DNA from: Cyclobacteriaceae bacterium
GTDB lineage: Bacteria; Bacteroidota; Bacteroidia; Cytophagales; Cyclobacteriaceae
DNA length: 64,000 nucleotides
Assembly: GCA_019638285.1 (NCBI GenBank)
Contig: JAHBUB010000006.1
Location: forward strand, 44,219 to 108,218
Reading direction: 5' to 3'
In this document: positions 1 to 64,000 of the stretch, one piece after another
Numbering within the stretch: the first letter of the stretch is position 1
How the letters are laid out: each line of letters begins with the position of its first letter
Program-made: the position numbers and the translations under genes
Notes under the pieces: model-generated
The model's input: only the letters and a program-made list of their open reading frames with translations
Told to the model about the DNA's origin: nothing
Database searches by the model: none

Positions 1-321
1 AAAGCACTTAAACCAAGTAAGCGGGGTGAACTAGAAATTACTGACATCAACAACATTTACCTGAAAAAAGAAAAACTTACTGTAGCCCAGATGAGCCGGG
101 GAACGGCCTGGCTGGATACCGGTACATTTGACTCATTGATGCAGGCCTCCAACTTTGTGCAGGTCATTGAACAAAGACAGAACTTAAAAGTAGGTTGTAT
201 TGAAGAGGTGGCCTATCGCATGAAGTTTATTAATAAAGAACAGTTGCTTGAGTTGGCTCAACCCCTCGAGAAAAGTGGGTACGGTGTCTATTTAAAAATG
301 ATTGCCAACTACTCCTCATAG
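1..321 (+). CDS. rfbA: Glucose-1-phosphate thymidylyltransferase, 3' part (5' end is outside the window)
   Basis: Frame is open from base 1: [18 protein letters not shown]...[28 protein letters not shown], the RmlA C-terminal signature. Confidence 0.95.
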
Positions 322-1322
322 TAGATCACGTGTAACAAAGTTGTTCCCACGGCTTCCAGCGTTTCCTTACTTATTAAATCCATATTGTCTTTTTGCGTAT
401 GGTGGTAATCACCGAAGTACCCAATGCCCTGCTGATAGTGTACAATATCTATCATCGGAATTTTTGCCCATTCATTTACATAAATATGATCATCTGTAAT
501 GGCATGAGCATTTTGCTTTACAAAATAATCTGAGTACCCTAACCTCGCCCCAGCATCCCAAACTTTAGCTACAATATTAGGGGCATATTGCAAGCTGGCA
601 CCTTCCCTGAAAAACTGAGATCCTTTCGCACCGACCATATCTAGCAATATCCCATAATAGGCCGAATAATTTGGTTTGTGTTTATTTCTCGACCAATATT
701 GAGAACCCATGCACCACCAACTGTCCCAATCTCCTGGTGGCTTTTGTTGTCCCTGGATACTTTCTGGCTCCCCCCAATCCTCACCATCAAATAGGATAAT
801 ATCAATTCCTATTTGAATTGAAGTGTCCGCTTTCAGTAGCCTGGCTACCTCCAGTAACACTCCCACTCCACTGGCTCCATCGTTGGCCCCATCCATTGGA
901 CCAATAGGATTGGTCGGGTCTTTATCTGCAAATGGCCGGGTATCCCAGTGTGCAGCAAGGAGCACACGCTTTTGCTTTTCTATTCCAAAGGAGGCTATAA
1001 TATTTCTAAGCTGAAGTTGTTGCCCCTGATAAGAGGGCGCCCTAAACTCCTGAGTAGTTACAGAGGCTCCATATCCTTTTAATTTGCTGATTAAGAACTC
1101 TCCCGCATCCCTATGGGCTTTGCTATTGGGCACCCTTGGGCCAAAGTCAACCTGTTTCTTTACGAACGAGTAGGCAGAGTCTGCATTAAATCTGGGTACT
1201 TTAACAATTCTTGTAGGTTTTGCCTCCTCTTCCGATTTGCTCTCCCCGCCTCCACAACTTATTAAAAAAAATAGGAGCATAAGTTGCCCTAGCAATAAAC
1301 ATAACCTCTTTTTATTCATCAT
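309..1322 (-). CDS. M28-fold lipoprotein, probable animal-type glutaminyl cyclase
   Basis: Lipobox LISC. Motifs [38 protein letters not shown] and HHT. Confidence 0.8.
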
Positions 1323-1350
1323 AACCTCAATTTCGACATCCTGACAATAT

Positions 1351-1381
1351 TTTGCAATAAATTAAAAATCGATTACCTTTG
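1351..1381 (+). promoter_or_regulatory. Bacteroidota primary-sigma promoter of rimP-nusA-infB
   Basis: TTTG (1351-1354), 19-nt spacer, TACCTTTG (1374-1381). Matches TTTG-N19-21-TAnnTTTG. Confidence 0.8.
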
Positions 1382-1397
1382 CGACAACTTATGTGGA

Positions 1398-1435
1398 AAA
1401 CAGTAAGAGGGGACTAAAAAGTCCCCTCTTTGTTT
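1398..1435 (+). promoter_or_regulatory. rimP-leader-like hairpin (putative attenuator)
   Basis: Perfect 11-bp stem AAGAGGGGACT-AAAA-AGTCCCCTCTT (1405-1430) followed by TGTTT. It lies between the promoter and the rimP ATG. Confidence 0.7.
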
Positions 1436-1445
1436 ATCATAACTT

Positions 1446-1916
1446 ATGGATTTGAGCACACACATCACTGAACTAGTAGCCTCCTTATTATTAAAGGAGC
1501 CTCACCTTTTTTTAGTGGACATAGTTATATCTGGAAACAGGGTTCAAAAAAAGGTGGTTGTAATTATTGATGGAGACGAAGGAGTAACTATCGAGAATTG
1601 CGCGAAATTGAGCCGGGCCTTATCTGCAGAATTGGATGATGAAGAGCTTGTTCCCGAAAATTACGCCCTTGAAGTGACCACTCCGGGTGTTGACTTTCCG
1701 CTCAAACTGAAACGTCAGTATAAGAAACACATAGGCAGGGGATTCAAGATTTCTTTAATTGATAAGTCTGAGATAAAAGGAAAGTTGATTGGCTCTACTG
1801 AAGAATTCATTGAATTAGAAATTGAGGAAAAAATAAATAAAAAGAAAGAAGTGAAAACAATGGAAATACCATTTGATATGATTGACAAGGCATTAGTACA
1901 AATTTCTTTTAAATAA
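1446..1916 (+). CDS. rimP: Ribosome maturation factor RimP
   Basis: IDGDEGVTIENCAKLSR...YALEVTTPGV..PLK..RQY.K.IGR. First gene of the nusA-infB operon. Confidence 0.95.
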   Translation: MDLSTHITELVASLLLKEPHLFLVDIVISGNRVQKKVVVIIDGDEGVTIENCAKLSRALSAELDDEELVPENYALEVTTPGVDFPLKLKRQYKKHIGRGFKISLIDKSEIKGKLIGSTEEFIELEIEEKINKKKEVKTMEIPFDMIDKALVQISFK

Positions 1917-1925
1917 GTAAATAAC

Positions 1926-3172
1926 ATGGATGCTTCAACCTTAGTAGAATCCTTTGCAGACTTTGCAAAGCAAAAAAATATAGACAGACCAACCATGATT
2001 CGAATTCTGGAAGATGTTTTTCGGAACATGATTCGGAAGAAATACGAACACGATGACAATTTTGACATCATAGTGAACTCAGACAAGGGTGATCTTGAAA
2101 TTTGGCGCTTTCGCGAGATTGTAGAAGACGACTCTGAAGACATTTGGGATCACGACAAAATAAGTTTAAGTGAGGCACGGAAAATTGAGCCTGACTTTGA
2201 AGTAGGTGAAGAGGTGGCAGAAGAGGTTCATCTTGAAGATTTCGGCAGAAGAGCCGTGAGCACTGCACGCCAAACTCTTATGCAAAAGGTAAAGGACCTT
2301 GAAAAAGACATCCTTTTCGAAAATACAAAGAAATCGTTGGCGAGATTATTACCGGTGAGGTGTACCAGGTACTGAGTCGCGAAGTGTTACTGATCGATGG
2401 TGAAGGCAACGAAATTTCTTTACCGCGTAGCGAACAAATTCCAAAAGACCGCTACAGAAAAGGCGAGTCGATACGGGCGATCGTTCACAAAGTAGAAATG
2501 ATCAATGGCAATCCGAAAATTATTCTTTCCAGAACGTCTCCAGTATTTCTGGAACGATTGTTCGAACAAGAGGTACCGGAAGTATACGATGGATTGATTA
2601 CCATCAAGAAGGTAATCCGTGAGCCGGGCGAACGAGCAAAAGTAGCCGTAGAGTCTTATGACGATCGGATTGACCCTGTGGGGGCTTGTGTGGGAATGAA
2701 AGGCTCAAGGATTCATGCCATTGTGAGAGAGTTGCAAAATGAGAATATTGATGTCATCAACTATACCGAAAATCTTGATCTCTACATTACACGTGCGTTA
2801 AGCCCTGCTAAAATCACCAGCATTAAAGTGGATAAAGACAATGGGCGTGTATCTGTTTATTTAAAACCGGATCAGGTATCACTCGCCATCGGTAAAGGCG
2901 GCTTAAATATAAAGTTGGCCAGTCGTTTGGTAGATATGGAAATAGATGTATTTAGAGAAGACATGGAACTTCAAGACGAAGATGTTGACCTGCATGAATT
3001 CTCTGATGAAATTGAAAGTTGGGTGATTGATGAGCTCAACCGAATAGGCTTGGATACAGCAAAGAGTGTATTGGCATTGAATGCAGAAGAGTTAGTAAGA
3101 AGAACCGATTTGGAAGAAGAAACAGTAGAGCTCCTTCTAAAAGCACTTAAGAAAGAGTTCGAACAAGAATAG
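1926..3172 (+). CDS. nusA: Transcription factor NusA, split by a frameshift near 2320-2323
   Basis: ORF 1926-2375 gives the NusA N-terminus (FGRRAV..ARQ). ORF 2360-3172 gives the S1/KH part (REPGERAKVAV, DPVGACVGMKGSRI, AIGKGGLNIKLAS). One extra A in the run at 2320-2323 restores ...FEKYKEIVGEIITGEVYQ... Confidence 0.92.
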
Positions 3173-3211
3173 AACAAATAGAAAACCAAAAAATACCGAT
3201 ATTTGGGCAAC

Positions 3212-5881
3212 ATGGCAGAAAATAAAATGATACGGTTGGGGCAGGCATCTAGAAAGCTAAATGTGGGACACAATACCATATTGGATTTTCTTTCAGGAAA
3301 GGGATTTGATGTGGAAAACAACCCCAATGCCAAATTAACCGAAGAGCAGTTTGCCATGCTTTCAAAGGAGTTTGCTAGTTCAGCCTCTGAAAAGCGGGAA
3401 GCTTCTAGTTTAACAATCGGCATTAAGCATACGGAAGATGTCACTATTGAAACAGAGAACGAGGCTAGCCGGAAGAAATCTGATGAAGATGAGCAGATTT
3501 TAATAAAGAATCTCGGTTCCAGTGAAATCAAACCCAAGGAGGAGCCTAAGCAACCTGAAAGAGTTGAGTTAGAGACAACAAAACTTGAGGGTATTAAGGT
3601 TTTGGGTAAAATAGACCTTGAAAAGAAAAAGGTTACGGAAAAACCCAAAGAGGTAGCGCCCGTTGTACAGGCAAAAGAAGTAAAAAAGGAAGTAGAGGAG
3701 GTAAAGGAAATAAAAGAAGAGGAGAAGAAAGAGATTCCTCCCGTAAAGGAAGAAAAGAAAGAGCAGGAGGTCATCAAGGCAAAAGCCAATAGGTTGCAAG
3801 GCCTTAAAGTGGTGGATAGAATCGAATTACCTGTCGAGAAGAAAAAGGACCAACCTGTCGCTTCTTCTGACAAACGGGATGAATCGAGAAAAAGAAGACC
3901 TCGCAAAAGGATTATACCTCCTAAAGACGATCGAAGCAGTAAAGGTAAAAAACCGTTTGCCCCGCGTACGCAAAAAGCAGAACCCACAGAAAAAGAAATT
4001 CAAGAGCAGGTTCGTGCGACCCTCGCAAAACTGAGTGGTGGCCAGAAAAGAACGGGTGGCGCTAAGTACAGAAAAGAAAAACGGCAGGCTGTATCTGAGG
4101 CAGAAGATGAAAGGCTACTACAGGAACAGGAAGATTCAAAAACACTAAAAGTGACAGAGTTTATCTCTGCCAACGACCTTGCCTCTTTGATGAACGTATC
4201 GGTCAATGACGTGATCTCTACTTGCCTAAACCTGGGTATGTTCGTTTCCATCAACCAGCGATTGGATGCAGAGGCCATTACAGTAATTACTGATGAGTTT
4301 GGTTATGACGTGCAGTTTTCATCTTCTGAAGAAGAGCAGGTTGTAATAGAGGAAGAGGATGCAGAAGAAGATTTGGTGCCACGTGCCCCAATTGTAACCA
4401 TTATGGGTCACGTAGACCACGGTAAAACTTCATTACTCGATTACATCAGGCATACAAAAGTTACTGATGAAGAAGCCGGAGGAATTACACAGCATATTGG
4501 TGCCTATAACGTAACCACAAAGAGCAATCAAAAAATAGCATTCCTAGATACCCCAGGCCACGAGGCGTTTACTGCTATGCGCGCGCGCGGTGCCAAAATT
4601 ACAGATGTGGCCATTATCGTGGTGGCAGCTGATGATAATGTGATGCCCCAAACTAAGGAAGCGATTAACCACGCGCAGGTAGCAGGTGTCCCCATTGTAA
4701 TTGCAATCAATAAAATTGACAAGCCTGGCGCTAATCCGGAGAAAGTTAAAGAGTCCCTATCTAAAATTAACATTCTTGTGGAAGACTGGGGAGGAAAATA
4801 TCAATGCCAGGAGATTTCGGCAAAGACAGGGCAGGGTATTGATGATCTTCTGGAAAAAGTACTCCTTGAATCCGAACTGCTTAGCCTAAAGGTCAACCCC
4901 AATAAACCCGCTACCGGATCAGTGGTAGAAGCTGCCCTTGACAAGGGCCGCGGCTATGTTACTACTGTAATGGTGCAGGCTGGTACGCTTAAAATTGGTG
5001 ACATCATTCTTGCCGGATCTAACTTTGGTCGCGTAAAAGCCATGTTTGATGCTACTGGTAATAAAGTAAAATCGGCTGGCCCCTCTACCCCGGTGTTGGT
5101 ACTTGGATTGGATGGTGCAACGCAAGCTGGCGAGAAGTTTAACGTAATGGAAACAGACCGTGAGGCACGCGAAATCGCTGCCAAGCGTAGTCAAATTCAA
5201 AGAGAGCAAAGTATAAGGACTAAGAAGCATATCACGTTAGACGAAATTGGAAGACGTTTGGCCATTGGTTCATTTAAGGAATTAAGAATTATTGTTAAAG
5301 GTGACTTCGATGGTTCTGTAGAAGCCTTGGCTGACTCCTTGCTAAAGCTTTCAACTCCTAAAATACAAGTCAGCATTATCCACAAAGGTGTAGGACAAAT
5401 ATCCGAGTCTGATGTGTTGTTGGCCTCTGCCTCTGACGCGGTAATCGTTGGTTTCCAGGTAAGACCATCCAGCTCTGCTAGAAAAATTGCTGAAAACGAA
5501 GAAATTGAAATTCGCTTGTACTCAATTATCTATGACGCTATCAACGATGTGAAGGCCGCCATGGAGGGTATGTTGGAAAAAGAGTTTGAGGAAGTGATTG
5601 TGGGTAATGTGGATATAAGAGAAGTATTCAAGATTTCTAAAATAGGAACTGTAGCCGGTTGTATGGTAACCGATGGTTATATCAAGCGCGCCAACCCTAT
5701 TCGCCTCATTCGCGATGGTATCGTCATCTATTCTGGTGAAATGACAGCCCTGAAGCGCTTCAAGGATGATGTAGCCGAAGTGAAGGCTGGATTTGATTGC
5801 GGTATCAGTATCAAAAACTTCAACGATATTCAGGTTGGTGATGTAATAGAGAGTTACGAGAATCGCGAGGTGAAGAAGTAA
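3212..5881 (+). CDS. infB: Translation initiation factor IF-2
   Basis: [21 protein letters not shown]-domain motifs and IF-2 C-terminus. ATG at 3212 preferred over TTG at 3203. Confidence 0.98.
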
Positions 5882-5899
5882 CTGGAAAGTAGCATAAAT

Positions 5900-5935
5900 A
5901 AAAAAGCCCCATGATTAATTTCATGGGGCTTTTTT
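5900..5935. terminator. Bidirectional intrinsic terminator between infB and lemA
   Basis: AAAAAAGCCCCATGA-TTAATT-TCATGGGGCTTTTTT. Confidence 0.9.
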
Positions 5936-5955
5936 GTTTTCTCTTGTCCCTGAAA

Positions 5956-6570
5956 TTAAAACTTAACCACTGGTGCGGTATCTGCACCCTGCTGTGCTTC
6001 AAATCCTTTTCGCACACTGAAGTCTTCCCCTCCTCCAAAAATACTGAGTGCCATTCTTCTGAAGAATCCACGAACATACGTGTTATAACCTTTTACCGAT
6101 TCATTGTATCGCTGTCGGGCTACATTGATTCTGTTCTCTGTTCCTTCCAATTGAGATTGCAAATCCAAAAAGTTCTGATTGGCTTTTAAGTCAGGATAAC
6201 GCTCTACTACTACCATTAATCGTGAAAGAGCAGAGCTCAAACCATCCTGTGCCTGTTGAAATTGTGCGAATTGTTCTGGCGTTACATTAGAAGGATCTAT
6301 GTTCACAGAGGTAGCTTTAGCCCGGGCTTCTATCACTCCCGTAAGGGTTTCCTTTTCAAAATCCGCATAGCCTTTTACTGTGCTCACCAAATTTGGAATC
6401 AAATCCATTCTTCGTTGGTACGTGGCCTGTACATCGGCCCATTGGGCGTTTACATTTTCTTGCTGTGCTATCGCCTTGTCAAAAATACCAGCACCCCACA
6501 TAAAGAACCCAATCACACATAAGACGATGGCACCAATGACTGCTAATGTCGTTATTAAACCTTTGCTCAT
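5956..6570 (-). CDS. lemA: LemA family protein
   Basis: N-terminal TM, YQRRMDLIPNLV.TVKGYA..E, ERYPDLKANQNF..LQ.QLEGTENRI.VAR..YN. Confidence 0.93.
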   Translation of the reverse strand: MSKGLITTLAVIGAIVLCVIGFFMWGAGIFDKAIAQQENVNAQWADVQATYQRRMDLIPNLVSTVKGYADFEKETLTGVIEARAKATSVNIDPSNVTPEQFAQFQQAQDGLSSALSRLMVVVERYPDLKANQNFLDLQSQLEGTENRINVARQRYNESVKGYNTYVRGFFRRMALSIFGGGEDFSVRKGFEAQQGADTAPVVKF

Positions 6571-6619
6571 AATTTATTATTTAGGTAAAGCTATTTCTTT
6601 ATTGTCAAAAATTTCAGGA

Positions 6620-7612
6620 TTAAACCACTAGATTTTTCTCCCTCAGAAATTCGACTATTTGCACTGCATTGGTGGCCGCACCCTTTCTAAGATTATCTGC
6701 AACAATCCACATATTTAGTGTTCTAGGCTGGGACTCATCCCTGCGAAGTCGCCCTACAAATACGTCATCTTTTCCATGTGCATTGATGGGCATCGGATAA
6801 ATATTATTCTGCACATCGTCCTCCACAATAATTCCCGGTGTGGACTCCAGCAAACTCCTAACCTCATCCAAATCAAAATCATCGTGAAATTCCACGTTTA
6901 CCGCCTCGGAATGCCCTCCCACAGCGGGTACGCGTACGGTTGTAGCCGTTAGCATAATAGATTGGTCTCCAAAAATTTTTTTTGTTTCATTTACCATCTT
7001 CATTTCCTCCTTGGTATATCCATTGTCCAAGAACGAATCAATGTGTGGAAGAATATTCATATCGATAGGATGAGGATAAACATTAAGCGTTTTATCTCCT
7101 TTGCGCTCGTTCATCATTTGATCCACCGCATCTTTGCCCGTTCCGGTAACAGATTGATAGGTAGAGACTACAATTCGTTTAATTCCGTATTTAACGTGGA
7201 GAGGCGCAAGGGCCAACACCATCTGAATCGTGGAGCAATTGGGATTGGCTATAATACGGTCATCTATCCGCAGAACATGGCCATTCACCTCCGGTACTAC
7301 CAGTTTCTTTTCGGGGTCCATGCGCCAAGCAGAAGAATTATCTATTACAATACATCCTTTCTCAGCAAATCGCGGAGCCCACTCAAGAGAAGTGTCTCCA
7401 CCTGCTGAGAAAATTGCTACTTCCGGTGCAAGATTACAGGTTTCATCTAGGCTTTTTATAATATACTTTTTATCTTTAAATAATAGGGTTTGCCCCACTG
7501 ATTTAGCTGAAGCTACTAGGTATAAATCTGAAAACTCAACATGCCTTTCCTCAATTACTTTCAACACTTCCTGCCCTACCAGTCCAGTTGCTCCTACTAT
7601 CGCCAGTTTCAT
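6620..7612 (-). CDS. asd: Aspartate-semialdehyde dehydrogenase
   Basis: GATGLVG, IDNSSAWRM, IANPNCST, YQSVTGTG, DNLRKGAA.NAVQI. Confidence 0.97.
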   Translation of the reverse strand: MKLAIVGATGLVGQEVLKVIEERHVEFSDLYLVASAKSVGQTLLFKDKKYIIKSLDETCNLAPEVAIFSAGGDTSLEWAPRFAEKGCIVIDNSSAWRMDPEKKLVVPEVNGHVLRIDDRIIANPNCSTIQMVLALAPLHVKYGIKRIVVSTYQSVTGTGKDAVDQMMNERKGDKTLNVYPHPIDMNILPHIDSFLDNGYTKEEMKMVNETKKIFGDQSIMLTATTVRVPAVGGHSEAVNVEFHDDFDLDEVRSLLESTPGIIVEDDVQNNIYPMPINAHGKDDVFVGRLRRDESQPRTLNMWIVADNLRKGAATNAVQIVEFLREKNLVV

Positions 7613-7640
7613 TATTTGTATAATCTAATTGGTTTAGGGG

Positions 7641-7648
7641 CAAAATTA
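7641..7648 (-). promoter_or_regulatory. -7 promoter element for asd
   Basis: Minus-strand TAATTTTG, 28 nt upstream of the asd ATG. Confidence 0.55.
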
Positions 7649-7654
7649 CCAATT

Positions 7655-10249
7655 TTGTCCTTATCAATAAAAATATTTGCTCCGTTCCTGATTCTGCTTT
7701 TTACCAACATCAGCTATTCACAAGTAGTAGATCATTTTTCCGACAATGACTTTACTTTAAATCCGACTTGGGCGGGAGATAATTCGAAATTCACCATCGA
7801 CAATTTCAAATTAAGGCTACAGGCACCTGCGGCCACCAGTACCGCTTATCTTTCAACAACCAACAATGCCATTAACAGTGGGGTTTGGGAGTTTACCCTA
7901 AGACTTGAGTTCAATCCATCGAGTAGTAATTATGTGCGTGTTTACCTGGTGTCAGATCAGGCTGATCTCTTGGGGTCATTGAATGGATATTTTGTGCTTA
8001 TTGGAGACCCACAAGATGAGATAAGTCTTTATCGACAATCAGGATCTTCTATTATAAAAATTGTAGATGGACCAGATGGAAGAGTAAATCTGTCCATTGT
8101 GGATTTGGCTGTAAAAGTGACGCGTGATGACCAGGGCAATTGGGAATTATTTTCTGATGTGGGGGTAACGGGCAACTTTAATTCCGAGGGAACAGCCGTT
8201 GACAATACTTTCAAAGCTTCAACTTATTTTGGAATTGTGTGTACTTATACCTCCACACGTTCAGATAAGTTTTATTTTGATGATTTGGTTGTTACCGGTA
8301 ATCCCTATGTGGATGTTGACCCACCTGTATTGACCAGCATTGAAGTCCTTTCATCACAAGAGATAGCACTCCATTTTAATGAATCTATTGATCCTGTCAA
8401 CGCTACCAATCCGCTTTTGTACGCATTAGGTTCGGGAACGACCCATCCTTCAGCGGTTATTTTCCAACCTGATGAGCAATCTATTAAGCTTTCATTCAAT
8501 GAGCCCTTTCCAAACGGGGTTATGCAATCATTGACTGTCAGCGGCTTAAAAGACCTGGTCGGCAATATACTTTCTACATCCAGTACTTTTCTTTACTTCC
8601 AGCCCATGCCTGTTAAGATGAAGGATGTCATTTTCACAGAAATATTTGCTGACCCAAGTCCGCAGATAAATTTGCCAGATGCGGAATATGTAGAGGTTTA
8701 CAACAGAAGCCTCAACCCCATTAATACTTTAGGATGGCAATTGAGCGATGGCAACTCTATTGCCACATTGCCTTACAAAATAATTTTGCCAAATGAATAT
8801 TGGGTAATTACCTCCTCTCCCAATGTTTTTAAATTTGGAATGAGTACTCCGGTGCTGGGAGTGTCTAATTTTCCTACACTGAATAATTCAAACGACACGC
8901 TCACTTTAAAAACACCCAATGGCATTACCATTGATTCATTAAATTACAACCTGTCGTGGTACCGGGATATTGATAAGCAAGAAGGCGGTTGGTCTTTGGA
9001 GCTAATCGACCCCAACAATCCATGTGCAGAAGAAGAAAATTGGGCAGCATCAGAAAGTGAGCAAGGGGGTACGCCCGGAGAGGTCAATTCCGTTTTTGCC
9101 AACAAGCCTGATCTCATAGGGCCAAAGCTTAGCAATGTAACCGTGCTTTCAACTATTCAGCTCCTGCTTTCCTTCAATGAGAAACTGGAAAGCCCAATCT
9201 CACATTCACCTACATTTTCTTTTTTACCAGCCATTGAGGTCACTAACTATCACTTTGAGTCAAAATCACTTCGCTCAATTGTTCTCAATTTATCCTCTCC
9301 TCTGGTTACAAAACAGCTTTATACAATTACCATCAAAAATCTTTATGATTGTAGTGAAAATATTATCCAAACAACATTTGATCATCTTGATTTTGCTTTG
9401 CCAGAGGAGGCTGAAGCAGGTGATGTCGTAATCAACGAGATTCTTTTTAATCCAAGGCCAAACGGAGTTGATTTTGTAGAGGTTTATAACCGATCTTCTA
9501 AATATATCAATTTGAAAAATTGGATTATTTCAAATTATGAGGGAGAATCCATCAGCAACCCCATAACCATAAGCACTCAAAACATGATGATCAGGCCCCA
9601 ACAATATCTGGTGTTGACAAGTGACCCGATCATTTTAAAAAACAATTATCCACAAGGGGTTGAGAATACCTTTATATCAACTAAACTTCCAAGTTTCCCG
9701 GATGACGAGGGCTCAGTCGCATTAGTTACTGCAGAGAGTAATCTTATCGATTACTTTCTATATCAGAAAAGTCTTCACTCCGAATTGATTAAAGATGAAG
9801 AAGGTGTTTCATTGGAAAGAATATCTTTAGAAGGTATTACTAATGATAAGGCCAACTGGAATTCTGCCTCTTCAGTAGCCGGGTTTGCCACGCCTGGATA
9901 CGTTAATTCTAATTCTAGACCTGATAACATTCCCTTTGATGAAGATGTAATTATCGATCCGCAAATTTTTACACCCAATTCAGGATCCTTTGATTTCTCT
10001 ACAATCAATTTTCATTTTGCCCAAACCGGTTTTATTGCCAACGTTAAAGTATTTGATTATCAGGGGCGGCTAATAAAAACGCTGGCAAATAATGAAACCC
10101 TTGGTCATGACGGTTTCTTCAGATGGGATGGAGACCTTGAAGATGGAGCCAAGGCGAGAGCCGGCTATTATTTTGTGTGGTTTGAGGTTTTTAATATGGA
10201 TGGTTTGGTTAAAACCTTTCGAAGAAGAGTGATCGTGGTGAATCGATAA
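7655..10249 (+). CDS. Secreted Ig-like/lamin-tail-domain protein with T9SS type-B-like C-terminal domain
   Basis: Signal peptide ending ISYS|Q. Two Ig+LTD units (VIFTEIFADP / VVINEILFNP; GGTPG.VNS / ATPGYVNS). C-terminus FTPN...VKVFDYQGRLIK...WDG...GYY. The ORF-track start at 7541 overlaps asd, so TTG 7655 is more plausible. Confidence 0.75.
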   Translation: MSLSIKIFAPFLILLFTNISYSQVVDHFSDNDFTLNPTWAGDNSKFTIDNFKLRLQAPAATSTAYLSTTNNAINSGVWEFTLRLEFNPSSSNYVRVYLVSDQADLLGSLNGYFVLIGDPQDEISLYRQSGSSIIKIVDGPDGRVNLSIVDLAVKVTRDDQGNWELFSDVGVTGNFNSEGTAVDNTFKASTYFGIVCTYTSTRSDKFYFDDLVVTGNPYVDVDPPVLTSIEVLSSQEIALHFNESIDPVNATNPLLYALGSGTTHPSAVIFQPDEQSIKLSFNEPFPNGVMQSLTVSGLKDLVGNILSTSSTFLYFQPMPVKMKDVIFTEIFADPSPQINLPDAEYVEVYNRSLNPINTLGWQLSDGNSIATLPYKIILPNEYWVITSSPNVFKFGMSTPVLGVSNFPTLNNSNDTLTLKTPNGITIDSLNYNLSWYRDIDKQEGGWSLELIDPNNPCAEEENWAASESEQGGTPGEVNSVFANKPDLIGPKLSNVTVLSTIQLLLSFNEKLESPISHSPTFSFLPAIEVTNYHFESKSLRSIVLNLSSPLVTKQLYTITIKNLYDCSENIIQTTFDHLDFALPEEAEAGDVVINEILFNPRPNGVDFVEVYNRSSKYINLKNWIISNYEGESISNPITISTQNMMIRPQQYLVLTSDPIILKNNYPQGVENTFISTKLPSFPDDEGSVALVTAESNLIDYFLYQKSLHSELIKDEEGVSLERISLEGITNDKANWNSASSVAGFATPGYVNSNSRPDNIPFDEDVIIDPQIFTPNSGSFDFSTINFHFAQTGFIANVKVFDYQGRLIKTLANNETLGHDGFFRWDGDLEDGAKARAGYYFVWFEVFNMDGLVKTFRRRVIVVNR

Positions 10250-10605
10250 ATAAATACTAGTGAGTCGAGGGGCAGGGTCTAAATGGATCCGATCTGTGTC
10301 TTTATCGATAGCTCAATTCAGTCAATCCACTCATTTGCACTAAGAATCTCTAATGCTAAAACCTATTCTAAGTCTTTTTGGCAAATCCAGCCCGCAAAGG
10401 GTTTTCATGTACTCATTCTGTCTTCAATCCCACTTACCAATCTCACCAAAATAAACTCATCACAAAAGAGTAATGGTGCCACGAAACAGCCCTAGAATCC
10501 CCTTTCAATTTAAAATCCTAACTTTCCTAAAAATTTACCAAATCCAATGATTTTCAATGATTTGGAATTAATCACAATACATTTTTTGTTTAGGGGGCGA
10601 GCGGT

Positions 10606-10613
10606 TATTTTTG
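10606..10613 (+). promoter_or_regulatory. -7 promoter element for the dksA-like/scpB/rluB operon
   Basis: TATTTTTG at 10606-10613 with TTTG at 10585-10588. The 17-nt spacer is slightly short. Confidence 0.5.
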
Positions 10614-10648
10614 CGCATCTTTTCTGAATACGATAAACCAGAGGAATT

Positions 10649-11470
10649 ATGGCTAAATCAGTTAAAAAGGCTAAAAAAGTAAGTAAAGCACCGAAAAAGG
10701 CTAAGAAAACTGTTAAAACGAAGGGGAAAGTGGTGAAGACTAAGAAAGCAATGAAAAAGAAAGCGGTGAAGGCAAAGAAGGTAACTCAAGCCAAAAAGGT
10801 TGCAAAGCCAATTAAAAGTGCAAAAAAAGTAGCTCCTAAAAAGGCTGTAAAGAAGGATATTGTTGCAAAAAAGGCTACGCCTACTAAGGTTGTCAAAAAA
10901 GTAGCACCAAAAAAAGAAATAGTTCCGGCAAAACCAATGCGGAGAGCAGCTACCCCCACCGTACCCATGGTGGGCAGGAAGAAGGATAATCCTATATCTC
11001 CACTGCCTAAAACGCCACCACAATTAAATATTTTTCCAGCATTAACGCAAAGGCCCATTGCGCATAAACCCGCAAAAGCAGCCGCTCCTTCTGATAAATC
11101 GCGCTACAATGAGACTGAATTAAAAGAGTTTGAAGCGCTTATCAATGAAAAACTTGAAAAGGCGCGTAATGAGTTCAAAATCTTAAAAGAAACCCTTAAT
11201 CGCAATAATGATGAAGGCACCGACAGTACGTCAGGAGGAAGCACAAAAGTATTGGAAGATGGTGCTGAGACAGCTGAAAAGGAGAACTTGAGCCAATTGG
11301 CAGCTCGTCAACTCAAATACATTACCAATCTGGAAAACGCCTTAATTCGTATCAAAAATGGTACTTACGGTATTTGCTCTGTAACCGGTAAATTGATTCC
11401 TAAAGAAAGATTAATTGCTGTGCCACATACCACACAATCCATCGAGGCTAAAATGATGCAAACTGACTAA
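10649..11470 (+). CDS. dksA: DksA/TraR family protein with histone-H1-like Lys/Ala-rich N-terminus
   Basis: C-terminal LAARQLKYI.NLENAL.RIKNGTYGICSVTGKLIPKERL.AVPHTT.SIEAK. First 90 aa contain 39 Lys. Confidence 0.85.
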   Translation: MAKSVKKAKKVSKAPKKAKKTVKTKGKVVKTKKAMKKKAVKAKKVTQAKKVAKPIKSAKKVAPKKAVKKDIVAKKATPTKVVKKVAPKKEIVPAKPMRRAATPTVPMVGRKKDNPISPLPKTPPQLNIFPALTQRPIAHKPAKAAAPSDKSRYNETELKEFEALINEKLEKARNEFKILKETLNRNNDEGTDSTSGGSTKVLEDGAETAEKENLSQLAARQLKYITNLENALIRIKNGTYGICSVTGKLIPKERLIAVPHTTQSIEAKMMQTD

Positions 11471-11471
11471 G

Positions 11472-12041
11472 GTGAATTTTTTACAAAACCATATCGAGGC
11501 CTTAATTTTCTGTTCCCCAGGACCAGCAAAGCTTATAGACATAAAGGCTTGTCTTACTGAAATGTTTAACGCAGATGTTCCTGAAGAGGACATCCAGGCA
11601 TCTATTCTTATATTGGACGAAAAATATCAGTCTGAGGAATATGCATTCCAATTGACAAAAGCAGGAGGAGGTTATCAATTCCTGACCAAGCCTGCTTACC
11701 AGGCTAGTATTGGAATCATGCTCAAGCAGCAGTCCAAAAAAAGGTTGTCTACCTCTGCACTGGAAACTTTATCGATCATTGCCTACAAGCAACCTCTTTC
11801 TAAAACAGAAATTGAGAATATTCGAGGTGTTAATTGCGATTATGCCGTACAAAAACTTCTGGATAAGGGGTTGGTTGAAATCAGGGGCAAAGCCGACACC
11901 ATAGGTCGTCCTATTCTATATGGTACAACCACAAAGTTTATGGAGTACTTTGGCATCAATGATCTGAATGAGCTTCCCACACCTAAGGATTTCACACAAG
12001 AAGTAAACACCATCGGGGAGTCCTCTGAGGATAATCAGTAA
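11472..12041 (+). CDS. scpB: SMC-Scp complex subunit ScpB
   Basis: IEALIF, GGGYQFLTK, LS..ALETL.IIAYKQP..K.EIE.IRGVN, GRP.LYGTT..F..YFG. Confidence 0.95.
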   Translation: MNFLQNHIEALIFCSPGPAKLIDIKACLTEMFNADVPEEDIQASILILDEKYQSEEYAFQLTKAGGGYQFLTKPAYQASIGIMLKQQSKKRLSTSALETLSIIAYKQPLSKTEIENIRGVNCDYAVQKLLDKGLVEIRGKADTIGRPILYGTTTKFMEYFGINDLNELPTPKDFTQEVNTIGESSEDNQ

Positions 12042-12076
12042 GCTCACAAAAGGCAGTAGTGCCTAATTAATTACCT

Positions 12077-13261
12077 ATGGCACACAAACGTTCAGATAAA
12101 AAAACTTCCTTCGGGAAAAAAACAGCACCTCACAAATCCTTTTTAAAGAAGGGACGCAGAGCGCGAAATGAAGAGGACGATAAACCAAAACCCTCTTTTG
12201 GGCGTCCTTCTGGTACAGGTCCCAGAAAATTCAACGCTGAGGATAGTGGTTTCTCAAAGCGGGATACCCCCCGCTCATCCAGTCCGGATGAGCGACCTAA
12301 AAAGAGTTTTATTAAACGATCACCAAGACATTCAGAAGGAGAAGAAAGACCGTTCAAAAGGTCTGAATTCACTAAAAGAAGTTCGGATAAGAGAAGCACT
12401 GATAAGCCTTTTTCAAGAGAGAAAAGAGACACAAACAAAGATACTTTCAAACCCAAATCAGATCGTTCATTGGGATTTGTTAAGAAAGCAAGGTCCGCTC
12501 CTAAAAGTGCCCCCTCCTACGAAAACACTGGAAAGGCAAAGATGAGCATCGATGGGCTTACCCGGCTCAATAAATACATAGCCAACAGTGGGCTGGGGTC
12601 AAGAAGAGAGGCAGATGAAATGATAAAGAAGGGGCTTATCAGTGTGAATGGTGTAACCATTACGGAAATGGGCCATAAGGTGAAGCAGGGGGATGCCGTG
12701 CGCTATGAAGACAGGTTACTTAAAGCTGAAAAGCTTGTGTACGTATTGCTCAATAAGCCCAAAGGATTTATCACCACTACCTCCGATCCAAAGGAGCGTA
12801 AAACAGTAATGAATCTGGTCGCCAATGCCTGCAAGGAACGCTTGTACCCTGTGGGAAGATTAGATCGCAATACAACAGGCTTACTGCTACTCACCAACGA
12901 TGGAGAATTGGCAGATAAGCTGACACATCCTTCCTACAATACCAAAAAGATTTACAAAGTAGAATTGGATCGCGCCCTTACAAAAAATGATTTCCAAAAA
13001 ATCCAAGAAGGGGTAAGGCTTGAAGAAGGAAAAGCAATAGTAGACGACCTGGTCATTACCAGCGATGACAAGAAAACGATTGGCATCGAATTGCATATAG
13101 GCTGGAATCGCATTGTTCGCAGAATTTTTGAGTCGCTGGAATATGAAGTAGTAAAACTCGATCGCGTTATATTCGCTGGTCTGGATAAAAAAGATCTTCC
13201 CCGGGGAGAATGGAGATTTCTCAAGCCCGAGGAAGTGATAAAATTGAAACATTTTAAATAG
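12077..13261 (+). CDS. rluB: RluB/RsuA family rRNA pseudouridine synthase with basic disordered N-terminus
   Basis: S4 domain RLNKYIANSG..SRREAD. NKPKG and catalytic PVGRLDRNTTGLLLLTNDG. Downstream of scpB. Confidence 0.88.
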   Translation: MAHKRSDKKTSFGKKTAPHKSFLKKGRRARNEEDDKPKPSFGRPSGTGPRKFNAEDSGFSKRDTPRSSSPDERPKKSFIKRSPRHSEGEERPFKRSEFTKRSSDKRSTDKPFSREKRDTNKDTFKPKSDRSLGFVKKARSAPKSAPSYENTGKAKMSIDGLTRLNKYIANSGLGSRREADEMIKKGLISVNGVTITEMGHKVKQGDAVRYEDRLLKAEKLVYVLLNKPKGFITTTSDPKERKTVMNLVANACKERLYPVGRLDRNTTGLLLLTNDGELADKLTHPSYNTKKIYKVELDRALTKNDFQKIQEGVRLEEGKAIVDDLVITSDDKKTIGIELHIGWNRIVRRIFESLEYEVVKLDRVIFAGLDKKDLPRGEWRFLKPEEVIKLKHFK

Positions 13262-15685
13262 CTACTCCCCTTTCAGGTTATCAACTGGGTTTACGAAGGT
13301 TGCCCGGAATGTTTGGGATCCAATGGTGAGTATCCCAAATGCCAATAGTATCAGCACCCCTAACACAACTACCCCTACGCTAAAAGATGTATGATAGGCT
13401 ATCTGCTGCAGCCAGAGATTGTTTATAAAATAAGCAGCCGGTACAGCAAGGACAATGGCTAACAAAAGAATCTTTATAAATCCTTTTGACAAAAGCAGGA
13501 TCAAAGTTTTACTGTCTGCCCCCAACACCTTTCTAATTGAAATTTCCTTTATCCTCGTTTCGGTGGTGTAAGTAGCCATACCCAACAAGCCTAAACATGA
13601 AATAATAATAGCCAACGCAGCAATTACCCCGACTACATTAACAATATCTCCAAAGATCAATTCATAAAATCCCTTGATTTCATCTTCAAATACTTTGTAA
13701 TCAATCTTCAAAGTAGGGTTTATTTTAGTCCAGGCTGCTTCAATGGATCTGATGGCTTCATTATAGTCTCCACTGTACTTAACTTGCAGCAAATTAATCT
13801 CTTCTGGATTATACATAAGCGCCATGGGTTCTATTTTTGCCATTAAAATCTGATGGTTATAATTCTTTACCACCCCTATTATTTCTCTTGGCATAGAGTC
13901 TTGCTGATAAATCACCTGTTGTCCTATCGCATCCAAGGGACTGTCATAATGAAATGCTTGTACAGCTGCCTCATTGATTACAACAAAGTGTGAATTGGAT
14001 TCTCCCGCCTCTTTAGTAAAGTACTTTCCTGCGACTAACGAAATATTCAAATTTTCAAGATAATCTTCATCGACATCAAAATAATTAAGATCCGTCCAGT
14101 CTTTGTCATCCAGAGAATTTTTGAATCCATTGGAAAAAGTAGTGCCCGCAGCCGGCACATGCGATGAGGCCGAAACGTTAATAATGTTGGCGTGATTAAG
14201 TAATTCAGTTTTTAGTTCCTTTGGCTGGGTGTCACCCAATCGCACCACCACATTGTTCTTCATATCAAAACCATGATCGGCTCGTATAAAAAAGGAAAGC
14301 TGATTATAAATAACAATTACACTCAAAATAAATATTAATGAGAGGGAAAACTGAGCCACCAATAAAGCCTTTCTTACCCCCACTTTAGAAAATACTTTCA
14401 CAGTTCCCAGTTGCTTCAATACCTTTACAGGTTGAAAACCAGAAAGTACTACAGCTGGAAATATTCCAGCAAGTATTCCCACCACAAGAGCAAACAAAAC
14501 AAAAGCGCCATATACATAAATGTTAGACTCAAGATCCCATTTCAAAATTCTTGCGAAGTTGAGATGGAGCATAAGGGGTTTCAATGCTATTAAAAAAATC
14601 ATAGACAATGCCAACGCCAACAAAGAGGTAATAATGGCTTCGGAAAGAAATTGAGTGAATATTTGCCAACGTGCGGCTCCTGAAACCTTGCGAATACCAA
14701 TCTCTTTGGTACGCGTCAATGACCTGGCAATAGACAAATTTGTAAAATTAAAGCAGGATGTAATCAAAACCAGCGCAGCCAATCCGCCCAGGAAGTAAAT
14801 GAAAATCCAGGGTAAAAACGGGCCGATAGGGTTATTCATAAATTCTCCGGGCGTGATGTTACTTAATTTTTGCAGTCTGTATTTGAATTTAGTAATGTCA
14901 GGATTTTCAATGCCAGCAATATGTTTTAAATGAATATCATCCAGGTAAGGCTGGATATCTTTTGCTGATTTGCCTTCTTCTAATAGGACATACGTCCACG
15001 CGCCCCAATTATTAAGGTAATTGTCCAGGTCAGACTTCAGTACGCCCGCCTTTTCAAGGCTTGCAGTAGTCGACATGCTGGCCAGCGCCTCAAAAACGAT
15101 GTGCGATTTTTGATCAGTTTGCTTGATGACCCCTGTAACCGTATAGGTACCCAGCTCTCCCACTTTAATGGTTTGGCCGAGTGGATTTTCCTGCTCAAAA
15201 AGTTTTCGTGCAGCCGCTTTTGTTAAGACTACGGAATAGGGTTCTACCAATGCTGTCTTTGAATCTCCATATTCCAACTCGTATTCAAAGAAATCAAGGA
15301 CAGATGCATCTGCATAAAATCCACTCAACGGAATGTTTACATCTTGCTCAAATTGTATCCACCCATTTCCAAAGCCTCGCTTCAATCTAGCAAACGACTC
15401 AACACCTGCATATCCTTCTTTCAGTGCGGGACCAATAGGCAAAGCCGATGTAGCATAGTCGATGCCCCCCTTATCCAGGCCATCGAGTTGTAATGGCCTA
15501 CTCACCACCCTATATATTCTATCCCGCTTTGTATTGTTCAAATCATAAGTCATCTGGTCAGCCACTAGCATCATTATGCCCATGCAGATCGTCATGCTCA
15601 CAGACAATCCAAAAATATTGATGAATGAAAAGAAACGATGGCGCAACAAATTTCTAATTGCCGTACGGAAATAGTTTTTAATCAT
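13262..15685 (-). CDS. MacB/FtsX-type ABC transporter permease (duplicated)
   Basis: MIKNYFRTAIRNL, NFTNLSIARSLTR.KEIGIRKV.GA, ISCLGLLGM.......R.KEI.IRKVLGA. Confidence 0.92.
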   Translation of the reverse strand: MIKNYFRTAIRNLLRHRFFSFINIFGLSVSMTICMGIMMLVADQMTYDLNNTKRDRIYRVVSRPLQLDGLDKGGIDYATSALPIGPALKEGYAGVESFARLKRGFGNGWIQFEQDVNIPLSGFYADASVLDFFEYELEYGDSKTALVEPYSVVLTKAAARKLFEQENPLGQTIKVGELGTYTVTGVIKQTDQKSHIVFEALASMSTTASLEKAGVLKSDLDNYLNNWGAWTYVLLEEGKSAKDIQPYLDDIHLKHIAGIENPDITKFKYRLQKLSNITPGEFMNNPIGPFLPWIFIYFLGGLAALVLITSCFNFTNLSIARSLTRTKEIGIRKVSGAARWQIFTQFLSEAIITSLLALALSMIFLIALKPLMLHLNFARILKWDLESNIYVYGAFVLFALVVGILAGIFPAVVLSGFQPVKVLKQLGTVKVFSKVGVRKALLVAQFSLSLIFILSVIVIYNQLSFFIRADHGFDMKNNVVVRLGDTQPKELKTELLNHANIINVSASSHVPAAGTTFSNGFKNSLDDKDWTDLNYFDVDEDYLENLNISLVAGKYFTKEAGESNSHFVVINEAAVQAFHYDSPLDAIGQQVIYQQDSMPREIIGVVKNYNHQILMAKIEPMALMYNPEEINLLQVKYSGDYNEAIRSIEAAWTKINPTLKIDYKVFEDEIKGFYELIFGDIVNVVGVIAALAIIISCLGLLGMATYTTETRIKEISIRKVLGADSKTLILLLSKGFIKILLLAIVLAVPAAYFINNLWLQQIAYHTSFSVGVVVLGVLILLAFGILTIGSQTFRATFVNPVDNLKGE

Positions 15686-15713
15686 AAGTAAAGAATAAAA
15701 TGTTATTAATTAT

Positions 15714-16067
15714 TTATTTGTCTGATTCCCTCTTTACAATGAAGTAGTAAATCAAGAAGCCAAATGAAATAAAGAATGCCAGTAGCCCATATGGCAATGG
15801 GGACTCAGGGCTGGTAGGAATATATTCCATAATAATAAGTGCCAACCCCCCGAAGAAAATGATTAACCCCCATTTCAGGGCCCCATATTTATTTTCATCG
15901 GCATGTCTTTTGAATATTGCCTGGGTATCCTCATTGACATATCCTTTTTCAATCATTTTCTTTTTCAAAATATACTCTGTAAGTACTTTGGTAAAAAAAT
16001 AAAGTGATGTGCCAAGGCCTCCAAAAATGGCCAATGGCATAAGTACTTCTCTTAAATTCTGATTCAT
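15714..16067 (-). CDS. Small membrane protein (DUF6249-like)
   Basis: Three hydrophobic segments and a MIEKG...LKWGL.....GL pattern. Divergent from an ECF sigma. Confidence 0.65.
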   Translation of the reverse strand: MNQNLREVLMPLAIFGGLGTSLYFFTKVLTEYILKKKMIEKGYVNEDTQAIFKRHADENKYGALKWGLIIFFGGLALIIMEYIPTSPESPLPYGLLAFFISFGFLIYYFIVKRESDK

Positions 16068-16110
16068 AATCTATTGAGTTTAAATTTTTGCGATTTGCTT
16101 TCGGGAAATA

Positions 16111-16139
16111 AGACACTGGTAGCCTCACTCAATGTTGCA
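16111..16139 (-). promoter_or_regulatory. Putative ECF promoter for the DUF6249-like/permease operon
   Basis: Minus strand TGCAAC-N17-GTGTCT. Confidence 0.65.
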
Positions 16140-16193
16140 GTTAGCATGATAATTTTTCAATAAAATACGTATAATCACTGAATGAAGATTTGC

Positions 16194-16221
16194 TGCAACC
16201 TTATATTAGAATTGCGTGTCT
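16194..16221 (+). promoter_or_regulatory. Putative autoregulatory ECF promoter
   Basis: Plus strand TGCAAC-N16-GTGTCT, ending 9 nt before ATG 16231. Confidence 0.65.
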
Positions 16222-16230
16222 AACACCTCA

Positions 16231-16794
16231 ATGACGGAAGATGAGGCGCTTGTCTCTAGAATACTAGCAGGAGATATGGAGTCTTTCAGGCGGCTTATCA
16301 AGCAGCATGAAAGACTCGTGGCTCATATGGTAGGCAGGATAGTAAAGAATACAGAAGATCAGGAAGAGCTTTGTCAAGATGTATTTCTTAAGGTATACGA
16401 TAAATTGAAAACGTTTAGTTTTCAATCAAAATTATCAACATGGATCGCGACCATTGCTTACAGGCATGCTATAAATCACTTACGGAAAAAACGCATTCCC
16501 ATCAATGGACAAGTTGAATGGGAAGATTTTAAAGAACGGTTTATTGATGACGGCAACCTAGAAGAGGAATTGGCGGACAAAGATCTGGAAGAGCATGTTA
16601 TGATTTATATCAATCAACTCCCAATCCATTATCGCGCAGTATTAACGATGTACCATGTAGAGGGAATGAATTATCAGGAAATTGGAAAAATTACTGACAT
16701 GCCTGAGGGTACAGTAAAAAATTATCTGTTCAGGGCACGGAATTTATTAAAAGAAAAAGTCAAGAAGTATCTTAGCACAGAAAAATGCAGATGA
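16231..16794 (+). CDS. ECF RNA polymerase sigma factor
   Basis: Region 2 EELCQDVFLKVY...F..QSKLSTWI.TIA. Region 4 YQEI..IT.MPEGTVK.YLFRAR. The ORF-track GTG at 16216 lies inside the -10 element. Confidence 0.93.
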   Translation: MTEDEALVSRILAGDMESFRRLIKQHERLVAHMVGRIVKNTEDQEELCQDVFLKVYDKLKTFSFQSKLSTWIATIAYRHAINHLRKKRIPINGQVEWEDFKERFIDDGNLEEELADKDLEEHVMIYINQLPIHYRAVLTMYHVEGMNYQEIGKITDMPEGTVKNYLFRARNLLKEKVKKYLSTEKCR

Positions 16795-17186
16795 AGACAC
16801 TGGACGAAAAACTACAGGAATCTATCGAGCGTGGAGATTTAAATTTAACCGACCTGGATAGTCGGGCTTATAAAATTGTCTTTGGCGCCCTCAAAAAAGA
16901 CCCGGACATCGCCCTGAAAACACAATTTGCAGATAGTGTGATTAAGAAAATTATGAGCGTCAAAGAAAGACACGCTGTCCGTATGAATTATTTATGGCTT
17001 AGTGCTGGCGTCTTCGTTTTATTCGTTACTGCAATTATTACTATTATATTGACCAATTTTAGGCCTGCCTTAGGCGCCTTTCAGTTTATAGTGAATTATG
17101 GAGGGCTTTTAATTGTTGCCGGTTTTCTGATTGGTTTTTTTCAGTGGATAGATAAAAAAGTGTTAGTGCATAAAAGCGTTATTTAA
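16785..17186 (+). CDS. Putative membrane anti-sigma factor
   Basis: Overlaps the sigma stop codon. Soluble N-terminus followed by two TM segments. Confidence 0.65.
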   Translation: MQMKTLDEKLQESIERGDLNLTDLDSRAYKIVFGALKKDPDIALKTQFADSVIKKIMSVKERHAVRMNYLWLSAGVFVLFVTAIITIILTNFRPALGAFQFIVNYGGLLIVAGFLIGFFQWIDKKVLVHKSVI

Positions 17187-17307
17187 AAATTCCGATTAAA
17201 ATTATTGCTTAAACAGTCGTCCTGTCATTCTACGCGGTTTTTCAGCCCATTATCCATTCTTGTAATTTTTATGCCTGCCTTCGTTCTTTTCGGTACTTTT
17301 GTATCCC

Positions 17308-17814
17308 GTGAAAAAGATTGTTTCCATTATTGTCCTTACGGCACTCCTGACGCACCTCATTGGGTTCTGTATTTATTTTGTAGTGCGACAAGGACAAATT
17401 CGTCAGGAAATGCGTGAATCCATTGGGACGTTACCTGATGAAGAATTCGAAACATTTGTTTTTACTTCCGAAGAATATGAAAAAGTGAGGGTAAACGATT
17501 TTGAAGTAAGGGTTGATGGAAAAATGTATGACCATAGTCGACCAAAATTTGAAAATGGGAAAATCACCTTATTTGCTCGCCATGATGCAGAAGAGGACAA
17601 TCTTATCAGTTTCCTTGCCGAAATTATAAATTCATCTACAAATGATACCAATCCAATACCTCCCCAATTGCTAAGTTTTTTTAATCTCATCTATTTATCA
17701 CCTCATCCATTAACATTAACTGTTTCAACAGAAAAAGAAAATCCTTTCGACTGTTATAATTCAAATCTTCTGACTCAGTATTTTCCGATTGAGTATCAGC
17801 CACCCCGATTCTGA
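17308..17814 (+). CDS. Hypothetical exported/membrane protein ending in QPPRF
   Basis: N-terminal hydrophobic helix and DGKMYD motif. TACTTTTG (-7 element) at 17294-17301 lies just before GTG 17308, so the mRNA would be nearly leaderless. Confidence 0.7.
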   Translation: MKKIVSIIVLTALLTHLIGFCIYFVVRQGQIRQEMRESIGTLPDEEFETFVFTSEEYEKVRVNDFEVRVDGKMYDHSRPKFENGKITLFARHDAEEDNLISFLAEIINSSTNDTNPIPPQLLSFFNLIYLSPHPLTLTVSTEKENPFDCYNSNLLTQYFPIEYQPPRF

Positions 17815-18028
17815 GGCTGCTAATCCGCCTCGAATGATTTTCAGGAAAATATATTCTCACACGCAAAGTATATTACAATATACGGTGGATTTATAAACAT
17901 AATCAATCAACGATACAGGCTGTATGGCTCAGGTATCTCAGCCTCTAAAAGAAGCTTTATTTTTGACGGCCAAATTATAAAAAAATAAATGCAGGGTGCT
18001 CAACTTAAGCACTCCGCTTCCTAACCTT

Positions 18029-18562
18029 ATGAATTACAGAAAAATAGTAGATTCTTTACGCCAATTTAGAACATGGCATCGGTTTATTGGAACGGGATTG
18101 GGATTCTTTATGCTCATTACCGCAACAACCGGAATTCTTCTGGGTTTGAAAAAGAATGTAGATATCTTACAGCCTCCAGAACAAAAAGGAACCTCCACAG
18201 ATCTAAGTCAGTGGGTAAGTATTGATGATATCGTTAAGTCGGCAACATATGCTGTTGACTCGGTCGTTGGCCGCTCAATAAAAGTGGACAAGCTTGATGT
18301 AAGACCCAGCAAAGGAATTGTTAAGGTTCTATTTAAAGATGGATATTGGGAAGTACAGGTGGATGGAACCACAGGGAAATCCCTATCCGTACTCAGGCGT
18401 CATTCTGATTGGATAGAACATCTACATGATGGATCCATTATCAGTGATTTTGTAAAAATCACCTACACCAATTTAATGGGTTGGGGTTTACTGATCCTTT
18501 CTTTAAGTGGTTTTTGGTTGTGGTATGGTCCAAAAATCGTGAAAAAAATTAAGACTAGTTAA
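18029..18562 (+). CDS. PepSY-associated TM helix domain protein
   Basis: FRTWHRFIG...TTGILLG, IEHLHDGS, LSGFWLW. Confidence 0.85.
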   Translation: MNYRKIVDSLRQFRTWHRFIGTGLGFFMLITATTGILLGLKKNVDILQPPEQKGTSTDLSQWVSIDDIVKSATYAVDSVVGRSIKVDKLDVRPSKGIVKVLFKDGYWEVQVDGTTGKSLSVLRRHSDWIEHLHDGSIISDFVKITYTNLMGWGLLILSLSGFWLWYGPKIVKKIKTS

Positions 18563-19427
18563 TTTTTTGAATTAGTGGATTGAAAGCCTTAGAGGCGACA
18601 AGCACTTCATCGCCCACAGATAGCTGAGATGCCTCTCGTTCATCCGCTACTACTTTCACTATATTATTTGCTACCAAAATGGTAATAATAAATATCACAT
18701 CTGATTTTTCAACATCAATCACCTCCCCGGTAAACTTAAATTTCCCACTCACATCTGTTTGTGAAAATAATGATAAAGGGGTGCTGCGCGATGTGATTTT
18801 ACCATCCTTTAACACCCATACCTCATTGGACATTTTAAATACCTCTTTCACCTCATGGCTTACCAGAAAAGTAGTGAGGTTGAAATTACGATGTAGTTTC
18901 AATATATAATTCTGAAGCTTATCTCTCATGGCCTTGTCCAGTGCGGAAAGTGGTTCGTCCAGTAATAATAGCTTTGGTCTCCGCACCAGTGCCCTGGCCA
19001 GCGCCACGCGTTGCTTCTGGCCTCCCGATAATGTTTCTGGTCGTCTATATTGTAAGTCGCCAAGTTCAATCAAGTCTACCAGTTCTGCTATCACCCTTTT
19101 GTCTTGATTTTTATACAGTGCAAACTCAAGATTTTGTCGCACTGTCATATTAGGAAACAAGGCATAGTCCTGAAATACAATTCCTATTTTTCGCTGTTGT
19201 GGGCTTAGATTAATTTTCTCCTCAGCGCTGTACCACACTTCTTCCCCAACTTTTAAGTATCCCCTCTCAGGCTGAAGTAATCCAGCGAGCATTCTTAAAA
19301 TAGAGGTCTTGCCGGCACCCGACTCACCATATAAAGTAATCAAGTTACCTTCGGTAATTTCTGCATCTACCTCAAGACGAAAATGTCCATTGGCTGCATT
19401 AAGTTTTTTAGTGAACTGAAATATCAT
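18555..19427 (-). CDS. modC: Molybdate ABC transporter ATP-binding protein with TOBE domain
   Basis: GESGAGKT, FQDYALFP, LSGGQKQRVALARAL, LLLDEP, C-terminal TOBE. Confidence 0.92.
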   Translation of the reverse strand: MIFQFTKKLNAANGHFRLEVDAEITEGNLITLYGESGAGKTSILRMLAGLLQPERGYLKVGEEVWYSAEEKINLSPQQRKIGIVFQDYALFPNMTVRQNLEFALYKNQDKRVIAELVDLIELGDLQYRRPETLSGGQKQRVALARALVRRPKLLLLDEPLSALDKAMRDKLQNYILKLHRNFNLTTFLVSHEVKEVFKMSNEVWVLKDGKITSRSTPLSLFSQTDVSGKFKFTGEVIDVEKSDVIFIITILVANNIVKVVADEREASQLSVGDEVLVASKAFNPLIQKIN

Positions 19428-20104
19428 TGTGAAATTTTCCTTCGGTGTCGATCACTAACAAGATATACGATAAATAAAATTACAAACGTTACAACCAGCA
19501 AAACACCAGCATAGGCATTTGCGGTTTCGTAGTTGAGCGCCTCTACTTCATCATAAATGGCTATAGAGGCTACACGTGTTTTATCAGGTATACTTCCTCC
19601 GATCATGAGTACTACGCCAAACTCACCTACCGTATGGGCAAATGCCAATACAATTCCGGTTAATAATGAAGGCTTAATATTGGGCAATAATACTTTAACC
19701 AGCGTGGTGAATTTTGATTTGCCAAGTGAAGAAGAAGCTTCAGCAAGAGAAACAGAAAGGTTGCTCAATCCCGATTGAATAGGCTGAACCATAAAAGGCA
19801 AACTATATATTAGAGAGGCGAACACCAAGCCCTCGAATGAAAAAACCAATCGCAAGCCAAAGGTATTTTCCATAAAACCTCCAATCATACTCGATGGGTT
19901 AAGGGCTACGAGTATATAAAATCCAAGTACTGTAGGAGGGAGCACAATCGGCATAGCAACCAAAGTTTCAATTACAGGTTTAAATTTAGATTTGGAGTAA
20001 GAAAGCCAGTACGCTAGTGGAATTGAAATCACAAACAATATAACGGTGGTGATCAGCGCCAATTTAAATGTCAATGCAAAAGGGCTCCAATCTATATTAC
20101 TCAT
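19424..20104 (-). CDS. modB: Molybdate ABC transporter permease
   Basis: MPIVLPPTVLGFY, FAHTVGEFGVVLMIGG.IP..TRVAS. Confidence 0.95.
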   Translation of the reverse strand: MSNIDWSPFALTFKLALITTVILFVISIPLAYWLSYSKSKFKPVIETLVAMPIVLPPTVLGFYILVALNPSSMIGGFMENTFGLRLVFSFEGLVFASLIYSLPFMVQPIQSGLSNLSVSLAEASSSLGKSKFTTLVKVLLPNIKPSLLTGIVLAFAHTVGEFGVVLMIGGSIPDKTRVASIAIYDEVEALNYETANAYAGVLLVVTFVILFIVYLVSDRHRRKISQ

Positions 20105-20499
20105 GCTGATAACATTATTTCATTGGTTTTTACCATTGCTGTAACATTATCTCCCTTTTTCAAGATCAATTGATCAATCGCAGAAGTTGTGATTAGGGAA
20201 ACTATTTCTCCGATATCAGAGTCTAAAGTCAATCTGCCCAGTATTTCTCCTCTTTCAATTTTACTCACCACTCCGTTTATCCGATTCTGCAAACTCATTG
20301 GAGTTAAATCGCCTTTGGCTATGATCACCTCTGTTTCCTTAAACAAGACATTGATAGTATTGTCAATTTTCAAATAGGGAGCTGATTGTGGTGTCTCCAG
20401 CACAATGGATTTTAATAAGTACTTCCCCACTTTCAATTCAACCAAAGTCATATGGCCAGTAGTTTTCAAGTTGGAGACAATGCCTTTAAGGGTATTCAT
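20101..20499 (-). CDS. TOBE/Mop domain molybdate-binding protein
   Basis: Two TOBE repeats (FKETEV, S.QNRI.G.V, SLIT..A...L.LK.GD.V.AMVK.NEI) inside the mod operon. Confidence 0.88.
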   Translation of the reverse strand: MNTLKGIVSNLKTTGHMTLVELKVGKYLLKSIVLETPQSAPYLKIDNTINVLFKETEVIIAKGDLTPMSLQNRINGVVSKIERGEILGRLTLDSDIGEIVSLITTSAIDQLILKKGDNVTAMVKTNEIMLSA

Positions 20500-20510
20500 T
20501 TATGCCTGAT

Positions 20511-21260
20511 CTAGTTGACATGGTATCCATAATTTCTAAGAATCAATTTCGCCTGTTCGGAAAATAGAAATTTATAAAATTTGTCTGCCATTTCCCTGTT
20601 CTTTCCCTTGATCACCACAGCTCCTTGTGCAATCGGAGTATACAACTGCTGATCAACCTCTATCCATTTTCCCTTCTGGCCCATTTCATCCGATATAACT
20701 ACTGATTTGGATGTAAACCCAATTTCTGCTGCGTTGGAAATGACAAATTGATTTACCTGTGATATGCTTTCTCCATAAACTAATTTGCTATTTATCCTTT
20801 CTAGAAGATTGAGATTTTGAAGCACTTCGAGGGCGGCTTCGCCATAAGGTGCGGTTTTTGGATTGGCAATAGCGATATGTCGGATAGTATCGCTCTCCAA
20901 TTCGTTGAAAGATGGGGTAAGGATACCATCCGTACCCCAAAGCACCAGTATGCCAAATCCATATACCTCAGGCGCTCCAACAGTCAATCCTTTTTTGTAG
21001 AGCGCTTCTGGATACTTCATGTTGGCAGAAACAAATACGTCATATGGTGCTCCCCCTGCAATCTGTGCCGTGAGGCCACCCGATGATCCTATAACAATAT
21101 GACAGGCAATTCCCGTTTGATCCTGAAATGCTTTTGTCAGTTCTGTCATGGCAAACTGCACATTGGCAGCAGTGGCTATGGTCAGGCTAGGTTTGCTTTT
21201 GGATTGGCAACTGAAGAGAAGAACTAATAATGCAAAGTGACTTGTTTTCATAGTTATCAT
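20511..21260 (-). CDS. modA: Molybdate ABC transporter substrate-binding lipoprotein
   Basis: Lipobox LFSC. GSSG.L.AQI..GAPYD.F.SAN, IANPKTAPYG.AA, GESISQ. Confidence 0.93.
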   Translation of the reverse strand: MITMKTSHFALLVLLFSCQSKSKPSLTIATAANVQFAMTELTKAFQDQTGIACHIVIGSSGGLTAQIAGGAPYDVFVSANMKYPEALYKKGLTVGAPEVYGFGILVLWGTDGILTPSFNELESDTIRHIAIANPKTAPYGEAALEVLQNLNLLERINSKLVYGESISQVNQFVISNAAEIGFTSKSVVISDEMGQKGKWIEVDQQLYTPIAQGAVVIKGKNREMADKFYKFLFSEQAKLILRNYGYHVN

Positions 21261-21384
21261 GTACACTAACACAGAGAACCATCAAAATAACGAAAATCCA
21301 ATGTTAGAAAAATAAATTTCAACATTGCCTGTAACCATTCGCCATCTCCCCTACTCTCTTTAGTATAAACAAACATCTAATAAA

Positions 21385-21918
21385 ATGAAAAAACTTAAAA
21401 ATACAATCTTATGGGTTGCCTGCTTCTTTGCAGTACCAACCGTTTTCGCGCAAAGTAATCCTGAATTGTCTGATCCAGAAGTTGCTTCCGTGGCAGTAGT
21501 TGCCAACCAAATTGATGTCTCCTACGCTGAGATCGCCAAGAAAAAGTCAAAAAATGTCGAGGTTCTAAAATTTGCTGAAACCATGATGAATGATCACAAC
21601 GCAGTCATTGGTCAGGCTGTCGCACTAGCCAAAAAACTGGGCGTAACTCCCAAAGACAATCCGGTAAGTCAGCAATTATTGGCCGATGCAGTGACAACCA
21701 AAAAATCGCTTAACTCAAAATCTGGAAAGGCCTTTGATATCGCCTATGCAGATAACGAAGTGGCCTATCATAAAGCAGTAATATCTGCCGTTGAAGATCT
21801 TCTGATTCCGCAAACTGACAACGCAGAACTAAAAGACCTACTTACAAGTGTGGTGCCTGTTTTAAAAACCCATTTGGGCCATGCCGAGATGGTGCAAAAA
21901 ATGCTTAACGGCAAGTAA
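21385..21918 (+). CDS. DUF4142 family ferritin-like secreted protein
   Basis: Signal VFA|Q, V..FA..M..DH, FD.AY...EV.YH, L..HL.HA. Confidence 0.85.
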   Translation: MKKLKNTILWVACFFAVPTVFAQSNPELSDPEVASVAVVANQIDVSYAEIAKKKSKNVEVLKFAETMMNDHNAVIGQAVALAKKLGVTPKDNPVSQQLLADAVTTKKSLNSKSGKAFDIAYADNEVAYHKAVISAVEDLLIPQTDNAELKDLLTSVVPVLKTHLGHAEMVQKMLNGK

Positions 21919-21930
21919 TTCTAATAACCC

Positions 21931-22344
21931 ATGAAAGCCTATTTCTCATTAACGGTCCTTTTGTTTTTCCTCGTGAGTTGCTCAAGCAACGAATCGAACA
22001 ATGGAGAGAAGTATCCCCCATTTAAAGAAACACATGAAGTACAACCCGCCTCTCCGAATTCAACCGATGACACTAAAGTTGCCATAAAGAATACAGCTCA
22101 CTTTCATACGGTTGAAATTAAACAAATGAAGTTTGTACCCGCAGAACTTACCGTACACGAGGGAGATACCGTATTGTGGGTAAACAAAGACCTTGTGGCG
22201 CATGATGCAACTGAGGAGAACAAAAAGCTTTGGACATCAGGCCCTATTGCTCTTGGGGGATTGTGGAGTAAAGTGGTCACCGAAAGTGCCGATTACTATT
22301 GTTCTATTCATGTAGTCATGAAAGGAAAATTGACGGTAGAGTGA
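21931..22344 (+). CDS. Cupredoxin (plastocyanin/amicyanin-like) lipoprotein
   Basis: Lipobox LVSC. Type-1 Cu ligands AHD and YYCSIHVVM. Confidence 0.85.
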   Translation: MKAYFSLTVLLFFLVSCSSNESNNGEKYPPFKETHEVQPASPNSTDDTKVAIKNTAHFHTVEIKQMKFVPAELTVHEGDTVLWVNKDLVAHDATEENKKLWTSGPIALGGLWSKVVTESADYYCSIHVVMKGKLTVE

Positions 22345-22358
22345 TGTTTGGGTTAAGC

Positions 22359-22390
22359 TAGCCGCCTCAGCAATGGGGCGGTTATTTTTT
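22359..22390 (+). terminator. Intrinsic terminator between the cupredoxin and polA 3' ends
   Basis: TAGCCGCCTCA-GCAA-TGGGGCGGTTA followed by a T run. Confidence 0.8.
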
Positions 22391-25097
22391 AGTGTGCCTC
22401 TAACCAGTTCTTTCCTACACCTACCTCTACCTCCATAGGTACGTCTATTATCACGGCCGTTTTCATCAGTTCCACCACTTTCGGTTTCACAATCTTTTCC
22501 TCGTCTTTGTGCAAATCGAAAATTAATTCATCATGCACCTGCAGGATCATTTTCGTTTTCAGCTTCTCACGTTCAAGCCAGCCTTGAATATGCACCATTG
22601 CAATTTTTATAATATCAGCAGCGCTCCCCTGAATAGGGGCATTGATAGCGTTTCGCTCTGCAAATCCTCTGGTGGATACATTGCGTGAATTGATATCCCT
22701 TAAGTATCTTCTTCTCCCCAAAATTGTTTCTACGTACTCTTTCTCTCTTGCCATATTGATAGAATCATCCATATAACGCTTTATGGCAAAAAATTCTTTG
22801 AAATAGGATTCAATGATCTCAACTGCTTCCGTGCGCGATATGTTTAAGTTCTGCGCCAATCCAAATGCGGTACTTCCATATAGAATGCCAAAATTCACCT
22901 CTTTTGCTTTTCTGCGCATATCCGGTGTCACCTTTTTCAATGGCACATCAAACACTTTCGCGGCCGTAGTAGCGTGAATGTCTCTTCCCTCTCTGAAAGC
23001 CTCAATCATAATTTCATCTTTCGCAAATGAGGCAGCGATCCGCAACTCAATTTGGGAATAATCCGCAGACATGAAAAGATAATCTTTATCACGGGGCACA
23101 AAGGCACTGCGTATCTGTCTTCCTTTTTCCGTACGAATAGGAATATTCTGCAAATTAGGATTCATTGAACTCAAACGGCCTGTCGCTGCCACCGCCTGAC
23201 GGTAATCTGTATGAATCCTTCCATCCGTTTTACTGATCATTTTTGGAAGTGCATCTACATAGGTAGAACGCAATTTTTCGTACTCACGAAACTCAAGCAT
23301 TTTCCGAACGATCTCATGCTCACCTGCTAACTTCATCAATACATCCTCCCCTGTTGCGTACTGACCCGTTTTTGTTTTCTTTGGCTTATCTACCAGTTTC
23401 AGTTTGTCAAAGAGTATTTCTCCCACTTGCTTTGGTGAAGCGATATTAAACTCAGTGTCAGCAAGCTTGTAAATTTCCTTTTGTACTTTCTCACTGTCCT
23501 TCTGTAATGCTTCAGACATCCATGCCAGGGTCTTGGTATCCACCTGCACCCCCTCCGATTCCATGGCTGCTAACACTTCCACCAGGGGCATTTCAATATC
23601 GCTCATTAGCTTGCTGTGTCCCTTCTCCTCCAGCGCTACTTTTAGTCGCTGTTTCAGCAGCAAAATAATTTCTGTCCGCTCACACACATTGTCTATCTCA
23701 TTTTCACTGGCGATCAATTGATAGTCGAGGAATTGATTTGCAAGAATATCCAACTCATGGGAAGACTCTGCTTCAATGAGATAGTGTGCCAACATGGTGT
23801 CAAATAGATTTCCTCTCAATGGCACGCCATATTTCTTGAGTGCCAGTATTGACTGTTTGATATTATGGCCGCACTTGGCAATCCTTTCGTCTAAAAGCAA
23901 AGGAGCAAATTCATCTAAAATAGATTTCGTTTCCTTTTCATTTATAATTGGAGCGTAATGGGTTTCTCCGGGCAGGGAGAATACCATTGCCTTTAATTCA
24001 AAATCAAAATTAGCCGCATTAGAGATCACTACCTCCAGTGCAAACTCAGGCTGTCCTTCCAATTTTAAAATAAGCTTTCCTCGCTCTTCTGCATCATTTG
24101 CCTCATGGTACTTCCCTTTACCAACTCCCACTGCTTTTTGTGGTGCCCCTCCGCCAAACATGGATAACTGAGAATTTCCTTTCGCCTTATCTTCTGGCGG
24201 AGGTATAGCCCCTCCTGAAGTGGCAAAAGCCCTGGTCATGATGGAGCGAAACTCAAGCTCCTCGAAAATAGGTCGTAACACCTTTTCGTTGAGTGTAGTG
24301 TATCTAAGTTTTTCCTCATTGAATTCTGCCGGCACATCAGTAACAATGGTAGCTAGTTTTTTAGAAAGTATTGCCTGCTCGCCAAACTCTTCTACTCTTT
24401 CTTTTTGCTTGCCTTTCAGTTCGTGAGCATGTTTGACAACATTTTCAACGGTACCATATTTTTTTAGTAATACAGAAGCAGTCTTAGGCCCGATACCCGG
24501 AATACCAGGGATGTTATCTGAGGTATCCCCCTGCAGGCCCAACATATCAATAACCTGCGAAACATTGTCGATATCCCATTTCTCACACACCTCGGCTATG
24601 CCCAATACATCCACAGCATTGCCCATATAGGCAGGCTTATAGAGAAACACATTTTCTTTTACCAATTGTCCAAAGTCTTTGTCGGGCGTCATCATGTACA
24701 CCTCAAAGCCCTCTTTTGCTGCGCGGGTAGCTAATGTGCCGATCACATCATCCGCTTCATAGCCATCCATTTCCAAAATGGGTATGTTAAATCCTTCAAT
24801 AATTTCTTTGACTATCGGAATTCCGTATCGAATGTCTTCTGGCGTTTCCTGTCGGGTGGCCTTGTAGTCCTTAAAAATTTCATCTCGAAATGTAGGGGCC
24901 GCTGTATCAAAACAAACAGCGATGTGCGTAGGCTTTTGCTTTTGAAGTACCTCAAGCAAGGTGTTCGTAAATCCAAAAGGCACTGATGTGTTCCTGCCTT
25001 TAGAGTTGATGCGGGGGTTTTTAGTGAACGCAAAATGGGCCCTATAAATAAGAGCGTAGGCGTCCAATAAAAAGAGTTTTTTGGTATTTTTTGACAT
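22389..25097 (-). CDS. polA: DNA polymerase I
   Basis: 5' nuclease LLDAYALIYRA and EADDVIG. Polymerase motifs ADYSQIELRI, RRKAKEVNFGILYG, LQVHDEL. Confidence 0.98.
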   Translation of the reverse strand: MSKNTKKLFLLDAYALIYRAHFAFTKNPRINSKGRNTSVPFGFTNTLLEVLQKQKPTHIAVCFDTAAPTFRDEIFKDYKATRQETPEDIRYGIPIVKEIIEGFNIPILEMDGYEADDVIGTLATRAAKEGFEVYMMTPDKDFGQLVKENVFLYKPAYMGNAVDVLGIAEVCEKWDIDNVSQVIDMLGLQGDTSDNIPGIPGIGPKTASVLLKKYGTVENVVKHAHELKGKQKERVEEFGEQAILSKKLATIVTDVPAEFNEEKLRYTTLNEKVLRPIFEELEFRSIMTRAFATSGGAIPPPEDKAKGNSQLSMFGGGAPQKAVGVGKGKYHEANDAEERGKLILKLEGQPEFALEVVISNAANFDFELKAMVFSLPGETHYAPIINEKETKSILDEFAPLLLDERIAKCGHNIKQSILALKKYGVPLRGNLFDTMLAHYLIEAESSHELDILANQFLDYQLIASENEIDNVCERTEIILLLKQRLKVALEEKGHSKLMSDIEMPLVEVLAAMESEGVQVDTKTLAWMSEALQKDSEKVQKEIYKLADTEFNIASPKQVGEILFDKLKLVDKPKKTKTGQYATGEDVLMKLAGEHEIVRKMLEFREYEKLRSTYVDALPKMISKTDGRIHTDYRQAVAATGRLSSMNPNLQNIPIRTEKGRQIRSAFVPRDKDYLFMSADYSQIELRIAASFAKDEIMIEAFREGRDIHATTAAKVFDVPLKKVTPDMRRKAKEVNFGILYGSTAFGLAQNLNISRTEAVEIIESYFKEFFAIKRYMDDSINMAREKEYVETILGRRRYLRDINSRNVSTRGFAERNAINAPIQGSAADIIKIAMVHIQGWLEREKLKTKMILQVHDELIFDLHKDEEKIVKPKVVELMKTAVIIDVPMEVEVGVGKNWLEAH

Positions 25098-25196
25098 ATC
25101 AGCAACTTAATCAACGAAAAGAAACATTTGTATAAAAATTGTACTTTTATCAACCTCCAAAAGGAGACACAAAATACATCGCCAAATCAGTACATT

Positions 25197-26834
25197 ATGA
25201 ATGGACCATTGGAATATTTTTTGCATTGGGAAAAGGCTGCTCCTAATGATATTTTTCTCCGTCAACCGTTTGGTGACAAATGGAAGACAAGGACCTGGGA
25301 AGAGGCGGGTAATGAAATAAGGAAAGTGGCGGGGTATCTTGAATCATTAAGTCTGCCGGCACATAGTCATATCGCTATTTTTTCCAAAAATTGTTCTGAA
25401 TGGATCATGGCTGATCTAGCCATTATGATGGCCGGTCATGTTTCTGTTCCTGTCTACCCTACACTTTCCGCAGACAATGTGCAGAAGATCATTGAGCACA
25501 GTGAATCAAAAGCTATCATCATTGGAAAACTTGATAATTATAATCCACAACAATCTGGGATACCCAATTCTTTAATTAAAATTAGCGTTTCATCATACGG
25601 AATAATGGATGGAGTAGTTTGGGAAGAATTGATTGAAAGTCAATCTCCAATTGCAAGCCCTGTTATATTGGCTCATGATGATATTCTTACCATCATTTAC
25701 ACTTCTGGCACTACAGGTACTCCAAAAGGAGTGGTGCATAGCATGGGAAACTTCGATACTACAGTAAAAATGGCGCAGAAAGAAGTTGGGTTTCCTGATC
25801 GCCCGCGTGTTATGTCTTATTTGCCACTTAGCCATATAGCAGAAAGATTAGGTGGGGAGTTTGAGGGACTTTTCAAAGGTGCTCAATTCAGTTTCCCTGA
25901 AACACTTGAGTCTTTTGCTAAAAATCTGGTGGACACAAAGCCAAATTACTTTATTGCTGTGCCCCGAATATGGACCAAATTCCAGGAGAAGATTCTAGAA
26001 AAAATGCCGCAGAAAAAACTAGACAAGCTGTTACCCCTGCCTATTATAGGATCAATTGTAAAAAATACTATTAAGAAAAAGTTAGGCCTTAATAAAGCTT
26101 CACTTTTCATTTCAGGAGCTGCGCCCCTAAGTAAAAGCACGATGGAGTGGTATGACAAACTTGGAATTACCATTTATCAAGTATTGGGCATGACGGAAGA
26201 TTGCGTATATGCTCACTTCAATAGGCCTGGAGCCAACAAATTTGGAACAGTAGGACAGCCCATGGGGGGGTTGCAAGTAAAGTTGGCTGATAATGGAGAA
26301 TTAAGGGTGAAGAGTCCATGCTTAATGAAGGGATATTACAAGGACCCTGATCTTACCGCTACCATGTTTGATGAAGATGGTTACTTGAAAACAGGTGATA
26401 CTGGTGAAATTGACAGTGAAGGGTTTTTAACAATTATTGGAAGAGTAAAAGATCAATTTAAGACTGACAAAGGAAAATATATTTCACCTTCTCCCATTGA
26501 AATGAAGCTGATGCAAAATACCGATATCGAGCAAGTGTGTGTTGTCGGCATGGGTGTTCCGCAACCCATCGCGCTTACTGTGCTATCCATCCATGGAAAA
26601 GAAAAAAACACTAAAGATCTGATCAAAAGCTTAACCGATGCGATAGATCATACTAACGCAACGCTTGAATCGCATGAACAAATTGAAAAAGCAATTATCA
26701 TGAAATCAGACTGGACCATAGAAAACGAAATGGTTACTCCCTCCATGAAATTGAAAAGAAATGCCATCGAAAAGACCCATCTCCACAACTATCCCAAATG
26801 GTATGCTGAGGAAGGAAAGGTAGTGTGGGAATAG
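25197..26834 (+). CDS. Long-chain acyl-CoA synthetase (AMP-binding)
   Basis: YTSGTTGTPKGV, SYLPLSHIAER, YLKTGD.GE.D..GFL.I.GR.KD.FKT.KGKYI.P. ATG 25197 preferred. Confidence 0.92.
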   Translation: MNGPLEYFLHWEKAAPNDIFLRQPFGDKWKTRTWEEAGNEIRKVAGYLESLSLPAHSHIAIFSKNCSEWIMADLAIMMAGHVSVPVYPTLSADNVQKIIEHSESKAIIIGKLDNYNPQQSGIPNSLIKISVSSYGIMDGVVWEELIESQSPIASPVILAHDDILTIIYTSGTTGTPKGVVHSMGNFDTTVKMAQKEVGFPDRPRVMSYLPLSHIAERLGGEFEGLFKGAQFSFPETLESFAKNLVDTKPNYFIAVPRIWTKFQEKILEKMPQKKLDKLLPLPIIGSIVKNTIKKKLGLNKASLFISGAAPLSKSTMEWYDKLGITIYQVLGMTEDCVYAHFNRPGANKFGTVGQPMGGLQVKLADNGELRVKSPCLMKGYYKDPDLTATMFDEDGYLKTGDTGEIDSEGFLTIIGRVKDQFKTDKGKYISPSPIEMKLMQNTDIEQVCVVGMGVPQPIALTVLSIHGKEKNTKDLIKSLTDAIDHTNATLESHEQIEKAIIMKSDWTIENEMVTPSMKLKRNAIEKTHLHNYPKWYAEEGKVVWE

Positions 26835-26837
26835 TGC

Positions 26838-26873
26838 CTGATAAATATCCCTGGCGCGGTTGATAAATGTCAT
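26838..26873 (+). promoter_or_regulatory. Two Crp/Fnr-like boxes upstream of the CBS gene
   Basis: CTGAT-AAAT-ATCCC (26838-26851) and TTGAT-AAAT-GTCAT (26860-26873), 22 bp apart. Confidence 0.45.
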
Positions 26874-26920
26874 AGACTAAATACTCTTCTGAAACTATCT
26901 TACACTAAACAAATTTTAAG

Positions 26921-27346
26921 ATGAAAAAGAGAGAGCCAGTAAGTCATATCATGACAGAGAATGTATTCAGTGTGGATATTGGAACCAACCTGAAAGAGGT
27001 AAAAGGTCTGATCAGCCAACAAAAGATCAGGCATGTACCGGTAATGAAAGGAAAGCAACTGGTGGGTATCATCAGCAAAACTGATATCAATCGCTTATCA
27101 TTTAGCGGATTGTTTGAAGATCAGGAGGGTGCCGATGAGGCTATCTTTGAAATGCTTAATCTCAGCCAAGTGATGACTCACAAACCTAAAGTAGTAAAAG
27201 GGTCTGACTCCATTAAAGAGGTTGCAGAAATTTTTGCCACTTCAGAATTTCATGCACTGCCTGTAGTCAATGAAAATGATCCTACTAAACTGGAGGGTAT
27301 TGTAACGACTACGGATGTCATCCGTTACATGTTGGAGCAGTATTAA
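26921..27346 (+). CDS. CBS-pair protein
   Basis: Two CBS repeats: IRHVPV...LVGIISKTD and FHALPVV...LEGIVTTTDV. Confidence 0.92.
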   Translation: MKKREPVSHIMTENVFSVDIGTNLKEVKGLISQQKIRHVPVMKGKQLVGIISKTDINRLSFSGLFEDQEGADEAIFEMLNLSQVMTHKPKVVKGSDSIKEVAEIFATSEFHALPVVNENDPTKLEGIVTTTDVIRYMLEQY

Positions 27347-27358
27347 ATTCAAAAACAG

Positions 27359-27384
27359 CACTGCGTCATTCCCTTGGCGCGGTG
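27359..27384. terminator. GC-rich hairpin between convergent CBS and hydrolase genes
   Basis: CACTGCGTCA-TTCCCT-TGGCGCGGTG, a 10-bp stem with G-U pairs. No clear U tract. Confidence 0.45.
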
Positions 27385-27395
27385 TGCAGTATTGC

Positions 27396-28241
27396 CTATT
27401 TCAACCTTGCTTTAAAATAAGCGATGGTTTTTGCCCTTGAGTCTTTGTAGGCCTTCTCATCATAAATAGGGTTGCTTGGGTTGGCAAAAGCATGATCTGC
27501 ATCGTATGAATAAACGGTCAGCTTTTTACCGGCCTCTTTCATATTCGCCTCAAATTTATCCATCACCTCTTTGTTGATCCATTGGTCTTTGGTGGGCCAG
27601 ATATTGAGCACATCAGAGTTTAGTTTTTTTAGACGCTCCACATTATCTTCCGGCATTCCATAAAACATTACGCAGGCCTCTGTTTGTTTTCCTGCCAGTA
27701 GCGCGGCTTGTAATGAAAGCCCACCGCCAAAGCACCATCCCACGGTTCCAATTTTCGCATCCTTACCCACATAAGTCAATGCACCATTTATAATGGCATC
27801 GCCTCTTTGTTGACTGAAAGCCTGCATATATTTACCTGCATTCTCTCCATCTGTGGCCAGTTTTCCATCATACATATCTAATGCAATTACGTTCACGTTT
27901 CCAAGTTCCTTGTACAGGTCTTCTGACCATCCTTTGATGTTGTCATTCAATCCCCACCACTCTTGAAAAACAAATATCCAATTATTCGTTTTCTTGTCTG
28001 GCTTAATAACATATGCATTGGCCTTCTTGCCATCCGCACAATCAAACGTAATCATCTTCCCGCCTTCTTCGCTTATATGTACATAGGCGCGAGGGATTTG
28101 ATGCTGACTATTAAACGCTTTGTTGGAAGCCATTAAAGCAAATTTTTCAACGGCAGGTGTATGACAAATTGTAATGTCATCCTGCGCATAGCTGATGGTA
28201 GCAATCGTCAGTAGCGCAAAACTTAGATATGTGTTTTTCAT
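27396..28241 (-). CDS. Dienelactone hydrolase family protein (secreted)
   Basis: QEWWGLND, nucleophile GWCFGG, YDADHAFANPS. Signal SYA|Q. Confidence 0.92.
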   Translation of the reverse strand: MKNTYLSFALLTIATISYAQDDITICHTPAVEKFALMASNKAFNSQHQIPRAYVHISEEGGKMITFDCADGKKANAYVIKPDKKTNNWIFVFQEWWGLNDNIKGWSEDLYKELGNVNVIALDMYDGKLATDGENAGKYMQAFSQQRGDAIINGALTYVGKDAKIGTVGWCFGGGLSLQAALLAGKQTEACVMFYGMPEDNVERLKKLNSDVLNIWPTKDQWINKEVMDKFEANMKEAGKKLTVYSYDADHAFANPSNPIYDEKAYKDSRAKTIAYFKARLK

Positions 28242-28294
28242 AGTATTTAGATTTGACAGGTTATGGATAAAAACGTTTTAGTGTCCAAATAGTT

Positions 28295-28765
28295 TTAATC
28301 CTTCCACTGGCCTGTAATTACTCTGTCATAGGTGATAAAATCTGTGTTTATTGGCTCAAGTCCTTTTTGACGTAATAGTAAGGCCACTTGTGCCCGATGA
28401 TAGGTAGAGTGATTTACCAAATGAATCATAATCTGCTCTACATTATTTTTATAGGGATCGCCTACATAATTGTTATAAACCAATTCACGGTTAAAATCTT
28501 CCGTCTCTTCAACAAATTTTAGCCAGCGTGTAGTGATCTCTTCATTCATTTCAGCCAATTCAATGAGCGAGTATTGCTTCCAAAGTGGATAAGCTTCAGG
28601 GGACTTTCCTTCAATCCTACTTAGCCATATAAACAAGGCAGAGATCACATGGCTCATAATAGTCAGTATCTGTTTGTCTTCTACTTCCTGATCCTCAAGA
28701 CCTCCGAGCACACGCTTGTTAGCCCATTGATTATACCGATACAATTTAATAAAGTAATCCTTCAT
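28295..28765 (-). CDS. DinB family protein
   Basis: YNQWANKR, HVISA...W..R, HLVNHSTYHRAQ. Confidence 0.9.
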   Translation of the reverse strand: MKDYFIKLYRYNQWANKRVLGGLEDQEVEDKQILTIMSHVISALFIWLSRIEGKSPEAYPLWKQYSLIELAEMNEEITTRWLKFVEETEDFNRELVYNNYVGDPYKNNVEQIMIHLVNHSTYHRAQVALLLRQKGLEPINTDFITYDRVITGQWKD

Positions 28766-28924
28766 GATTTTAAATACACTAATTTGGTTTTAATGATTCG
28801 CAATTTATGCGGTTTAGTTTTAAAATTATCTTGAATATTTGATTCTAGGTCGTTTGGTACTATAAACCGGTAAAAAACACTTTTGAATACTTAGAGATTT
28901 TTTATCAATCGGAAAAACCAGAGG

Positions 28925-30010
28925 TTAGTCTTTCTTTTTCTTTATTAATACATTCTCGATATTGCCATTTTCAGTAAGGAGTATGGCAATATTGCGTGTA
29001 GCCGGAAATTGAGCCAAGGTGATCAACATGATGGAAGTAATGGGCACAGATAAAAACATACCTAATAAATCCCACACGTATCCCCAAAAGGACAGCGCAA
29101 CCACTACCACCAATGGGCTCAAATTCAGGGATTTTCCCATTACTTTTGGTTCGATATAATTGCCTACGACTAATTGTATTATTTCCACACTGATGAACAC
29201 CCATACAAATGACCATAAAGAACCGAATTGGACCATGGCAAAGATGGAAGGTAGTAAGGTGGCAATTAAAGAACCTATGTAGGGAATATAATTGAAGACA
29301 AAAATCAAGAAGGCCCAGAGAAATGCGTAATCAACATCAAATAATCGAAGCACAATATAACTCAGGGCACCTGTCAAAATACTAATTCCGGTTTTAAGCG
29401 TAATGTATTTATTGGTAGACTCATAAATTTCATTGAGAACCTCTTGAATGCGTAAACGCTTTTTCTGATCCGGAAATATCAGTTCGATTTTTTTTGAAAA
29501 AGTGGCCTCTTCCAGTAATAAGAATACAATATAAATTATAACAATAACGATTGTGCCGATAGTAGCCGATAGCGAAGATAGGGTGCCGGCTAGAAATCCC
29601 TGAAGGTCAATCTTATTAAGCTGGTCTTGTAACTGATCGGTAATGTCTACGACACCCAGTGATTCCCCCAAATCAATTAAGAAAATATCAAAAGTAGCCT
29701 TATACGTAGAAAAATTTGCTACGATGGCACTTAGGTTAGTGATGATGAGATTGATTGTAACCTGAACCGTCCCGAAAATTATTGCTAGTGAAAGTGTGCC
29801 TTTGAGCCACTTTGGTAGCTGCCTGCCCATTATATTAATTTTACCAATGTAGTTGTAAATGGTTTTAATCAAGTACCAAACCATCACGGCCATTACAAAT
29901 GGCTTTAATAAATCCTTAAAATAAATAATAAAGAATATGGACAACCCAATAAGTATCGAGATCAAAATGATCCTAAAAACTAAATTCTCTGCAAGGGACT
30001 TCTGTTCCAT
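28925..30010 (-). CDS. AI-2E (PerM) family transporter
   Basis: Multi-TM. FVFNYIPYIGS and NYIEPK.MG.SLNLSPLVV...L.FWG..W...GMFLSVP. Confidence 0.92.
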   Translation of the reverse strand: MEQKSLAENLVFRIILISILIGLSIFFIIYFKDLLKPFVMAVMVWYLIKTIYNYIGKINIMGRQLPKWLKGTLSLAIIFGTVQVTINLIITNLSAIVANFSTYKATFDIFLIDLGESLGVVDITDQLQDQLNKIDLQGFLAGTLSSLSATIGTIVIVIIYIVFLLLEEATFSKKIELIFPDQKKRLRIQEVLNEIYESTNKYITLKTGISILTGALSYIVLRLFDVDYAFLWAFLIFVFNYIPYIGSLIATLLPSIFAMVQFGSLWSFVWVFISVEIIQLVVGNYIEPKVMGKSLNLSPLVVVVALSFWGYVWDLLGMFLSVPITSIMLITLAQFPATRNIAILLTENGNIENVLIKKKKD

Positions 30011-30666
30011 TACTTAACCAACATTAAAATATCCGTTCCTAAAAATTTACCGTTCGGAGTGGTTATCCATTTTCTAGTTTTTGGAATTCTCATGTCCCCC
30101 ACTCGTTCCTCATTCTTCAGATATATTACCTCTCCTTTTTTGGTGGGCTCATCCTTGTAGAACATATATCCTTTCATTGCATAAGTAACTTTATCAATAT
30201 AGAAGAACCAAACATCCTCCTCATAAGGTACCCGAAGCACATAACACTCAATGCCCTCAAATTTTTCTTCTTTCACATTTTGATCAACCACTGTACCCTC
30301 ATCATTTAATTTCATGGGTAATCCCCACAAGTACAAATAATAATTTCGAGTACGCTTAATGTTTTCACAGGTTTTTCCTTCCGGAATCGCTGTGCATTTA
30401 TCCATGGTTACGGTCATCTCACTTCCATCCTCCACCAGACTGAAGTAACCCTTATTATTATCAATAGACACCATTGATTGTCTGTCGACTCCATTTGGTC
30501 GTTCAGAAAGAAATTCCATTACATGATTAAAGCTATTCCATTGTTCCTTCGGGTCGTGATATTGGATCGATTTTTTTAAAATTTCGGTTGCACTCATCTC
30601 TTGCGCTATTGAGTATGCATTGGATAAAATAATCGCCAATAGGAGCGCGGGTCTTTTATAGCTCAT
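30010..30666 (-). CDS. DUF6503-like secreted protein
   Basis: Signal SIA|Q, KSIQYHDP...W, YYLYLWGLPMKL.D.G. Confidence 0.7.
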   Translation of the reverse strand: MSYKRPALLLAIILSNAYSIAQEMSATEILKKSIQYHDPKEQWNSFNHVMEFLSERPNGVDRQSMVSIDNNKGYFSLVEDGSEMTVTMDKCTAIPEGKTCENIKRTRNYYLYLWGLPMKLNDEGTVVDQNVKEEKFEGIECYVLRVPYEEDVWFFYIDKVTYAMKGYMFYKDEPTKKGEVIYLKNEERVGDMRIPKTRKWITTPNGKFLGTDILMLVK

Positions 30667-30774
30667 AATTTCTTATCAAAAACAAATATACTTAATACAA
30701 ATGGCACTAATGTTGCCGTTGTTTTAGTCTTTTGGTAAACCGAAATATTATTACCTTAGAATAAATTTAAAAAT

Positions 30775-31314
30775 ATGCGCTTAATCCCACTATCCATCGT
30801 CTTGTTGGCACTTTCATTTCCTTCACTCGCACAGGTAATCGGCAAAACATTTCCAGAAATGGAAGCCGAGACTGTAGAAAACAAAGTTGTATCTGTTCCT
30901 AATGATACAAAAGGAAAATATACGCTATTGGGTTTAGCCTATTCTAAAAAATCGGAGGATGAACTAAACGGATGGTTCTCACCTGTCTTTAGCAAATTTA
31001 TTCAAAAGACTACAGGATTGATGGAAAGTTTTGGTTACGATGTAAACGTATATTTCATACCAATGTTTACGGGTATAAATGTAGCCGCTACCGGAACCGC
31101 CAAAAAGAAAGCGCTAAAAAAAGTAGATCCTCAGTTGCTTCCTTACATTCTGTTCTACAAAGGAGAGCTTAAGCGTTTTAAAGATGAATTGGACTTCGAA
31201 AAAAAAGACATCCCGTATTTCTTCGTTTTAGACCCAAATGGAAAAATAGTCTTTGCTACCTCTGGCCCTTATACAGAGCCAAAACTGGATCAAATAGAAG
31301 AGGTCATTGAGTAA
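30775..31314 (+). CDS. Secreted thioredoxin-fold protein without CxxC (ATP10-like)
   Basis: Signal SLA|Q. FP.MEAET....V..P....GK.TL and PYFFVLD.NGKIV...SG. No Cys in the protein. Confidence 0.65.
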   Translation: MRLIPLSIVLLALSFPSLAQVIGKTFPEMEAETVENKVVSVPNDTKGKYTLLGLAYSKKSEDELNGWFSPVFSKFIQKTTGLMESFGYDVNVYFIPMFTGINVAATGTAKKKALKKVDPQLLPYILFYKGELKRFKDELDFEKKDIPYFFVLDPNGKIVFATSGPYTEPKLDQIEEVIE

Positions 31315-31406
31315 TTAAATTCATAACCGCAGAGGCAGCAAAGAATACGCAGCGTGTATAACTTGTGTGCTAAAGTGCTTAGGCATGCATCTCTCCAATC
31401 GATCTG

Positions 31407-31473
31407 GCAAAGAAAAAGCTAATCGAGCAGTTACCCCATATCAGGGTGCAGTCGATTAGCTTTAAAGTTTTGC
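31407..31473. repeat. Long imperfect palindrome between convergent genes
   Basis: AAAGCTAATCGA (31415-31426) and TCGATTAGCTTT (31452-31463), inner ACCC/GGGT, outer GCAAA/TTTGC. Confidence 0.7.
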
Positions 31474-31483
31474 AAACAATTTT

Positions 31484-34069
31484 CTAATGCTCTTGCTGAC
31501 CTCTTTGAGAAGTACCTATATGCGACCCAAAAAACAAAGCGTTAAAGAAAAGTTTATTGCCACCATACCAGTAACCACGGAATGTAGGGTCATCTACAAA
31601 AAGAATAGCCCTTCCCCTTCCTACACTACTCACTTCTACTGAAACAGAGTTCTTTATTTTTTCAAGATTGCTAGCATGTACATACCCGCTCAGAAGTGGG
31701 TTGGCTGTGTATTTCGCCACAGTGCTGAATGGATTGTTGCTTGGCTCAAGGAAAATGGTGTGGTTCCTGTACATCGGCAGGTTTCTGCTCGTGTAACCAA
31801 ACCCCAGCGGATGGGTAATATCGAGATCGGTCACATAGATGGAGCCGCCAATTTGTTTTGCCCCAAAATAATCCTGAGCAGTTACATAATCCATTCTTTT
31901 TATAGTCTTTTCCTTTTCTTCTTTGTCTTTAGTGAGTTGCTCATTGATCAGCTTATTGTTTATTGCCCAATTCACAGCATAGCGTTGAAGGATAAGTGTG
32001 CCACCATCTTGCATCCATGATTTCAATCGTTCTACACCTTTTTCTCCCAGCATACTGTAATTACCGGAAACGATTATTATGGTGTTGTAGTCTGATAACT
32101 TCAATCTATCAAACTGATAAGTATCTACTTTGGTAATAGGCATTCCCACCTTGGTATCAAGCATATGCCAGATGGCCCCGGCCTCTGTCGATGAGGAACC
32201 CTCGCCAATCAACATTGCTACTTTTGGCAATTCAACGGTCTGCACATTCCCACTTCCCAGGTAAACACCTTCCGAAGTTATTCCGGTGTCCACAGTATAA
32301 ATATCGAGACCACTTATCTTGGATGCCTCTTTGATATAAGTGTATACTTCCTCTTGTGAAAGATTCTGATCGGCTACTGAAACAACAAGAGTACCGTATC
32401 CAAAATTCTTTTTCACCCCATTCACTACAGCAACAAATGGTTTAAATGCAGCCTTCACAAATACTTTGTTTTCAAGCAGATGATATAATGCTTTGGGCGC
32501 ATAGTATTCATTCCACTCAATAAGATAAGCATAGTCAGATTTTGCTACAGGGGCTGGTTTGGCTACAATGTCTTCAGCTTTTACCTTCTCCCCTTTTGTA
32601 TATTTTACCGAGGCAGAAAGTGCATCATTTGGCAATCCATATCCAAGTGACATGGTCCAAGCGGAGGCATCATAAAAAACGCTGTCATAGAATTTTGTCA
32701 CCTTCTCAAACATTGACCGCACCATACGGTATTGACGCTGATCGGTAGGTACCACAAAGGCCTTTCCTTTTTCATATCGATTGGCCCCTACAGTAAGATC
32801 GCTCGATAATGGATAGGTATCAATCCGATGTTTCAACAGCAAATCAACAAATGCATTTGTTCTGCCCTTGTCCTGGCTGTCGCCAAATACATAAGCCTTA
32901 ATAGAAGATTTTTTCCCTTCTTCTAATGCGGACTTAAAGAAATCCTGCTGGTGCTTTAATAGCAGCTCACGATTCTCTACAGATGCCAATACAGTGGCAA
33001 GACTGGTGCGTACGTGATTACGAATGGTAAAAGGGAAGGTAACTATCTTTGTAGAACTTTGCTGCACGTGTCCTCGTGAGCTGGCCTGTTCAAATACCAA
33101 CCCAAGTCCTCCATGGATATCTGGATAGGTAGAACCGTACCCTGGATAAGAGTTATCAAACACCTCTTTTGCCCAATACAAAGATCCGATGTCGTCCAAA
33201 GCCTTCACAAAATATTTTTCAAACAGAGGATTTAATTTGTCATAGTTGTCGCGTGGTACTACAGGATTTTCAGATCCATAGGGCTTCGTAGGCTCAAAAA
33301 AGTTAGTACCATTGGTACCCATCTCGTGATAATCGGTGCACACATTGGGTAGCCACTTATGAAAAAACTCCATCCGGTTTTGGCTTTCCACGTGGACAAG
33401 CGGCAACCAATCTCTGTTCAAATCAAACCAATAGTGATTAGTCCGGCCTCGGGGCCATTCCTCATTATGTTCACGGTCCATTGGATCCGCCACTGGAGGA
33501 AATCCCTTGTACATGTTGGCCCAAGTGGTATGGCGATCGCGGCCATCCGGATTATAATTGGGGTCAATATGAATAACGCTTTCGCTTAATGTTTTGTTGG
33601 CCTCCTCACCCTGGCGGGCCACCATATAATAGGCAGTTAGCATAGCTGCCTCACTGCTGGAGGGCTCATTGCCGTGTACATTGTATCCCAGTGTGACAAT
33701 CACAGGCATGTCTGCAATAGATACCGATTGTGAAGGGTCTGCCAATTTTGCATGTTCCTTTTGAATAGCATCAATTTTAGTATAGTTCTCTGGACTAGTG
33801 ATGGTGAGTACTACCTGAGGCCTTCTTTCATAGGTATACCCTATAATTTGAAAATGAGCCTTTGGCGAAACCCTTGCTAACTCCTCAAAATAGGATACGA
33901 TCCGATCGTGACGGGTATGCCAATCTCCCACCGGGTAACCGAGAAACTGCTCGGGAGTAGGAATGGCCGGATCAAACGAAGTGCCAGAAGGAAAGAAATA
34001 ATTATTTTGTCCATTGCTTTCGATTTGAATCAAAAGTGACAGTAAGAATACCAACAAAAGATTTTTCAT
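31484..34069 (-). CDS. M14 family zinc carboxypeptidase (secreted)
   Basis: NVHGNEPSSSE (HxxE), NPDGRDR, GRTNHYWFDLNRDW, DYHEMG. Confidence 0.92.
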   Translation of the reverse strand: MKNLLLVFLLSLLIQIESNGQNNYFFPSGTSFDPAIPTPEQFLGYPVGDWHTRHDRIVSYFEELARVSPKAHFQIIGYTYERRPQVVLTITSPENYTKIDAIQKEHAKLADPSQSVSIADMPVIVTLGYNVHGNEPSSSEAAMLTAYYMVARQGEEANKTLSESVIHIDPNYNPDGRDRHTTWANMYKGFPPVADPMDREHNEEWPRGRTNHYWFDLNRDWLPLVHVESQNRMEFFHKWLPNVCTDYHEMGTNGTNFFEPTKPYGSENPVVPRDNYDKLNPLFEKYFVKALDDIGSLYWAKEVFDNSYPGYGSTYPDIHGGLGLVFEQASSRGHVQQSSTKIVTFPFTIRNHVRTSLATVLASVENRELLLKHQQDFFKSALEEGKKSSIKAYVFGDSQDKGRTNAFVDLLLKHRIDTYPLSSDLTVGANRYEKGKAFVVPTDQRQYRMVRSMFEKVTKFYDSVFYDASAWTMSLGYGLPNDALSASVKYTKGEKVKAEDIVAKPAPVAKSDYAYLIEWNEYYAPKALYHLLENKVFVKAAFKPFVAVVNGVKKNFGYGTLVVSVADQNLSQEEVYTYIKEASKISGLDIYTVDTGITSEGVYLGSGNVQTVELPKVAMLIGEGSSSTEAGAIWHMLDTKVGMPITKVDTYQFDRLKLSDYNTIIIVSGNYSMLGEKGVERLKSWMQDGGTLILQRYAVNWAINNKLINEQLTKDKEEKEKTIKRMDYVTAQDYFGAKQIGGSIYVTDLDITHPLGFGYTSRNLPMYRNHTIFLEPSNNPFSTVAKYTANPLLSGYVHASNLEKIKNSVSVEVSSVGRGRAILFVDDPTFRGYWYGGNKLFFNALFFGSHIGTSQRGQQEH

Positions 34070-34164
34070 ATGAATTTTTAACTGAAAGTAATTCGAAGTT
34101 AGACAGACGGCTGACCTGAAAAAAATGCAGATGTGATGAATGGCGAACCGGATTTATAGATCAA

Positions 34165-37100
34165 CTAAAACCCATCGTCTTCCGCATCCTTTTTCTTGGC
34201 AGGACCCTTTCCTCCCAAACTGTATGGGGCTTCAATGCCGTAATACTTGCTTCTGAATTTGTTGATGAAACTTAGGGTTTCTTCATCACTGCCTGGGATA
34301 AACACCAGTTCCCCTATTTTGGCTTTGGCCGCATTGGTCTTTTTTGCGATCACGCTATTGAAGTCCGGATTGGATGAATGGATCATTAACCGGTTATCCT
34401 CCAGGCCAAAGTAATACCACGAATCAGGAGATGCCTTAAAAAAAACATGGAACACAGCGCCACCGTCTTCATTTTTTCGCAGCTCCATAAATCCTTCAAA
34501 CGACCCATTGATATCATTGCGCAATATATTACTCAGGCCAAGATTTCCTTCGCTGTAAAACGCTTTATATTCCTGCGATCGCTTGAGGTCAAAATTAGAA
34601 AACACCAATGGTCGAGCTAATTCGGGGATGCTAGCGAGTGGCGTATACGCTTGCAGTGATTTTGCCTCAAAATCTTTTGTTGCCCGCTCCCCTACAATGT
34701 CAGCAATTTTGTACAACAGCTCAGTCTGATCCCCTAATCCTTCATCACCACCCTCGTTCTTAATTACATTCTGCAAATCGAGCGCCATCAATTGCAAAGC
34801 CTGGGGAGGCACATTCATATCCACCATCAGAAAGGTATTCATCCGAATGTCGTTGGTCTCCAGATTCCCTGATCCCAGTGCACTTGCTGTAGTATTAAAA
34901 TCCTTACTGCCGCCATTAAAGAAATTAACTTTACCCTCGAATCTTACCTCTTGTTTGTCTTCGTTATAGGCAAATACTTTCCCTGTAAGTTTTTCGCCCG
35001 TGGCCTTCTGCCGATCTTCAATTCTAAACTCCTGACTTTCCTTATCAAAAAATAAGGAGCCGCTCGGCAAGAAAAAATCATCATCATCTGGGTTTTTTTT
35101 ATCGAACACAAAAGTGATGTAAAGGCTATTGTCTTCCGAAAAGTGCAACCCCGCCTCTACTTTTCTGCCTTCTTCTGTAATCGCATTGTCAAAATCTAAA
35201 AACACCTCTTTCTCGTCACCGCTTTGCTCATATACAATCCACGTGTTATAATTTTTAATCTTTTTAAGATCAAGCTTCACGCTCCCCTTTAACTGAAGGG
35301 CTGGCCTTGTGGCGTACATTACCATATCTCCTTTATAGTAAATTCGTGGAGCAAGAATAATTTTGTCTTCTTCCGATACCGCCCCATTGGCAACCGTTTG
35401 TTCAGTAGCCACTAGCCCCAATTGTTTTTTTCTTCCCTTGGCTACATCTTCAATAGGCTCCAAATGGAAATCTGTCATTTTAATCGCAAAGGTGTCATTC
35501 ACTGCATTTACATATTGATAGGTAGCAGAACCTGAAAATTCCTTTCTGGAAATAATGTCTACAATTCCTGCGGTAAGCCGGTGATAACCGTTGAGGGTGT
35601 CCATTACAATCGTTGTGTTGGTCAGTCTCCCAATTTTCGCATTCTCCAAAATCAATATTTCATTATTCTCTGGCGTAATTTTGGCATCAGCTACCACAAT
35701 AAATGGTATTCCACTTACTTTCAGTTGCTGGGTTTGTATATCATATTCAGCCCGATCTGCCAGGAAATTAAGTGAATCTAATTCCTTCCGGGTAGTGTAG
35801 AAGTAGGAGTTCTCCAGCGGCACATCGGGATCTTTATTCATTACAATCTTTTGTGTGTTCAAATCCCATCGCGCTTCTGGAATGGAGGTCTTGAACTGCG
35901 CATACGGAAACTCCAAAGCTGCCTCACCTGCTATCTCCGGACTAATGTCAGCATAGTTCTCTTGAAGATTAAACTTCAACCTTACATCGTCTCCCGATAG
36001 GGCAGGCTTATCCGGGTTGGTAGTCTTCACTTGAAAATCAGCATGCCTCGCACCAAAATCCTTTGCGGAAAAGGAAAGCTCTTGAGAAATAGCTTCTGAT
36101 CCGCGTGTAATTAATTTGCCTCCACCCGTGGTTCCCATTTTTGACACGGTAAGACTCCCATCCAACTGGGCACTTGCATCGTATAAATTAAAAGGATCGC
36201 GTAAATTCTTAATAGTGAATTTGTCTTGCTTGGGCAACCATTTCAGCTTGAATTCTGTAAGAGAGACTTGAGGAAACCAAACAGCGCCAAACTGTTTCTC
36301 TTTCAGCTCTCCGACATTTCCGCGCCCTACCACAGAGTCTGGATAAAAAACAAAATCTTTAGATTCTACACTGGCCGACAAATAGTCAATACGACCTGTG
36401 GCACGAATACCAGCATTGTCAAGGTTCATTGCCCCCACTATTTTTCCATCTCCCTGAAATAGTTGATAGCCCCCACTAGGAATAGTATGTGTAAACCCAA
36501 GCGATTTATCTGCCATGGTATGCAGCTTCTCCTTGAAATTGGGAAACATACCACTGGACACAAACGTGCCTTCAAAATTAATAGACCCCGGATCCGCATC
36601 GTTCAGGCTGTCTAGTTTGAAGGGTGGAACCACAAAAAATACAGAGCGATCATAGGCCCCATTCAGCACCTCTCTTCGGTTGAAGTAAATCACGCCCCCT
36701 GCGGTGGCATCAAGGCGAGGATAATTCGGGCTTTTTTCCTTTCCCGATTTATTATCCGGGCGACTGATAAAAAGGGTGCCTGATGATTTGGATGCGTTGG
36801 ACATTCCTGCTGCCGCTGCCGCTGTTGAATCGGCTCCCACCATGGCATTATTTACACGCCTTCTAATACTTTGCCCGCGCGCGTTGGTTTCAGTAACATA
36901 AAAGCGTATTGAGTCAATGTGATTTAGATTGATGAAAAAACTGTCGTATTTAAGTGTGAAGTCTTTTCCGTTGATCTCAAAATTTCCTGCCGTTATCTTA
37001 CCATCAAATTTTATATCACGATCGTGCAAAAGTGTGATTACGCTACTGTCCGGTTTGATCACGACATTAAGTGAATCACTGACATTAAATTCTTCCACCC

Positions 37101-38949
37101 CTCTCACATTCATATGCCCCTTAGTGAAATTAATTGTGGCATTAGCAGGACCATCTACGATAGAATGAATCTTCAGATTATCATAGTCTGCATCACCTTT
37201 TCCTGCATCATAATAATGCAATGCTTTCTCATTCACTTTTATGTATCCGGTACTGGCATTGTACTCTATCATTCCTTTTTGAGCAAGAAAGGCCATCGCC
37301 ATACGCATTCCGTCTGATCGCTGACCAGTGGCAATAGCTATGTCATCTACGTAAAACTCTCTTACTCCCATCTTTAGTGAATAGCTCGCTACCAATGCAA
37401 GCGGATGAAATTGAAATCCATATCCCGCCAACAATCTAAAGTCCTCTGGATCATAATAGTCGACAGATTCTATTACCATGGGTGATTGGCTCCTTCCTCC
37501 GTAGCTATAAATATTTAAGCTGTCTGAATTTAAATCCCATCGAATTTTATCTGCATTAAAATCCATATTAAAATAAGAAGCAGAGTAGGGAGCATTTTTT
37601 AAATATCCATTTTCCTTTTGTAACACCAACTCATTTTTACCAAAGTTGTAATAGAACTGCGTGGCCGGGTGATAGATCGAATCGTTTTGCTGAAATATTC
37701 TCACCATTGCTCGTTTGGAGAAAATAGTAGAGTCCTGAAATTCAAAAAGGCGAGATCGAGCCTCAAATTTTCGGTCCACTTCTCCCATTACCACCAGCTT
37801 TGCCGGATCACCATTTACCGATGAACTGTATATCCTTCTGCCGTTGAGCGCAAATCCCCCGGTATATCTTAGCTTTTCATTTCCAAGTCCTAACATTTCA
37901 ATGTTACTATTGAATGACATGAATCGTGGATAAGTAGCCGACTCAGGAGTTTTGTGATAAACACTTTTAAATTCAAATATTCCATCAATCCTTCCAGGTG
38001 CTTTTCCCAGATAGGTAAGTTTTCCCTGATCTGCTTTCAGCTCAGGTTTTGTTACATTGAAATTAAAAGCTGTAAAGTCGAAATAAACAGAATCTTTACT
38101 CAAACCCGTAGTACTCCAATCAAACCTTCCTCCTTCACCTACGAATGTATTGTTCAAAAGAGAAACTGCACCCTTTGTGTTGGTCAAGAAAGCTGAGTCG
38201 TATGAGGTTGAAAAATTGAGCGTCACCTTATCAAATCGAATGAGTGGCCCTGTTAGCTCTGGTTGTGGAGCCGGCTGCATCCAAATCGGCATGGCGGGAG
38301 GCAATACAGTATCAACAGGATCGTCCCAATTAAAATCTTCTTGTGCATCTTGATTGTCCCATTGATTAAACTCATTTTGATTGTCCTTATTCTCGTTCAA
38401 ATCATTGGTGGAATCATTCGCATCCACATTGTCGGATAAGGAATGAAATGTTTCAACCTTCACATAATCAAAATGATATTCATCGTTTCTTACCCACAAC
38501 CTGTATGATCGATCATAGTGAAGTGTATGGTATTCAAAAAACTGTCTTACGTTTCTAAAAAAAACACCGGCATGGGTAAGGCTTTCATTTTCTATTACCT
38601 GTCCAGCTACATTTAAGAAATCAGAGAGGGTCTTAACGCTCGCCTTTTCACGATCGATTGCGTTTAAGATAGCGCCATAGTAGTTGACAAACTGAGGGCG
38701 TAGTTTGTAGCCCTTTCCTTTCATTTGTTTGGCCTGTTGCCTGATTAACGCCTGCTGATCTGGTCCCAGCTTGCTCCATGCCAATACAAATCCTGCTCCC
38801 ACCGCTCCTGCATCTGCATTTCGCGAGTTTTCAAGCGCCACACGTACACTGTCCTGAAAACTAAGTGTAACAGGGTCACCAGCATTTTGCGCTTTTAGAG
38901 AGGCAGATGCTGCAAGTGCAATCCATATGTATATTAAAACCCGCTTCAA
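34165..38949 (-). CDS. Large (1594 aa) secreted beta-rich hypothetical protein
   Basis: Uninterrupted ORF with signal LKA|Q, a helical N-domain, an Asn/Asp-rich linker and repeated beta-hairpin motifs. Confidence 0.85.
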   Translation of the reverse strand: MKRVLIYIWIALAASASLKAQNAGDPVTLSFQDSVRVALENSRNADAGAVGAGFVLAWSKLGPDQQALIRQQAKQMKGKGYKLRPQFVNYYGAILNAIDREKASVKTLSDFLNVAGQVIENESLTHAGVFFRNVRQFFEYHTLHYDRSYRLWVRNDEYHFDYVKVETFHSLSDNVDANDSTNDLNENKDNQNEFNQWDNQDAQEDFNWDDPVDTVLPPAMPIWMQPAPQPELTGPLIRFDKVTLNFSTSYDSAFLTNTKGAVSLLNNTFVGEGGRFDWSTTGLSKDSVYFDFTAFNFNVTKPELKADQGKLTYLGKAPGRIDGIFEFKSVYHKTPESATYPRFMSFNSNIEMLGLGNEKLRYTGGFALNGRRIYSSSVNGDPAKLVVMGEVDRKFEARSRLFEFQDSTIFSKRAMVRIFQQNDSIYHPATQFYYNFGKNELVLQKENGYLKNAPYSASYFNMDFNADKIRWDLNSDSLNIYSYGGRSQSPMVIESVDYYDPEDFRLLAGYGFQFHPLALVASYSLKMGVREFYVDDIAIATGQRSDGMRMAMAFLAQKGMIEYNASTGYIKVNEKALHYYDAGKGDADYDNLKIHSIVDGPANATINFTKGHMNVRGVEEFNVSDSLNVVIKPDSSVITLLHDRDIKFDGKITAGNFEINGKDFTLKYDSFFINLNHIDSIRFYVTETNARGQSIRRRVNNAMVGADSTAAAAAGMSNASKSSGTLFISRPDNKSGKEKSPNYPRLDATAGGVIYFNRREVLNGAYDRSVFFVVPPFKLDSLNDADPGSINFEGTFVSSGMFPNFKEKLHTMADKSLGFTHTIPSGGYQLFQGDGKIVGAMNLDNAGIRATGRIDYLSASVESKDFVFYPDSVVGRGNVGELKEKQFGAVWFPQVSLTEFKLKWLPKQDKFTIKNLRDPFNLYDASAQLDGSLTVSKMGTTGGGKLITRGSEAISQELSFSAKDFGARHADFQVKTTNPDKPALSGDDVRLKFNLQENYADISPEIAGEAALEFPYAQFKTSIPEARWDLNTQKIVMNKDPDVPLENSYFYTTRKELDSLNFLADRAEYDIQTQQLKVSGIPFIVVADAKITPENNEILILENAKIGRLTNTTIVMDTLNGYHRLTAGIVDIISRKEFSGSATYQYVNAVNDTFAIKMTDFHLEPIEDVAKGRKKQLGLVATEQTVANGAVSEEDKIILAPRIYYKGDMVMYATRPALQLKGSVKLDLKKIKNYNTWIVYEQSGDEKEVFLDFDNAITEEGRKVEAGLHFSEDNSLYITFVFDKKNPDDDDFFLPSGSLFFDKESQEFRIEDRQKATGEKLTGKVFAYNEDKQEVRFEGKVNFFNGGSKDFNTTASALGSGNLETNDIRMNTFLMVDMNVPPQALQLMALDLQNVIKNEGGDEGLGDQTELLYKIADIVGERATKDFEAKSLQAYTPLASIPELARPLVFSNFDLKRSQEYKAFYSEGNLGLSNILRNDINGSFEGFMELRKNEDGGAVFHVFFKASPDSWYYFGLEDNRLMIHSSNPDFNSVIAKKTNAAKAKIGELVFIPGSDEETLSFINKFRSKYYGIEAPYSLGGKGPAKKKDAEDDGF

Positions 38950-39052
38950 AATAGCCTAAACAGTGAAATTCGTAAATAATGACCAAATTAACTAAAAGCA
39001 CTTCCTCCTTAAACGAATGATTATCCGCTTATAGTTTTGAACAATAGGTTCT

Positions 39053-39886
39053 TTATTTTTTTAATTGAAAAAGTAAGGAAGCCCAATTTTCGCGCACCTC
39101 ACTTTGGATATATTTAAGCGGATATGGATGAGCCCTTGTTACCATATCGGGAATGTCCTTTTCGTAGAAACCGCTTAATAAAATATATCCATCAGGGTTT
39201 AAATAAGACACATACTGCGGCAACTCCTGAAGCAATATGTTTTTATTAATGTTGGCCAGAATGATATCATAGTTGTTTTCAAATATCAACTCACTGATCA
39301 TGCCCTGCCTGATATTTATATTTTTGCAAGCATTCACTTCAATGTTTTCCTTTCCATTGATTACGCTCCATTCATCAATATCAAATGCGTCTATAGTTTT
39401 TGCGCCAAGCTTTGACGCCATGATGGAAAGTATAGCAGTACCACACCCTGCGTCCATCACATTTTTATCCTTGTGATCCATGTCCATTTGTGCCTTTATC
39501 ATCAGGTAGGTGGTCTGATGATGTCCTGTGCCAAAAGACATTTTAGGTGTGATGGTAATAGAGTAAGGGTACTCTTTTTCTATCTGATGAAATTCAGCGC
39601 GTATCACGCATCGATCGTCTACGATAATCGGCTCATAGCTTTTTTCCCATTCTTCATTCCAGTTTCTTTTCTCAATTCGATCCCAGAAAAATAATAGCGG
39701 CTTTACCTGATCATATTTTTTTTTGATTTCTTCTACAAGGACTTGATCAAAGCGATCTACTTCTGCATAGGCTTCAAATCCATTTTCATTTTCCAAAAAT
39801 GAATCAAAGCCGGCTTGTGAGATTTCCGCAATCAGAATTTCTGAAAAAAGGGGATCACAGGTTACACTTAGGCGTGTGTGATACAT
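39053..39886 (-). CDS. prmA: Ribosomal protein L11 methyltransferase
   Basis: NWNEEWEK, PKMSFGTGHHQTT, DAGCGTAIL, ILANIN, LSGF. Confidence 0.96.
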   Translation of the reverse strand: MYHTRLSVTCDPLFSEILIAEISQAGFDSFLENENGFEAYAEVDRFDQVLVEEIKKKYDQVKPLLFFWDRIEKRNWNEEWEKSYEPIIVDDRCVIRAEFHQIEKEYPYSITITPKMSFGTGHHQTTYLMIKAQMDMDHKDKNVMDAGCGTAILSIMASKLGAKTIDAFDIDEWSVINGKENIEVNACKNINIRQGMISELIFENNYDIILANINKNILLQELPQYVSYLNPDGYILLSGFYEKDIPDMVTRAHPYPLKYIQSEVRENWASLLFQLKK

Positions 39887-39888
39887 GC

Positions 39889-40653
39889 TTAGGCTGACTT
39901 AATAATCTCTACAAAATCCCTCGACTTCAACGAAGCTCCTCCTACCAAGCCTCCATCCACATCGGCACAGGAGAAGATTTCCTTTGCATTGTCCGGCTTC
40001 ACACTACCTCCATAAAGAATGGGAACCATGTTGGCTGTTTCTTCGCCAAACTTGTCGACAAGATGCTTCCTGATAACCAGGTGCATTTCCTGAGCCTGAG
40101 CGGTAGTTGCTGTTTTGCCTGTGCCTATTGCCCATACGGGCTCATAGGCTATTACAATCTTCTTCATGGCTTCGGCATTCAGATGAAAGAGCCCCTCTTC
40201 AATTTGTTCCTTTACCAGCGTTTCGTGATCTCCGGCTTCCCTCACTTCCAGTGGTTCTCCACAACAAAAAATAGGCTTTAGCCCATTGGCCAGTGCGCCA
40301 TCTATTTTCTGGGCCAATTGTTTTCCGGACTCAAAGAAATATTGTCTGCGCTCACTATGCCCGATTATAACATAAGGAACTTCCATAGATTTCAACATGC
40401 CCGCTGAAACCTCACCAGTATAAGCTCCAGATGCATGTTCATTGCAATTTTGAGCTCCTATTTCAATTCTCGCAGACTTTCCAAGTTGAGATTGAAGTGC
40501 GTGCAAATAAGGATAGGGGGGGCATATAATGATTTTCACATCTCCCCTCACCTCATCTCCTACCATCCCCATGAGTTCTGCTGTAAGCGATTTCGCCTCC
40601 AGAAGCGTTGTATTCATTTTCCAATTTCCTGCTACTATCCTTTGACGCATCAT
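39889..40653 (-). CDS. tpiA: Triosephosphate isomerase
   Basis: AGNWKMN, GAYTGE, IGHSERR, AYEPVWAIGTG, YGGSV, GGLVGGASL. Confidence 0.98.
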   Translation of the reverse strand: MMRQRIVAGNWKMNTTLLEAKSLTAELMGMVGDEVRGDVKIIICPPYPYLHALQSQLGKSARIEIGAQNCNEHASGAYTGEVSAGMLKSMEVPYVIIGHSERRQYFFESGKQLAQKIDGALANGLKPIFCCGEPLEVREAGDHETLVKEQIEEGLFHLNAEAMKKIVIAYEPVWAIGTGKTATTAQAQEMHLVIRKHLVDKFGEETANMVPILYGGSVKPDNAKEIFSCADVDGGLVGGASLKSRDFVEIIKSA

Positions 40654-40686
40654 TGATTCTAAATCTCTTCTTTGATTAACTTAAGA

Positions 40687-41163
40687 TTAATAGGTAAACT
40701 TATCAGAAGGCTTATTTTTCATGAGCCTCATACTTTTAATTGGGCCTTTATATGTAACATGAACCAGATTGGACTGATCATCGTAGGTTTCTGTCATTAC
40801 TGTGTTCTCTACCTCTATCACTTTGAAGCTTTTTACCTTTTCTATTTCGATATAAGATATAAACGCAAAGTTCTCCTCTTCATATCCCAGAAAATTCAAT
40901 TGCTGCTCTCTCCCATCCAGCCTGATTTTTAGGTGTTCCTTTAAATATTCGGCAAGAAGACCCTTGGTGGTAAGTCCATTTTTTGGATTAAGGATATCCA
41001 ACTCTTTCAATCCCGTCTTTGAGCGAATGGCCACCTCCAGATCATCCATAAAGATACGTGATATAATCTGCAGGGCTTCTGCCTTTTCATTGTATTCGAT
41101 CTCTGTAACCGAAATATGTAACGGATGGAAAAGGAGTAAGAAAGAATATAAAATACTTAACAT
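40687..41163 (-). CDS. DUF6702 family protein
   Basis: Short signal then HPLHISVTEIEYN...I..RIF.DDLE.A. ATG 41163 preferred. Confidence 0.8.
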   Translation of the reverse strand: MLSILYSFLLLFHPLHISVTEIEYNEKAEALQIISRIFMDDLEVAIRSKTGLKELDILNPKNGLTTKGLLAEYLKEHLKIRLDGREQQLNFLGYEEENFAFISYIEIEKVKSFKVIEVENTVMTETYDDQSNLVHVTYKGPIKSMRLMKNKPSDKFTY

Positions 41164-41294
41164 ATCGAATTGTGGATCAAAAATAGGGCCATCTCTGGCC
41201 CAAAACAAGAGCCTTCAATTCTAATTCCTTTGGTGTAATTGGGTTATTCAATTTGAGATATAAATCCTATTATTGTTTCCTCAAAATTGAGTAC

Positions 41295-41882
41295 ATGAGT
41301 GAGTTTCAACTTTACTTTATACTGGGTAAAGATCACATTTTAGATTATGTAAATGGCTACGATCACATTTTATTTGTGGTTGCGCTTTGTGCCATCTATC
41401 TGGCCAGGGACTGGAAAAGAATTCTTGTCTTAGTCACTGCTTTTACGATCGGGCACTCTGTAACGTTGGCTCTTTCTACCTTTAATGTGATTTCTGTTAA
41501 TTCTGATTTGATAGAGTTTCTGATCCCTCTCACCATATTTATCACCGCTTTTAGTAATTTATTCAGAAGAGAGGAAGGCTTTTCTGTAAAGCCGGTTCAA
41601 ACCAACTATTTGCTCGCATTGTGCTTTGGTCTCATTCATGGAATGGGATTTTCCACCTATCTGAAGGCAATTCTAGGTAAAGATCAGTCCGTAGTTACTC
41701 AGCTTCTTGCATTCAATTTAGGCCTGGAATTTGGTCAAATCGTAATAGTGGGCATTTTTATGGCCATAAGTTTTTTATTAGTTGATCTTATAAATGTTTC
41801 GCGCAGAGACTGGAAGATGATAATTTCGTCTGGTATTGCCGGAATAGCCCTAATTTTAATGAAGGATGCTGTTTTCTGGTAA
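41295..41882 (+). CDS. HupE/UreJ family membrane protein
   Basis: HILD...GYDHILF, TAFTIGHSVTL, FGLIHGMGF, LLAFNLGLEFGQ. Confidence 0.9.
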   Translation: MSEFQLYFILGKDHILDYVNGYDHILFVVALCAIYLARDWKRILVLVTAFTIGHSVTLALSTFNVISVNSDLIEFLIPLTIFITAFSNLFRREEGFSVKPVQTNYLLALCFGLIHGMGFSTYLKAILGKDQSVVTQLLAFNLGLEFGQIVIVGIFMAISFLLVDLINVSRRDWKMIISSGIAGIALILMKDAVFW

Positions 41883-41930
41883 AACAGATGGACAACACCC
41901 ATACACATAACAATCCAAAAACTCTAAAGT

Positions 41931-44147
41931 ATGATTAAATACATCACCTTACTTTTCATTGGCATGAGCCTGATAGCTCATGCACAAACTACGCAATGGC
42001 AGGGTAAATTTGAACAATTGGGTCAAGCCTTACCTACACCCAACGAATACCGCACTGGTTCGGGATCACCGGGCCCTGAATACTGGCAGCAGCAAGCGGA
42101 TTATGTGATTACCGCAGAACTTAATGACGACAATCAGAGCATCACTGGAGCTGAAACGATAACCTATCACAACAATTCTCCAGACGTGCTTACTTATCTG
42201 TGGCTACAACTGGATCAAAATCTATTCGACAAAGACAGCAATACTGGAAAAACAAAAAACACAACCATTCTGGATAGTGTCACAACCAAAACAATAGCCG
42301 GAGAGCTTGATCTTTACGATTTTGATGGAGGTTATAAAATTAAATCAGTAAAGGATGCAAGTGGCAATGACCTAAAGCATTTTGTGAATGCCACCATGAT
42401 GCGCGTTGATTTGCCAAAACCACTTAAAAAAGGAGAGACTTATTCTTTTAAAATTGAATGGTCATACAACATCAACGATCGAATGAAGGTAGGCGGAAGA
42501 AGTGGTCTTGAATATTTTCCGGCAGACAAGAACTATGTATATACTATCGCACAATGGTTCCCCCGCATGTGCGTGTATGACGATTACGTAGGATGGCAGA
42601 ATAAGCAATTCCTTGGAAGGAGCGAGTTTGCCACCGTTTTCGGAAATTATAAAGTAAAGATCACTACGCCAGCAGACCACATTATGGCTGCCACAGGAGT
42701 GCTTCAAAACCCACAAGCAGTTTTGACTGCCGAACAGGTAGTACGTTTTGAAAAAGCCAAAACTTCTTTTGATGCTCCTGTGATCATCGCTACGCAACAA
42801 GAGGCCATTCAAAGAGAAAAAAGTAAATCAAAAGAAAAGAAAACATGGGAATTTCACGCTGAGAACGTTCGTGACTTTGCATTTGCCACCTCCCGTAAAT
42901 TCATTTGGGACGCTCAAGCTGTAAAAATAGGCAACAACACTCCGCTGGCCATGTCTTTTTATCCTAAAGAAGGCAATCCTCTTTGGGAAAAAGAATCCAC
43001 TAAAGCCGTAAAAAACACCATTACTACCTATTCAAAACATACCATTGACTTTCCTTATCCCGTGGCAATTTCTGTACATGCTGCAAGCATCGGTATGGAG
43101 TACCCCATGATATGTTTCAATTTTGGAAGGCCCAACAAGGATGGATCGTACAGCGACAATACCAAGTGGGGAATGATTGGTGTGATCATACACGAGGTGG
43201 GTCATAATTTTTTCCCGATGATCATCAACAATGATGAGCGCGAAACCACATGGATGGATGAAGGGATAAATTCCTTTGTACAGTATATGACTCAGGTTGA
43301 AAATTATCCAGACATGCCCAAGCGCAGGGGCAGTGCAGAAGGCATTATCCCTTATATGAAAGGTGATAAAAGCACCATGCGTCCTTTGATGACCAGTGGA
43401 GAGCAGGTGGTACAAATAGGGAATGAACAATACAACAAAGCCGCCACAGCGCTTAACATCTTGCGCGAATCGGTAATGGGTCGTGAACTCTTCGATCATG
43501 CTTTTAAAGAATACGCACAACGCTGGGCCTTCAAACATCCAAAGCCAGCAGATTTTTTCAGAACGATGGAAGATGCCTCCGCTTTTGACTTGGATTGGTA
43601 CTGGAGGGGTTGGTTCTATACTACGGATAATGTAGACCTTTCGGTGGATCAGGTTCGCTGGCTCAGAATAAGAGAAGACGATCAGAAGATGGAAAACAAA
43701 TCCAAAAATGTGAAAGCAGGAGATCTGGCTTCTGGGAACAGCGCGGTTGCAAGCACCGATTTTAATAATGGGCCAGAACTTTTTAGCCTCATCGAAACCG
43801 ATGGCCGCCTTTATGGCGAATTCCTTAGTCGTATTGATGACAAGGCTGTTATTAACAAAATGAAAGGCAAAAATTTTTACGAAATAACCTTAAGTAATAA
43901 AGGTGGATTAGTAATGCCTGTAATTATTGAATGGTCTTACAAAGACGGGACCAAAGAGACTGAACGCCTACCTGCCGAAATTTGGAGAACCAACGAACAA
44001 GTAATTACGAAGGTGTTTGTCAAGGACAAAGAGGTGTCCAATATCGTTATCGATCCAAATCACGAAACAGCTGACATCAACACCAATAACAATATGTTCC
44101 CTAAAGTAGATCAACCTTCAAAGTTTGATCAGTTTAGAAAAAATTAA
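41931..44147 (+). CDS. Secreted M1 family aminopeptidase, paralog 1
   Basis: Signal AHA|Q. GMEYP, HEVGHNFFP, WMDEG. Confidence 0.93.
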   Translation: MIKYITLLFIGMSLIAHAQTTQWQGKFEQLGQALPTPNEYRTGSGSPGPEYWQQQADYVITAELNDDNQSITGAETITYHNNSPDVLTYLWLQLDQNLFDKDSNTGKTKNTTILDSVTTKTIAGELDLYDFDGGYKIKSVKDASGNDLKHFVNATMMRVDLPKPLKKGETYSFKIEWSYNINDRMKVGGRSGLEYFPADKNYVYTIAQWFPRMCVYDDYVGWQNKQFLGRSEFATVFGNYKVKITTPADHIMAATGVLQNPQAVLTAEQVVRFEKAKTSFDAPVIIATQQEAIQREKSKSKEKKTWEFHAENVRDFAFATSRKFIWDAQAVKIGNNTPLAMSFYPKEGNPLWEKESTKAVKNTITTYSKHTIDFPYPVAISVHAASIGMEYPMICFNFGRPNKDGSYSDNTKWGMIGVIIHEVGHNFFPMIINNDERETTWMDEGINSFVQYMTQVENYPDMPKRRGSAEGIIPYMKGDKSTMRPLMTSGEQVVQIGNEQYNKAATALNILRESVMGRELFDHAFKEYAQRWAFKHPKPADFFRTMEDASAFDLDWYWRGWFYTTDNVDLSVDQVRWLRIREDDQKMENKSKNVKAGDLASGNSAVASTDFNNGPELFSLIETDGRLYGEFLSRIDDKAVINKMKGKNFYEITLSNKGGLVMPVIIEWSYKDGTKETERLPAEIWRTNEQVITKVFVKDKEVSNIVIDPNHETADINTNNNMFPKVDQPSKFDQFRKN

Positions 44148-44175
44148 TCGTATGATAACCCCTAAAAGCTTTAAT

Positions 44176-46413
44176 ATGAAAAACCTACTTGGTTTTATTT
44201 TAATTGTTCTCACAACACCTTCATTCGCACAGGAAGGCTGGAAAAGTAAGTTTGAACAATTGGGGCAGCAACTGCCCACCCCCAATCAATATCGCTCTGC
44301 ATCAGGAGCCCCAGGATATAAGTATTGGCAGCAACAGGCTGATTATGTAATAGATGTCGAATTGAATGATGAATCCCATAGGATCATTGGCAAAGAAACA
44401 ATTACTTATACCAACAACTCGCCTGATCAACTTAAATACCTGTGGCTCCAACTAGATCAGAACATTTTGGCCGAAGGAAATGCCACTGACAAAACCAAAA
44501 CCAACAGCCTGACCGGAGTCGTATCAACTGATAAATTACAACGCGATCTTGACCTATACGGTGACTATAAAGGAGGTTATACCATCAAGTCGGTAAAAGA
44601 TGTTACAGGTAAGGACTTGCCCAATTTTATCAATGCCACTATGATGCGCGTAGACTTGCCTAAACCTTTAAAAACAGGAGAGAAGTATTCATTTAATGTA
44701 GAATGGTCTTATCCAGTAAGTGACAGACTCAATGAGAGTGAGGTGGGGCGCAGGGGGGGGATGGAATACTTTCCTGCTGACGACAATTATGTGTATGGCA
44801 TCACGCATTGGTTTCCCCGCATGTGTGTGTACGATGATTATGAAGGGTGGCAAAACAAGCAATTCCTTGGGCAGGGCGAGTTTACCCTCTCCTTTGGAAA
44901 TTATAAAGTAAGAATAACAGTACCTTCAGACCATATTGTGGGTGCAACTGGCTTATTACAAAATCCTCAGGATGTGCTTTCCAAAAAAGAACTGGAGCGT
45001 TATGAGTTGGCAAAAAAATCACTTGATAAGCCAGTCATTATTGCTACTCAGGAAGAGGCTATTCAACGAGAAAAATCAAAATCCAAGGAAAAGAAAACCT
45101 GGGTGTACCATGCTGATAATGTGAGGGATTTTGCATTTACCAGTTCCCGTAGATTTATTTGGGATGCACAAGCAGTAAAGATTGGAAGCAATACCGCATT
45201 GGCCATGTCTTATTACCCCAAAGAAGGAAACCCGTTATGGGAGCGTGAATCCACCAAAGCGGTGAAAAACACTATTACCACCTATTCGAAATACTCTATC
45301 GATTATCCGTATCCAGTGGCCATCTCAGTACACATGGCCAACATTGGGATGGAATATCCCATGATTTGTTTTAACGGTGGTCGTCCACAACCCGATGGTA
45401 CTATTCCTGATCGTACCAAATGGGCCATGATTGGGGTGATCGTACATGAAGTAGGTCATAACTTCTTTCCCATGATCGTCAACTCGGATGAGCGCCAGTG
45501 GGCATGGATGGATGAAGGCTTTAATACGTTTGTTCAATACCTTACTCAGGTGGAACACTATCCGGGCATGCCACAACGCAGAGGGCCTGCGGATATGATA
45601 GTGCCTTATATGATGGGAGATAAGGAATTACAACGTCCTTTGATGACCAGTGCCGAAAATATCGTTCAATATGGAGCTGAGCAATATGCCAAAACAGCCA
45701 CCGCCTTAAATATTTTAAGAGAAACTGTCATGGGGCCAGAGCTATTCGACAGATCATTTAAAGAGTATTCTGAGCGCTGGGCATTTAAACATCCAAAACC
45801 TGCCGACTTTTTCCGTACCATGGAAGATGCTTCTGGGGTAGACCTTGATTGGTTTTGGCGTGGATGGTTCTACTCCACCGATAATACAGATATCTCTGTA
45901 GATGCAGTGAAATGGTATCAGGTGAAAAAAGAGGAGAACAACCTGGAAAACAAAGGCAAGATGGTAAAAAAGGGCGATCTGGCAACATCGGGAAGTGGAG
46001 AGGGCAAGAATTCAGATAACTTCAATGACGGTCCTCAGCCGTTTAGTGTAGTTCCGGCAGATGCCAGTTTCTATGGTGAGTTCCAAAACCGAATTGATGA
46101 CAAGGCCATTATGAATAAGTTGGAAAATAAAAATCTGTACGAGATTACATTAAGCAACAAAGGTGGCCTCGTGATGCCCGTGATCATCGAGTGGACCTAC
46201 AAAGACGGAACCAAGGAGATTGAACGCATTCCTGCAGAAATATGGAGACTAAATGAAAACCAGATAAAAAAGGTTTTTGTAAAAGATAAGGAAGTAGTAA
46301 ACATCGTTATTGACCCTCTTAAGGAAACCGCAGACGTAAATACCGAGGACAACGTGTTTCCGAAGGTAAAACAAGTCTCTAAATTTGATGAGCTTAAGAA
46401 AAAAGGGAAATAG
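44176..46413 (+). CDS. Secreted M1 family aminopeptidase, paralog 2
   Basis: Signal SFA|Q. GMEYP, HEVGHNFFP, WMDEG. ATG 44176 preferred. Confidence 0.93.
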   Translation: MKNLLGFILIVLTTPSFAQEGWKSKFEQLGQQLPTPNQYRSASGAPGYKYWQQQADYVIDVELNDESHRIIGKETITYTNNSPDQLKYLWLQLDQNILAEGNATDKTKTNSLTGVVSTDKLQRDLDLYGDYKGGYTIKSVKDVTGKDLPNFINATMMRVDLPKPLKTGEKYSFNVEWSYPVSDRLNESEVGRRGGMEYFPADDNYVYGITHWFPRMCVYDDYEGWQNKQFLGQGEFTLSFGNYKVRITVPSDHIVGATGLLQNPQDVLSKKELERYELAKKSLDKPVIIATQEEAIQREKSKSKEKKTWVYHADNVRDFAFTSSRRFIWDAQAVKIGSNTALAMSYYPKEGNPLWERESTKAVKNTITTYSKYSIDYPYPVAISVHMANIGMEYPMICFNGGRPQPDGTIPDRTKWAMIGVIVHEVGHNFFPMIVNSDERQWAWMDEGFNTFVQYLTQVEHYPGMPQRRGPADMIVPYMMGDKELQRPLMTSAENIVQYGAEQYAKTATALNILRETVMGPELFDRSFKEYSERWAFKHPKPADFFRTMEDASGVDLDWFWRGWFYSTDNTDISVDAVKWYQVKKEENNLENKGKMVKKGDLATSGSGEGKNSDNFNDGPQPFSVVPADASFYGEFQNRIDDKAIMNKLENKNLYEITLSNKGGLVMPVIIEWTYKDGTKEIERIPAEIWRLNENQIKKVFVKDKEVVNIVIDPLKETADVNTEDNVFPKVKQVSKFDELKKKGK

Positions 46414-46436
46414 TCTTATATTTATTTATCAATTTT

Positions 46437-46465
46437 GAAGTCATTTCGTTAATCGAAATGACTTC
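46437..46465 (+). promoter_or_regulatory. Perfect 12-bp intergenic hairpin between M1 paralogs 2 and 3
   Basis: GAAGTCATTTCG-TTAAT-CGAAATGACTTC. Confidence 0.65.
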
Positions 46466-46495
46466 TTGGTTTATACACGATTAATTAAAAAAAAT

Positions 46496-48724
46496 ATGCG
46501 TTCGTTCTCCTATCTCTTGATTCTGTTTATAAGCAGCTCATCCGCTTTTGCACAACAAAACTGGCAAGGCAAATTTGAGCAACTGGGCCCTGAGTTACCC
46601 ACCCCCAATAGCTATCGTAGCAGTTCCGGAGCACCCGGCCCGAACTATTGGCAACAGCGTGCGGATTATGAAATTGATGTAGAGCTGGATGACGAAACCC
46701 AAATGATTACCGGAAAGGAGATTGTCACTTATTTCAACAACTCTCCTGAAACATTGCACTATCTCTGGATGCAATTGGATCAAAATAAATTGGCTGCGGG
46801 CAACATGACCGACAAAACCAGTAATAATGTGATTCGGGATTCCGTACCTGCCAAATTTTTGGCAGAATCACTGGGTGGATATGGATATGACTATGATGGA
46901 GGTTATAAAATTAAATCAGTAAAAGATGCAACCACCGGTAAAGACCTTCCTCAAACTATCAATTTTACCATGATGCGTGTAGATTTACCCACACCATTAA
47001 AAACTGGAGATACGTATAAGTTTATAGTAGAATGGAGCTATCGCGAATACGACAGAATGAAATTTAGTGAGCGCGGTGGTTATGAGTATTTCCCTGAAGA
47101 TGACAACCGGCTGTATACTTGCGCACAATGGTTTCCCCGTATGTGCGTATTTGATGACTACGAAGGATGGCAAAACAAACAGTTTTTAGGTCGTGGAGAG
47201 TATGCCCTTACCTTTGGAAATTATAAAGTAAGAATTACCGTCCCCAGTGATTTTATAGTGGGGGCTACTGGTTGGCTGCAAAATCCACAGGAGGTATTGA
47301 ATAAAGATCAGTTGGAGAGATTCAACCGAGCGCAAAAAACATTTGATAAGCCCGTTTTTATCGTTACCGAAGCGGAGGCGAAAAAGAATGAGAAGTCCAG
47401 ATCAAAAAAGAAAAGCACCTGGGTGTTTCATTCAGAAAATGTACGTGATGTGGCTTTTGCTACTTCTCGTAAATTTATTTGGGATGCGATGGCTGTAAAA
47501 GTAAACAATAAAACTCCGCTGGCACAATCACTCTATCCGAAGGAAGGAAATCCACTCTGGGAAAAAGAATCTACCAAAGCGATCAAAAATACTTTAGAGG
47601 TGTACTCAGGCAGAACATTCGATTATCCCTATCCTACTGCTTACTCCATTCACACGGCAGATCAAGGAATGGAATATCCCATGATTTGCTTCAACTATGG
47701 CAGGCCCGATAAAGATGGAAAATATTCTCAAAGAGTATTGGAGGGAATGGTAAGTGTCATCGTCCATGAGGTGGGTCACAATTTCTTCCCAATGATCGTA
47801 AATTCAGATGAGAGGCAATGGACATGGATGGATGAGGGGTTGAACACATTTCTTGAACATGAAACATTGCGCACGCGTTACGATGGGTTTGACGTCACCA
47901 GCGGTACACCCAGAGGCATCGTTCCTTTTATGAAAGGAGATAAAAGTATCATGCGTCCTATCATGGGACAATCCGACAACCAAGGCACCAGCTTTGGGCC
48001 TAATGGGTACACAAAACCTTCTGCGGCCCTAGTGTTACTGCGCGAGACTGTTATGGGGCCTGAACTTTTTGACAGGGCTTTCAAAGAATATGCAGAACGC
48101 TGGGCTTTCAAACACCCGAAACCGGCAGACTTCTTCCGCAGTATGGAAGATGCTTCAGGCACTGACCTTGATTGGTTTTGGAGGGGATGGTTTTATAGTA
48201 CTGACAATGTAGACTTGACACTTGAAGATGTAAAGTGGTTCCAGATGAAGGAAGAGCAGCTGGATCCTGAGAAGAAAAACATAACAGTAAAACAAGGTGA
48301 CCTGTCGGCCAGCAGTGCCGCCAATAAAGCCAATGATTTTAGTGCAGGGCCTCAACCTTTAACAGTAGAAAACACTTCTGCTGATTCATACCGTGATTTT
48401 AGAAGTAGAATCAATGATGATGCAATTCGAAAAGATTTAAAAGGGAAAAACCTTTATGAAATTACCTTGAGAAATACTGGTGGCTTGATAAGTCCTGTTA
48501 TCATCGAATGGACTTATAAAGATGGTTCTAAAGAAATTGAGAAAATACCTGCTGAAATCTGGAGACTGAATGAAAAAGAAGTGACCAAGGTTTTCATCAA
48601 AGACAAGGAAGTAACCAATATCGTGATCGATCCAAATCACGAAACGGCTGACGTGAATGCTTCTGATAATGTGTTTCCAAAAAGAACAGAGTCTAAATTT
48701 GATCAGTTCAAAAAAGGAAATTAA
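46496..48724 (+). CDS. Secreted M1 family aminopeptidase, paralog 3
   Basis: Signal AFA|Q. GMEYP, HEVGHNFFP, WMDEG. ATG 46496 preferred. Confidence 0.93.
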   Translation: MRSFSYLLILFISSSSAFAQQNWQGKFEQLGPELPTPNSYRSSSGAPGPNYWQQRADYEIDVELDDETQMITGKEIVTYFNNSPETLHYLWMQLDQNKLAAGNMTDKTSNNVIRDSVPAKFLAESLGGYGYDYDGGYKIKSVKDATTGKDLPQTINFTMMRVDLPTPLKTGDTYKFIVEWSYREYDRMKFSERGGYEYFPEDDNRLYTCAQWFPRMCVFDDYEGWQNKQFLGRGEYALTFGNYKVRITVPSDFIVGATGWLQNPQEVLNKDQLERFNRAQKTFDKPVFIVTEAEAKKNEKSRSKKKSTWVFHSENVRDVAFATSRKFIWDAMAVKVNNKTPLAQSLYPKEGNPLWEKESTKAIKNTLEVYSGRTFDYPYPTAYSIHTADQGMEYPMICFNYGRPDKDGKYSQRVLEGMVSVIVHEVGHNFFPMIVNSDERQWTWMDEGLNTFLEHETLRTRYDGFDVTSGTPRGIVPFMKGDKSIMRPIMGQSDNQGTSFGPNGYTKPSAALVLLRETVMGPELFDRAFKEYAERWAFKHPKPADFFRSMEDASGTDLDWFWRGWFYSTDNVDLTLEDVKWFQMKEEQLDPEKKNITVKQGDLSASSAANKANDFSAGPQPLTVENTSADSYRDFRSRINDDAIRKDLKGKNLYEITLRNTGGLISPVIIEWTYKDGSKEIEKIPAEIWRLNEKEVTKVFIKDKEVTNIVIDPNHETADVNASDNVFPKRTESKFDQFKKGN

Positions 48725-48751
48725 TTGATCTTTATCTGCTAAGGAGAAATG

Positions 48752-48790
48752 GCAAATGCATTGAGAAGACATTCTCAGTGCATTTGTTTT
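48752..48790 (+). terminator. Intrinsic terminator after the M1 cluster
   Basis: GCAAATGCATTGAGAA-GACA-TTCTCAGTGCATTTG followed by TTTT. Confidence 0.8.
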
Positions 48791-48835
48791 GCTTCACGCT
48801 CTTTGCTAAAACCTTAGTGTCCTTTAAATTAAATT

Positions 48836-49795
48836 TTAAATTGATTCAAACAATTTAAACGCTCTCTCTAGATCCACATTTCCTCCTGAGAGAATTATTC
48901 CAATTTTTTTACCAGAGAATTTCTTCTTTTCTTTTAACACTGCTGCAAAAGGAACGGCACAAGAAGGCTCAACAATAATTTTTACCCGCTCCCAAATCAG
49001 ACGCATGGCTTCAATTATTTCCTTATCGGATACAGTGATAACTTCTGAAACCATTTCTTTAATTAACGGAAAAGTTTTGTCCCCCAAAGAAGTAAGCAAT
49101 CCATCTGCTACCGAATTGGCCTGAGATTTTTCAATTCTCCCGCTTTGAAGTGCACGATAGGTATCATCTGCCCCTGATGGCTCTCCTGCTATTACTTTGG
49201 TTTTGGGTGAAAAATATTTTGCCGCCAACAATGTTCCACTCAACAACCCTCCGCCACCCACTGGAACCAGCACGAAGTCCAACCCCTCCGTATCATCGAA
49301 CAATTCAATCGCTGCCGTTGCCTGTCCCGCAATCACATCATAATTATTAAAGGGATGGATTTCCGTGGCCCCAGTTTCAGTTATCACTTTAGCCAAAGTT
49401 GATTCTCTTGCTTCTAGGGTAGGCTCACATTCTGTAATCTCCCCACCAAAAGCACGGACTCCCTTTTTCTTCACTTCAGGTGCATTGCTGGGCATAACAA
49501 TGTATGACTTCACTCCCATAATTTTAGCTGCACGCGCCAAAGCCTGCGCATGGTTGCCGGAAGAGTGAGTGGCGACACCCTTTTTCCTATCTTCCTCCGA
49601 CAAACTAAGTATGGCATTCATCGCACCGCGTGCTTTAAATGCACCGACCTTCTGAAAGTTCTCACATTTAAAAAAAATACAACATCCCGCAAGTATATCA
49701 ATACTGCTTGAGGTCATCACCGATGTTTGATGAACAAAAGATTTTATCCGTTCATGTGCTTGCAATAGATCTTCTCGCGTAGGTACGTGATTCAT
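48836..49795 (-). CDS. PLP-dependent serine/threonine dehydratase (serine racemase-like)
   Basis: KCENFQKVGAFKARGA, HSSGNHAQA, VPVGGGGLLSG, VEPSCA, ILSGGNVD. Confidence 0.92.
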   Translation of the reverse strand: MNHVPTREDLLQAHERIKSFVHQTSVMTSSSIDILAGCCIFFKCENFQKVGAFKARGAMNAILSLSEEDRKKGVATHSSGNHAQALARAAKIMGVKSYIVMPSNAPEVKKKGVRAFGGEITECEPTLEARESTLAKVITETGATEIHPFNNYDVIAGQATAAIELFDDTEGLDFVLVPVGGGGLLSGTLLAAKYFSPKTKVIAGEPSGADDTYRALQSGRIEKSQANSVADGLLTSLGDKTFPLIKEMVSEVITVSDKEIIEAMRLIWERVKIIVEPSCAVPFAAVLKEKKKFSGKKIGIILSGGNVDLERAFKLFESI

Positions 49796-49808
49796 ATCAT
49801 CAATCCAT

Positions 49809-50399
49809 TTAACTTATCCATTCTACTTTTTCACTTATGGGTTTCCTTTTCCCAGGTTTCAATTCAGCATCGATAACTCCCAGATTAAAAAAACCTATCA
49901 ATTTATCTTCTTCTCCCCATCCAAAAAATGATTTCGCCTCCTCAAAATAGGTAATCCCTCCGGTGCTCAGGTAGCAGCCCACCCCATAAGCAGTGGCTGT
50001 TAGGTACATATTTTGAATGGCACAAAAAACAGCCCCTACTTCTTCAATTTCTCTGATTCGCTTCTCTTTGTCCCGTTTCATTCCCACAGCAATAACGTGG
50101 GAGAATTGCATGGGTTGGATGAGCAGGTTTTGATAACGTTCTTCTTTAAAGTCTTCAGCTTTTGTAGTCACCTCTTTATAGCAAGCCGCCTGAAAAGCCC
50201 CCAGCTTCTTTAGCCCTTCTCCACTAAAAACAACAAAACGCCACGGCTCTGTGAGCTTGTGCGTGGGTGCCCAATTGGCATTTTCCAATATTTGATTTAC
50301 GATTTGATCATCTACCGTTTTGCCTTGCACATAGCCTTTTGGAAAAATTGATCTCCTTGTGGATATCAGGTGGTTTATTTGCTCATAATCGAATTTCAT
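49809..50399 (-). CDS. Nitroreductase family protein
   Basis: ISTRRSI, ANWAPTHKLTEPWRF, AIQNMYLTATAYG.G.Y.STG. Confidence 0.92.
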   Translation of the reverse strand: MKFDYEQINHLISTRRSIFPKGYVQGKTVDDQIVNQILENANWAPTHKLTEPWRFVVFSGEGLKKLGAFQAACYKEVTTKAEDFKEERYQNLLIQPMQFSHVIAVGMKRDKEKRIREIEEVGAVFCAIQNMYLTATAYGVGCYLSTGGITYFEEAKSFFGWGEEDKLIGFFNLGVIDAELKPGKRKPISEKVEWIS

Positions 50400-50482
50400 T
50401 GCTAAAACTTATAGATGGCGGCCTTTTCATGCCAAATTTTTCATATTTCTGGGTAATTTACACAACAAAGTTTTATACCCCT

Positions 50483-51646
50483 ATGCAAACCTCACGAATA
50501 ATCACGCTGCTCTTTTTGCTTTTACTATGTGCCGCTCATGCACAAACTAAAAAGCCAAGAGCAAGAGATCTAAAAATTCCGTTTGACGGTACACCCGGAA
50601 AATTCAATGCCATCACCGATGTGCCTGGTGTTGAAGTAGGGCAGAAAACCATCATTAAAGGAAATGGTAAACTGGAAGTGGGCAAAGGTCCCGTTCGAAC
50701 AGGAGTAACAGCTGTCTTTCCCCTCGGGAAAAATTCCATCGATCGTGTATTTGCTTCTTGGTTTACTTTAAATGGCAATGGTGAAATGACTGGAACCACC
50801 TGGATCGATGAATCCGGTTGCCTGGGTTCGCCCATTTTAATTACCAACACGCACAGTGTGGGAACAGTACGAGATGCAGTTATTCAATGGTATGTAAACA
50901 AAAATTTGAGTGAAGGCGGTTACTCCGGAGATTATAGTTTGCCAGTAGTGGCGGAAACATGGGACGGGTTTTTAAATGACATTAACGGATTTCATGTAAA
51001 ACAACAGGATGTATTTGAAGCCATGCAAGGAGCTACTTCAGGTCCTGTTGCTGAAGGAAACGTAGGGGGCGGCACCGGAATGATCGTTCATAGTTTCAAA
51101 GGAGGTATAGGTACTTCATCCAGAATTGTAGAAACTAAAATTGGCAACTACACTGTCGGTGTGTTAGTACAAGCCAACTATGGATCGCGGAATCAATTGA
51201 CCATTGCAGGTGTACCTGTAGGAAAAGAAATTACTGATTTAATGCCTACTGAAGGAAAGCCCGATGAAGATCAGGGGTCCATTATTGTAGTGGCAGCCAC
51301 CGATGCTCCCTTCCTGCCCCATCAACTTCATCGTTTGGTGAAGCGTGTGGCCTTGGGAGTGGGCGCCATGGGCGGAAGAGGAGGAAATACCTCCGGAGAT
51401 ATTTTTATTGCGTTCTCTACGGCCAATCCCGAAGCGGGTGCAATGGATAAGCTCGCCAGCCTTAAAATGTTCCCCAACGAAATGATTAACCCCTTCTTTG
51501 AGGCAGTGACGCAGGCCACCGAGGAGTCTATTGTGAACGCCATGGTTGCCGCAGAAACCATGGTTGGGGTAAATGGAAATAAGGTGTATGCCATCCCTCA
51601 TGATCGATTAATTGAGGTAATGAAGAAATACAACCGATTGAAGTAG
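50483..51646 (+). CDS. DmpA/P1 family aminopeptidase (S58), secreted
   Basis: NAITDVPGV.VG, RTGVTA, EGNVGGGTGM, autocleavage G|SIIVV.ATDAP. ATG 50483 preferred; the ORF-track start overlaps the nitroreductase. Confidence 0.92.
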   Translation: MQTSRIITLLFLLLLCAAHAQTKKPRARDLKIPFDGTPGKFNAITDVPGVEVGQKTIIKGNGKLEVGKGPVRTGVTAVFPLGKNSIDRVFASWFTLNGNGEMTGTTWIDESGCLGSPILITNTHSVGTVRDAVIQWYVNKNLSEGGYSGDYSLPVVAETWDGFLNDINGFHVKQQDVFEAMQGATSGPVAEGNVGGGTGMIVHSFKGGIGTSSRIVETKIGNYTVGVLVQANYGSRNQLTIAGVPVGKEITDLMPTEGKPDEDQGSIIVVAATDAPFLPHQLHRLVKRVALGVGAMGGRGGNTSGDIFIAFSTANPEAGAMDKLASLKMFPNEMINPFFEAVTQATEESIVNAMVAAETMVGVNGNKVYAIPHDRLIEVMKKYNRLK

Positions 51647-51674
51647 TATATTTCATCCCTCAAAACTGTCTGGT

Positions 51675-52400
51675 ATGCGCTTTGGTTTTTTTACAGTCTG
51701 TATTGTCTTTCTATCATCATGTGCTCCCATTTACGTGCCTAACGTAAGAAATACCCCTCTGTTCAATGGACGGGGTGAATTTCAGGGGTCTGCATTTATC
51801 GGAACGGGTATTGATTTGCAGGGTGCCCTTGCGCTGTCGGACCACATTGGAGTAATCGGAAATTATTCCTTCCTCAATGAAACCCGAAACGACCCTTTCG
51901 ATCTAAGTCAAAAATTTAAACGGAAGAATAATTTTTTTGAAGGCGGTGTTGGATACTACAAAGCTTCGCGCACGGGAAGAGTGGAGTTGTATGTTGGATA
52001 TGGACAAGGCAAGAGCACTACTACCGGACAGTATGGATTTCTTGGCTTGGGTCAACAGGAGGTGATTGTCACCGGAAAATACAATCGCATTTTTATACAG
52101 CCTTCTATCGGCACTAACTATGGAGGCTTCAATCTCGCCTTTACGCCAAGATTTTCTCTTGTCAATTTTAAGGAGTTCCAATCTGGAGCTATTGTAGAAA
52201 CTCCAGAGGAAGGAGCCCATTTATTTATTGAGCCCGCTGCCACTGCCCGATTTAGATTGGGAGGAAACCTAAATGGTATGTTTCAATTGGGATTAAACAT
52301 GCCGATGCCCAATGATGCTTTCTTCGATTATGTACCGATACAAGCTTCTATTGGCATACAACTGCATTTAGGTGAAAGCATGAGGGCTAGAGGTCATTAA
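51675..52400 (+). CDS. Hypothetical lipoprotein with outer-membrane beta-strand pattern
   Basis: Lipobox LSSC and repeated amphipathic strands. Confidence 0.65.
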   Translation: MRFGFFTVCIVFLSSCAPIYVPNVRNTPLFNGRGEFQGSAFIGTGIDLQGALALSDHIGVIGNYSFLNETRNDPFDLSQKFKRKNNFFEGGVGYYKASRTGRVELYVGYGQGKSTTTGQYGFLGLGQQEVIVTGKYNRIFIQPSIGTNYGGFNLAFTPRFSLVNFKEFQSGAIVETPEEGAHLFIEPAATARFRLGGNLNGMFQLGLNMPMPNDAFFDYVPIQASIGIQLHLGESMRARGH

Positions 52401-52404
52401 TACC

Positions 52405-53877
52405 TTACGTTCTCAAATGTTTCGGTATCAACGCTTTCTCTAACAACTCAAATAGAAACTCGACTACAATAGCCAGCACTGCCGCAGGTATTGCTCCCTG
52501 CAAAATCAACTGTGTGTTGTTTAGCGCCAACCCCGTAACAATAAATTCTCCCAGTCCTCCGGCTCCAATAAAGGCAGCCAATGTAGCCGTGCCTATTGTA
52601 ATTACTGCGGCTGTGCGAATACCCGCCAAAATAGATGGCATGGCCAAAGGCAACTCTACAAAACGTAGTTGTTGAATAGTAGTCATCCCCATGCCCGTAG
52701 CCACTTTTCTTAGTATGGGATCAACAGAGGTAAGTCCTGTGGTTACGTTTCTTAAAATTGGCAACAACGCATAGAGAAACAATGCAGTGATAGCAGGCAC
52801 GCTCCCTATACCCAACAAGGGAATCATTAATGCGAGCAGAGCAATGGAGGGTATCGTTTGTAACAACCCCACAAAATATAATACAGGACGACTGATCCCT
52901 GAAAAAATATAAAGCAGAATGCCCAACGGCATCGCTACCAGAATTGCCAACCCCAGAGAAATGGCTGTTATACCCAAATGGGTCCAGGTCTTGCCTGCAA
53001 TTTCCGTCCACATACCAGGCTCAGTTCTCGATACATTTGACTGTACCAGATTTTTTCTCAATAAAAATGAATGTGCTACTTCGCTGAAAGACTTTTTTTC
53101 GAACAGCACTTCTGAATTCATCGCTTGCATCTCTTCCTCAGAGATCATCCCTTCCAATTTATTGGCAATCGCTTTTATCTTAGGGTCAAGCGTCTGGTTA
53201 TATACTGCCACGGCATAATAAGAGGGGAAGAACCTCAAATCATCTACTAATAAAAACAAATTGTATTTTTCTATCTCCCCATCAGTTGAATAAACATCTG
53301 TAAGTTCAATTTTATTACTGTTAATTGCCTGGTATGCCAATCCATGTTCAATGCCTGAAGGATTCAATTTCAATTGATATGTACTCTTCAAATTTTTCCA
53401 TCCATCCTTTCGTTTTAAAAATTCATAGCTCACGGCCGCAACCATATTATTTGCTTTCCGTAAATCTGAAATTGTTTTCAGTCCTCTCGATTCTGCAATT
53501 TTTGGTGTGGTGGCCAGTGCATAGGTATTATTAAATCCAAACGAAGGAGATATCTCTAACCCCAGTTGAGATTGTAATTCTTCATTAAGTGTTTGATGAT
53601 TGAGCCTTTTATCACTTTTCAATATTTCCTCGGCCAGCGAGCCTGTATATTCTGGATAAAGATCTATTGATCCTCCGCGCAAAGCCGCATAACAAACGGC
53701 AGTTCCCCCCAAATTAAATTTTCTTTCAACCCTATATCCTTCATTTTCAATGAGCTGTGCTAGCATTTCACCCAAAATATAACCTTCGTTAAAATGCTTT
53801 GCCCCTACGCGTATGGTCTGACCGCTTGCGCTCACACAGAAAATCAATAAGGTTGTTATGGCAAGGAAATACCTCAC
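52405..53877 (-). CDS. Osmoprotectant (betaine/choline/ergothioneine-type) ABC transporter, fused binding protein and permease
   Basis: YPEYTG, FNNTYAL, DVYSTDG, FFPSY, then QTIPSIALLA and ATLAAFIGAGGLG. Confidence 0.88.
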   Translation of the reverse strand: MRYFLAITTLLIFCVSASGQTIRVGAKHFNEGYILGEMLAQLIENEGYRVERKFNLGGTAVCYAALRGGSIDLYPEYTGSLAEEILKSDKRLNHQTLNEELQSQLGLEISPSFGFNNTYALATTPKIAESRGLKTISDLRKANNMVAAVSYEFLKRKDGWKNLKSTYQLKLNPSGIEHGLAYQAINSNKIELTDVYSTDGEIEKYNLFLLVDDLRFFPSYYAVAVYNQTLDPKIKAIANKLEGMISEEEMQAMNSEVLFEKKSFSEVAHSFLLRKNLVQSNVSRTEPGMWTEIAGKTWTHLGITAISLGLAILVAMPLGILLYIFSGISRPVLYFVGLLQTIPSIALLALMIPLLGIGSVPAITALFLYALLPILRNVTTGLTSVDPILRKVATGMGMTTIQQLRFVELPLAMPSILAGIRTAAVITIGTATLAAFIGAGGLGEFIVTGLALNNTQLILQGAIPAAVLAIVVEFLFELLEKALIPKHLRT

Positions 53878-54545
53878 GATTGAAGTGGAAATAATTTTCC
53901 GTTTTCAAATTTAAGTTGTGTGTCTCCCAATTTTATTGCCTCCTCAGAATCATGGGTCACCATAACAATACATCTTGGCTCTTTGTGTTGAAGTTTAATG
54001 ACCTCTGCATGAATGTCCTGTTTTGTATCAGTATCCAATGAAGAAAATGGTTCGTCTAATAACATAAAAAGAGGGTTAAGTAATATTGCTCGGCAAAGCC
54101 CTACCCTTTGCTGCTCTCCCCCTGATAATTGATAGGGGTATTTTTTCTTATGACTTTCAGACAAGTTGACCAACTCCATCAATTCTTTTGTTCGTTTTAT
54201 CTTTTGCTCCTTACCCCAGCCCGCCAGCACACCAGGCAATGTGATGTTTTCAAAAACAGTGAGGTGAGGAAAAAGACCAACTGATTGCACCGCATAACCG
54301 ATGGTGCGCCTAATCTGATGGATATTCTCGTAGTCAATAGGTTTGCCCAATAAACTTACGGTGCCTTCGTAGGGGCGGATAAGTCCGTTGATAATTTGAA
54401 GCAACGTAGACTTGCCGCTGCCACTTTTTCCAAGGATGGCGGTTATCTTTTCCGCTTCAATTTCAAGCGAAAGTTTATCGAAGATGATATGATCACCATA
54501 CCGATGAGAAACCCGATCCAATTGTATGGCGCTACTCATCAACAT
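53874..54545 (-). CDS. ABC transporter ATPase (OpuBA/ProV-like, no CBS)
   Basis: GKSGSGKST, IGYAVQ..GLFPH, LSGGEQQRVG, LLDEPF. Confidence 0.9.
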   Translation of the reverse strand: MLMSSAIQLDRVSHRYGDHIIFDKLSLEIEAEKITAILGKSGSGKSTLLQIINGLIRPYEGTVSLLGKPIDYENIHQIRRTIGYAVQSVGLFPHLTVFENITLPGVLAGWGKEQKIKRTKELMELVNLSESHKKKYPYQLSGGEQQRVGLCRAILLNPLFMLLDEPFSSLDTDTKQDIHAEVIKLQHKEPRCIVMVTHDSEEAIKLGDTQLKFENGKLFPLQS

Positions 54546-55305
54546 TCAGGGTTTCGTATACAATCCGCAATCCATTTAAAGTAAGGTTGGGTTCTACCCA
54601 ATCAAAAAAATCATGAAGCGGAGTGATTACAGAAGAGAGTCCTCCTGTAGCTACCACAGGACAATCCTCTTTCAACTCTCTGCGTATTTCATTCACCATC
54701 GACTTTATCAGGCCGTTGTAACCAACCAATATGCCCGATTGAATGGCAGTAATGGTACTTGTGCCCAGGGCAGAAGTTGGCATTTGTAATGGCACATCAA
54801 AAAGCCTCGCTGTATTTTGTGTAAGGGATTTGATAGCGGTCTTTAATCCAGGTGCGATAGACACTCCCAATATTTTTCCTGTTGAGGACAAAGCAGTGAA
54901 CGTAAGTGCAGTACCAAAATCTACAACAATGCAGGTATTCTTATAGTGGTCATAAGCTGCAATGGCATTGGAGACAAGATCTGAGCCTATCTCGTATGGA
55001 TTCAATACTTCAATCGCCAATCGATTATAGATGGCCGGACCAAGTATGATCGGCTTCTTTCCCAATAAAATTTTAATTACCCCAGTGAGTTTGTCAGTAA
55101 GGACAGGGACTACGCTGCTCAACACAATGGTTTCAATTTTAGCAACGTCCACCTTGGCCTCAAAAAAATAATCTCTTAGTTTTATTCCGTAAAATAATTC
55201 CGGTTGATCCGGTTTTGTGGGAATGCGCCAAATGTGTAGCCATGTATTGCCGTTCCAAAGTCCGATGGTGGTGTCGCTGTTACCTATATCAAGTGCAAGA
55301 AGCAT
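54532..55305 (-). CDS. coaX: Type III pantothenate kinase
   Basis: LALDIGNS, VVDFGTA.T, I.PG, ATGG. Confidence 0.9.
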   Translation of the reverse strand: MLLALDIGNSDTTIGLWNGNTWLHIWRIPTKPDQPELFYGIKLRDYFFEAKVDVAKIETIVLSSVVPVLTDKLTGVIKILLGKKPIILGPAIYNRLAIEVLNPYEIGSDLVSNAIAAYDHYKNTCIVVDFGTALTFTALSSTGKILGVSIAPGLKTAIKSLTQNTARLFDVPLQMPTSALGTSTITAIQSGILVGYNGLIKSMVNEIRRELKEDCPVVATGGLSSVITPLHDFFDWVEPNLTLNGLRIVYETLNVDE

Positions 55306-55329
55306 CGTGTGTTGAACTTTGGTAGAGGG

Positions 55330-55611
55330 CTAATTTACTACTTCTACCCCCTTCCAAAAAGCTATCCTGTTCTTAATTACTTTTGCGGCATCCTTTGGTT
55401 CTGAATAATACCATGCCGCGTCAGGGTTTTCTTTGCCACCAACGTTCAGATTATAATAAGATGCCGTTCCCTTCCAGGCGCAAACTGTGTTGGATGAGGA
55501 GCCTGAAAAAAATTCCTTTTTAATTGCGTCAACTGGAAAATAATGATTGCCTTCTATGACTACTGTGTCATCACTTTCTGCCAGCACTTGACCGTTCCAA
55601 ATCGCTTTCAT
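55330..55611 (-). CDS. DUF427 family protein
   Basis: LAESD.T...EGNHYFP, C.WKG.ASYY, AAWYY..P...A..I..RIAFW. Confidence 0.92.
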   Translation of the reverse strand: MKAIWNGQVLAESDDTVVIEGNHYFPVDAIKKEFFSGSSSNTVCAWKGTASYYNLNVGGKENPDAAWYYSEPKDAAKVIKNRIAFWKGVEVVN

Positions 55612-55782
55612 GTTATTTTGTGTTTTATTTTATATATAACCAACCCAAACGGATGTAGCATCGTTCCCACTATTTAGCGGATCTTCATAAATACTGTTGT
55701 GCCCTTTAATCACAAACAAAACAGGGGATGCCTGTTTTATCTTTTCGTGCAAAGACACAAAGTGAATCGTTTGTACTTTTGA

Positions 55783-56601
55783 TTAATAATCCGTTTTAAC
55801 ACTTCTATTTATTGGAAGTCCCAACTGATAGCGAATGTCTTCATCTCTGGTTTCATCCACCACATCCAACCCATACTTTATCTTTTTAGGGTCATCGTAA
55901 ACCATCGTTCCAAATATTCGATCCCAGAAAGAAAAGATGTTTCCAAAATTGGTGTCTGTCCACGGACGCTCAAAGTGATGATGAAACTTATGCATGTTGG
56001 GTGTGATAAACACAAGGCTCAGTATTTTATCTAACCATCGTGGCATATTGATATTGGCGTGGGTGAAATAGGTAAAGAATATTGTGCAAATTCTATAAAA
56101 TAAATAAAATGCAATGGGCGCACCGATGATCACTATCGCAATAAGGGTAAACACTTCGCGTAAAAAATAATCACCCGGATGATGACGAGTGCCAGTGGTC
56201 ACATCCACTTTGGTGTCACTGTGATGCACCATATGAAATTTCCACATCCACGTAACACGATGCAATAAATAGTGTACTACATATTGTGCTACTAAATCAA
56301 GAAACATTACTGTGATAAGCAATTCCAACCATACTGGAAGATCTACATAATGCAACAATCCAATTTGCTTTGTGCCTATGAGGGCAAAGACTCCTACTAT
56401 AAAAATTCCGAATAACAGGTTGATCACAAAAGTAAAAAGCAGGAAGACCAAATTAACTCCATCGTGTTTCCATTTGGAATATTGGTGTTTTGCCAAAGGA
56501 TAGTTCCCCTCCAAAATCCAACATACTACAAGGCAAGTAACTACACACGCCAATTTTTGCCAAGTGGGCATCGTCTCAAAAAAAGTAAGGAATGAATCCA
56601 T
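55783..56601 (-). CDS. Sterol desaturase/fatty-acid hydroxylase family membrane protein
   Basis: His boxes HYLLHR, FHMVHHSD, RHHP, HKFHHH, then NFGNIF.FWDRIFGT. Confidence 0.92.
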   Translation of the reverse strand: MDSFLTFFETMPTWQKLACVVTCLVVCWILEGNYPLAKHQYSKWKHDGVNLVFLLFTFVINLLFGIFIVGVFALIGTKQIGLLHYVDLPVWLELLITVMFLDLVAQYVVHYLLHRVTWMWKFHMVHHSDTKVDVTTGTRHHPGDYFLREVFTLIAIVIIGAPIAFYLFYRICTIFFTYFTHANINMPRWLDKILSLVFITPNMHKFHHHFERPWTDTNFGNIFSFWDRIFGTMVYDDPKKIKYGLDVVDETRDEDIRYQLGLPINRSVKTDY

Positions 56602-56729
56602 AGTAGAATAGTGCTCACTAAAATACAGTTTTCTATGAAGAAATTACATAGCATTTAAAATGCTGTGTTACCCGACTTGTTGATCTTTCCATTTCAAATC
56701 GTTCCATTGAACCATATTGGAGAATTCTA

Positions 56730-59078
56730 TTAAAACTCAATCCGATAGCTTAGTATAGGTAATAGCGGTAACTGATACCATTTTTTAATGTCGCCACTGC
56801 TTGTATCAAAATATTGGCCTCCCAGGTTTTGATGGTTGGTAATATTTTGAATATCCAATGACAAAGTAGAAGTTGATCTGTCTTTGTTTCTTTTCAGGCT
56901 CACACGAAAGTCTGTTCTGAAATAATTGGGCAATTGTTCTGTAAAGGCAAGATTTTCCACATATTGGGTTTGCCCTTCTGCTACGCTTTTTTGATAATCA
57001 ATGGGTGTATCTCTGAATCCTCCTGTATAGATAGTTCTTATGTTCAAGCCAAAAGTTCTATTCTTTTTCCAATTGTATTCTTTACCGCCAGTGAAGCTAA
57101 AAGCAAAATTCCCGTTAAATCGTGAGTTGCGCAACACGCCATCCAGCGCTTTATATTTCGAATCATAAAGTGAAGAGGAAAGGAGAAAATAAGTATTGTT
57201 GTGAAAGAATTGCTCCAAAGTAAGTTCAAGGCCGTAATTTCTTCCTGTGCCTTTGTTCACCAAGGGCTTGGTCAAATATCCTTCTTCTACCACCAAAGTA
57301 GAAATTGGGCTAGTAGGGTCATCTTCTACGGCTATGTTATACAAGGGTTGATAATACGTCTCTGCCTTTATTCGGGTGTATTGACTTAGTGCACGATCAT
57401 AAGCCAGAACAAAATGCTGTGACTTGTTCAACCCCACATTTTTATTGGGTTGGGTAATGTTTCCCATTCCATCATCAATTTCAGTTTCATATATTCCTAT
57501 CGGTTGAACCTGACTGTGTGATCCATATCCTACACTGATCGATTGTTTATCATCAAGAGCATATTTTAACGATGCCCGGGATTCTAAAGACTTGGAATGA
57601 TTATCTGTTAGCTCTAAATAATGCAATCCGACATTCATAGTTATCCGATCCGTTATTCTGTGATTCCATTGAGAAAATAATTGAATGGTATTGGCCCTGC
57701 TCTTTGAATTGAGAAACTCATCTACGGCTTGTGTTTCTGAGTTTCGTTTTCTTAACTTGAGATTATAAAAATATTGATTGAAATAAATGCCTGATCGTAA
57801 ACTGTTTTTTGCATTGAATTTGTGATTGAGTACCGAGCTGACAGTTATTTTTTCATTCAAATATTTTTGTTGATATTCAAATCTTCGTGAGTAGTCGTCC
57901 TCCACCCTAAACTCATCATCTCCATTGTTGTTGCCGGAAAATAAAACAGAAGATTGCACGTAGGTGTTGTTGCCCACATTGAACAAGTGCTTAACTCCAG
58001 CAGCACCCGTGTTGGAAAAATATCTTGAATCATAACGTAAATATTCCTCCTCCCATTTTGTTGAATCTCTGTCAGCCTCTTGCTTCTGATCACTCAATCC
58101 GCCAAACCCAAACAAAGAAAAATTACCAAATCTATTGGTCGGCATATAAAAGTGATAACTGAGGTCTTGAAAATTAGTAACAGCATCTCCAATATTTACA
58201 CCCAGCTTACTAAGAACACTCAAAGTTGAGTATCTATAATTGATCAAATACGAACCTTTATAATCTTTGCTAAATGGGCCTTCGACTGCTACATCTGTTC
58301 CTAAAAAACCAGCCTGCAAAGTATATTCTCTTTTTTCATTATTCCCTTTTCGGAGGTTTAGATCAAAAACACCTGCCAATGCATTTCCATATTCCGCTGG
58401 AAAGGCTCCCGTAATAAAATCAGAGTTGGTTAGCAGTTGAGAACTCAAAATCGAAATGCCTCCACCGGAAGTGCCCACATTGGCAAAGTGGTTGGGGTTG
58501 GGAATATCTACTCCTTCCATTCTCCACAACAAGCCATAGGGCGAGTTACCTCGAATAGAGATTGTGTTGTTACCATCATCTCCGGAGACTACGCCTGCAT
58601 AAGAATTGACCATACGGGCAGGGTCATCAACGGCCGCAGCAAACTTACGGGTTTCTTCTACTGAGAATGTGCGCGCACTCACCACAGCCATTTCGTTGAG
58701 AGGCCTATCTTTATCAACGTCCGGCCTTACAATAATCTCGTCCATTTGCGTAATGTCTTCTTCAATGGCAACATTTAGCACTACTTCCTTACCGGAATTC
58801 ACCGTAATATTTGGCAAGACCATTTCTTTATAACCAATAAAAGAAATTCGCAACGAGATATTTCCTACCGGCACATTGGTGAGCTTAAAATTCCCATCAT
58901 AGTCGGTGGTGGTGCCAACAACGGGGTTTGAGCCGATAATAATAATGGTGGCGCCAGGTAACGCAGTTTGCGTTACTCTATCGAGCACCTGCCCTCTTAC
59001 GGTTTGATTAAGGCCTTGTGATGATGCGGTAAACACGGTAAAAAGGGTCATTGCGATCGTTAAACTCAGTTTTGACAT
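56730..59078 (-). CDS. TonB-dependent receptor with N-terminal carboxypeptidase-regulatory-like domain
   Basis: Signal ASS|Q. Plug NTISIRGNSP...EG..IPNPNHF. C-terminus LPILSYRIEF. Confidence 0.92.
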   Translation of the reverse strand: MSKLSLTIAMTLFTVFTASSQGLNQTVRGQVLDRVTQTALPGATIIIIGSNPVVGTTTDYDGNFKLTNVPVGNISLRISFIGYKEMVLPNITVNSGKEVVLNVAIEEDITQMDEIIVRPDVDKDRPLNEMAVVSARTFSVEETRKFAAAVDDPARMVNSYAGVVSGDDGNNTISIRGNSPYGLLWRMEGVDIPNPNHFANVGTSGGGISILSSQLLTNSDFITGAFPAEYGNALAGVFDLNLRKGNNEKREYTLQAGFLGTDVAVEGPFSKDYKGSYLINYRYSTLSVLSKLGVNIGDAVTNFQDLSYHFYMPTNRFGNFSLFGFGGLSDQKQEADRDSTKWEEEYLRYDSRYFSNTGAAGVKHLFNVGNNTYVQSSVLFSGNNNGDDEFRVEDDYSRRFEYQQKYLNEKITVSSVLNHKFNAKNSLRSGIYFNQYFYNLKLRKRNSETQAVDEFLNSKSRANTIQLFSQWNHRITDRITMNVGLHYLELTDNHSKSLESRASLKYALDDKQSISVGYGSHSQVQPIGIYETEIDDGMGNITQPNKNVGLNKSQHFVLAYDRALSQYTRIKAETYYQPLYNIAVEDDPTSPISTLVVEEGYLTKPLVNKGTGRNYGLELTLEQFFHNNTYFLLSSSLYDSKYKALDGVLRNSRFNGNFAFSFTGGKEYNWKKNRTFGLNIRTIYTGGFRDTPIDYQKSVAEGQTQYVENLAFTEQLPNYFRTDFRVSLKRNKDRSTSTLSLDIQNITNHQNLGGQYFDTSSGDIKKWYQLPLLPILSYRIEF

Positions 59079-59100
59079 AAATTTTATCTTTTTATGCCCT

Positions 59101-59130
59101 TATGACAACCGAATATGAAAAAACCCCTAT
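59101..59130 (-). promoter_or_regulatory. Putative ECF promoter of the TonB receptor
   Basis: Minus strand ATAGGGGT-N12-GGTTGTCATA. Same boxes and spacing as at 62641-62670. Confidence 0.75.
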
Positions 59131-59145
59131 GTGATTAGTAAAAAA

Positions 59146-61011
59146 TTATAAAAACCTGATTCCCACTTTGCCTCCCCACCACATTTCCATTTCATTGCCG
59201 TTGGAGAATGTATGGCGCTTAATAATGGTGGGTGTGAAGTCAGTAAAAAGCTGTGGGTTGTCACTGTAGGTGGGATCATATATGTATGCATTGAGCGTTG
59301 CCCCTGCCGTAATTGAAAATTTTCGAGCAACCTGAAAATCAAAACCGACATACAGCTTATTGAGCAAACTGATTGAATTAGTAAAACTTCCTTTATTAAC
59401 TTGATTTGCTGTTAGATCAAAATTTAAATACAACCAATTGGTAAGCTTCGGTGCAGTACCTACACCATAACCGAAAGACCAAACATTTTGATCGGCACTT
59501 ACTGGAACAGATAGATCATACGAACCATTAAGGGTTTCGGGTTTTAGTCCGGCCTCAAGTATGTTATAAAAATGTCTTACCCCTGTTCTAAAAGCTGCAT
59601 TGACATAAAATATTTCGTCCGCTGACAACTCAATTTTATGATATCCATTACTTACAAAACTTAGCAATCCAATAGGAATTCCCTTTATGCTATCCGCATA
59701 ATTAATCAACCCAATTTGAGCGCCTTTTATGTTATGAGCAAAATTAATTAGCCCGGCTACTTGGGTTCCATGCATTTGGTGAGTGGCTACATTCAAGAAT
59801 CCGGCAAATTGAGAACCCGTATAGTAACTCGGTTGCACATTAAACAAGCCTGCAAATTGTGCGCCTTTAGAAGGTCGTCCATTTACATTGAACAAGCCAG
59901 CAAATTGTGCACCTTGCACCGAATCCAAATTGGTGTTAAACAAGCCAGCAAATTGAGCTGCACTCACTTTTTTACGGGTGAGATTTCCAAGCCCAGCCAT
60001 TTGCATACCCTTTGTTGTTCCTCCAACCGTGTTAAACAAGCCAGCAAATTGCGCGTGCTGTACATTTCCCTTGTCAATATTAAACAACCCTCCCACCTCC
60101 AATTTGTTGGTACCCATTGAATAACCACCCAACGCGTTGAGTGAATAATCGTTAACTACGTTTCCACTCAGTTTTTGATTGGTGCCCATAAAGGGGAGAA
60201 ACGAAAATTGAAAATCCCTATGCAGGGTATCCCGAATGTTGTTCATGTTGGCATCGCCCTTTTTTCCAGAAAAAATGTTTTTTGAGAATACCTTTTCCTG
60301 AAGGAAGGTTCGGAATGATTTCTTTTCCGAAACTGGTTCTGATTGCACCACAGGCGGCTGAATATTTATTGGAACAGCTACAACTTGCAAAGTATCATCA
60401 GCAGGATGCACTTCAACTATTTCCACTTTTTCAGGACGCATTACCATATTGATGAATTGGGTATTAGAAGCGGTCAATGTTGCAAGCGTATCCATAAAAG
60501 TACGTCTGCTGAAATACAAGGTGCCCGCCTCACTTGGATTGTCAAGGGTAATTTTAAAAAAACCAAATTGATCCGTGATTACACCGGCAAGGGATTTCTT
60601 GTCGAACACACTCACTTCCGAAATTTTCTCACCGTTTTCATCCGTTACATACCCACTTACGGTAACGGTATTATTCACAACTTCCTTTTTAGTGAGTTCA
60701 GGCGTTTTGGTAAGAATAATATAGTTCCCCTTGCCTTTGGCGGTTATCGATTCTCCAAATAAACTATTGAGTATCTCCCGAACAGATTTTTTAGAAAATC
60801 CTTCCTTCACCACATGGCTGGTATTCAATATGGACGGGCTATAAGAAAATGTAAACTTACCTTCCCTGGAAAGTTGGCTCAACGCTACTTCAATGGGTAC
60901 ACTTTTAAAGGAAATAGTTAGCTCTCGCTCTAATGGCGGAATGGTTTGCCCCCAACTTGTAGAAATTGAGAACATGATTGCAAGAAAAAAGCTTGATAGA
61001 TATTTTCTCAT
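59146..61011 (-). CDS. STN + carboxypeptidase-regulatory-like + G-x-Q-h-A-G-h-h-N repeat protein with barrel-like C-terminus
   Basis: N-terminal STN-like AL.QLS.EG.FTFSYS, then VSGYVTDENGE.I..VSV, then 16-aa repeats. Ends WWGGKVGIRFL. Confidence 0.78.
   Translation of the reverse strand: MRKYLSSFFLAIMFSISTSWGQTIPPLERELTISFKSVPIEVALSQLSREGKFTFSYSPSILNTSHVVKEGFSKKSVREILNSLFGESITAKGKGNYIILTKTPELTKKEVVNNTVTVSGYVTDENGEKISEVSVFDKKSLAGVITDQFGFFKITLDNPSEAGTLYFSRRTFMDTLATLTASNTQFINMVMRPEKVEIVEVHPADDTLQVVAVPINIQPPVVQSEPVSEKKSFRTFLQEKVFSKNIFSGKKGDANMNNIRDTLHRDFQFSFLPFMGTNQKLSGNVVNDYSLNALGGYSMGTNKLEVGGLFNIDKGNVQHAQFAGLFNTVGGTTKGMQMAGLGNLTRKKVSAAQFAGLFNTNLDSVQGAQFAGLFNVNGRPSKGAQFAGLFNVQPSYYTGSQFAGFLNVATHQMHGTQVAGLINFAHNIKGAQIGLINYADSIKGIPIGLLSFVSNGYHKIELSADEIFYVNAAFRTGVRHFYNILEAGLKPETLNGSYDLSVPVSADQNVWSFGYGVGTAPKLTNWLYLNFDLTANQVNKGSFTNSISLLNKLYVGFDFQVARKFSITAGATLNAYIYDPTYSDNPQLFTDFTPTIIKRHTFSNGNEMEMWWGGKVGIRFL
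59843..60051 (-). repeat. In-frame 48-bp tandem coding repeat
   Basis: AACAAGCC(A/T)GCAAATTG at 59843, 59891, 59939 and 60035, with a degenerate copy at 59987. Confidence 0.9.
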
Positions 61012-61012
61012 A

Positions 61013-62008
61013 TCAATCTCCGCAACCAGTTCCGTTAAGAATGTATACCTCTCCCTCTTTGGTCAAGGTTAATTTTAATGTCTCAGCAATGATTTCAACA
61101 ATATCCTCAATCCTTTCATTTCTAAAAGTTACATTCAGCAGACAGGTTTTAATAGCGTCATTACCCAATCGTATTTTTGTATCATACACTGCATTGAGGT
61201 CGCCCACAATCGTTTCTAAATCAGCATTACGGAAACTAAATACGCCAGTTTTATAAGCCAGTTGGTTGGCATTCACCGTCTGAATTCTGGCAAAGGACTT
61301 ACTCTGTTTGTGATAAACTCCCGTTTCGCCAGCAACCAGATTCAGCCCAGCATTGTTGAGTGTATAAAAAGCTACTTCACCCGATTCAACATAAACTTCT
61401 ATGGTTGGGCTTTCTGGAAAAGCAAGGACGTTAAAGGTGGTACCAATGTCTTCAATGATCACGTCCCCTGTTCTTATAATAAAAGGTTCAGCTTCTGCAT
61501 GTTTAACCTCAAAAAAAGCTTCTCCTTCCAACTCAACCTTTCGTTGGCCTTTTCTTTTATTATAAGCGTACTTAATGGTGCTGCTTTTGTTTAGTACTGT
61601 CCTACTTCCATCAGGAAGGGTGTCTCTTACAATTTCGGTTTGTGAGGTCAGTGTAATTGTTTGATCAGGTGTGTTGAGTTGTTGATAAGTTATCCATCCC
61701 AAACCAATTGCTACCAGCAACACGGCAGCCACTTTCAATACCTTGAAGTATGGGGAAAAAGCAACTTGCTTTCTCGCTGGCTGATGCATTTTAGATTTAA
61801 CTTTTAGCCAAGCCGCGTCCACATCAAATGATTGGATTTCATTGACGCTTTTAGCCTTATCAAAAATTAATTTGAAATGATCATAATGAGCTTTGTTGGA
61901 ATCACTGATCGCGATCCATTCCTCTACCTGAGTACGCTCCACTGCCGAAGCTTCTCCGGAAAGGCACTTTCCAATTAAATCATCAATATGGTCAAACGTC
62001 TCTTTCAA
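61013..62008 (-). CDS. FecR family anti-sigma factor
   Basis: N-terminal helix, one TM, TLPDGS...LN.SS.I.Y, V.L.GEAFFEV, GTTFNV, C-terminal DUF4974-like F.NADL..IV..L...Y. Confidence 0.94.
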   Translation of the reverse strand: MKETFDHIDDLIGKCLSGEASAVERTQVEEWIAISDSNKAHYDHFKLIFDKAKSVNEIQSFDVDAAWLKVKSKMHQPARKQVAFSPYFKVLKVAAVLLVAIGLGWITYQQLNTPDQTITLTSQTEIVRDTLPDGSRTVLNKSSTIKYAYNKRKGQRKVELEGEAFFEVKHAEAEPFIIRTGDVIIEDIGTTFNVLAFPESPTIEVYVESGEVAFYTLNNAGLNLVAGETGVYHKQSKSFARIQTVNANQLAYKTGVFSFRNADLETIVGDLNAVYDTKIRLGNDAIKTCLLNVTFRNERIEDIVEIIAETLKLTLTKEGEVYILNGTGCGD

Positions 62009-62011
62009 TCG

Positions 62012-62590
62012 TTAACTAATAAAGCCATTCATTACAATAATAAGTATGGGTAAATACTCCTTTAATTGTTCGCGCATTATTTTTAATGCTTTTCCAATTT
62101 GGTTCTCCACCGTTTTAACAGAAATATTTAATTGTGCTGCTATCTCAGCATATTTCAACTCTTCGAATCGGCTCATCTTAAACACAAGGCGACATTGCTC
62201 TGGCAATTTTAATAAGGCATCCCCTATTCTTTGGTCCAGTTCAACAGAAATAACCGCCTGTGAAACCGATTCATAACTATTATCCAAAGTTGCAAGAGAT
62301 TCTTCGGCATGCTTCTTTTTAATTTTCGCATGCTTGATGGAATTGAGGCAACTGTTGCGAACAGCCCGATATAAATATGACTTCAGCGAAGTTTCGATAG
62401 TAATGCTCTCCTTTTTCTCCCAGACATTGATAAAAGTAGCCTGGACCATTTCTTCTGCTTCATCACGATCAAGTAAAAATGTATAGGCGTATTTGCACAG
62501 TGGGTCGTAGTGTGACTTAAAAATCATCTCAAAAGCGGTTTCGTCCCCTTCTTTAAGCGCCTTAAAACGGTCGATTTCCGCTAATTCCAC
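62012..62590 (-). CDS. ECF sigma-70 factor (Bacteroidota FecI-like)
   Basis: AFE.IF..HY..LC.YA, SLKSYLYRAVRN.CLN, LPEQCR.VF.MSRFE.LKY.EIA..LNISVKTVE.QI.KALK. Confidence 0.95.
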   Translation of the reverse strand: MELAEIDRFKALKEGDETAFEMIFKSHYDPLCKYAYTFLLDRDEAEEMVQATFINVWEKKESITIETSLKSYLYRAVRNSCLNSIKHAKIKKKHAEESLATLDNSYESVSQAVISVELDQRIGDALLKLPEQCRLVFKMSRFEELKYAEIAAQLNISVKTVENQIGKALKIMREQLKEYLPILIIVMNGFIS

Positions 62591-62640
62591 TGATTTCCAT
62601 TGGTTTTAGCACAATTTACGTTTTTGGGGCATTTTGGTTC

Positions 62641-62670
62641 TATGACAACCCAAAATGGTTATACCCCTAT
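62641..62670 (-). promoter_or_regulatory. Putative autoregulatory ECF promoter
   Basis: Minus strand ATAGGGGT-N12-GGTTGTCATA, 50 nt upstream of the sigma start. Confidence 0.75.
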
Positions 62671-62778
62671 CCCCTTTTCAATTTGTGCTTGAATACAAGG
62701 GTAATAAAAATCCGATGCCCAGAGTTGAGGTTATGTCCCCATCCTTTAGCCATCGGATTGAGTTATACTGAAGGGGGC

Positions 62779-63423
62779 TTATTTCACTGCACCTGTTTCA
62801 AACTGATAAATTTTTAGGAGGTCGTTATTTTCATTTACGGTAACTTCCAGGTCTTTGATCAAACCATTCCGGATGTCATACACCCAGCCATGGATAAAAG
62901 GGCTTTTGGATTCACTCCATGAGTTTTGTATGATAGAAGTCTTGCCCAAATTATAAACCTGCTCAATTATATTGAGTTCAATGAACCTACTTTCTCTCTT
63001 ACCTATATCGTGTATGTCATCCAATTCTTTCTGATGAAATCGATAAACGTCTTTGATGTGCCTGATCCAATTATCAATAAGTCCAAATTGTTGATTGCTC
63101 ATGGCCGCCTTTATCCCTCCACATCCATAATGACCGCACACAATCACATGTTGTACATTCAAAATACTTACCGCATAGTCCAATACACTCAGCATGTTCA
63201 TATCCGTATTCACTACCATGTTGGCAATATTGCGGTGAACAAAAACCTCACCGGGAGGGGCGCCAATTATTTCGTTAGCAGGCACTCTGCTATCCGCACA
63301 TCCTATCCACAACAAAGGTGGCTTTTGACCCTCTGCCAATTTGCTAAAGTATTTTGGGTCACTCGAAATCATTCTCTCCACCCACTCCCTATTATTCTGC
63401 AATAACTTATTATATAGTTCCAT
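62779..63423 (-). CDS. can: Beta-class carbonic anhydrase
   Basis: WIGCADSRVP, FVHRNIAN, VCGHYGCGG. Confidence 0.96.
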   Translation of the reverse strand: MELYNKLLQNNREWVERMISSDPKYFSKLAEGQKPPLLWIGCADSRVPANEIIGAPPGEVFVHRNIANMVVNTDMNMLSVLDYAVSILNVQHVIVCGHYGCGGIKAAMSNQQFGLIDNWIRHIKDVYRFHQKELDDIHDIGKRESRFIELNIIEQVYNLGKTSIIQNSWSESKSPFIHGWVYDIRNGLIKDLEVTVNENNDLLKIYQFETGAVK

Positions 63424-63428
63424 TAAGT

Positions 63429-64000
63429 TTAGTTTAGTTCGTTAGTTTGTTTTACTAATAATTCTTCTATGCCGTTTGCATCTTTCTTCTTAAGGTTCTC
63501 CGCTAACCATGCAGTTGCTTTTTCAAAATCTTCAAAACAGTGAGATACAGGTACGAGCTTCGGAATTATTCCTAATTTTTCGAATTGTTCTTTTACATTT
63601 TCACGCAGTCCACTGAACAACACCCACGTATTGTTTTTGTTTAGATCGCGGATAACATCCATCAGCGCATACATTCCTGATTGGTCTGCAAACGAAAGGT
63701 GCTTGAACCTAAAAACAACAGCCTTCATGTTTGGGCTCTTGCTAAACTGCTCTTGAAATTTTGAGGAAAATCCAAAGAAAAGTGGGCCGTGAAATTCCTG
63801 AATAAATACCTGATCGGCATGGTGAGATGTGTTTATTTCTTTTAACTCATCTTCACTATCAGGATGGTCGTTAGCTGGATCCATAGTACTGGCTTCATGG
63901 CCTTGTTCAGCTGATCGCTTCACAAAAAATAAGGTCGACAACACTAATCCAACCCCAACTGCCCACAACAAATCAACAAATACTGTCATCGCTACTACCA
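63429..64000 (-). CDS. SulP/SLC26 anion (bicarbonate) transporter, 3' part with STAS domain
   Basis: Frame is open to the window edge. VFVDL..AVGVG, GPLFFG, F..L.F.DQSG..AL. Directly upstream of the carbonic anhydrase. Confidence 0.9.
   Translation of the reverse strand, partial: VVAMTVFVDLLWAVGVGLVLSTLFFVKRSAEQGHEASTMDPANDHPDSEDELKEINTSHHADQVFIQEFHGPLFFGFSSKFQEQFSKSPNMKAVVFRFKHLSFADQSGMYALMDVIRDLNKNNTWVLFSGLRENVKEQFEKLGIIPKLVPVSHCFEDFEKATAWLAENLKKKDANGIEELLVKQTNELN

Follow-up and report, generated by a model that had tools for sequence, protein, structure and literature searches.

The transfer of hydrophobic molecules across the Gram-negative periplasm is an active field, and to our knowledge only a few architectures for it have been described: the Lpt bridge, AsmA/TamB-like grooves, MCE tunnels, and Lol chaperones. 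The window analyzed here, a stretch of 64,000 nucleotides from a Cyclobacteriaceae bacterium, carries a gene, here called X, for a very long exported protein. The sequence-only reading of this DNA took X to be a chain of LptA/OstA-like β-hairpins forming a lipid bridge through the periplasm. Is X a conduit of this kind, or does its length serve another purpose in the cell envelope? Judged from its predicted structure, X may be a new envelope lipid carrier.

Gene X and its export signal

Gene X (34165..38949, minus strand) is a single, uninterrupted reading frame of 1594 codons followed by a TAG stop. It begins with TTG, the first possible start downstream of an in-frame TAG, and the N-terminus that this start produces (MKRVL...) is common to the homologs. 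Residues 1–21 (38887..38949, minus strand) form a signal peptide, MKRVLIYIWIALAASASLKA|QN, with SPase I cleavage predicted at LKA|QN and a Gln directly after the site, as is usual in Bacteroidota. A hydrophobic run followed by [AGS]Q is present in 125 of the 142 family representatives that we aligned. X contains no cysteine among its 1594 residues and therefore has no lipobox, the Cys of which marks bacterial lipoproteins. The cleavable signal and the missing lipobox described earlier are confirmed. X is best explained as a soluble protein of about 175 kDa that is exported by Sec, processed by SPase I, and resident in the periplasm, while the whole reading to which this belongs, set out below, is more tentative.

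Domain organization of X

AlphaFold2 was run on the two halves of X, and both models are confident (pLDDT 83.6 with pTM 0.73; pLDDT 86.9 with pTM 0.60). All features that follow lie on the minus strand. The N-terminal domain (residues 26–165; 38455..38874) consists of six helices (31–140) and a long β-hairpin (142–163); it is found across the family with weak conservation and has no Pfam match. The acidic Asn/Asp/Trp-rich linker after it (166–230; 38260..38454) is disordered, with pLDDT below 50, and its residues are present in only 38% of family members. The acidic string quoted in the sequence-only reading sits at 173–211, and the disorder in the model extends over 168–218. The helical N-domain, the acidic linker, and the mid-protein helical insert that were read from the letters are all recovered in the model.

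The β body is divided into three blocks. Block 1 (231–500; 37450..38259) has 21 strands and a DSIYHP motif, of which D423 is 99% and S424 96% conserved. The insert (501–590; 37180..37449) has a winged-helix, MarR-like fold: Foldseek aligned it with MarR/SarA/AspA chains at a probability of 0.99–1.00 over 75–93 columns, and weak winged helix-turn-helix sequence matches hint at TFE, PadR, and SmtB. The insert consists of a three-helix bundle with a β wing, and block 3 has a second element of this type, in reduced form, near residues 1031–1078. Given the periplasmic site, DNA binding by the winged helix is implausible. Block 2 (591–705; 36835..37179) has 10 strands and leads into an Ala/Ser-rich, low-confidence linker (705–722), followed by the highly conserved motif GTL(F/Y)I-x-x-PDNKSG (724–736) and P744 (linker and motif, 36715..36834). 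Block 3 (746–1380; 34810..36714), a nearly unbroken antiparallel meander of about 54 strands, is the best-conserved part of X and contains the motifs PPFxLDSL, GTFVSxGxFPxF, and GIPYIxVADAKI.

Over residues 231–1380, 52% of positions are in strands, 85 strands in all. Block 3 contains tandem repeats with a period of about 91 residues (777–915 with 868–1004, probability 92%), residues 541–683 resemble 1012–1166 (about 60%), and block 1 is a weak internal repeat of 854–1081. These repeats show the β body to have grown, as judged from its sequence, by the duplication of β units. The 85 strands, with few linkers over 746–1380, would be more consistent with one continuous sheet than with separate beads. 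For a putative single hydrophobic groove running head to tail, the support is indirect and comes from the near-unbroken meander of block 3 and the pTM values of 0.60–0.73.

The C-terminal α/β domain (1381–1575; 34225..34809) has three helices, a 7–8-stranded sheet, and two further helices, and no relatives of it were found. A START/SRPBCC-like identity was considered for this domain and dropped because its sole hint, a DUF2505 match with an E-value of 0.16, is shown by only 2 of 40 members. The chain closes with a disordered Lys/Asp-rich tail (34168..34224) ending in -DDGF-COOH. A terminal -GF occurs in 56 of the 142 representatives and, among the 17 genomes examined, is confined to the window's own taxonomic family. 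The tail is also borne by a lipoprotein of 246 residues. The earlier claim that X lacks a terminal-Phe barrel stands in that there is no barrel strand at the end, but the protein does end in Phe (...AEDDGF), within the disordered tail. This charged tail occupies the place of a T9SS sorting domain, for which Pfam and NCBIfam gave no match, as had been stated from the letters.

Fold comparison with Lpt jellyrolls

Foldseek searches with both halves of X returned local matches to LptA and LptC at probabilities of 0.94–0.99 and target-normalized TM-scores of 0.43–0.62. They include LptC chains 6mjp_C (probability 0.99, rmsd 3.8 Å over 128 columns) and 6mit_C (0.98–0.99), and LptA chains 2r19_B (0.96–0.97, TM 0.62) and 2r1a_A (TM 0.60). 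The matched fold is the two-sheet β-jellyroll of about 16 antiparallel strands, although the LptA/LptC E-values are weak (0.1–0.4) and only about 125–150 residues are superposed at once. The top global matches are LptD chains (E-value 5e-5). No propeller, solenoid, or barrel was matched with meaningful probability, so the folds named beforehand as speaking against a lipid bridge did not emerge from the AlphaFold and Foldseek check. At the level of predicted fold, the Lpt-like build of X is supported.

The eight hairpins quoted in the sequence-only reading are at residues 432, 469, 561, 991, 1026, 1067, 1299, and 1326. Their pattern, h-x-[YWF]-[DN]-x5-h-x-h, does recur: beyond residue 220 there are 12 copies against 1.46 ± 1.2 expected, a number that none of 2000 shuffles of X reached, and X ranks first for this enrichment among the 2776 ORFs of its own genome (Poisson 7e-9). 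The hairpin at 561 (IEYNASTGYIKV), however, is the wing of the winged-helix insert and not a jellyroll hairpin. Nor does the pattern, as written, pick out true OstA proteins in this genome, where they fall outside the top 25 ORFs. A second feature is the strand start D-[ST]-hydrophobic: X has 15 where 5.0 would be expected (P = 0.0005), and the family as a whole preserves seven or eight of them. The conserved polar residues of X are D251, D423/S424, S495, D588/D590, N733/K734/S735, D814, D1088, and H1123.

Sequence relation to OstA, LptD, and TamB

The OstA-like assignment, which holds for the fold, fails at the level of sequence families. Searches of Pfam, NCBIfam, and PDB sequences with X whole, in halves, or as single domains gave nothing significant, and whole X had no Pfam or NCBIfam match even at E ≤ 1. 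None of the Lpt jellyroll models (PF03968, PF13100, and PF06835) matched X; when PF03968 was searched against its own genome at E ≤ 10, two other ORFs were found, and X was not. OstA, LptC, or LptD_N matches in residues 231–500 or 1001–1168 were seen in 0 of 40 family members. With hhalign, the 142-sequence family alignment scored a probability of about 1% or less against the OstA-like proteins and LptD of the same genome, and 0.1% against its TamB.

The genome does encode a secreted OstA_2/LptD_N/LptC-type protein of 521 residues (contig C1, about 47.5–48.5 kb, locus L103), which matches PF13100 with an E-value of 6e-43 and PF03968 (LptD_N) in several separate stretches. By reading, it has 2–3 copies of the aromatic-Asp/Asn hairpin, together with 11 D-[ST]-hydrophobic strand starts, and its several LptD_N stretches demonstrate that this organism has Lpt chains of more than one module. 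An LptD-sized ORF is also present.

TamB is a separate ORF on contig C59, and X has neither a TamB (PF04357) nor an AsmA domain by Pfam, nor the N-terminal transmembrane anchor of AsmA, TamB, and YhdP, having the cleavable A|Q signal instead. Among the 50 best Foldseek PDB matches listed for either half, there was no TamB or AsmA chain. The analogy to AsmA/TamB is functional only. We also considered whether X replaces TamB. This was rejected because TamB is present in 35 of 35 genomes tested, with or without X; the difference in copy number (12 single and 5 double in X-bearing genomes; 8 single and 10 double in X-lacking ones) is slight and not convincing.

Distribution and selection of the X family

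Clustering at 50% identity divides the X family into at least 2003 clusters, which keep a single architecture throughout, and the full-length proteins among 150 listed of the 2003 representatives are about 1460–2140 residues long. It has no name and no Pfam or NCBIfam model, almost all cluster records read "hypothetical protein", and we found no description of it in the literature. Among 301 sampled species of Bacteroidota, 17 have X and 284 do not, and one genus within the window's own taxonomic family lacks it. Because the family is this patchy, most of the phylum presumably does without its function or has replaced it, and the distribution speaks against an essential route shared by the whole phylum, surface-lipoprotein export being one example.

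Where it occurs, X is a single-copy gene with vertical, housekeeping-like conservation. Its identity and that of PrmA from the same genomes are 59 and 62%, 48 and 56%, 38 and 42%, and 23 and 34%; X diverges slightly faster than PrmA, and its frame has no stops. These comparisons of sequence point to strong purifying selection.

Gene neighborhood

As the sequence-only reading had observed, X lies among core genes: prmA (ribosomal protein L11 methyltransferase; 39053..39886) is 103 nt upstream on the same strand, and tpiA (triosephosphate isomerase; 39889..40653, also minus strand) precedes it. prmA is the sole deeply conserved neighbor and is directly upstream in 11 of the 17 X-bearing species. 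Across 24 loci compared, prmA recurs in 16 and tpiA in 11, and the order tpiA-prmA-X is kept in 11. The downstream side is variable and includes M14, M20, and M48 peptidases and a hydantoinase. None of the 24 loci has an lpt gene within about 8 kb of X (6 kb for the seven closest loci), or a linked transporter, barrel, or lipid enzyme, prmA and tpiA being the only genes that recur. In many bacteria, the lpt genes are scattered.

Proposed function and alternatives

We propose that X is a Sec-exported periplasmic Lpt-like conduit for amphipathic cargo, with a probability of roughly 0.4. The lipid-bridge function is plausible, and we infer it from the models. The β body would form an elongated two-layer structure; by strand-count arithmetic only, a continuous stack of its 85 strands could be up to about 20 nm long, which is close to the distance between the inner and outer membranes. 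The interior, as in Lpt proteins, would shield the acyl chains of the cargo (for example a lipid or glycolipid, or the anchor of a lipoprotein), and the N-terminal domain, winged helix, C-terminal domain, and tail would dock the anchor-less chain to putative inner- and outer-membrane partners. Since the genome also has genes for canonical Lpt proteins and for TamB, X would work beside these systems as an additional one and not in their place. The conduit is supported by the LptA/LptC/LptD fold matches, the confident AlphaFold2 models, the export signals, the hairpin and D-[ST] features shared with a genuine OstA_2 protein, the internal β repeats, the near-continuous strands over 746–1380, and the strong purifying selection on a large, uniform family. 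It is weakened by the lack of a profile link to OstA, LptC, or LptD_N, the weak Foldseek E-values for LptA and LptC, conserved neighbors that are only cytoplasmic housekeeping genes, the patchy distribution, and conserved polar residues that are ill-suited to a purely greasy conduit.

The same polar residues, with no purely hydrophobic signature, would suit a periplasmic scaffold, spacer, or chaperone-like protein, whose Lpt-like sandwiches are merely rigid blocks, whose winged helix, terminal domains, and tail attach to peptidoglycan or to proteins of the envelope, and which moves no lipid. The several distinct non-β modules, the conserved docking-type tail, the lack of linked transporter genes, and the dispensability of X in most of the phylum favor such a role. 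However, the best-supported structural neighbors of X are lipid-binding jellyrolls and not structural repeats, and conservation peaks inside the β body (746–1168) and not in the candidate docking domains; we regard a scaffold as a serious but rather unlikely explanation. That X is a part of the canonical LPS pathway, as a fused and diverged LptC/LptA bridge, would account for its fold matches to LptA, LptC, and LptD, but is improbable: the genome already has the 521-residue protein and the LptD-sized ORF, X has no sequence homology to Lpt proteins, and it is absent from 284 of 301 sampled species of a phylum in which, its members being Gram-negative, LPS production is expected. The size of X (about 1500 residues) and its all-β body also recall the repeating-β-groove phospholipid transporters of the AsmA/TamB/YhdP type, for which bridge-like lipid transfer is a known role (PMC10345924). 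Membership in this group is largely refuted, and the reading is very improbable, by the cleavable signal in place of an anchor, the failure of Pfam, hhalign, and the 50 best Foldseek matches of either half to yield TamB, and the normal TamB in all 35 genomes.

The route of surface lipoproteins is described as unknown in Bacteroidota, and an LptD homolog as filling this role in spirochetes (PMC11885536). With its Lpt-like modules, X could supply that route for LES-tagged lipoproteins, through the periplasm or the outer membrane and similar to the spirochete pathway, but we hold this to be highly unlikely. Besides being found in only 17 of 301 species, X does not occur in the two families with the heaviest sampling, which we take to be Flavobacteriaceae and Bacteroidaceae, groups with well-documented export of lipoproteins to the surface. 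An adhesin, secreted or at the cell surface, and a T9SS cargo are hardly credible identities: X is large, β-rich, and exported, and the phylum is gliding-prone, but neither a T9SS C-terminal domain (Pfam, NCBIfam) nor a lipobox is present, and a single-copy gene with vertical conservation and fixed synteny is unlike fast-evolving adhesins.

Comparison with known systems

The X family is large, fixed in architecture, and under apparently strong purifying selection, yet unnamed and unmodeled in Pfam and NCBIfam. If its Lpt-like modules form a conduit, the family would show that a jellyroll bridge can be a single polypeptide without membrane anchors, and it would point to an unrecognized cargo pathway of Bacteroidota that are abundant in the environment. 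Should X prove purely structural, it is still among the largest conserved envelope proteins of its hosts and merits a family definition.

Both halves of X match the jellyrolls of LptA, LptC, and the LptD N-domain by fold and share aromatic-Asp/Asn hairpins and D-S/T-hydrophobic strand starts with them, and, like LptA, X is exported, soluble, and anchor-less. Unlike the Lpt proteins, which are oligomerizing subunits of about 140 residues, X is one chain with about 1150 β residues. It also adds a helical N-domain, a winged-helix insert, a C-terminal α/β domain, and a charged tail, has no linkage to lptB/F/G or lptD, and is limited to a minority of Bacteroidota. The 521-residue OstA_2/LptD_N protein of the same genome is likewise a single exported chain with the same motif features, but it is recognized by Pfam, is one third the size of X, has no helical or winged-helix additions, and scores below 1% against the X family in hhalign. 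With AsmA-like proteins, TamB, and YhdP, X shares the concept of one very long β-rich chain that might reach across the periplasm and cover the tails of lipids (PMC10345924), while differing in having no membrane anchor and no DUF490/TamB or AsmA domains. Speculatively, the X family might represent a third architectural class of bacterial intermembrane conduit, besides Lpt bridges assembled as oligomers and AsmA/TamB proteins anchored in the membrane. Each member would be one polypeptide of about 20 nm in which Lpt-type jellyrolls are fused and no anchor is present; docked by its own helical, winged-helix, and C-terminal modules, it would carry an amphipathic cargo particular to its lineage, in Cytophagales, Chitinophagales, and Cryomorphaceae-like Flavobacteriales.

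Sequence features of the exported protein and its family

The gene at 34165..38949 (-) of the window, here called X, is a single unbroken ORF of 1594 codons. Its start is TTG, the first start codon past an in-frame TAG, and the N-terminus of the product (MKRVL...) aligns with those of its homologs. The signal peptide spans residues 1–21 and ends LKA, immediately before QN; a hydrophobic run near the N-terminus is present in 123 of 142 family representatives, and [AGS]Q follows the hydrophobic run in 125 of 142. In Bacteroidota, SPase I usually leaves Gln at +1. Because X has no cysteine, it cannot be a lipoprotein. The sequence-only reading had thus correctly described a secreted 1594-aa protein without a lipobox, and every peptide it quoted was located where expected. 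X is an exported, processed, and soluble protein of conserved architecture that contains Lpt-like modules.

Searches with the whole protein gave no matches in Pfam or NCBIfam (E <= 1) or among PDB sequences, and neither did profiles of each half, or of the N-domain, winged-helix insert, and C-domain separately, against Pfam, NCBIfam, and PDB. The 777 relatives that came from a word-indexed search are all labeled 'hypothetical'. When a profile of residues 700–1594 was run exhaustively with HMMER, it matched 2003 representatives of clusters at 50% identity, and 1155 of these scored below 1e-30; the full-length members among the best 150 of these 2003 are about 1460–2140 aa long and match end to end. 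Judged by sequence comparison, X is not a member of any known family. Its own genome has one copy, and the family is notable for being large, conserved, and wholly unannotated.

The sequence-only reading saw no terminal-Phe barrel; X does end in Phe (...AEDDGF), and this Phe sits in a disordered tail (residues 1580–1594). An exact -GF end occurs in 56 of the 142 representatives (38 DGF, 8 EGF, and 5 GGF), preceded by a Lys/Glu/Asp-rich disordered stretch; among 17 carrier genomes it is confined to the window's own family. Only one of 3503 ORFs in the own genome besides X has the acidic -DDGF end, a predicted 246-aa lipoprotein (contig C1:206079–206819 (+), locus L147) with an LLSAC lipobox and no Pfam match. 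Its tail is Lys/Glu-rich like that of X and ends in ...KKEEGDDGF, and its homologs have -DDDDGF in one relative, -NLGF in another, and no such ending in a third. The -DDGF sequence may be a lineage-specific C-terminal docking motif common to these two exported proteins.

Predicted structure and fold comparison

Two overlapping pieces of X, each with a 31-sequence alignment (about 20–92% identity), were modeled confidently with AlphaFold2: residues 1–722 (pLDDT 83.6, pTM 0.73) and 700–1594 (pLDDT 86.9, pTM 0.60). After the signal peptide, six helices and a long hairpin (31–163) are predicted, followed by a disordered acidic linker (168–218) whose residues are present in just 38% of family members. 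Beta block 1 (231–500, 21 strands) and beta block 2 (591–705, 10 strands) flank a helical insert (501–590), a winged helix by fold comparison. An Ala/Ser linker (705–722) and a conserved GTL(F/Y)IxxPDNKSG motif (724–736) lead to beta block 3 (746–1380), a near-continuous antiparallel meander of about 54 strands, and then to an alpha/beta domain (1381–1575) before the tail. Conservation peaks at residues 724–1168. If all blocks stack into one body, the strand count (85 in two layers, at 4.8 A each) would give X a length of at most about 20 nm, which is of the order of the periplasmic width.

The family profile aligned with itself reveals tandem repeats spaced about 91 residues apart (777–915 with 868–1004, probability 92%). 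Residues 541–683 also match 1012–1166 at about 60%, and 232–484 match 854–1081 weakly; these profile matches indicate that an older duplication links the N-terminal and central beta regions. Beta block 3 contains a second winged-helix-like element in reduced form (residues about 1031–1078, window about 35716–35859 (-)), where 8 of 40 family members have weak F-93_WHD matches. Together with the hhalign self-match of 541–683 to 1012–1166, these matches place the winged helix within the duplicated unit.

The best PDB fold matches of the C-terminal half in Foldseek were LptD chains (E 5e-5 to 1e-3), with local matches to LptC (6mit_C, probability 0.98) and LptA (2r19_B, probability 0.97, TM 0.62 over 151 columns). 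The N-terminal half resembled LptC (6mjp_C, probability 0.99, rmsd 3.8 A over 128 columns; 6mit_C, rmsd 3.2 A) and LptA (2r1a_A, TM 0.60), and the insert matched many MarR, SarA, and AspA winged-helix chains (probability 0.99–1.00). The LptA and LptC E-values were weak (0.1–0.4), with a single module superposed per match. Since propeller, TonB-barrel, and YD-shell matches had low probability and no TamB chain was within the 50 best matches of either half, the models do not point to the propeller, solenoid, or barrel that would have contradicted the sequence-only reading. They support an Lpt-like fold, with predicted Lpt-type jellyroll modules in both halves.

The proposed h-x-[YWF]-[DN]-x5-h-x-h hairpin does recur, with 12 copies after residue 220 against 1.46 +/- 1.2 in 2000 shuffles, and X ranks first among 2776 own-genome ORFs in its enrichment (Poisson 7e-9). 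The pattern as written is nevertheless not diagnostic of Lpt proteins, because genuine OstA-type proteins of the same genome are outside the 25 most enriched of these ORFs. The copy at residue 561, taken for a jellyroll hairpin, is the wing of the winged-helix domain. X has 15 strand starts of the D-[ST]-hydrophobic type where 5.0 are expected (P = 0.0005), and seven or eight of them are kept family-wide; D-[ST]-[AILVMT] sites lie at residues 251, 406, 423, 679, 780, 871, 1058, and 1117. In Bacteroidota this tripeptide also serves as the sequon for general O-glycosylation. Heavy glycosylation of X is possible, as is a solely structural role of the tripeptide like that in OstA proteins.

Distribution and genomic neighborhood

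Among 301 evenly sampled species of Bacteroidota, queries with the protein and with the profile agreed on 17 carriers, spread over seven families. X was not found in the two most heavily sampled families of the sample, presumably, to judge by how many species they contribute, Flavobacteriaceae and Bacteroidaceae, nor in one genus (g4) of the window's own family. The three genomes of this genus (G174, G234, and G246) are 100% complete yet without X, which makes them a natural comparison for finding out what requires X. By named records, the window's clade falls among Cyclobacteriaceae, Ohtaekwangia, and Chryseolinea-type Cytophagales, and the distant branches are MAGs of Chitinophagales, Flavobacteriales, and Cryomorphaceae. 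Genome by genome, the identities of X and of PrmA (59/62, 48/56, 38/42, 28/39, and 23/34%) track each other, which indicates vertical inheritance under purifying selection of nearly housekeeping-enzyme strength.

The prmA gene lies directly upstream of X on the same strand, with a gap of 103 nt. It holds this position in 11 of 17 carriers, from five families, and the two ORFs overlap in two Chitinophagales genomes. In a 24-locus survey, prmA adjoins X in 16 loci and the order tpiA-prmA-X occurs in 11. This gene order resembles an ancient housekeeping arrangement and is uninformative on function. Downstream genes differ among loci; M14-like, M20, and M48 peptidases are among them, as is a hydantoinase. 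In the window, a secreted M14-like carboxypeptidase homolog of 861 aa (31484–34069 (-)) is encoded on the strand of X, beginning 95 nt downstream, and no terminator is obvious in the gap; its family adjoins X in 3 of the 24 loci, once inverted upstream.

Functional interpretation and relation to known systems

We propose, with a probability of about 0.4, that X serves in the periplasm as an elongated carrier of, or conduit for, an amphipathic cargo, and that its non-beta modules would dock it to partners. The models suggest a single-chain, anchor-less, multi-module Lpt-type protein. The main rival, a non-transport scaffold or spacer made from the same Lpt-like fold, is somewhat less probable; the polar residues conserved in X and its several docking-type modules are consistent with it, as is the 24-locus survey, in which no envelope, transporter, or lipid-metabolism gene was linked to X. 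A surface adhesin is unlikely, and so is a part in the LES surface-lipoprotein route, itself an open question in Bacteroidota (PMC11885536).

A canonical LPS role is also unlikely. The own genome encodes a secreted 521-aa OstA protein (contig C1, about 47500–48490 (-), loci L103–L107; 520–590 aa in relatives) that matches PF13100 (E 6e-43), PF03968 (LptD_N) over several separate stretches, and, weakly, LptC. This multi-module, single-chain protein probably serves as the periplasmic component of the canonical Lpt bridge in this organism, and an LptD-sized ORF is also present. Membership of X in AsmA/TamB is similarly improbable: the genome's TamB (1524 aa) has an N-terminal anchor, and the 142-sequence profile of X gave an hhalign probability of about 0.1% against TamB. 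Among 35 Bacteroidota genomes, 12 of the 17 with X have one TamB-family ORF and 10 of the 18 without it have two, a weak trend that is not significant. The hhalign probability of the X profile was about 1% against LptD and below 1% against an OstA-like alignment. OstA, LptC, and LptD_N models matched none of 40 diverse family members in residues 231–500 or 1001–1168. X therefore does not belong to the Lpt families by sequence. The sequence-only reading is supported in part, in the Lpt-like fold; its key prediction of a continuous hydrophobic groove, and the lipid cargo, are putative. X may be very distantly related to the Lpt jellyroll proteins or may use their fold by convergence. It shares aromatic-Asp/Asn hairpins and D-[ST]-hydrophobic strand starts with the OstA protein, which has 11 of the latter, and one site of X, ADRAEYDIQTQQLKV, matches the complete OstA-type motif. 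The genome that encodes X also has canonical Lpt proteins and TamB.

Follow-up and report, generated by a model that had tools for sequence, protein, structure and literature searches.

A probable trans-envelope signalling module of a Cyclobacteriaceae bacterium in which a predicted STN domain is carried by a repeat-barrel protein

Here we describe a four-gene locus of a Cyclobacteriaceae bacterium that probably encodes a non-canonical cell-surface (trans-envelope) signalling module, in which the domain expected to contact the FecR anti-sigma factor belongs to a 621-amino-acid predicted outer-membrane protein. The defining element of cell-surface signalling is a TonB-dependent transducer with a dual role in import and signalling, and the systems of FecI-FecR-FecA and Bacteroidota SusC type comprise an ECF sigma factor, a FecR anti-sigma factor and an STN-bearing TonB-dependent transducer. 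The arrangement reported here is a widespread but undescribed variant of such signalling: our literature search found no paper on the architecture, nor any functional study of VC2662, of LA_2272 or of STN-repeat-barrel proteins. In the mechanism that we propose, the FecR-type anti-sigma factor would hold the sigma factor at the inner membrane, and its periplasmic FecR_C domain would find its STN partner on the co-transcribed 621-aa protein instead of on a TonB-dependent transducer. The small C-terminal barrel would anchor this protein in the outer membrane, with its solenoid, linker, NTE and STN domain extending into the periplasm. A change in the protein, whether through ligand, damage, loss or misassembly, would end or alter the STN-FecR contact, upon which FecR would be degraded and the sigma factor set free. 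The latter would then transcribe from TAGGGGT-N14-TTGTC promoters, those of its own operon and of the adjacent STN-less receptor in the source genome and, in relatives, also those of stand-alone repeat-barrel paralogues, DUF2807/DUF4097 proteins and small beta-barrel proteins.

In the window (the whole 64,000-nucleotide stretch of contig JAHBUB010000006.1 that was analysed) the genes for the ECF sigma factor (62012..62590), the FecR-type anti-sigma factor (61013..62008), the 621-aa protein (59146..61011) and a 782-aa TonB-dependent receptor (56730..59078) follow one another on the minus strand, and the open reading frames confirm the coordinates given in the initial annotation. The gaps of 2 and 4 nt that it had reported come out, with longest-ORF calls, as 3 nt between the sigma and FecR genes and 1 nt between the FecR gene and that of the 621-aa protein; the three genes are tightly packed despite this revision. 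The absence of SusD also held, the genes that follow the receptor being an FA_hydroxylase and then a DUF427 gene (Pfam), with no SusD-like gene found there. The sigma factor matches the Pfam families Sigma70_r2, r4_2 and ECF (PF04542, 1.1e-11; PF08281, 1.6e-17) and scores 175.6 bits against TIGR02985 of NCBIfam, whose cut-off is 126.4; with sigma-70 regions 2 and 4 both present and this cut-off exceeded, it is of the Bacteroidota FecI-like ECF type. The FecR protein has an N-terminal anti-sigma region, a single hydrophobic helix (aa about 85-107, read from the sequence), a FecR domain (PF04773; 57.7 bits, 1.6e-15) and FecR_C (PF16344; 46.7 bits, 3.3e-12), both over their cut-offs. The periplasmic FecR and the C-terminal, STN-like FecR_C behind one predicted transmembrane helix mark it as a FecR-type anti-sigma factor.

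The 621-aa protein begins with a signal peptide, and the earlier assignment to it of an STN domain and a carboxypeptidase-regulatory-like domain stood up to analysis. In this copy itself Pfam recognises no STN domain when the threshold is relaxed to E <= 10, nor any family at that setting in its N-terminal 116 aa or its C-terminal 355 aa; because the direct search was negative, we drew the identity of the N-terminal domain (aa 30-102; 60706..60924) from the family and from a paralogue. PF07660 (STN) is matched by 28 of the 34 aligned full-length homologues, at best with 1.5e-11, and the STN and NTE region aligns with that of a canonical STN transducer encoded in the same genome (BLASTP E = 2e-14). 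The AlphaFold2 (AF2) model predicts a beta-alpha-beta fold for aa 30-102 (pLDDT 78-90), directly ahead of which the homologue alignment holds an invariant P-x-L-E-R motif (aa 25-29). The N-terminal domain is, as judged by its homology to transducer signalling domains, an STN domain. It is followed by an NTE, or CarboxypepD_reg-like, domain (aa 115-190; 60442..60669), where Pfam places CarbopepD_reg_2 (PF13715) at aa 118-201 with 3.9e-08 and Foldseek a likeness to the NTE of the SusC protein 9hfj (TM 0.85); a SusC NTE was also the sole match when the PDB sequences were searched with a profile of the protein, and the only TIGR04056 match lies in this region (aa 117-201), at 27.5 bits where the cut-off is 368. 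The linker that comes next (aa 199-251; 60259..60417) is poorly conserved, gapped in the alignment and of pLDDT below 50, and it contains a TonB-box-like 'KVEIVEV' opposite the 'LDEIIVT' of the canonical paralogue, a stretch not conserved in distant homologues. Since the same genome carries canonical pairs in the order FecR, then STN-NTE-Plug-barrel, the slot behind FecR that the 621-aa protein occupies is the position of the transducer.

The remainder of the protein is of another kind. Modelling of 59146-61011, which the initial annotation had suggested as a check, gave an AF2 structure of overall pLDDT 80 in which the N-domain (30-102), the NTE (115-190) and a disordered stretch (199-251) lead into a beta-solenoid (about 263-453; 59653..60225) of pLDDT about 90 and a small C-terminal beta-barrel (about 457-620 in the model, 457-621 as delimited here; 59149..59643). 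The 16-aa repeats and the short barrel-like C-terminus noted earlier were recovered: period analysis identified eight copies of a GxQxAGxxN repeat of exactly 16 aa at positions 305-432, in a region with an NCBIfam match to the LA_2272 repeat and a weak one to VC2662, and across species the number of repeats spans 6 to 12. Foldseek returned nothing significant for the solenoid, and one weak match to PilQ N0, and it likened the barrel, with weak E-values, to those of OpcA, Ail, NspA, OmpX and OmpA, these matches being barrels of 8-10 strands. The chain terminates in ...GIRFL, a C-terminal aromatic signal conserved in homologues. Pfam detects neither Plug nor TonB_dep_Rec in it and, judging by the model, it lacks both the plug and the 22-strand barrel that a TonB-type transporter must have; on the same grounds we rejected its identity as a TonB-dependent transducer. 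The model has no helix or membrane crossing between solenoid and barrel, which would suggest a periplasmic stalk, and a classical autotransporter was discarded for want of this helix and of any autotransporter match in Pfam.

The 782-aa receptor comprises a signal peptide, an NTE, a TonB-box-like 'DEIIV', a plug and a barrel of the 22-strand type. Its NTE begins at aa 26, right behind the signal peptide, and thus leaves no room for an STN domain, of which we found no match in the receptor or in its 27 orthologues; the earlier statement that it lacks STN is therefore upheld, and membership of the transducer subfamily, which has an N-terminal STN extension, was rejected. Its own Plug score of 22.3 bits lies below the Pfam cut-off of 23.9; Plug is present in all 27 orthologues (E <= 0.01) and PF00593 in 7 of them. 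Its AF2 model has a pLDDT of only 57 and was used for fold class only; with this reading, it yields 199 Foldseek matches at E <= 1e-3, the best 50 of which are all TonB-dependent transporters. TIGR04056 (SusC/RagA) finds no match in the receptor at E <= 0.01, and this, together with the lack of an adjacent SusD gene, led us to discard a SusC/SusD pair. Sequence and model combined identify the protein as a predicted TonB-dependent receptor with a 22-strand barrel that is not of SusC type.

A 30-nt motif, ATAGGGGT-N12-GGTTGTCATA, lies upstream of the sigma gene and of the receptor gene. The claim that the receptor has its own copy of the putative sigma promoter proved correct: copy 1 (62641..62670, minus strand), which stops 50 nt ahead of the sigma start codon, and copy 2 (59101..59130, minus strand), which stops 22 nt ahead of the receptor start codon, are identical in the 18 specified positions, with 0.04 such copies expected in the window, and the 3.98-Mb genome contains exactly these two sites, both at the expected upstream positions. 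Sixteen related loci likewise have the motif upstream of their sigma gene, and it is conserved across orders before linked and unlinked receptor orthologues; one relative (G015) has exactly two copies, at the sigma operon and at an unlinked receptor orthologue. Flanking bases that the search pattern does not require are conserved at the 35 sites collected, with T at position 2 in 35/35, A at position 3 in 33/35 and TA following TTGTC in 29/35. From these data we infer that copy 1 is the autoregulatory promoter of the sigma gene; the motif could instead bind a regulator other than the ECF sigma factor. Three loci carry it between the sigma and FecR genes instead of ahead of the sigma gene, and the strict motif search found none at several distant loci that have the sigma, FecR and STN-protein genes. 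In relatives the motif precedes stand-alone repeat-barrel paralogues, DUF2807/DUF4097 proteins and small barrels as well. A putative promoter so short and sharply defined would let the regulon be read from the sequence genome by genome, with two sites here and two to five in relatives.

The survey of the architecture that had been proposed showed that its conserved core is the trio of sigma factor, FecR and STN protein, which is kept in 26 related loci from more than one order of the class, anti-sigma factor and barrel protein being separate ORFs here and in all of them. The STN-repeat protein occurs in 42 of the 121 genomes of the source's order, mostly as a single copy; in one genome (G076) it has no adjacent sigma or FecR gene. 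The receptor is less constant: among 27 trio loci it lies downstream and co-oriented in 12 and convergent in 1, it is not found within 7 kb downstream at three syntenic metagenome loci, and no orthologue at E <= 1e-100 was found in two genomes that have the trio (G031 and G073). The receptor would thus seem, from these occurrences, a frequent yet optional target of the sigma motif. These results qualify the earlier idea that sensing and transport are split, with a repeat/barrel receptor inducing a separate transporter. The part that stands is an STN domain on a protein of non-TonB type behind FecR and an STN-less receptor sharing the conserved sigma motif; the pairing of one sensor with one separate transporter is too narrow, given the patchy presence of the receptor and because the motif also precedes other outer-membrane proteins. 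The suggestion of a lipid cargo, read from the FA_hydroxylase neighbour, did not survive, as this gene is not conserved as a neighbour and has no motif upstream: it lies behind two opposite-strand genes in one related locus (L005) and is absent in two others (L006, L010), and where a second type of synteny is seen, the nearby lipid genes run on the opposite strand, likewise without motif.

The locus shares with systems of FecI-FecR-FecA and SusC type the families of its sigma and anti-sigma factors, an STN (and NTE) protein encoded directly after FecR, an apparently autoregulated sigma factor and a TonB-dependent receptor among the predicted targets. It departs from them in that the STN carrier is a 16-aa-repeat solenoid with a small barrel, having no plug or 22-strand barrel, and in that the putatively induced receptor lacks STN and no SusD is present. 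An STN domain without a barrel is known from VreA of the PUMA3 system (VreA-VreI-VreR) of Pseudomonas aeruginosa, where its carrier is likewise no TonB-dependent receptor and is encoded with an ECF sigma factor and a FecR-type regulator (PMC2729926). Unlike the protein studied here, which has an NTE, a solenoid and a predicted outer-membrane barrel, VreA is small, barrel-less and mostly soluble in the periplasm, with a TolA/TonB-C-like second domain (PMC2729926), and the two systems differ in phylum and regulon; we rejected a VreA-type protein on account of the predicted barrel and solenoid and because the searches matched no TolA-like domain. In Bacteroidota, Dma anti-sigma factors similarly link an ECF sigma factor to a small outer-membrane barrel, one of 8 strands, that is not a transporter, with a regulon directed to the envelope; in them, however, a disordered linker connects anti-sigma factor and barrel within one polypeptide, and the sigma factor is of ECF21 type, with no FecR or STN (PMC10927553). 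In the present locus anti-sigma factor and barrel are separate proteins (61013-62008 and 59146-61011), with STN and FecR_C as their presumed point of contact, and membership of Dma was discarded on this account.

The analogy with Dma bears on what the module may sense. One reading, which we regard as rather unlikely, is that the barrel-anchored solenoid stalk keeps FecR guarded by holding the STN domain against it, that a damaged outer membrane, an assembly failure or a widened periplasm lifts this guard so that FecR is degraded, and that the freed sigma factor remodels the outer-membrane protein content, functionally as Dma anti-sigma factors do. It would agree with the single-copy, syntenic and housekeeping-like core in many genomes, with the range of repeat numbers and with the stalk-like junction suggested by the model, and the genes behind the motif in relatives all encode envelope proteins, including DUF4097/DUF2807 'toastrack'-type proteins and small barrels. 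By analogy, FoxA attaches through its STN domain to the C-domain of FoxR, which is thereby shielded from proteolysis (PMC11637429), a guard role of the kind supposed and also a precedent for the STN-FecR contact of the main proposal, and Dma offers a precedent for the barrel (PMC10927553). Against it, the sole additional target predicted in the source genome encodes a TonB-dependent receptor, as would be expected for nutrient uptake sooner than for stress repair. Stated for the protein itself, we tentatively suggest that it might be a periplasm-spanning ruler or guard, with a rigid solenoid stalk of 6-12 turns depending on the species, through which the module reports envelope integrity, assembly or spacing and not a nutrient, and retunes the outer-membrane proteins; if true, the parts of cell-surface signalling would here have been assembled into a two-protein equivalent of Dma.

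It is unlikely that the STN-less receptor is itself the TonB-driven sensor and transporter, to which the 621-aa protein supplies the STN domain in trans, for example by docking, in which case signalling would be canonical and TonB-dependent, divided over two polypeptides. Such a division would suit the adjacent, co-oriented receptor of 12/27 loci and the motif shared even when the receptor is unlinked, the NTE present in both proteins, the strong conservation of the receptor family (65-78% identity) and the TonB-box-like stretch kept in the linker. Yet the trio persists in the genomes and metagenome loci where the receptor was not found, the motif precedes unrelated outer-membrane proteins in relatives, and the two NTEs have no detectable similarity to each other, which also excluded a gene split through NTE duplication. 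That the 621-aa ORF is a decayed or mis-assembled remnant of a canonical STN transducer, with no function of its own, is exceedingly improbable: it could explain the homology of the N-terminal 200 aa to transducer N-termini and an STN domain uncalled by Pfam in this copy, but is already contradicted by full-length conservation over more than 1,400 proteins with more than 100 invariant columns throughout, by 2,368 family representatives (50% identity clusters, E <= 1e-30) of which the best 150 are nearly all full-length, by the absence of internal stops from every match in the 121-genome search, by the confident fold of solenoid and barrel (AF2) and by the conserved C-terminal aromatic signal.

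The module proposed here would wire sigma, FecR and STN parts to a predicted outer-membrane protein that cannot, on the model, be a TonB-type transporter. The arrangement is not a one-off: about a third of the genomes sampled from the order have it, it also occurs elsewhere in the class, in other orders, and the protein family comprises thousands of sequence clusters. It allows one to ask what STN does when uncoupled from transport, how FecR is controlled without TonB-driven movement of a plug, and what the role of the LA_2272/VC2662-type repeat is. It also corrects the annotation of STN-repeat proteins, whose present names merely list domains or read "hypothetical". The LA_2272 repeat (NF047436) and the VC2662 family (NF047437) have the same 16-aa GxQxAGxxN-type repeat, the VC2662 profile, of 187 positions, being shorter than the multidomain 621-aa protein; VC2662 has been termed a hypothetical protein (PMC10865864), and for neither family did we find a recorded connection with STN or with sigma signalling. 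A general tie of the repeat-barrel module to sigma systems was rejected, because forms of roughly 495 aa in another class have no neighbouring sigma or anti-sigma gene. The link to a sigma factor thus appears, from gene neighbourhoods, specific to the STN-bearing form, the shorter forms adjoining PagL-like, cyclophilin and MsrB genes.

The ECF sigma factor, the FecR-type anti-sigma factor and the 621-aa repeat/barrel protein encoded in the window make up a widespread trio, probably a variant of cell-surface signalling that has not been described before. All three genes lie on the minus strand, the sigma gene (192 aa; 62590-62012) matching Sigma70_r2/r4_2 and scoring above the family cut-off of the NCBIfam Bacteroidota model TIGR02985, the anti-sigma gene (331 aa; 62008-61013) matching FecR and FecR_C, and the gene for the 621-aa protein occupying 61011-59146; a 782-aa protein is encoded 67 nt beyond it on the same strand (59078-56730). 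ORFs and domain matches confirmed the order given in the initial annotation (ECF sigma, FecR, STN and repeat protein, STN-less receptor), and the tight packing described there is real, although the gaps claimed as 2 and 4 nt are 3 nt (sigma/FecR) and 1 nt (FecR/621-aa gene) by longest-ORF calls. Upstream of the sigma gene (62779-63998) are a SulP/STAS transporter and a beta-carbonic anhydrase, a synteny kept in one clade (loci L005, L006 and L010); a second clade has DUF4254 and heptosyltransferase genes upstream, and FA_desaturase, PS decarboxylase and CdsA genes downstream on the opposite strand.

Because the 621-aa protein has no Pfam match to STN, the STN domain read in it from sequence required testing. 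Its N-terminal 116 aa gave no Pfam match to STN even at E<=10, the sole Pfam match of the protein being a CarboxypepD_reg-like domain as in SusC (NTE) at aa 118-201, while NCBIfam returned the LA_2272 repeat and a weak match to VC2662, mentioned in the literature only as a hypothetical protein (PMC10865864). The protein has at least 1,465 relatives, and of those with 40-50% identity and ~100% coverage many have PF07660. Alignment of 34 full-length members identified STN in 28 of them (best 1.5e-11) and CarbopepD_reg_2 in all. Within the genome, the N-terminal 226 aa are closest to a protein whose gene comes straight after another FecR gene and which has STN/FecR_C-like, NTE, Plug and TonB_dep_Rec domains; the two proteins align across STN and NTE (BLASTP E=2e-14). 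These homologues and this alignment bear out the presence of STN on the repeat protein. The genome contains at least two canonical FecR and STN-NTE-Plug-barrel pairs (G000:C67:121255-121920, L002; G000:C9:15939-16394, L004), which could act as internal controls.

The AlphaFold model of 59146-61011 proposed in the initial annotation, built with AF2 on the family alignment (mean pLDDT 80), comprises a beta-alpha-beta domain (aa 30-102), the NTE (aa 115-190), a low-confidence linker (aa 199-251), a short-strand solenoid (aa ~263-453) and a long-strand barrel (aa ~457-620). Foldseek matched it to the SusC NTE 9hfj (TM 0.85) and more weakly to the OpcA, Ail, NspA, OmpX and OmpA barrels and the PilQ N0 domain. 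The repeats have an exact 16-aa period with 8 copies at aa 305-432 (6-12 in homologues), and the C-terminal motif WWGGKVG(I/L)RF(L/F) is conserved in the family. Neither a plug, a 22-strand barrel nor an autotransporter signature was found in the protein, and because it has no plug it is plausible that it is TonB-independent. The model has neither a helix nor a membrane crossing that separates the solenoid from the barrel, so that in the simplest topology solenoid, linker, NTE and STN would all lie in the periplasm, as a stalk towards FecR. Between the signal peptide and the STN fold lies P-x-L-E-R (PPLER in the window copy; aa 25-29, 60925-60939), whose P25, L27, E28 and R29 are invariant in 34/34 aligned homologues and which was not seen in the canonical transducer paralogue that this genome encodes. 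In the linker, 'KVEIVEV' aligns opposite the TonB box 'DEIIVT' of the in-genome transducer; the TonB-box-like 'VEIVEV' (aa 197-202, 60406-60423) is kept in close relatives, not in distant homologues.

In the 782-aa protein, noted initially as lacking STN, the NTE begins at aa 26, leaving no room for that domain. Its Plug score is slightly below the Pfam cut-off (22.3 vs 23.9 bits), and its aligned orthologues, named "TonB-dependent receptor" by NCBI, match Plug in 27/27 and TonB_dep_Rec_b-barrel in 7/27 cases. Foldseek with its AF2 model, which is poor (pLDDT 57), gave 199 matches at E<=1e-3, the best 50 all being TonB-dependent transporters, and 'MDEIIVRP' past the NTE, as read from the sequence, resembles the TonB box of Bacteroidota. 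The receptor is not of SusC type and, as annotated, no SusD follows it, the next genes being FA_hydroxylase (56601-55783) and DUF427; the lipid cargo suggested by the former neighbour found no support.

The claim that the receptor has its own copy of the sigma promoter motif also held. The motif ATAGGGGT-N12-GGTTGTCATA occurs at 62641-62670 and 59101-59130, ending 50 nt before the sigma and 22 nt before the receptor start codon, with 0.04 matches expected in the window, and these are the only copies in the whole 3.98-Mb genome, even with the looser TAGGGGT-N14-TTGTC. Sixteen related loci keep it upstream of the sigma gene, and it precedes linked receptors in L005, L006, L010, L022 and L065, as well as in L021 and L027 with one base changed. 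In genome G015 it occurs just twice, at the sigma operon and before a receptor orthologue (51% identical) on a separate contig, and G011 has a one-base variant before an unlinked orthologue. Outside the search pattern, 35 sites have T at position 2 (35/35) and A at position 3 (33/35), and TA directly follows TTGTC in 29/35 without being demanded. Its position, its bipartite layout, in which the downstream element contains GTC, and its occurrence ahead of the sigma gene would all fit an autoregulated ECF promoter. In three distant loci (L024 ~6671, L068 ~3503, L071 ~2708) it is found not before the sigma gene but after it and ahead of FecR, a place from which FecR and the STN protein, but not sigma, would be transcribed.

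The architecture survey suggested initially showed the trio to be widespread. The 621-aa family is present, mostly in single copy, in 42/121 genomes of the order (32/76 genera), and in the 27 trio loci examined, window included, from several orders of the class, the order sigma-FecR-STN protein is always kept. Among 1.84 billion representatives searched with the family profile, 2,368 matched at E<=1e-30, and nearly all of the best 150 were full-length. The receptor is co-oriented downstream in 12/27 loci and convergent in 1/27, and in 5/27 (L023, at G073:C1:74000-84000, and L066-L069) a repeat-barrel paralogue (~375-410 aa, without STN or NTE) directly follows the STN protein. Neither is present in the flanking DNA examined of nine loci (L007-L009, L011, L013, L019, L020, L064, L070) or in L015, where a small barrel gene diverges from sigma behind its own motif copy.

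The predicted regulon of this system can be read from sequence. In relatives the motif precedes stand-alone repeat-barrel paralogues (TAGGGGT-N14-TTGTC; L023, L067, L069), DUF2807 (GIN domain) genes (L010 11242-11987, L065 3637-4422, G065:C22:427070), a DUF4097 'toastrack' lipoprotein (G073:C1:425925), small barrel proteins of ~210 aa (one in G022, two in G060) and, in G060, another TonB-dependent receptor. In L015 (G060:C59) back-to-back motifs at ~1628 (-) and 1679 (+) face the sigma operon and, on the opposite strand, a 218-aa OMP_b-brl gene. The DUF2807 gene of L065 is placed between the FecR and STN-protein genes.

The proposal that sensing and transport are split is supported in part, insofar as STN is on a plug-less protein and the STN-less receptor shares the motif, but not as a general pairing with one transporter, given trio genomes without the receptor and varied motif-preceded genes. 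Sensing could instead be done by the receptor itself, the 621-aa protein giving STN in trans, a reading that the frequent linkage and common motif favour; the varied regulon and the trio genomes G031 and G073, where no orthologue was found at E<=1e-100, argue against it. The module could also be a Dma-like envelope-integrity sensor, since its regulon in relatives consists entirely of envelope proteins, yet its sole extra target in the window's genome is a transporter. That the 621-aa gene is a decayed transducer is excluded by conservation.

Beside the observed architecture, conservation and motif distribution of the module, the families of its parts suggest that STN of the 621-aa protein would contact FecR_C in the periplasm, that the C-terminal barrel would anchor the protein in the outer membrane, and that sigma, once released, would switch on motif promoters. 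The signalling domain of the Fox system is bound to the anti-sigma C-domain when the signal is absent and shields it from proteolysis (PMC11637429). Among known systems the nearest are the canonical FecIRA/SusC type, PUMA3 VreAIR, where STN sits on a periplasmic protein without barrel (PMC2729926), and the Dma anti-sigma factors, each with a fused 8-strand barrel (PMC10927553); the trio fails a defining feature of each. Our literature search found no paper on the trio architecture or on the function of the repeat, and the ECF classification paper, in which FecR-linked Bacteroidota sigmas are ECF239/240, does not describe an STN-repeat-barrel partner.

Parts of the module also occur separately. 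G076 encodes a 677-aa STN-NTE-repeat-barrel protein without adjoining sigma or FecR (L017, G076:C9:755000-764000), among transketolase, cyclophilin, DinB and GTP cyclohydrolase I genes. The repeat-barrel module by itself is found in 61/301 genomes of the phylum, and in another class (L061-L063) ~495-aa repeat-barrel proteins with a different N-terminal extension, without adjacent sigma or anti-sigma, are encoded in a conserved neighbourhood of PagL-like, cyclophilin and MsrB genes.
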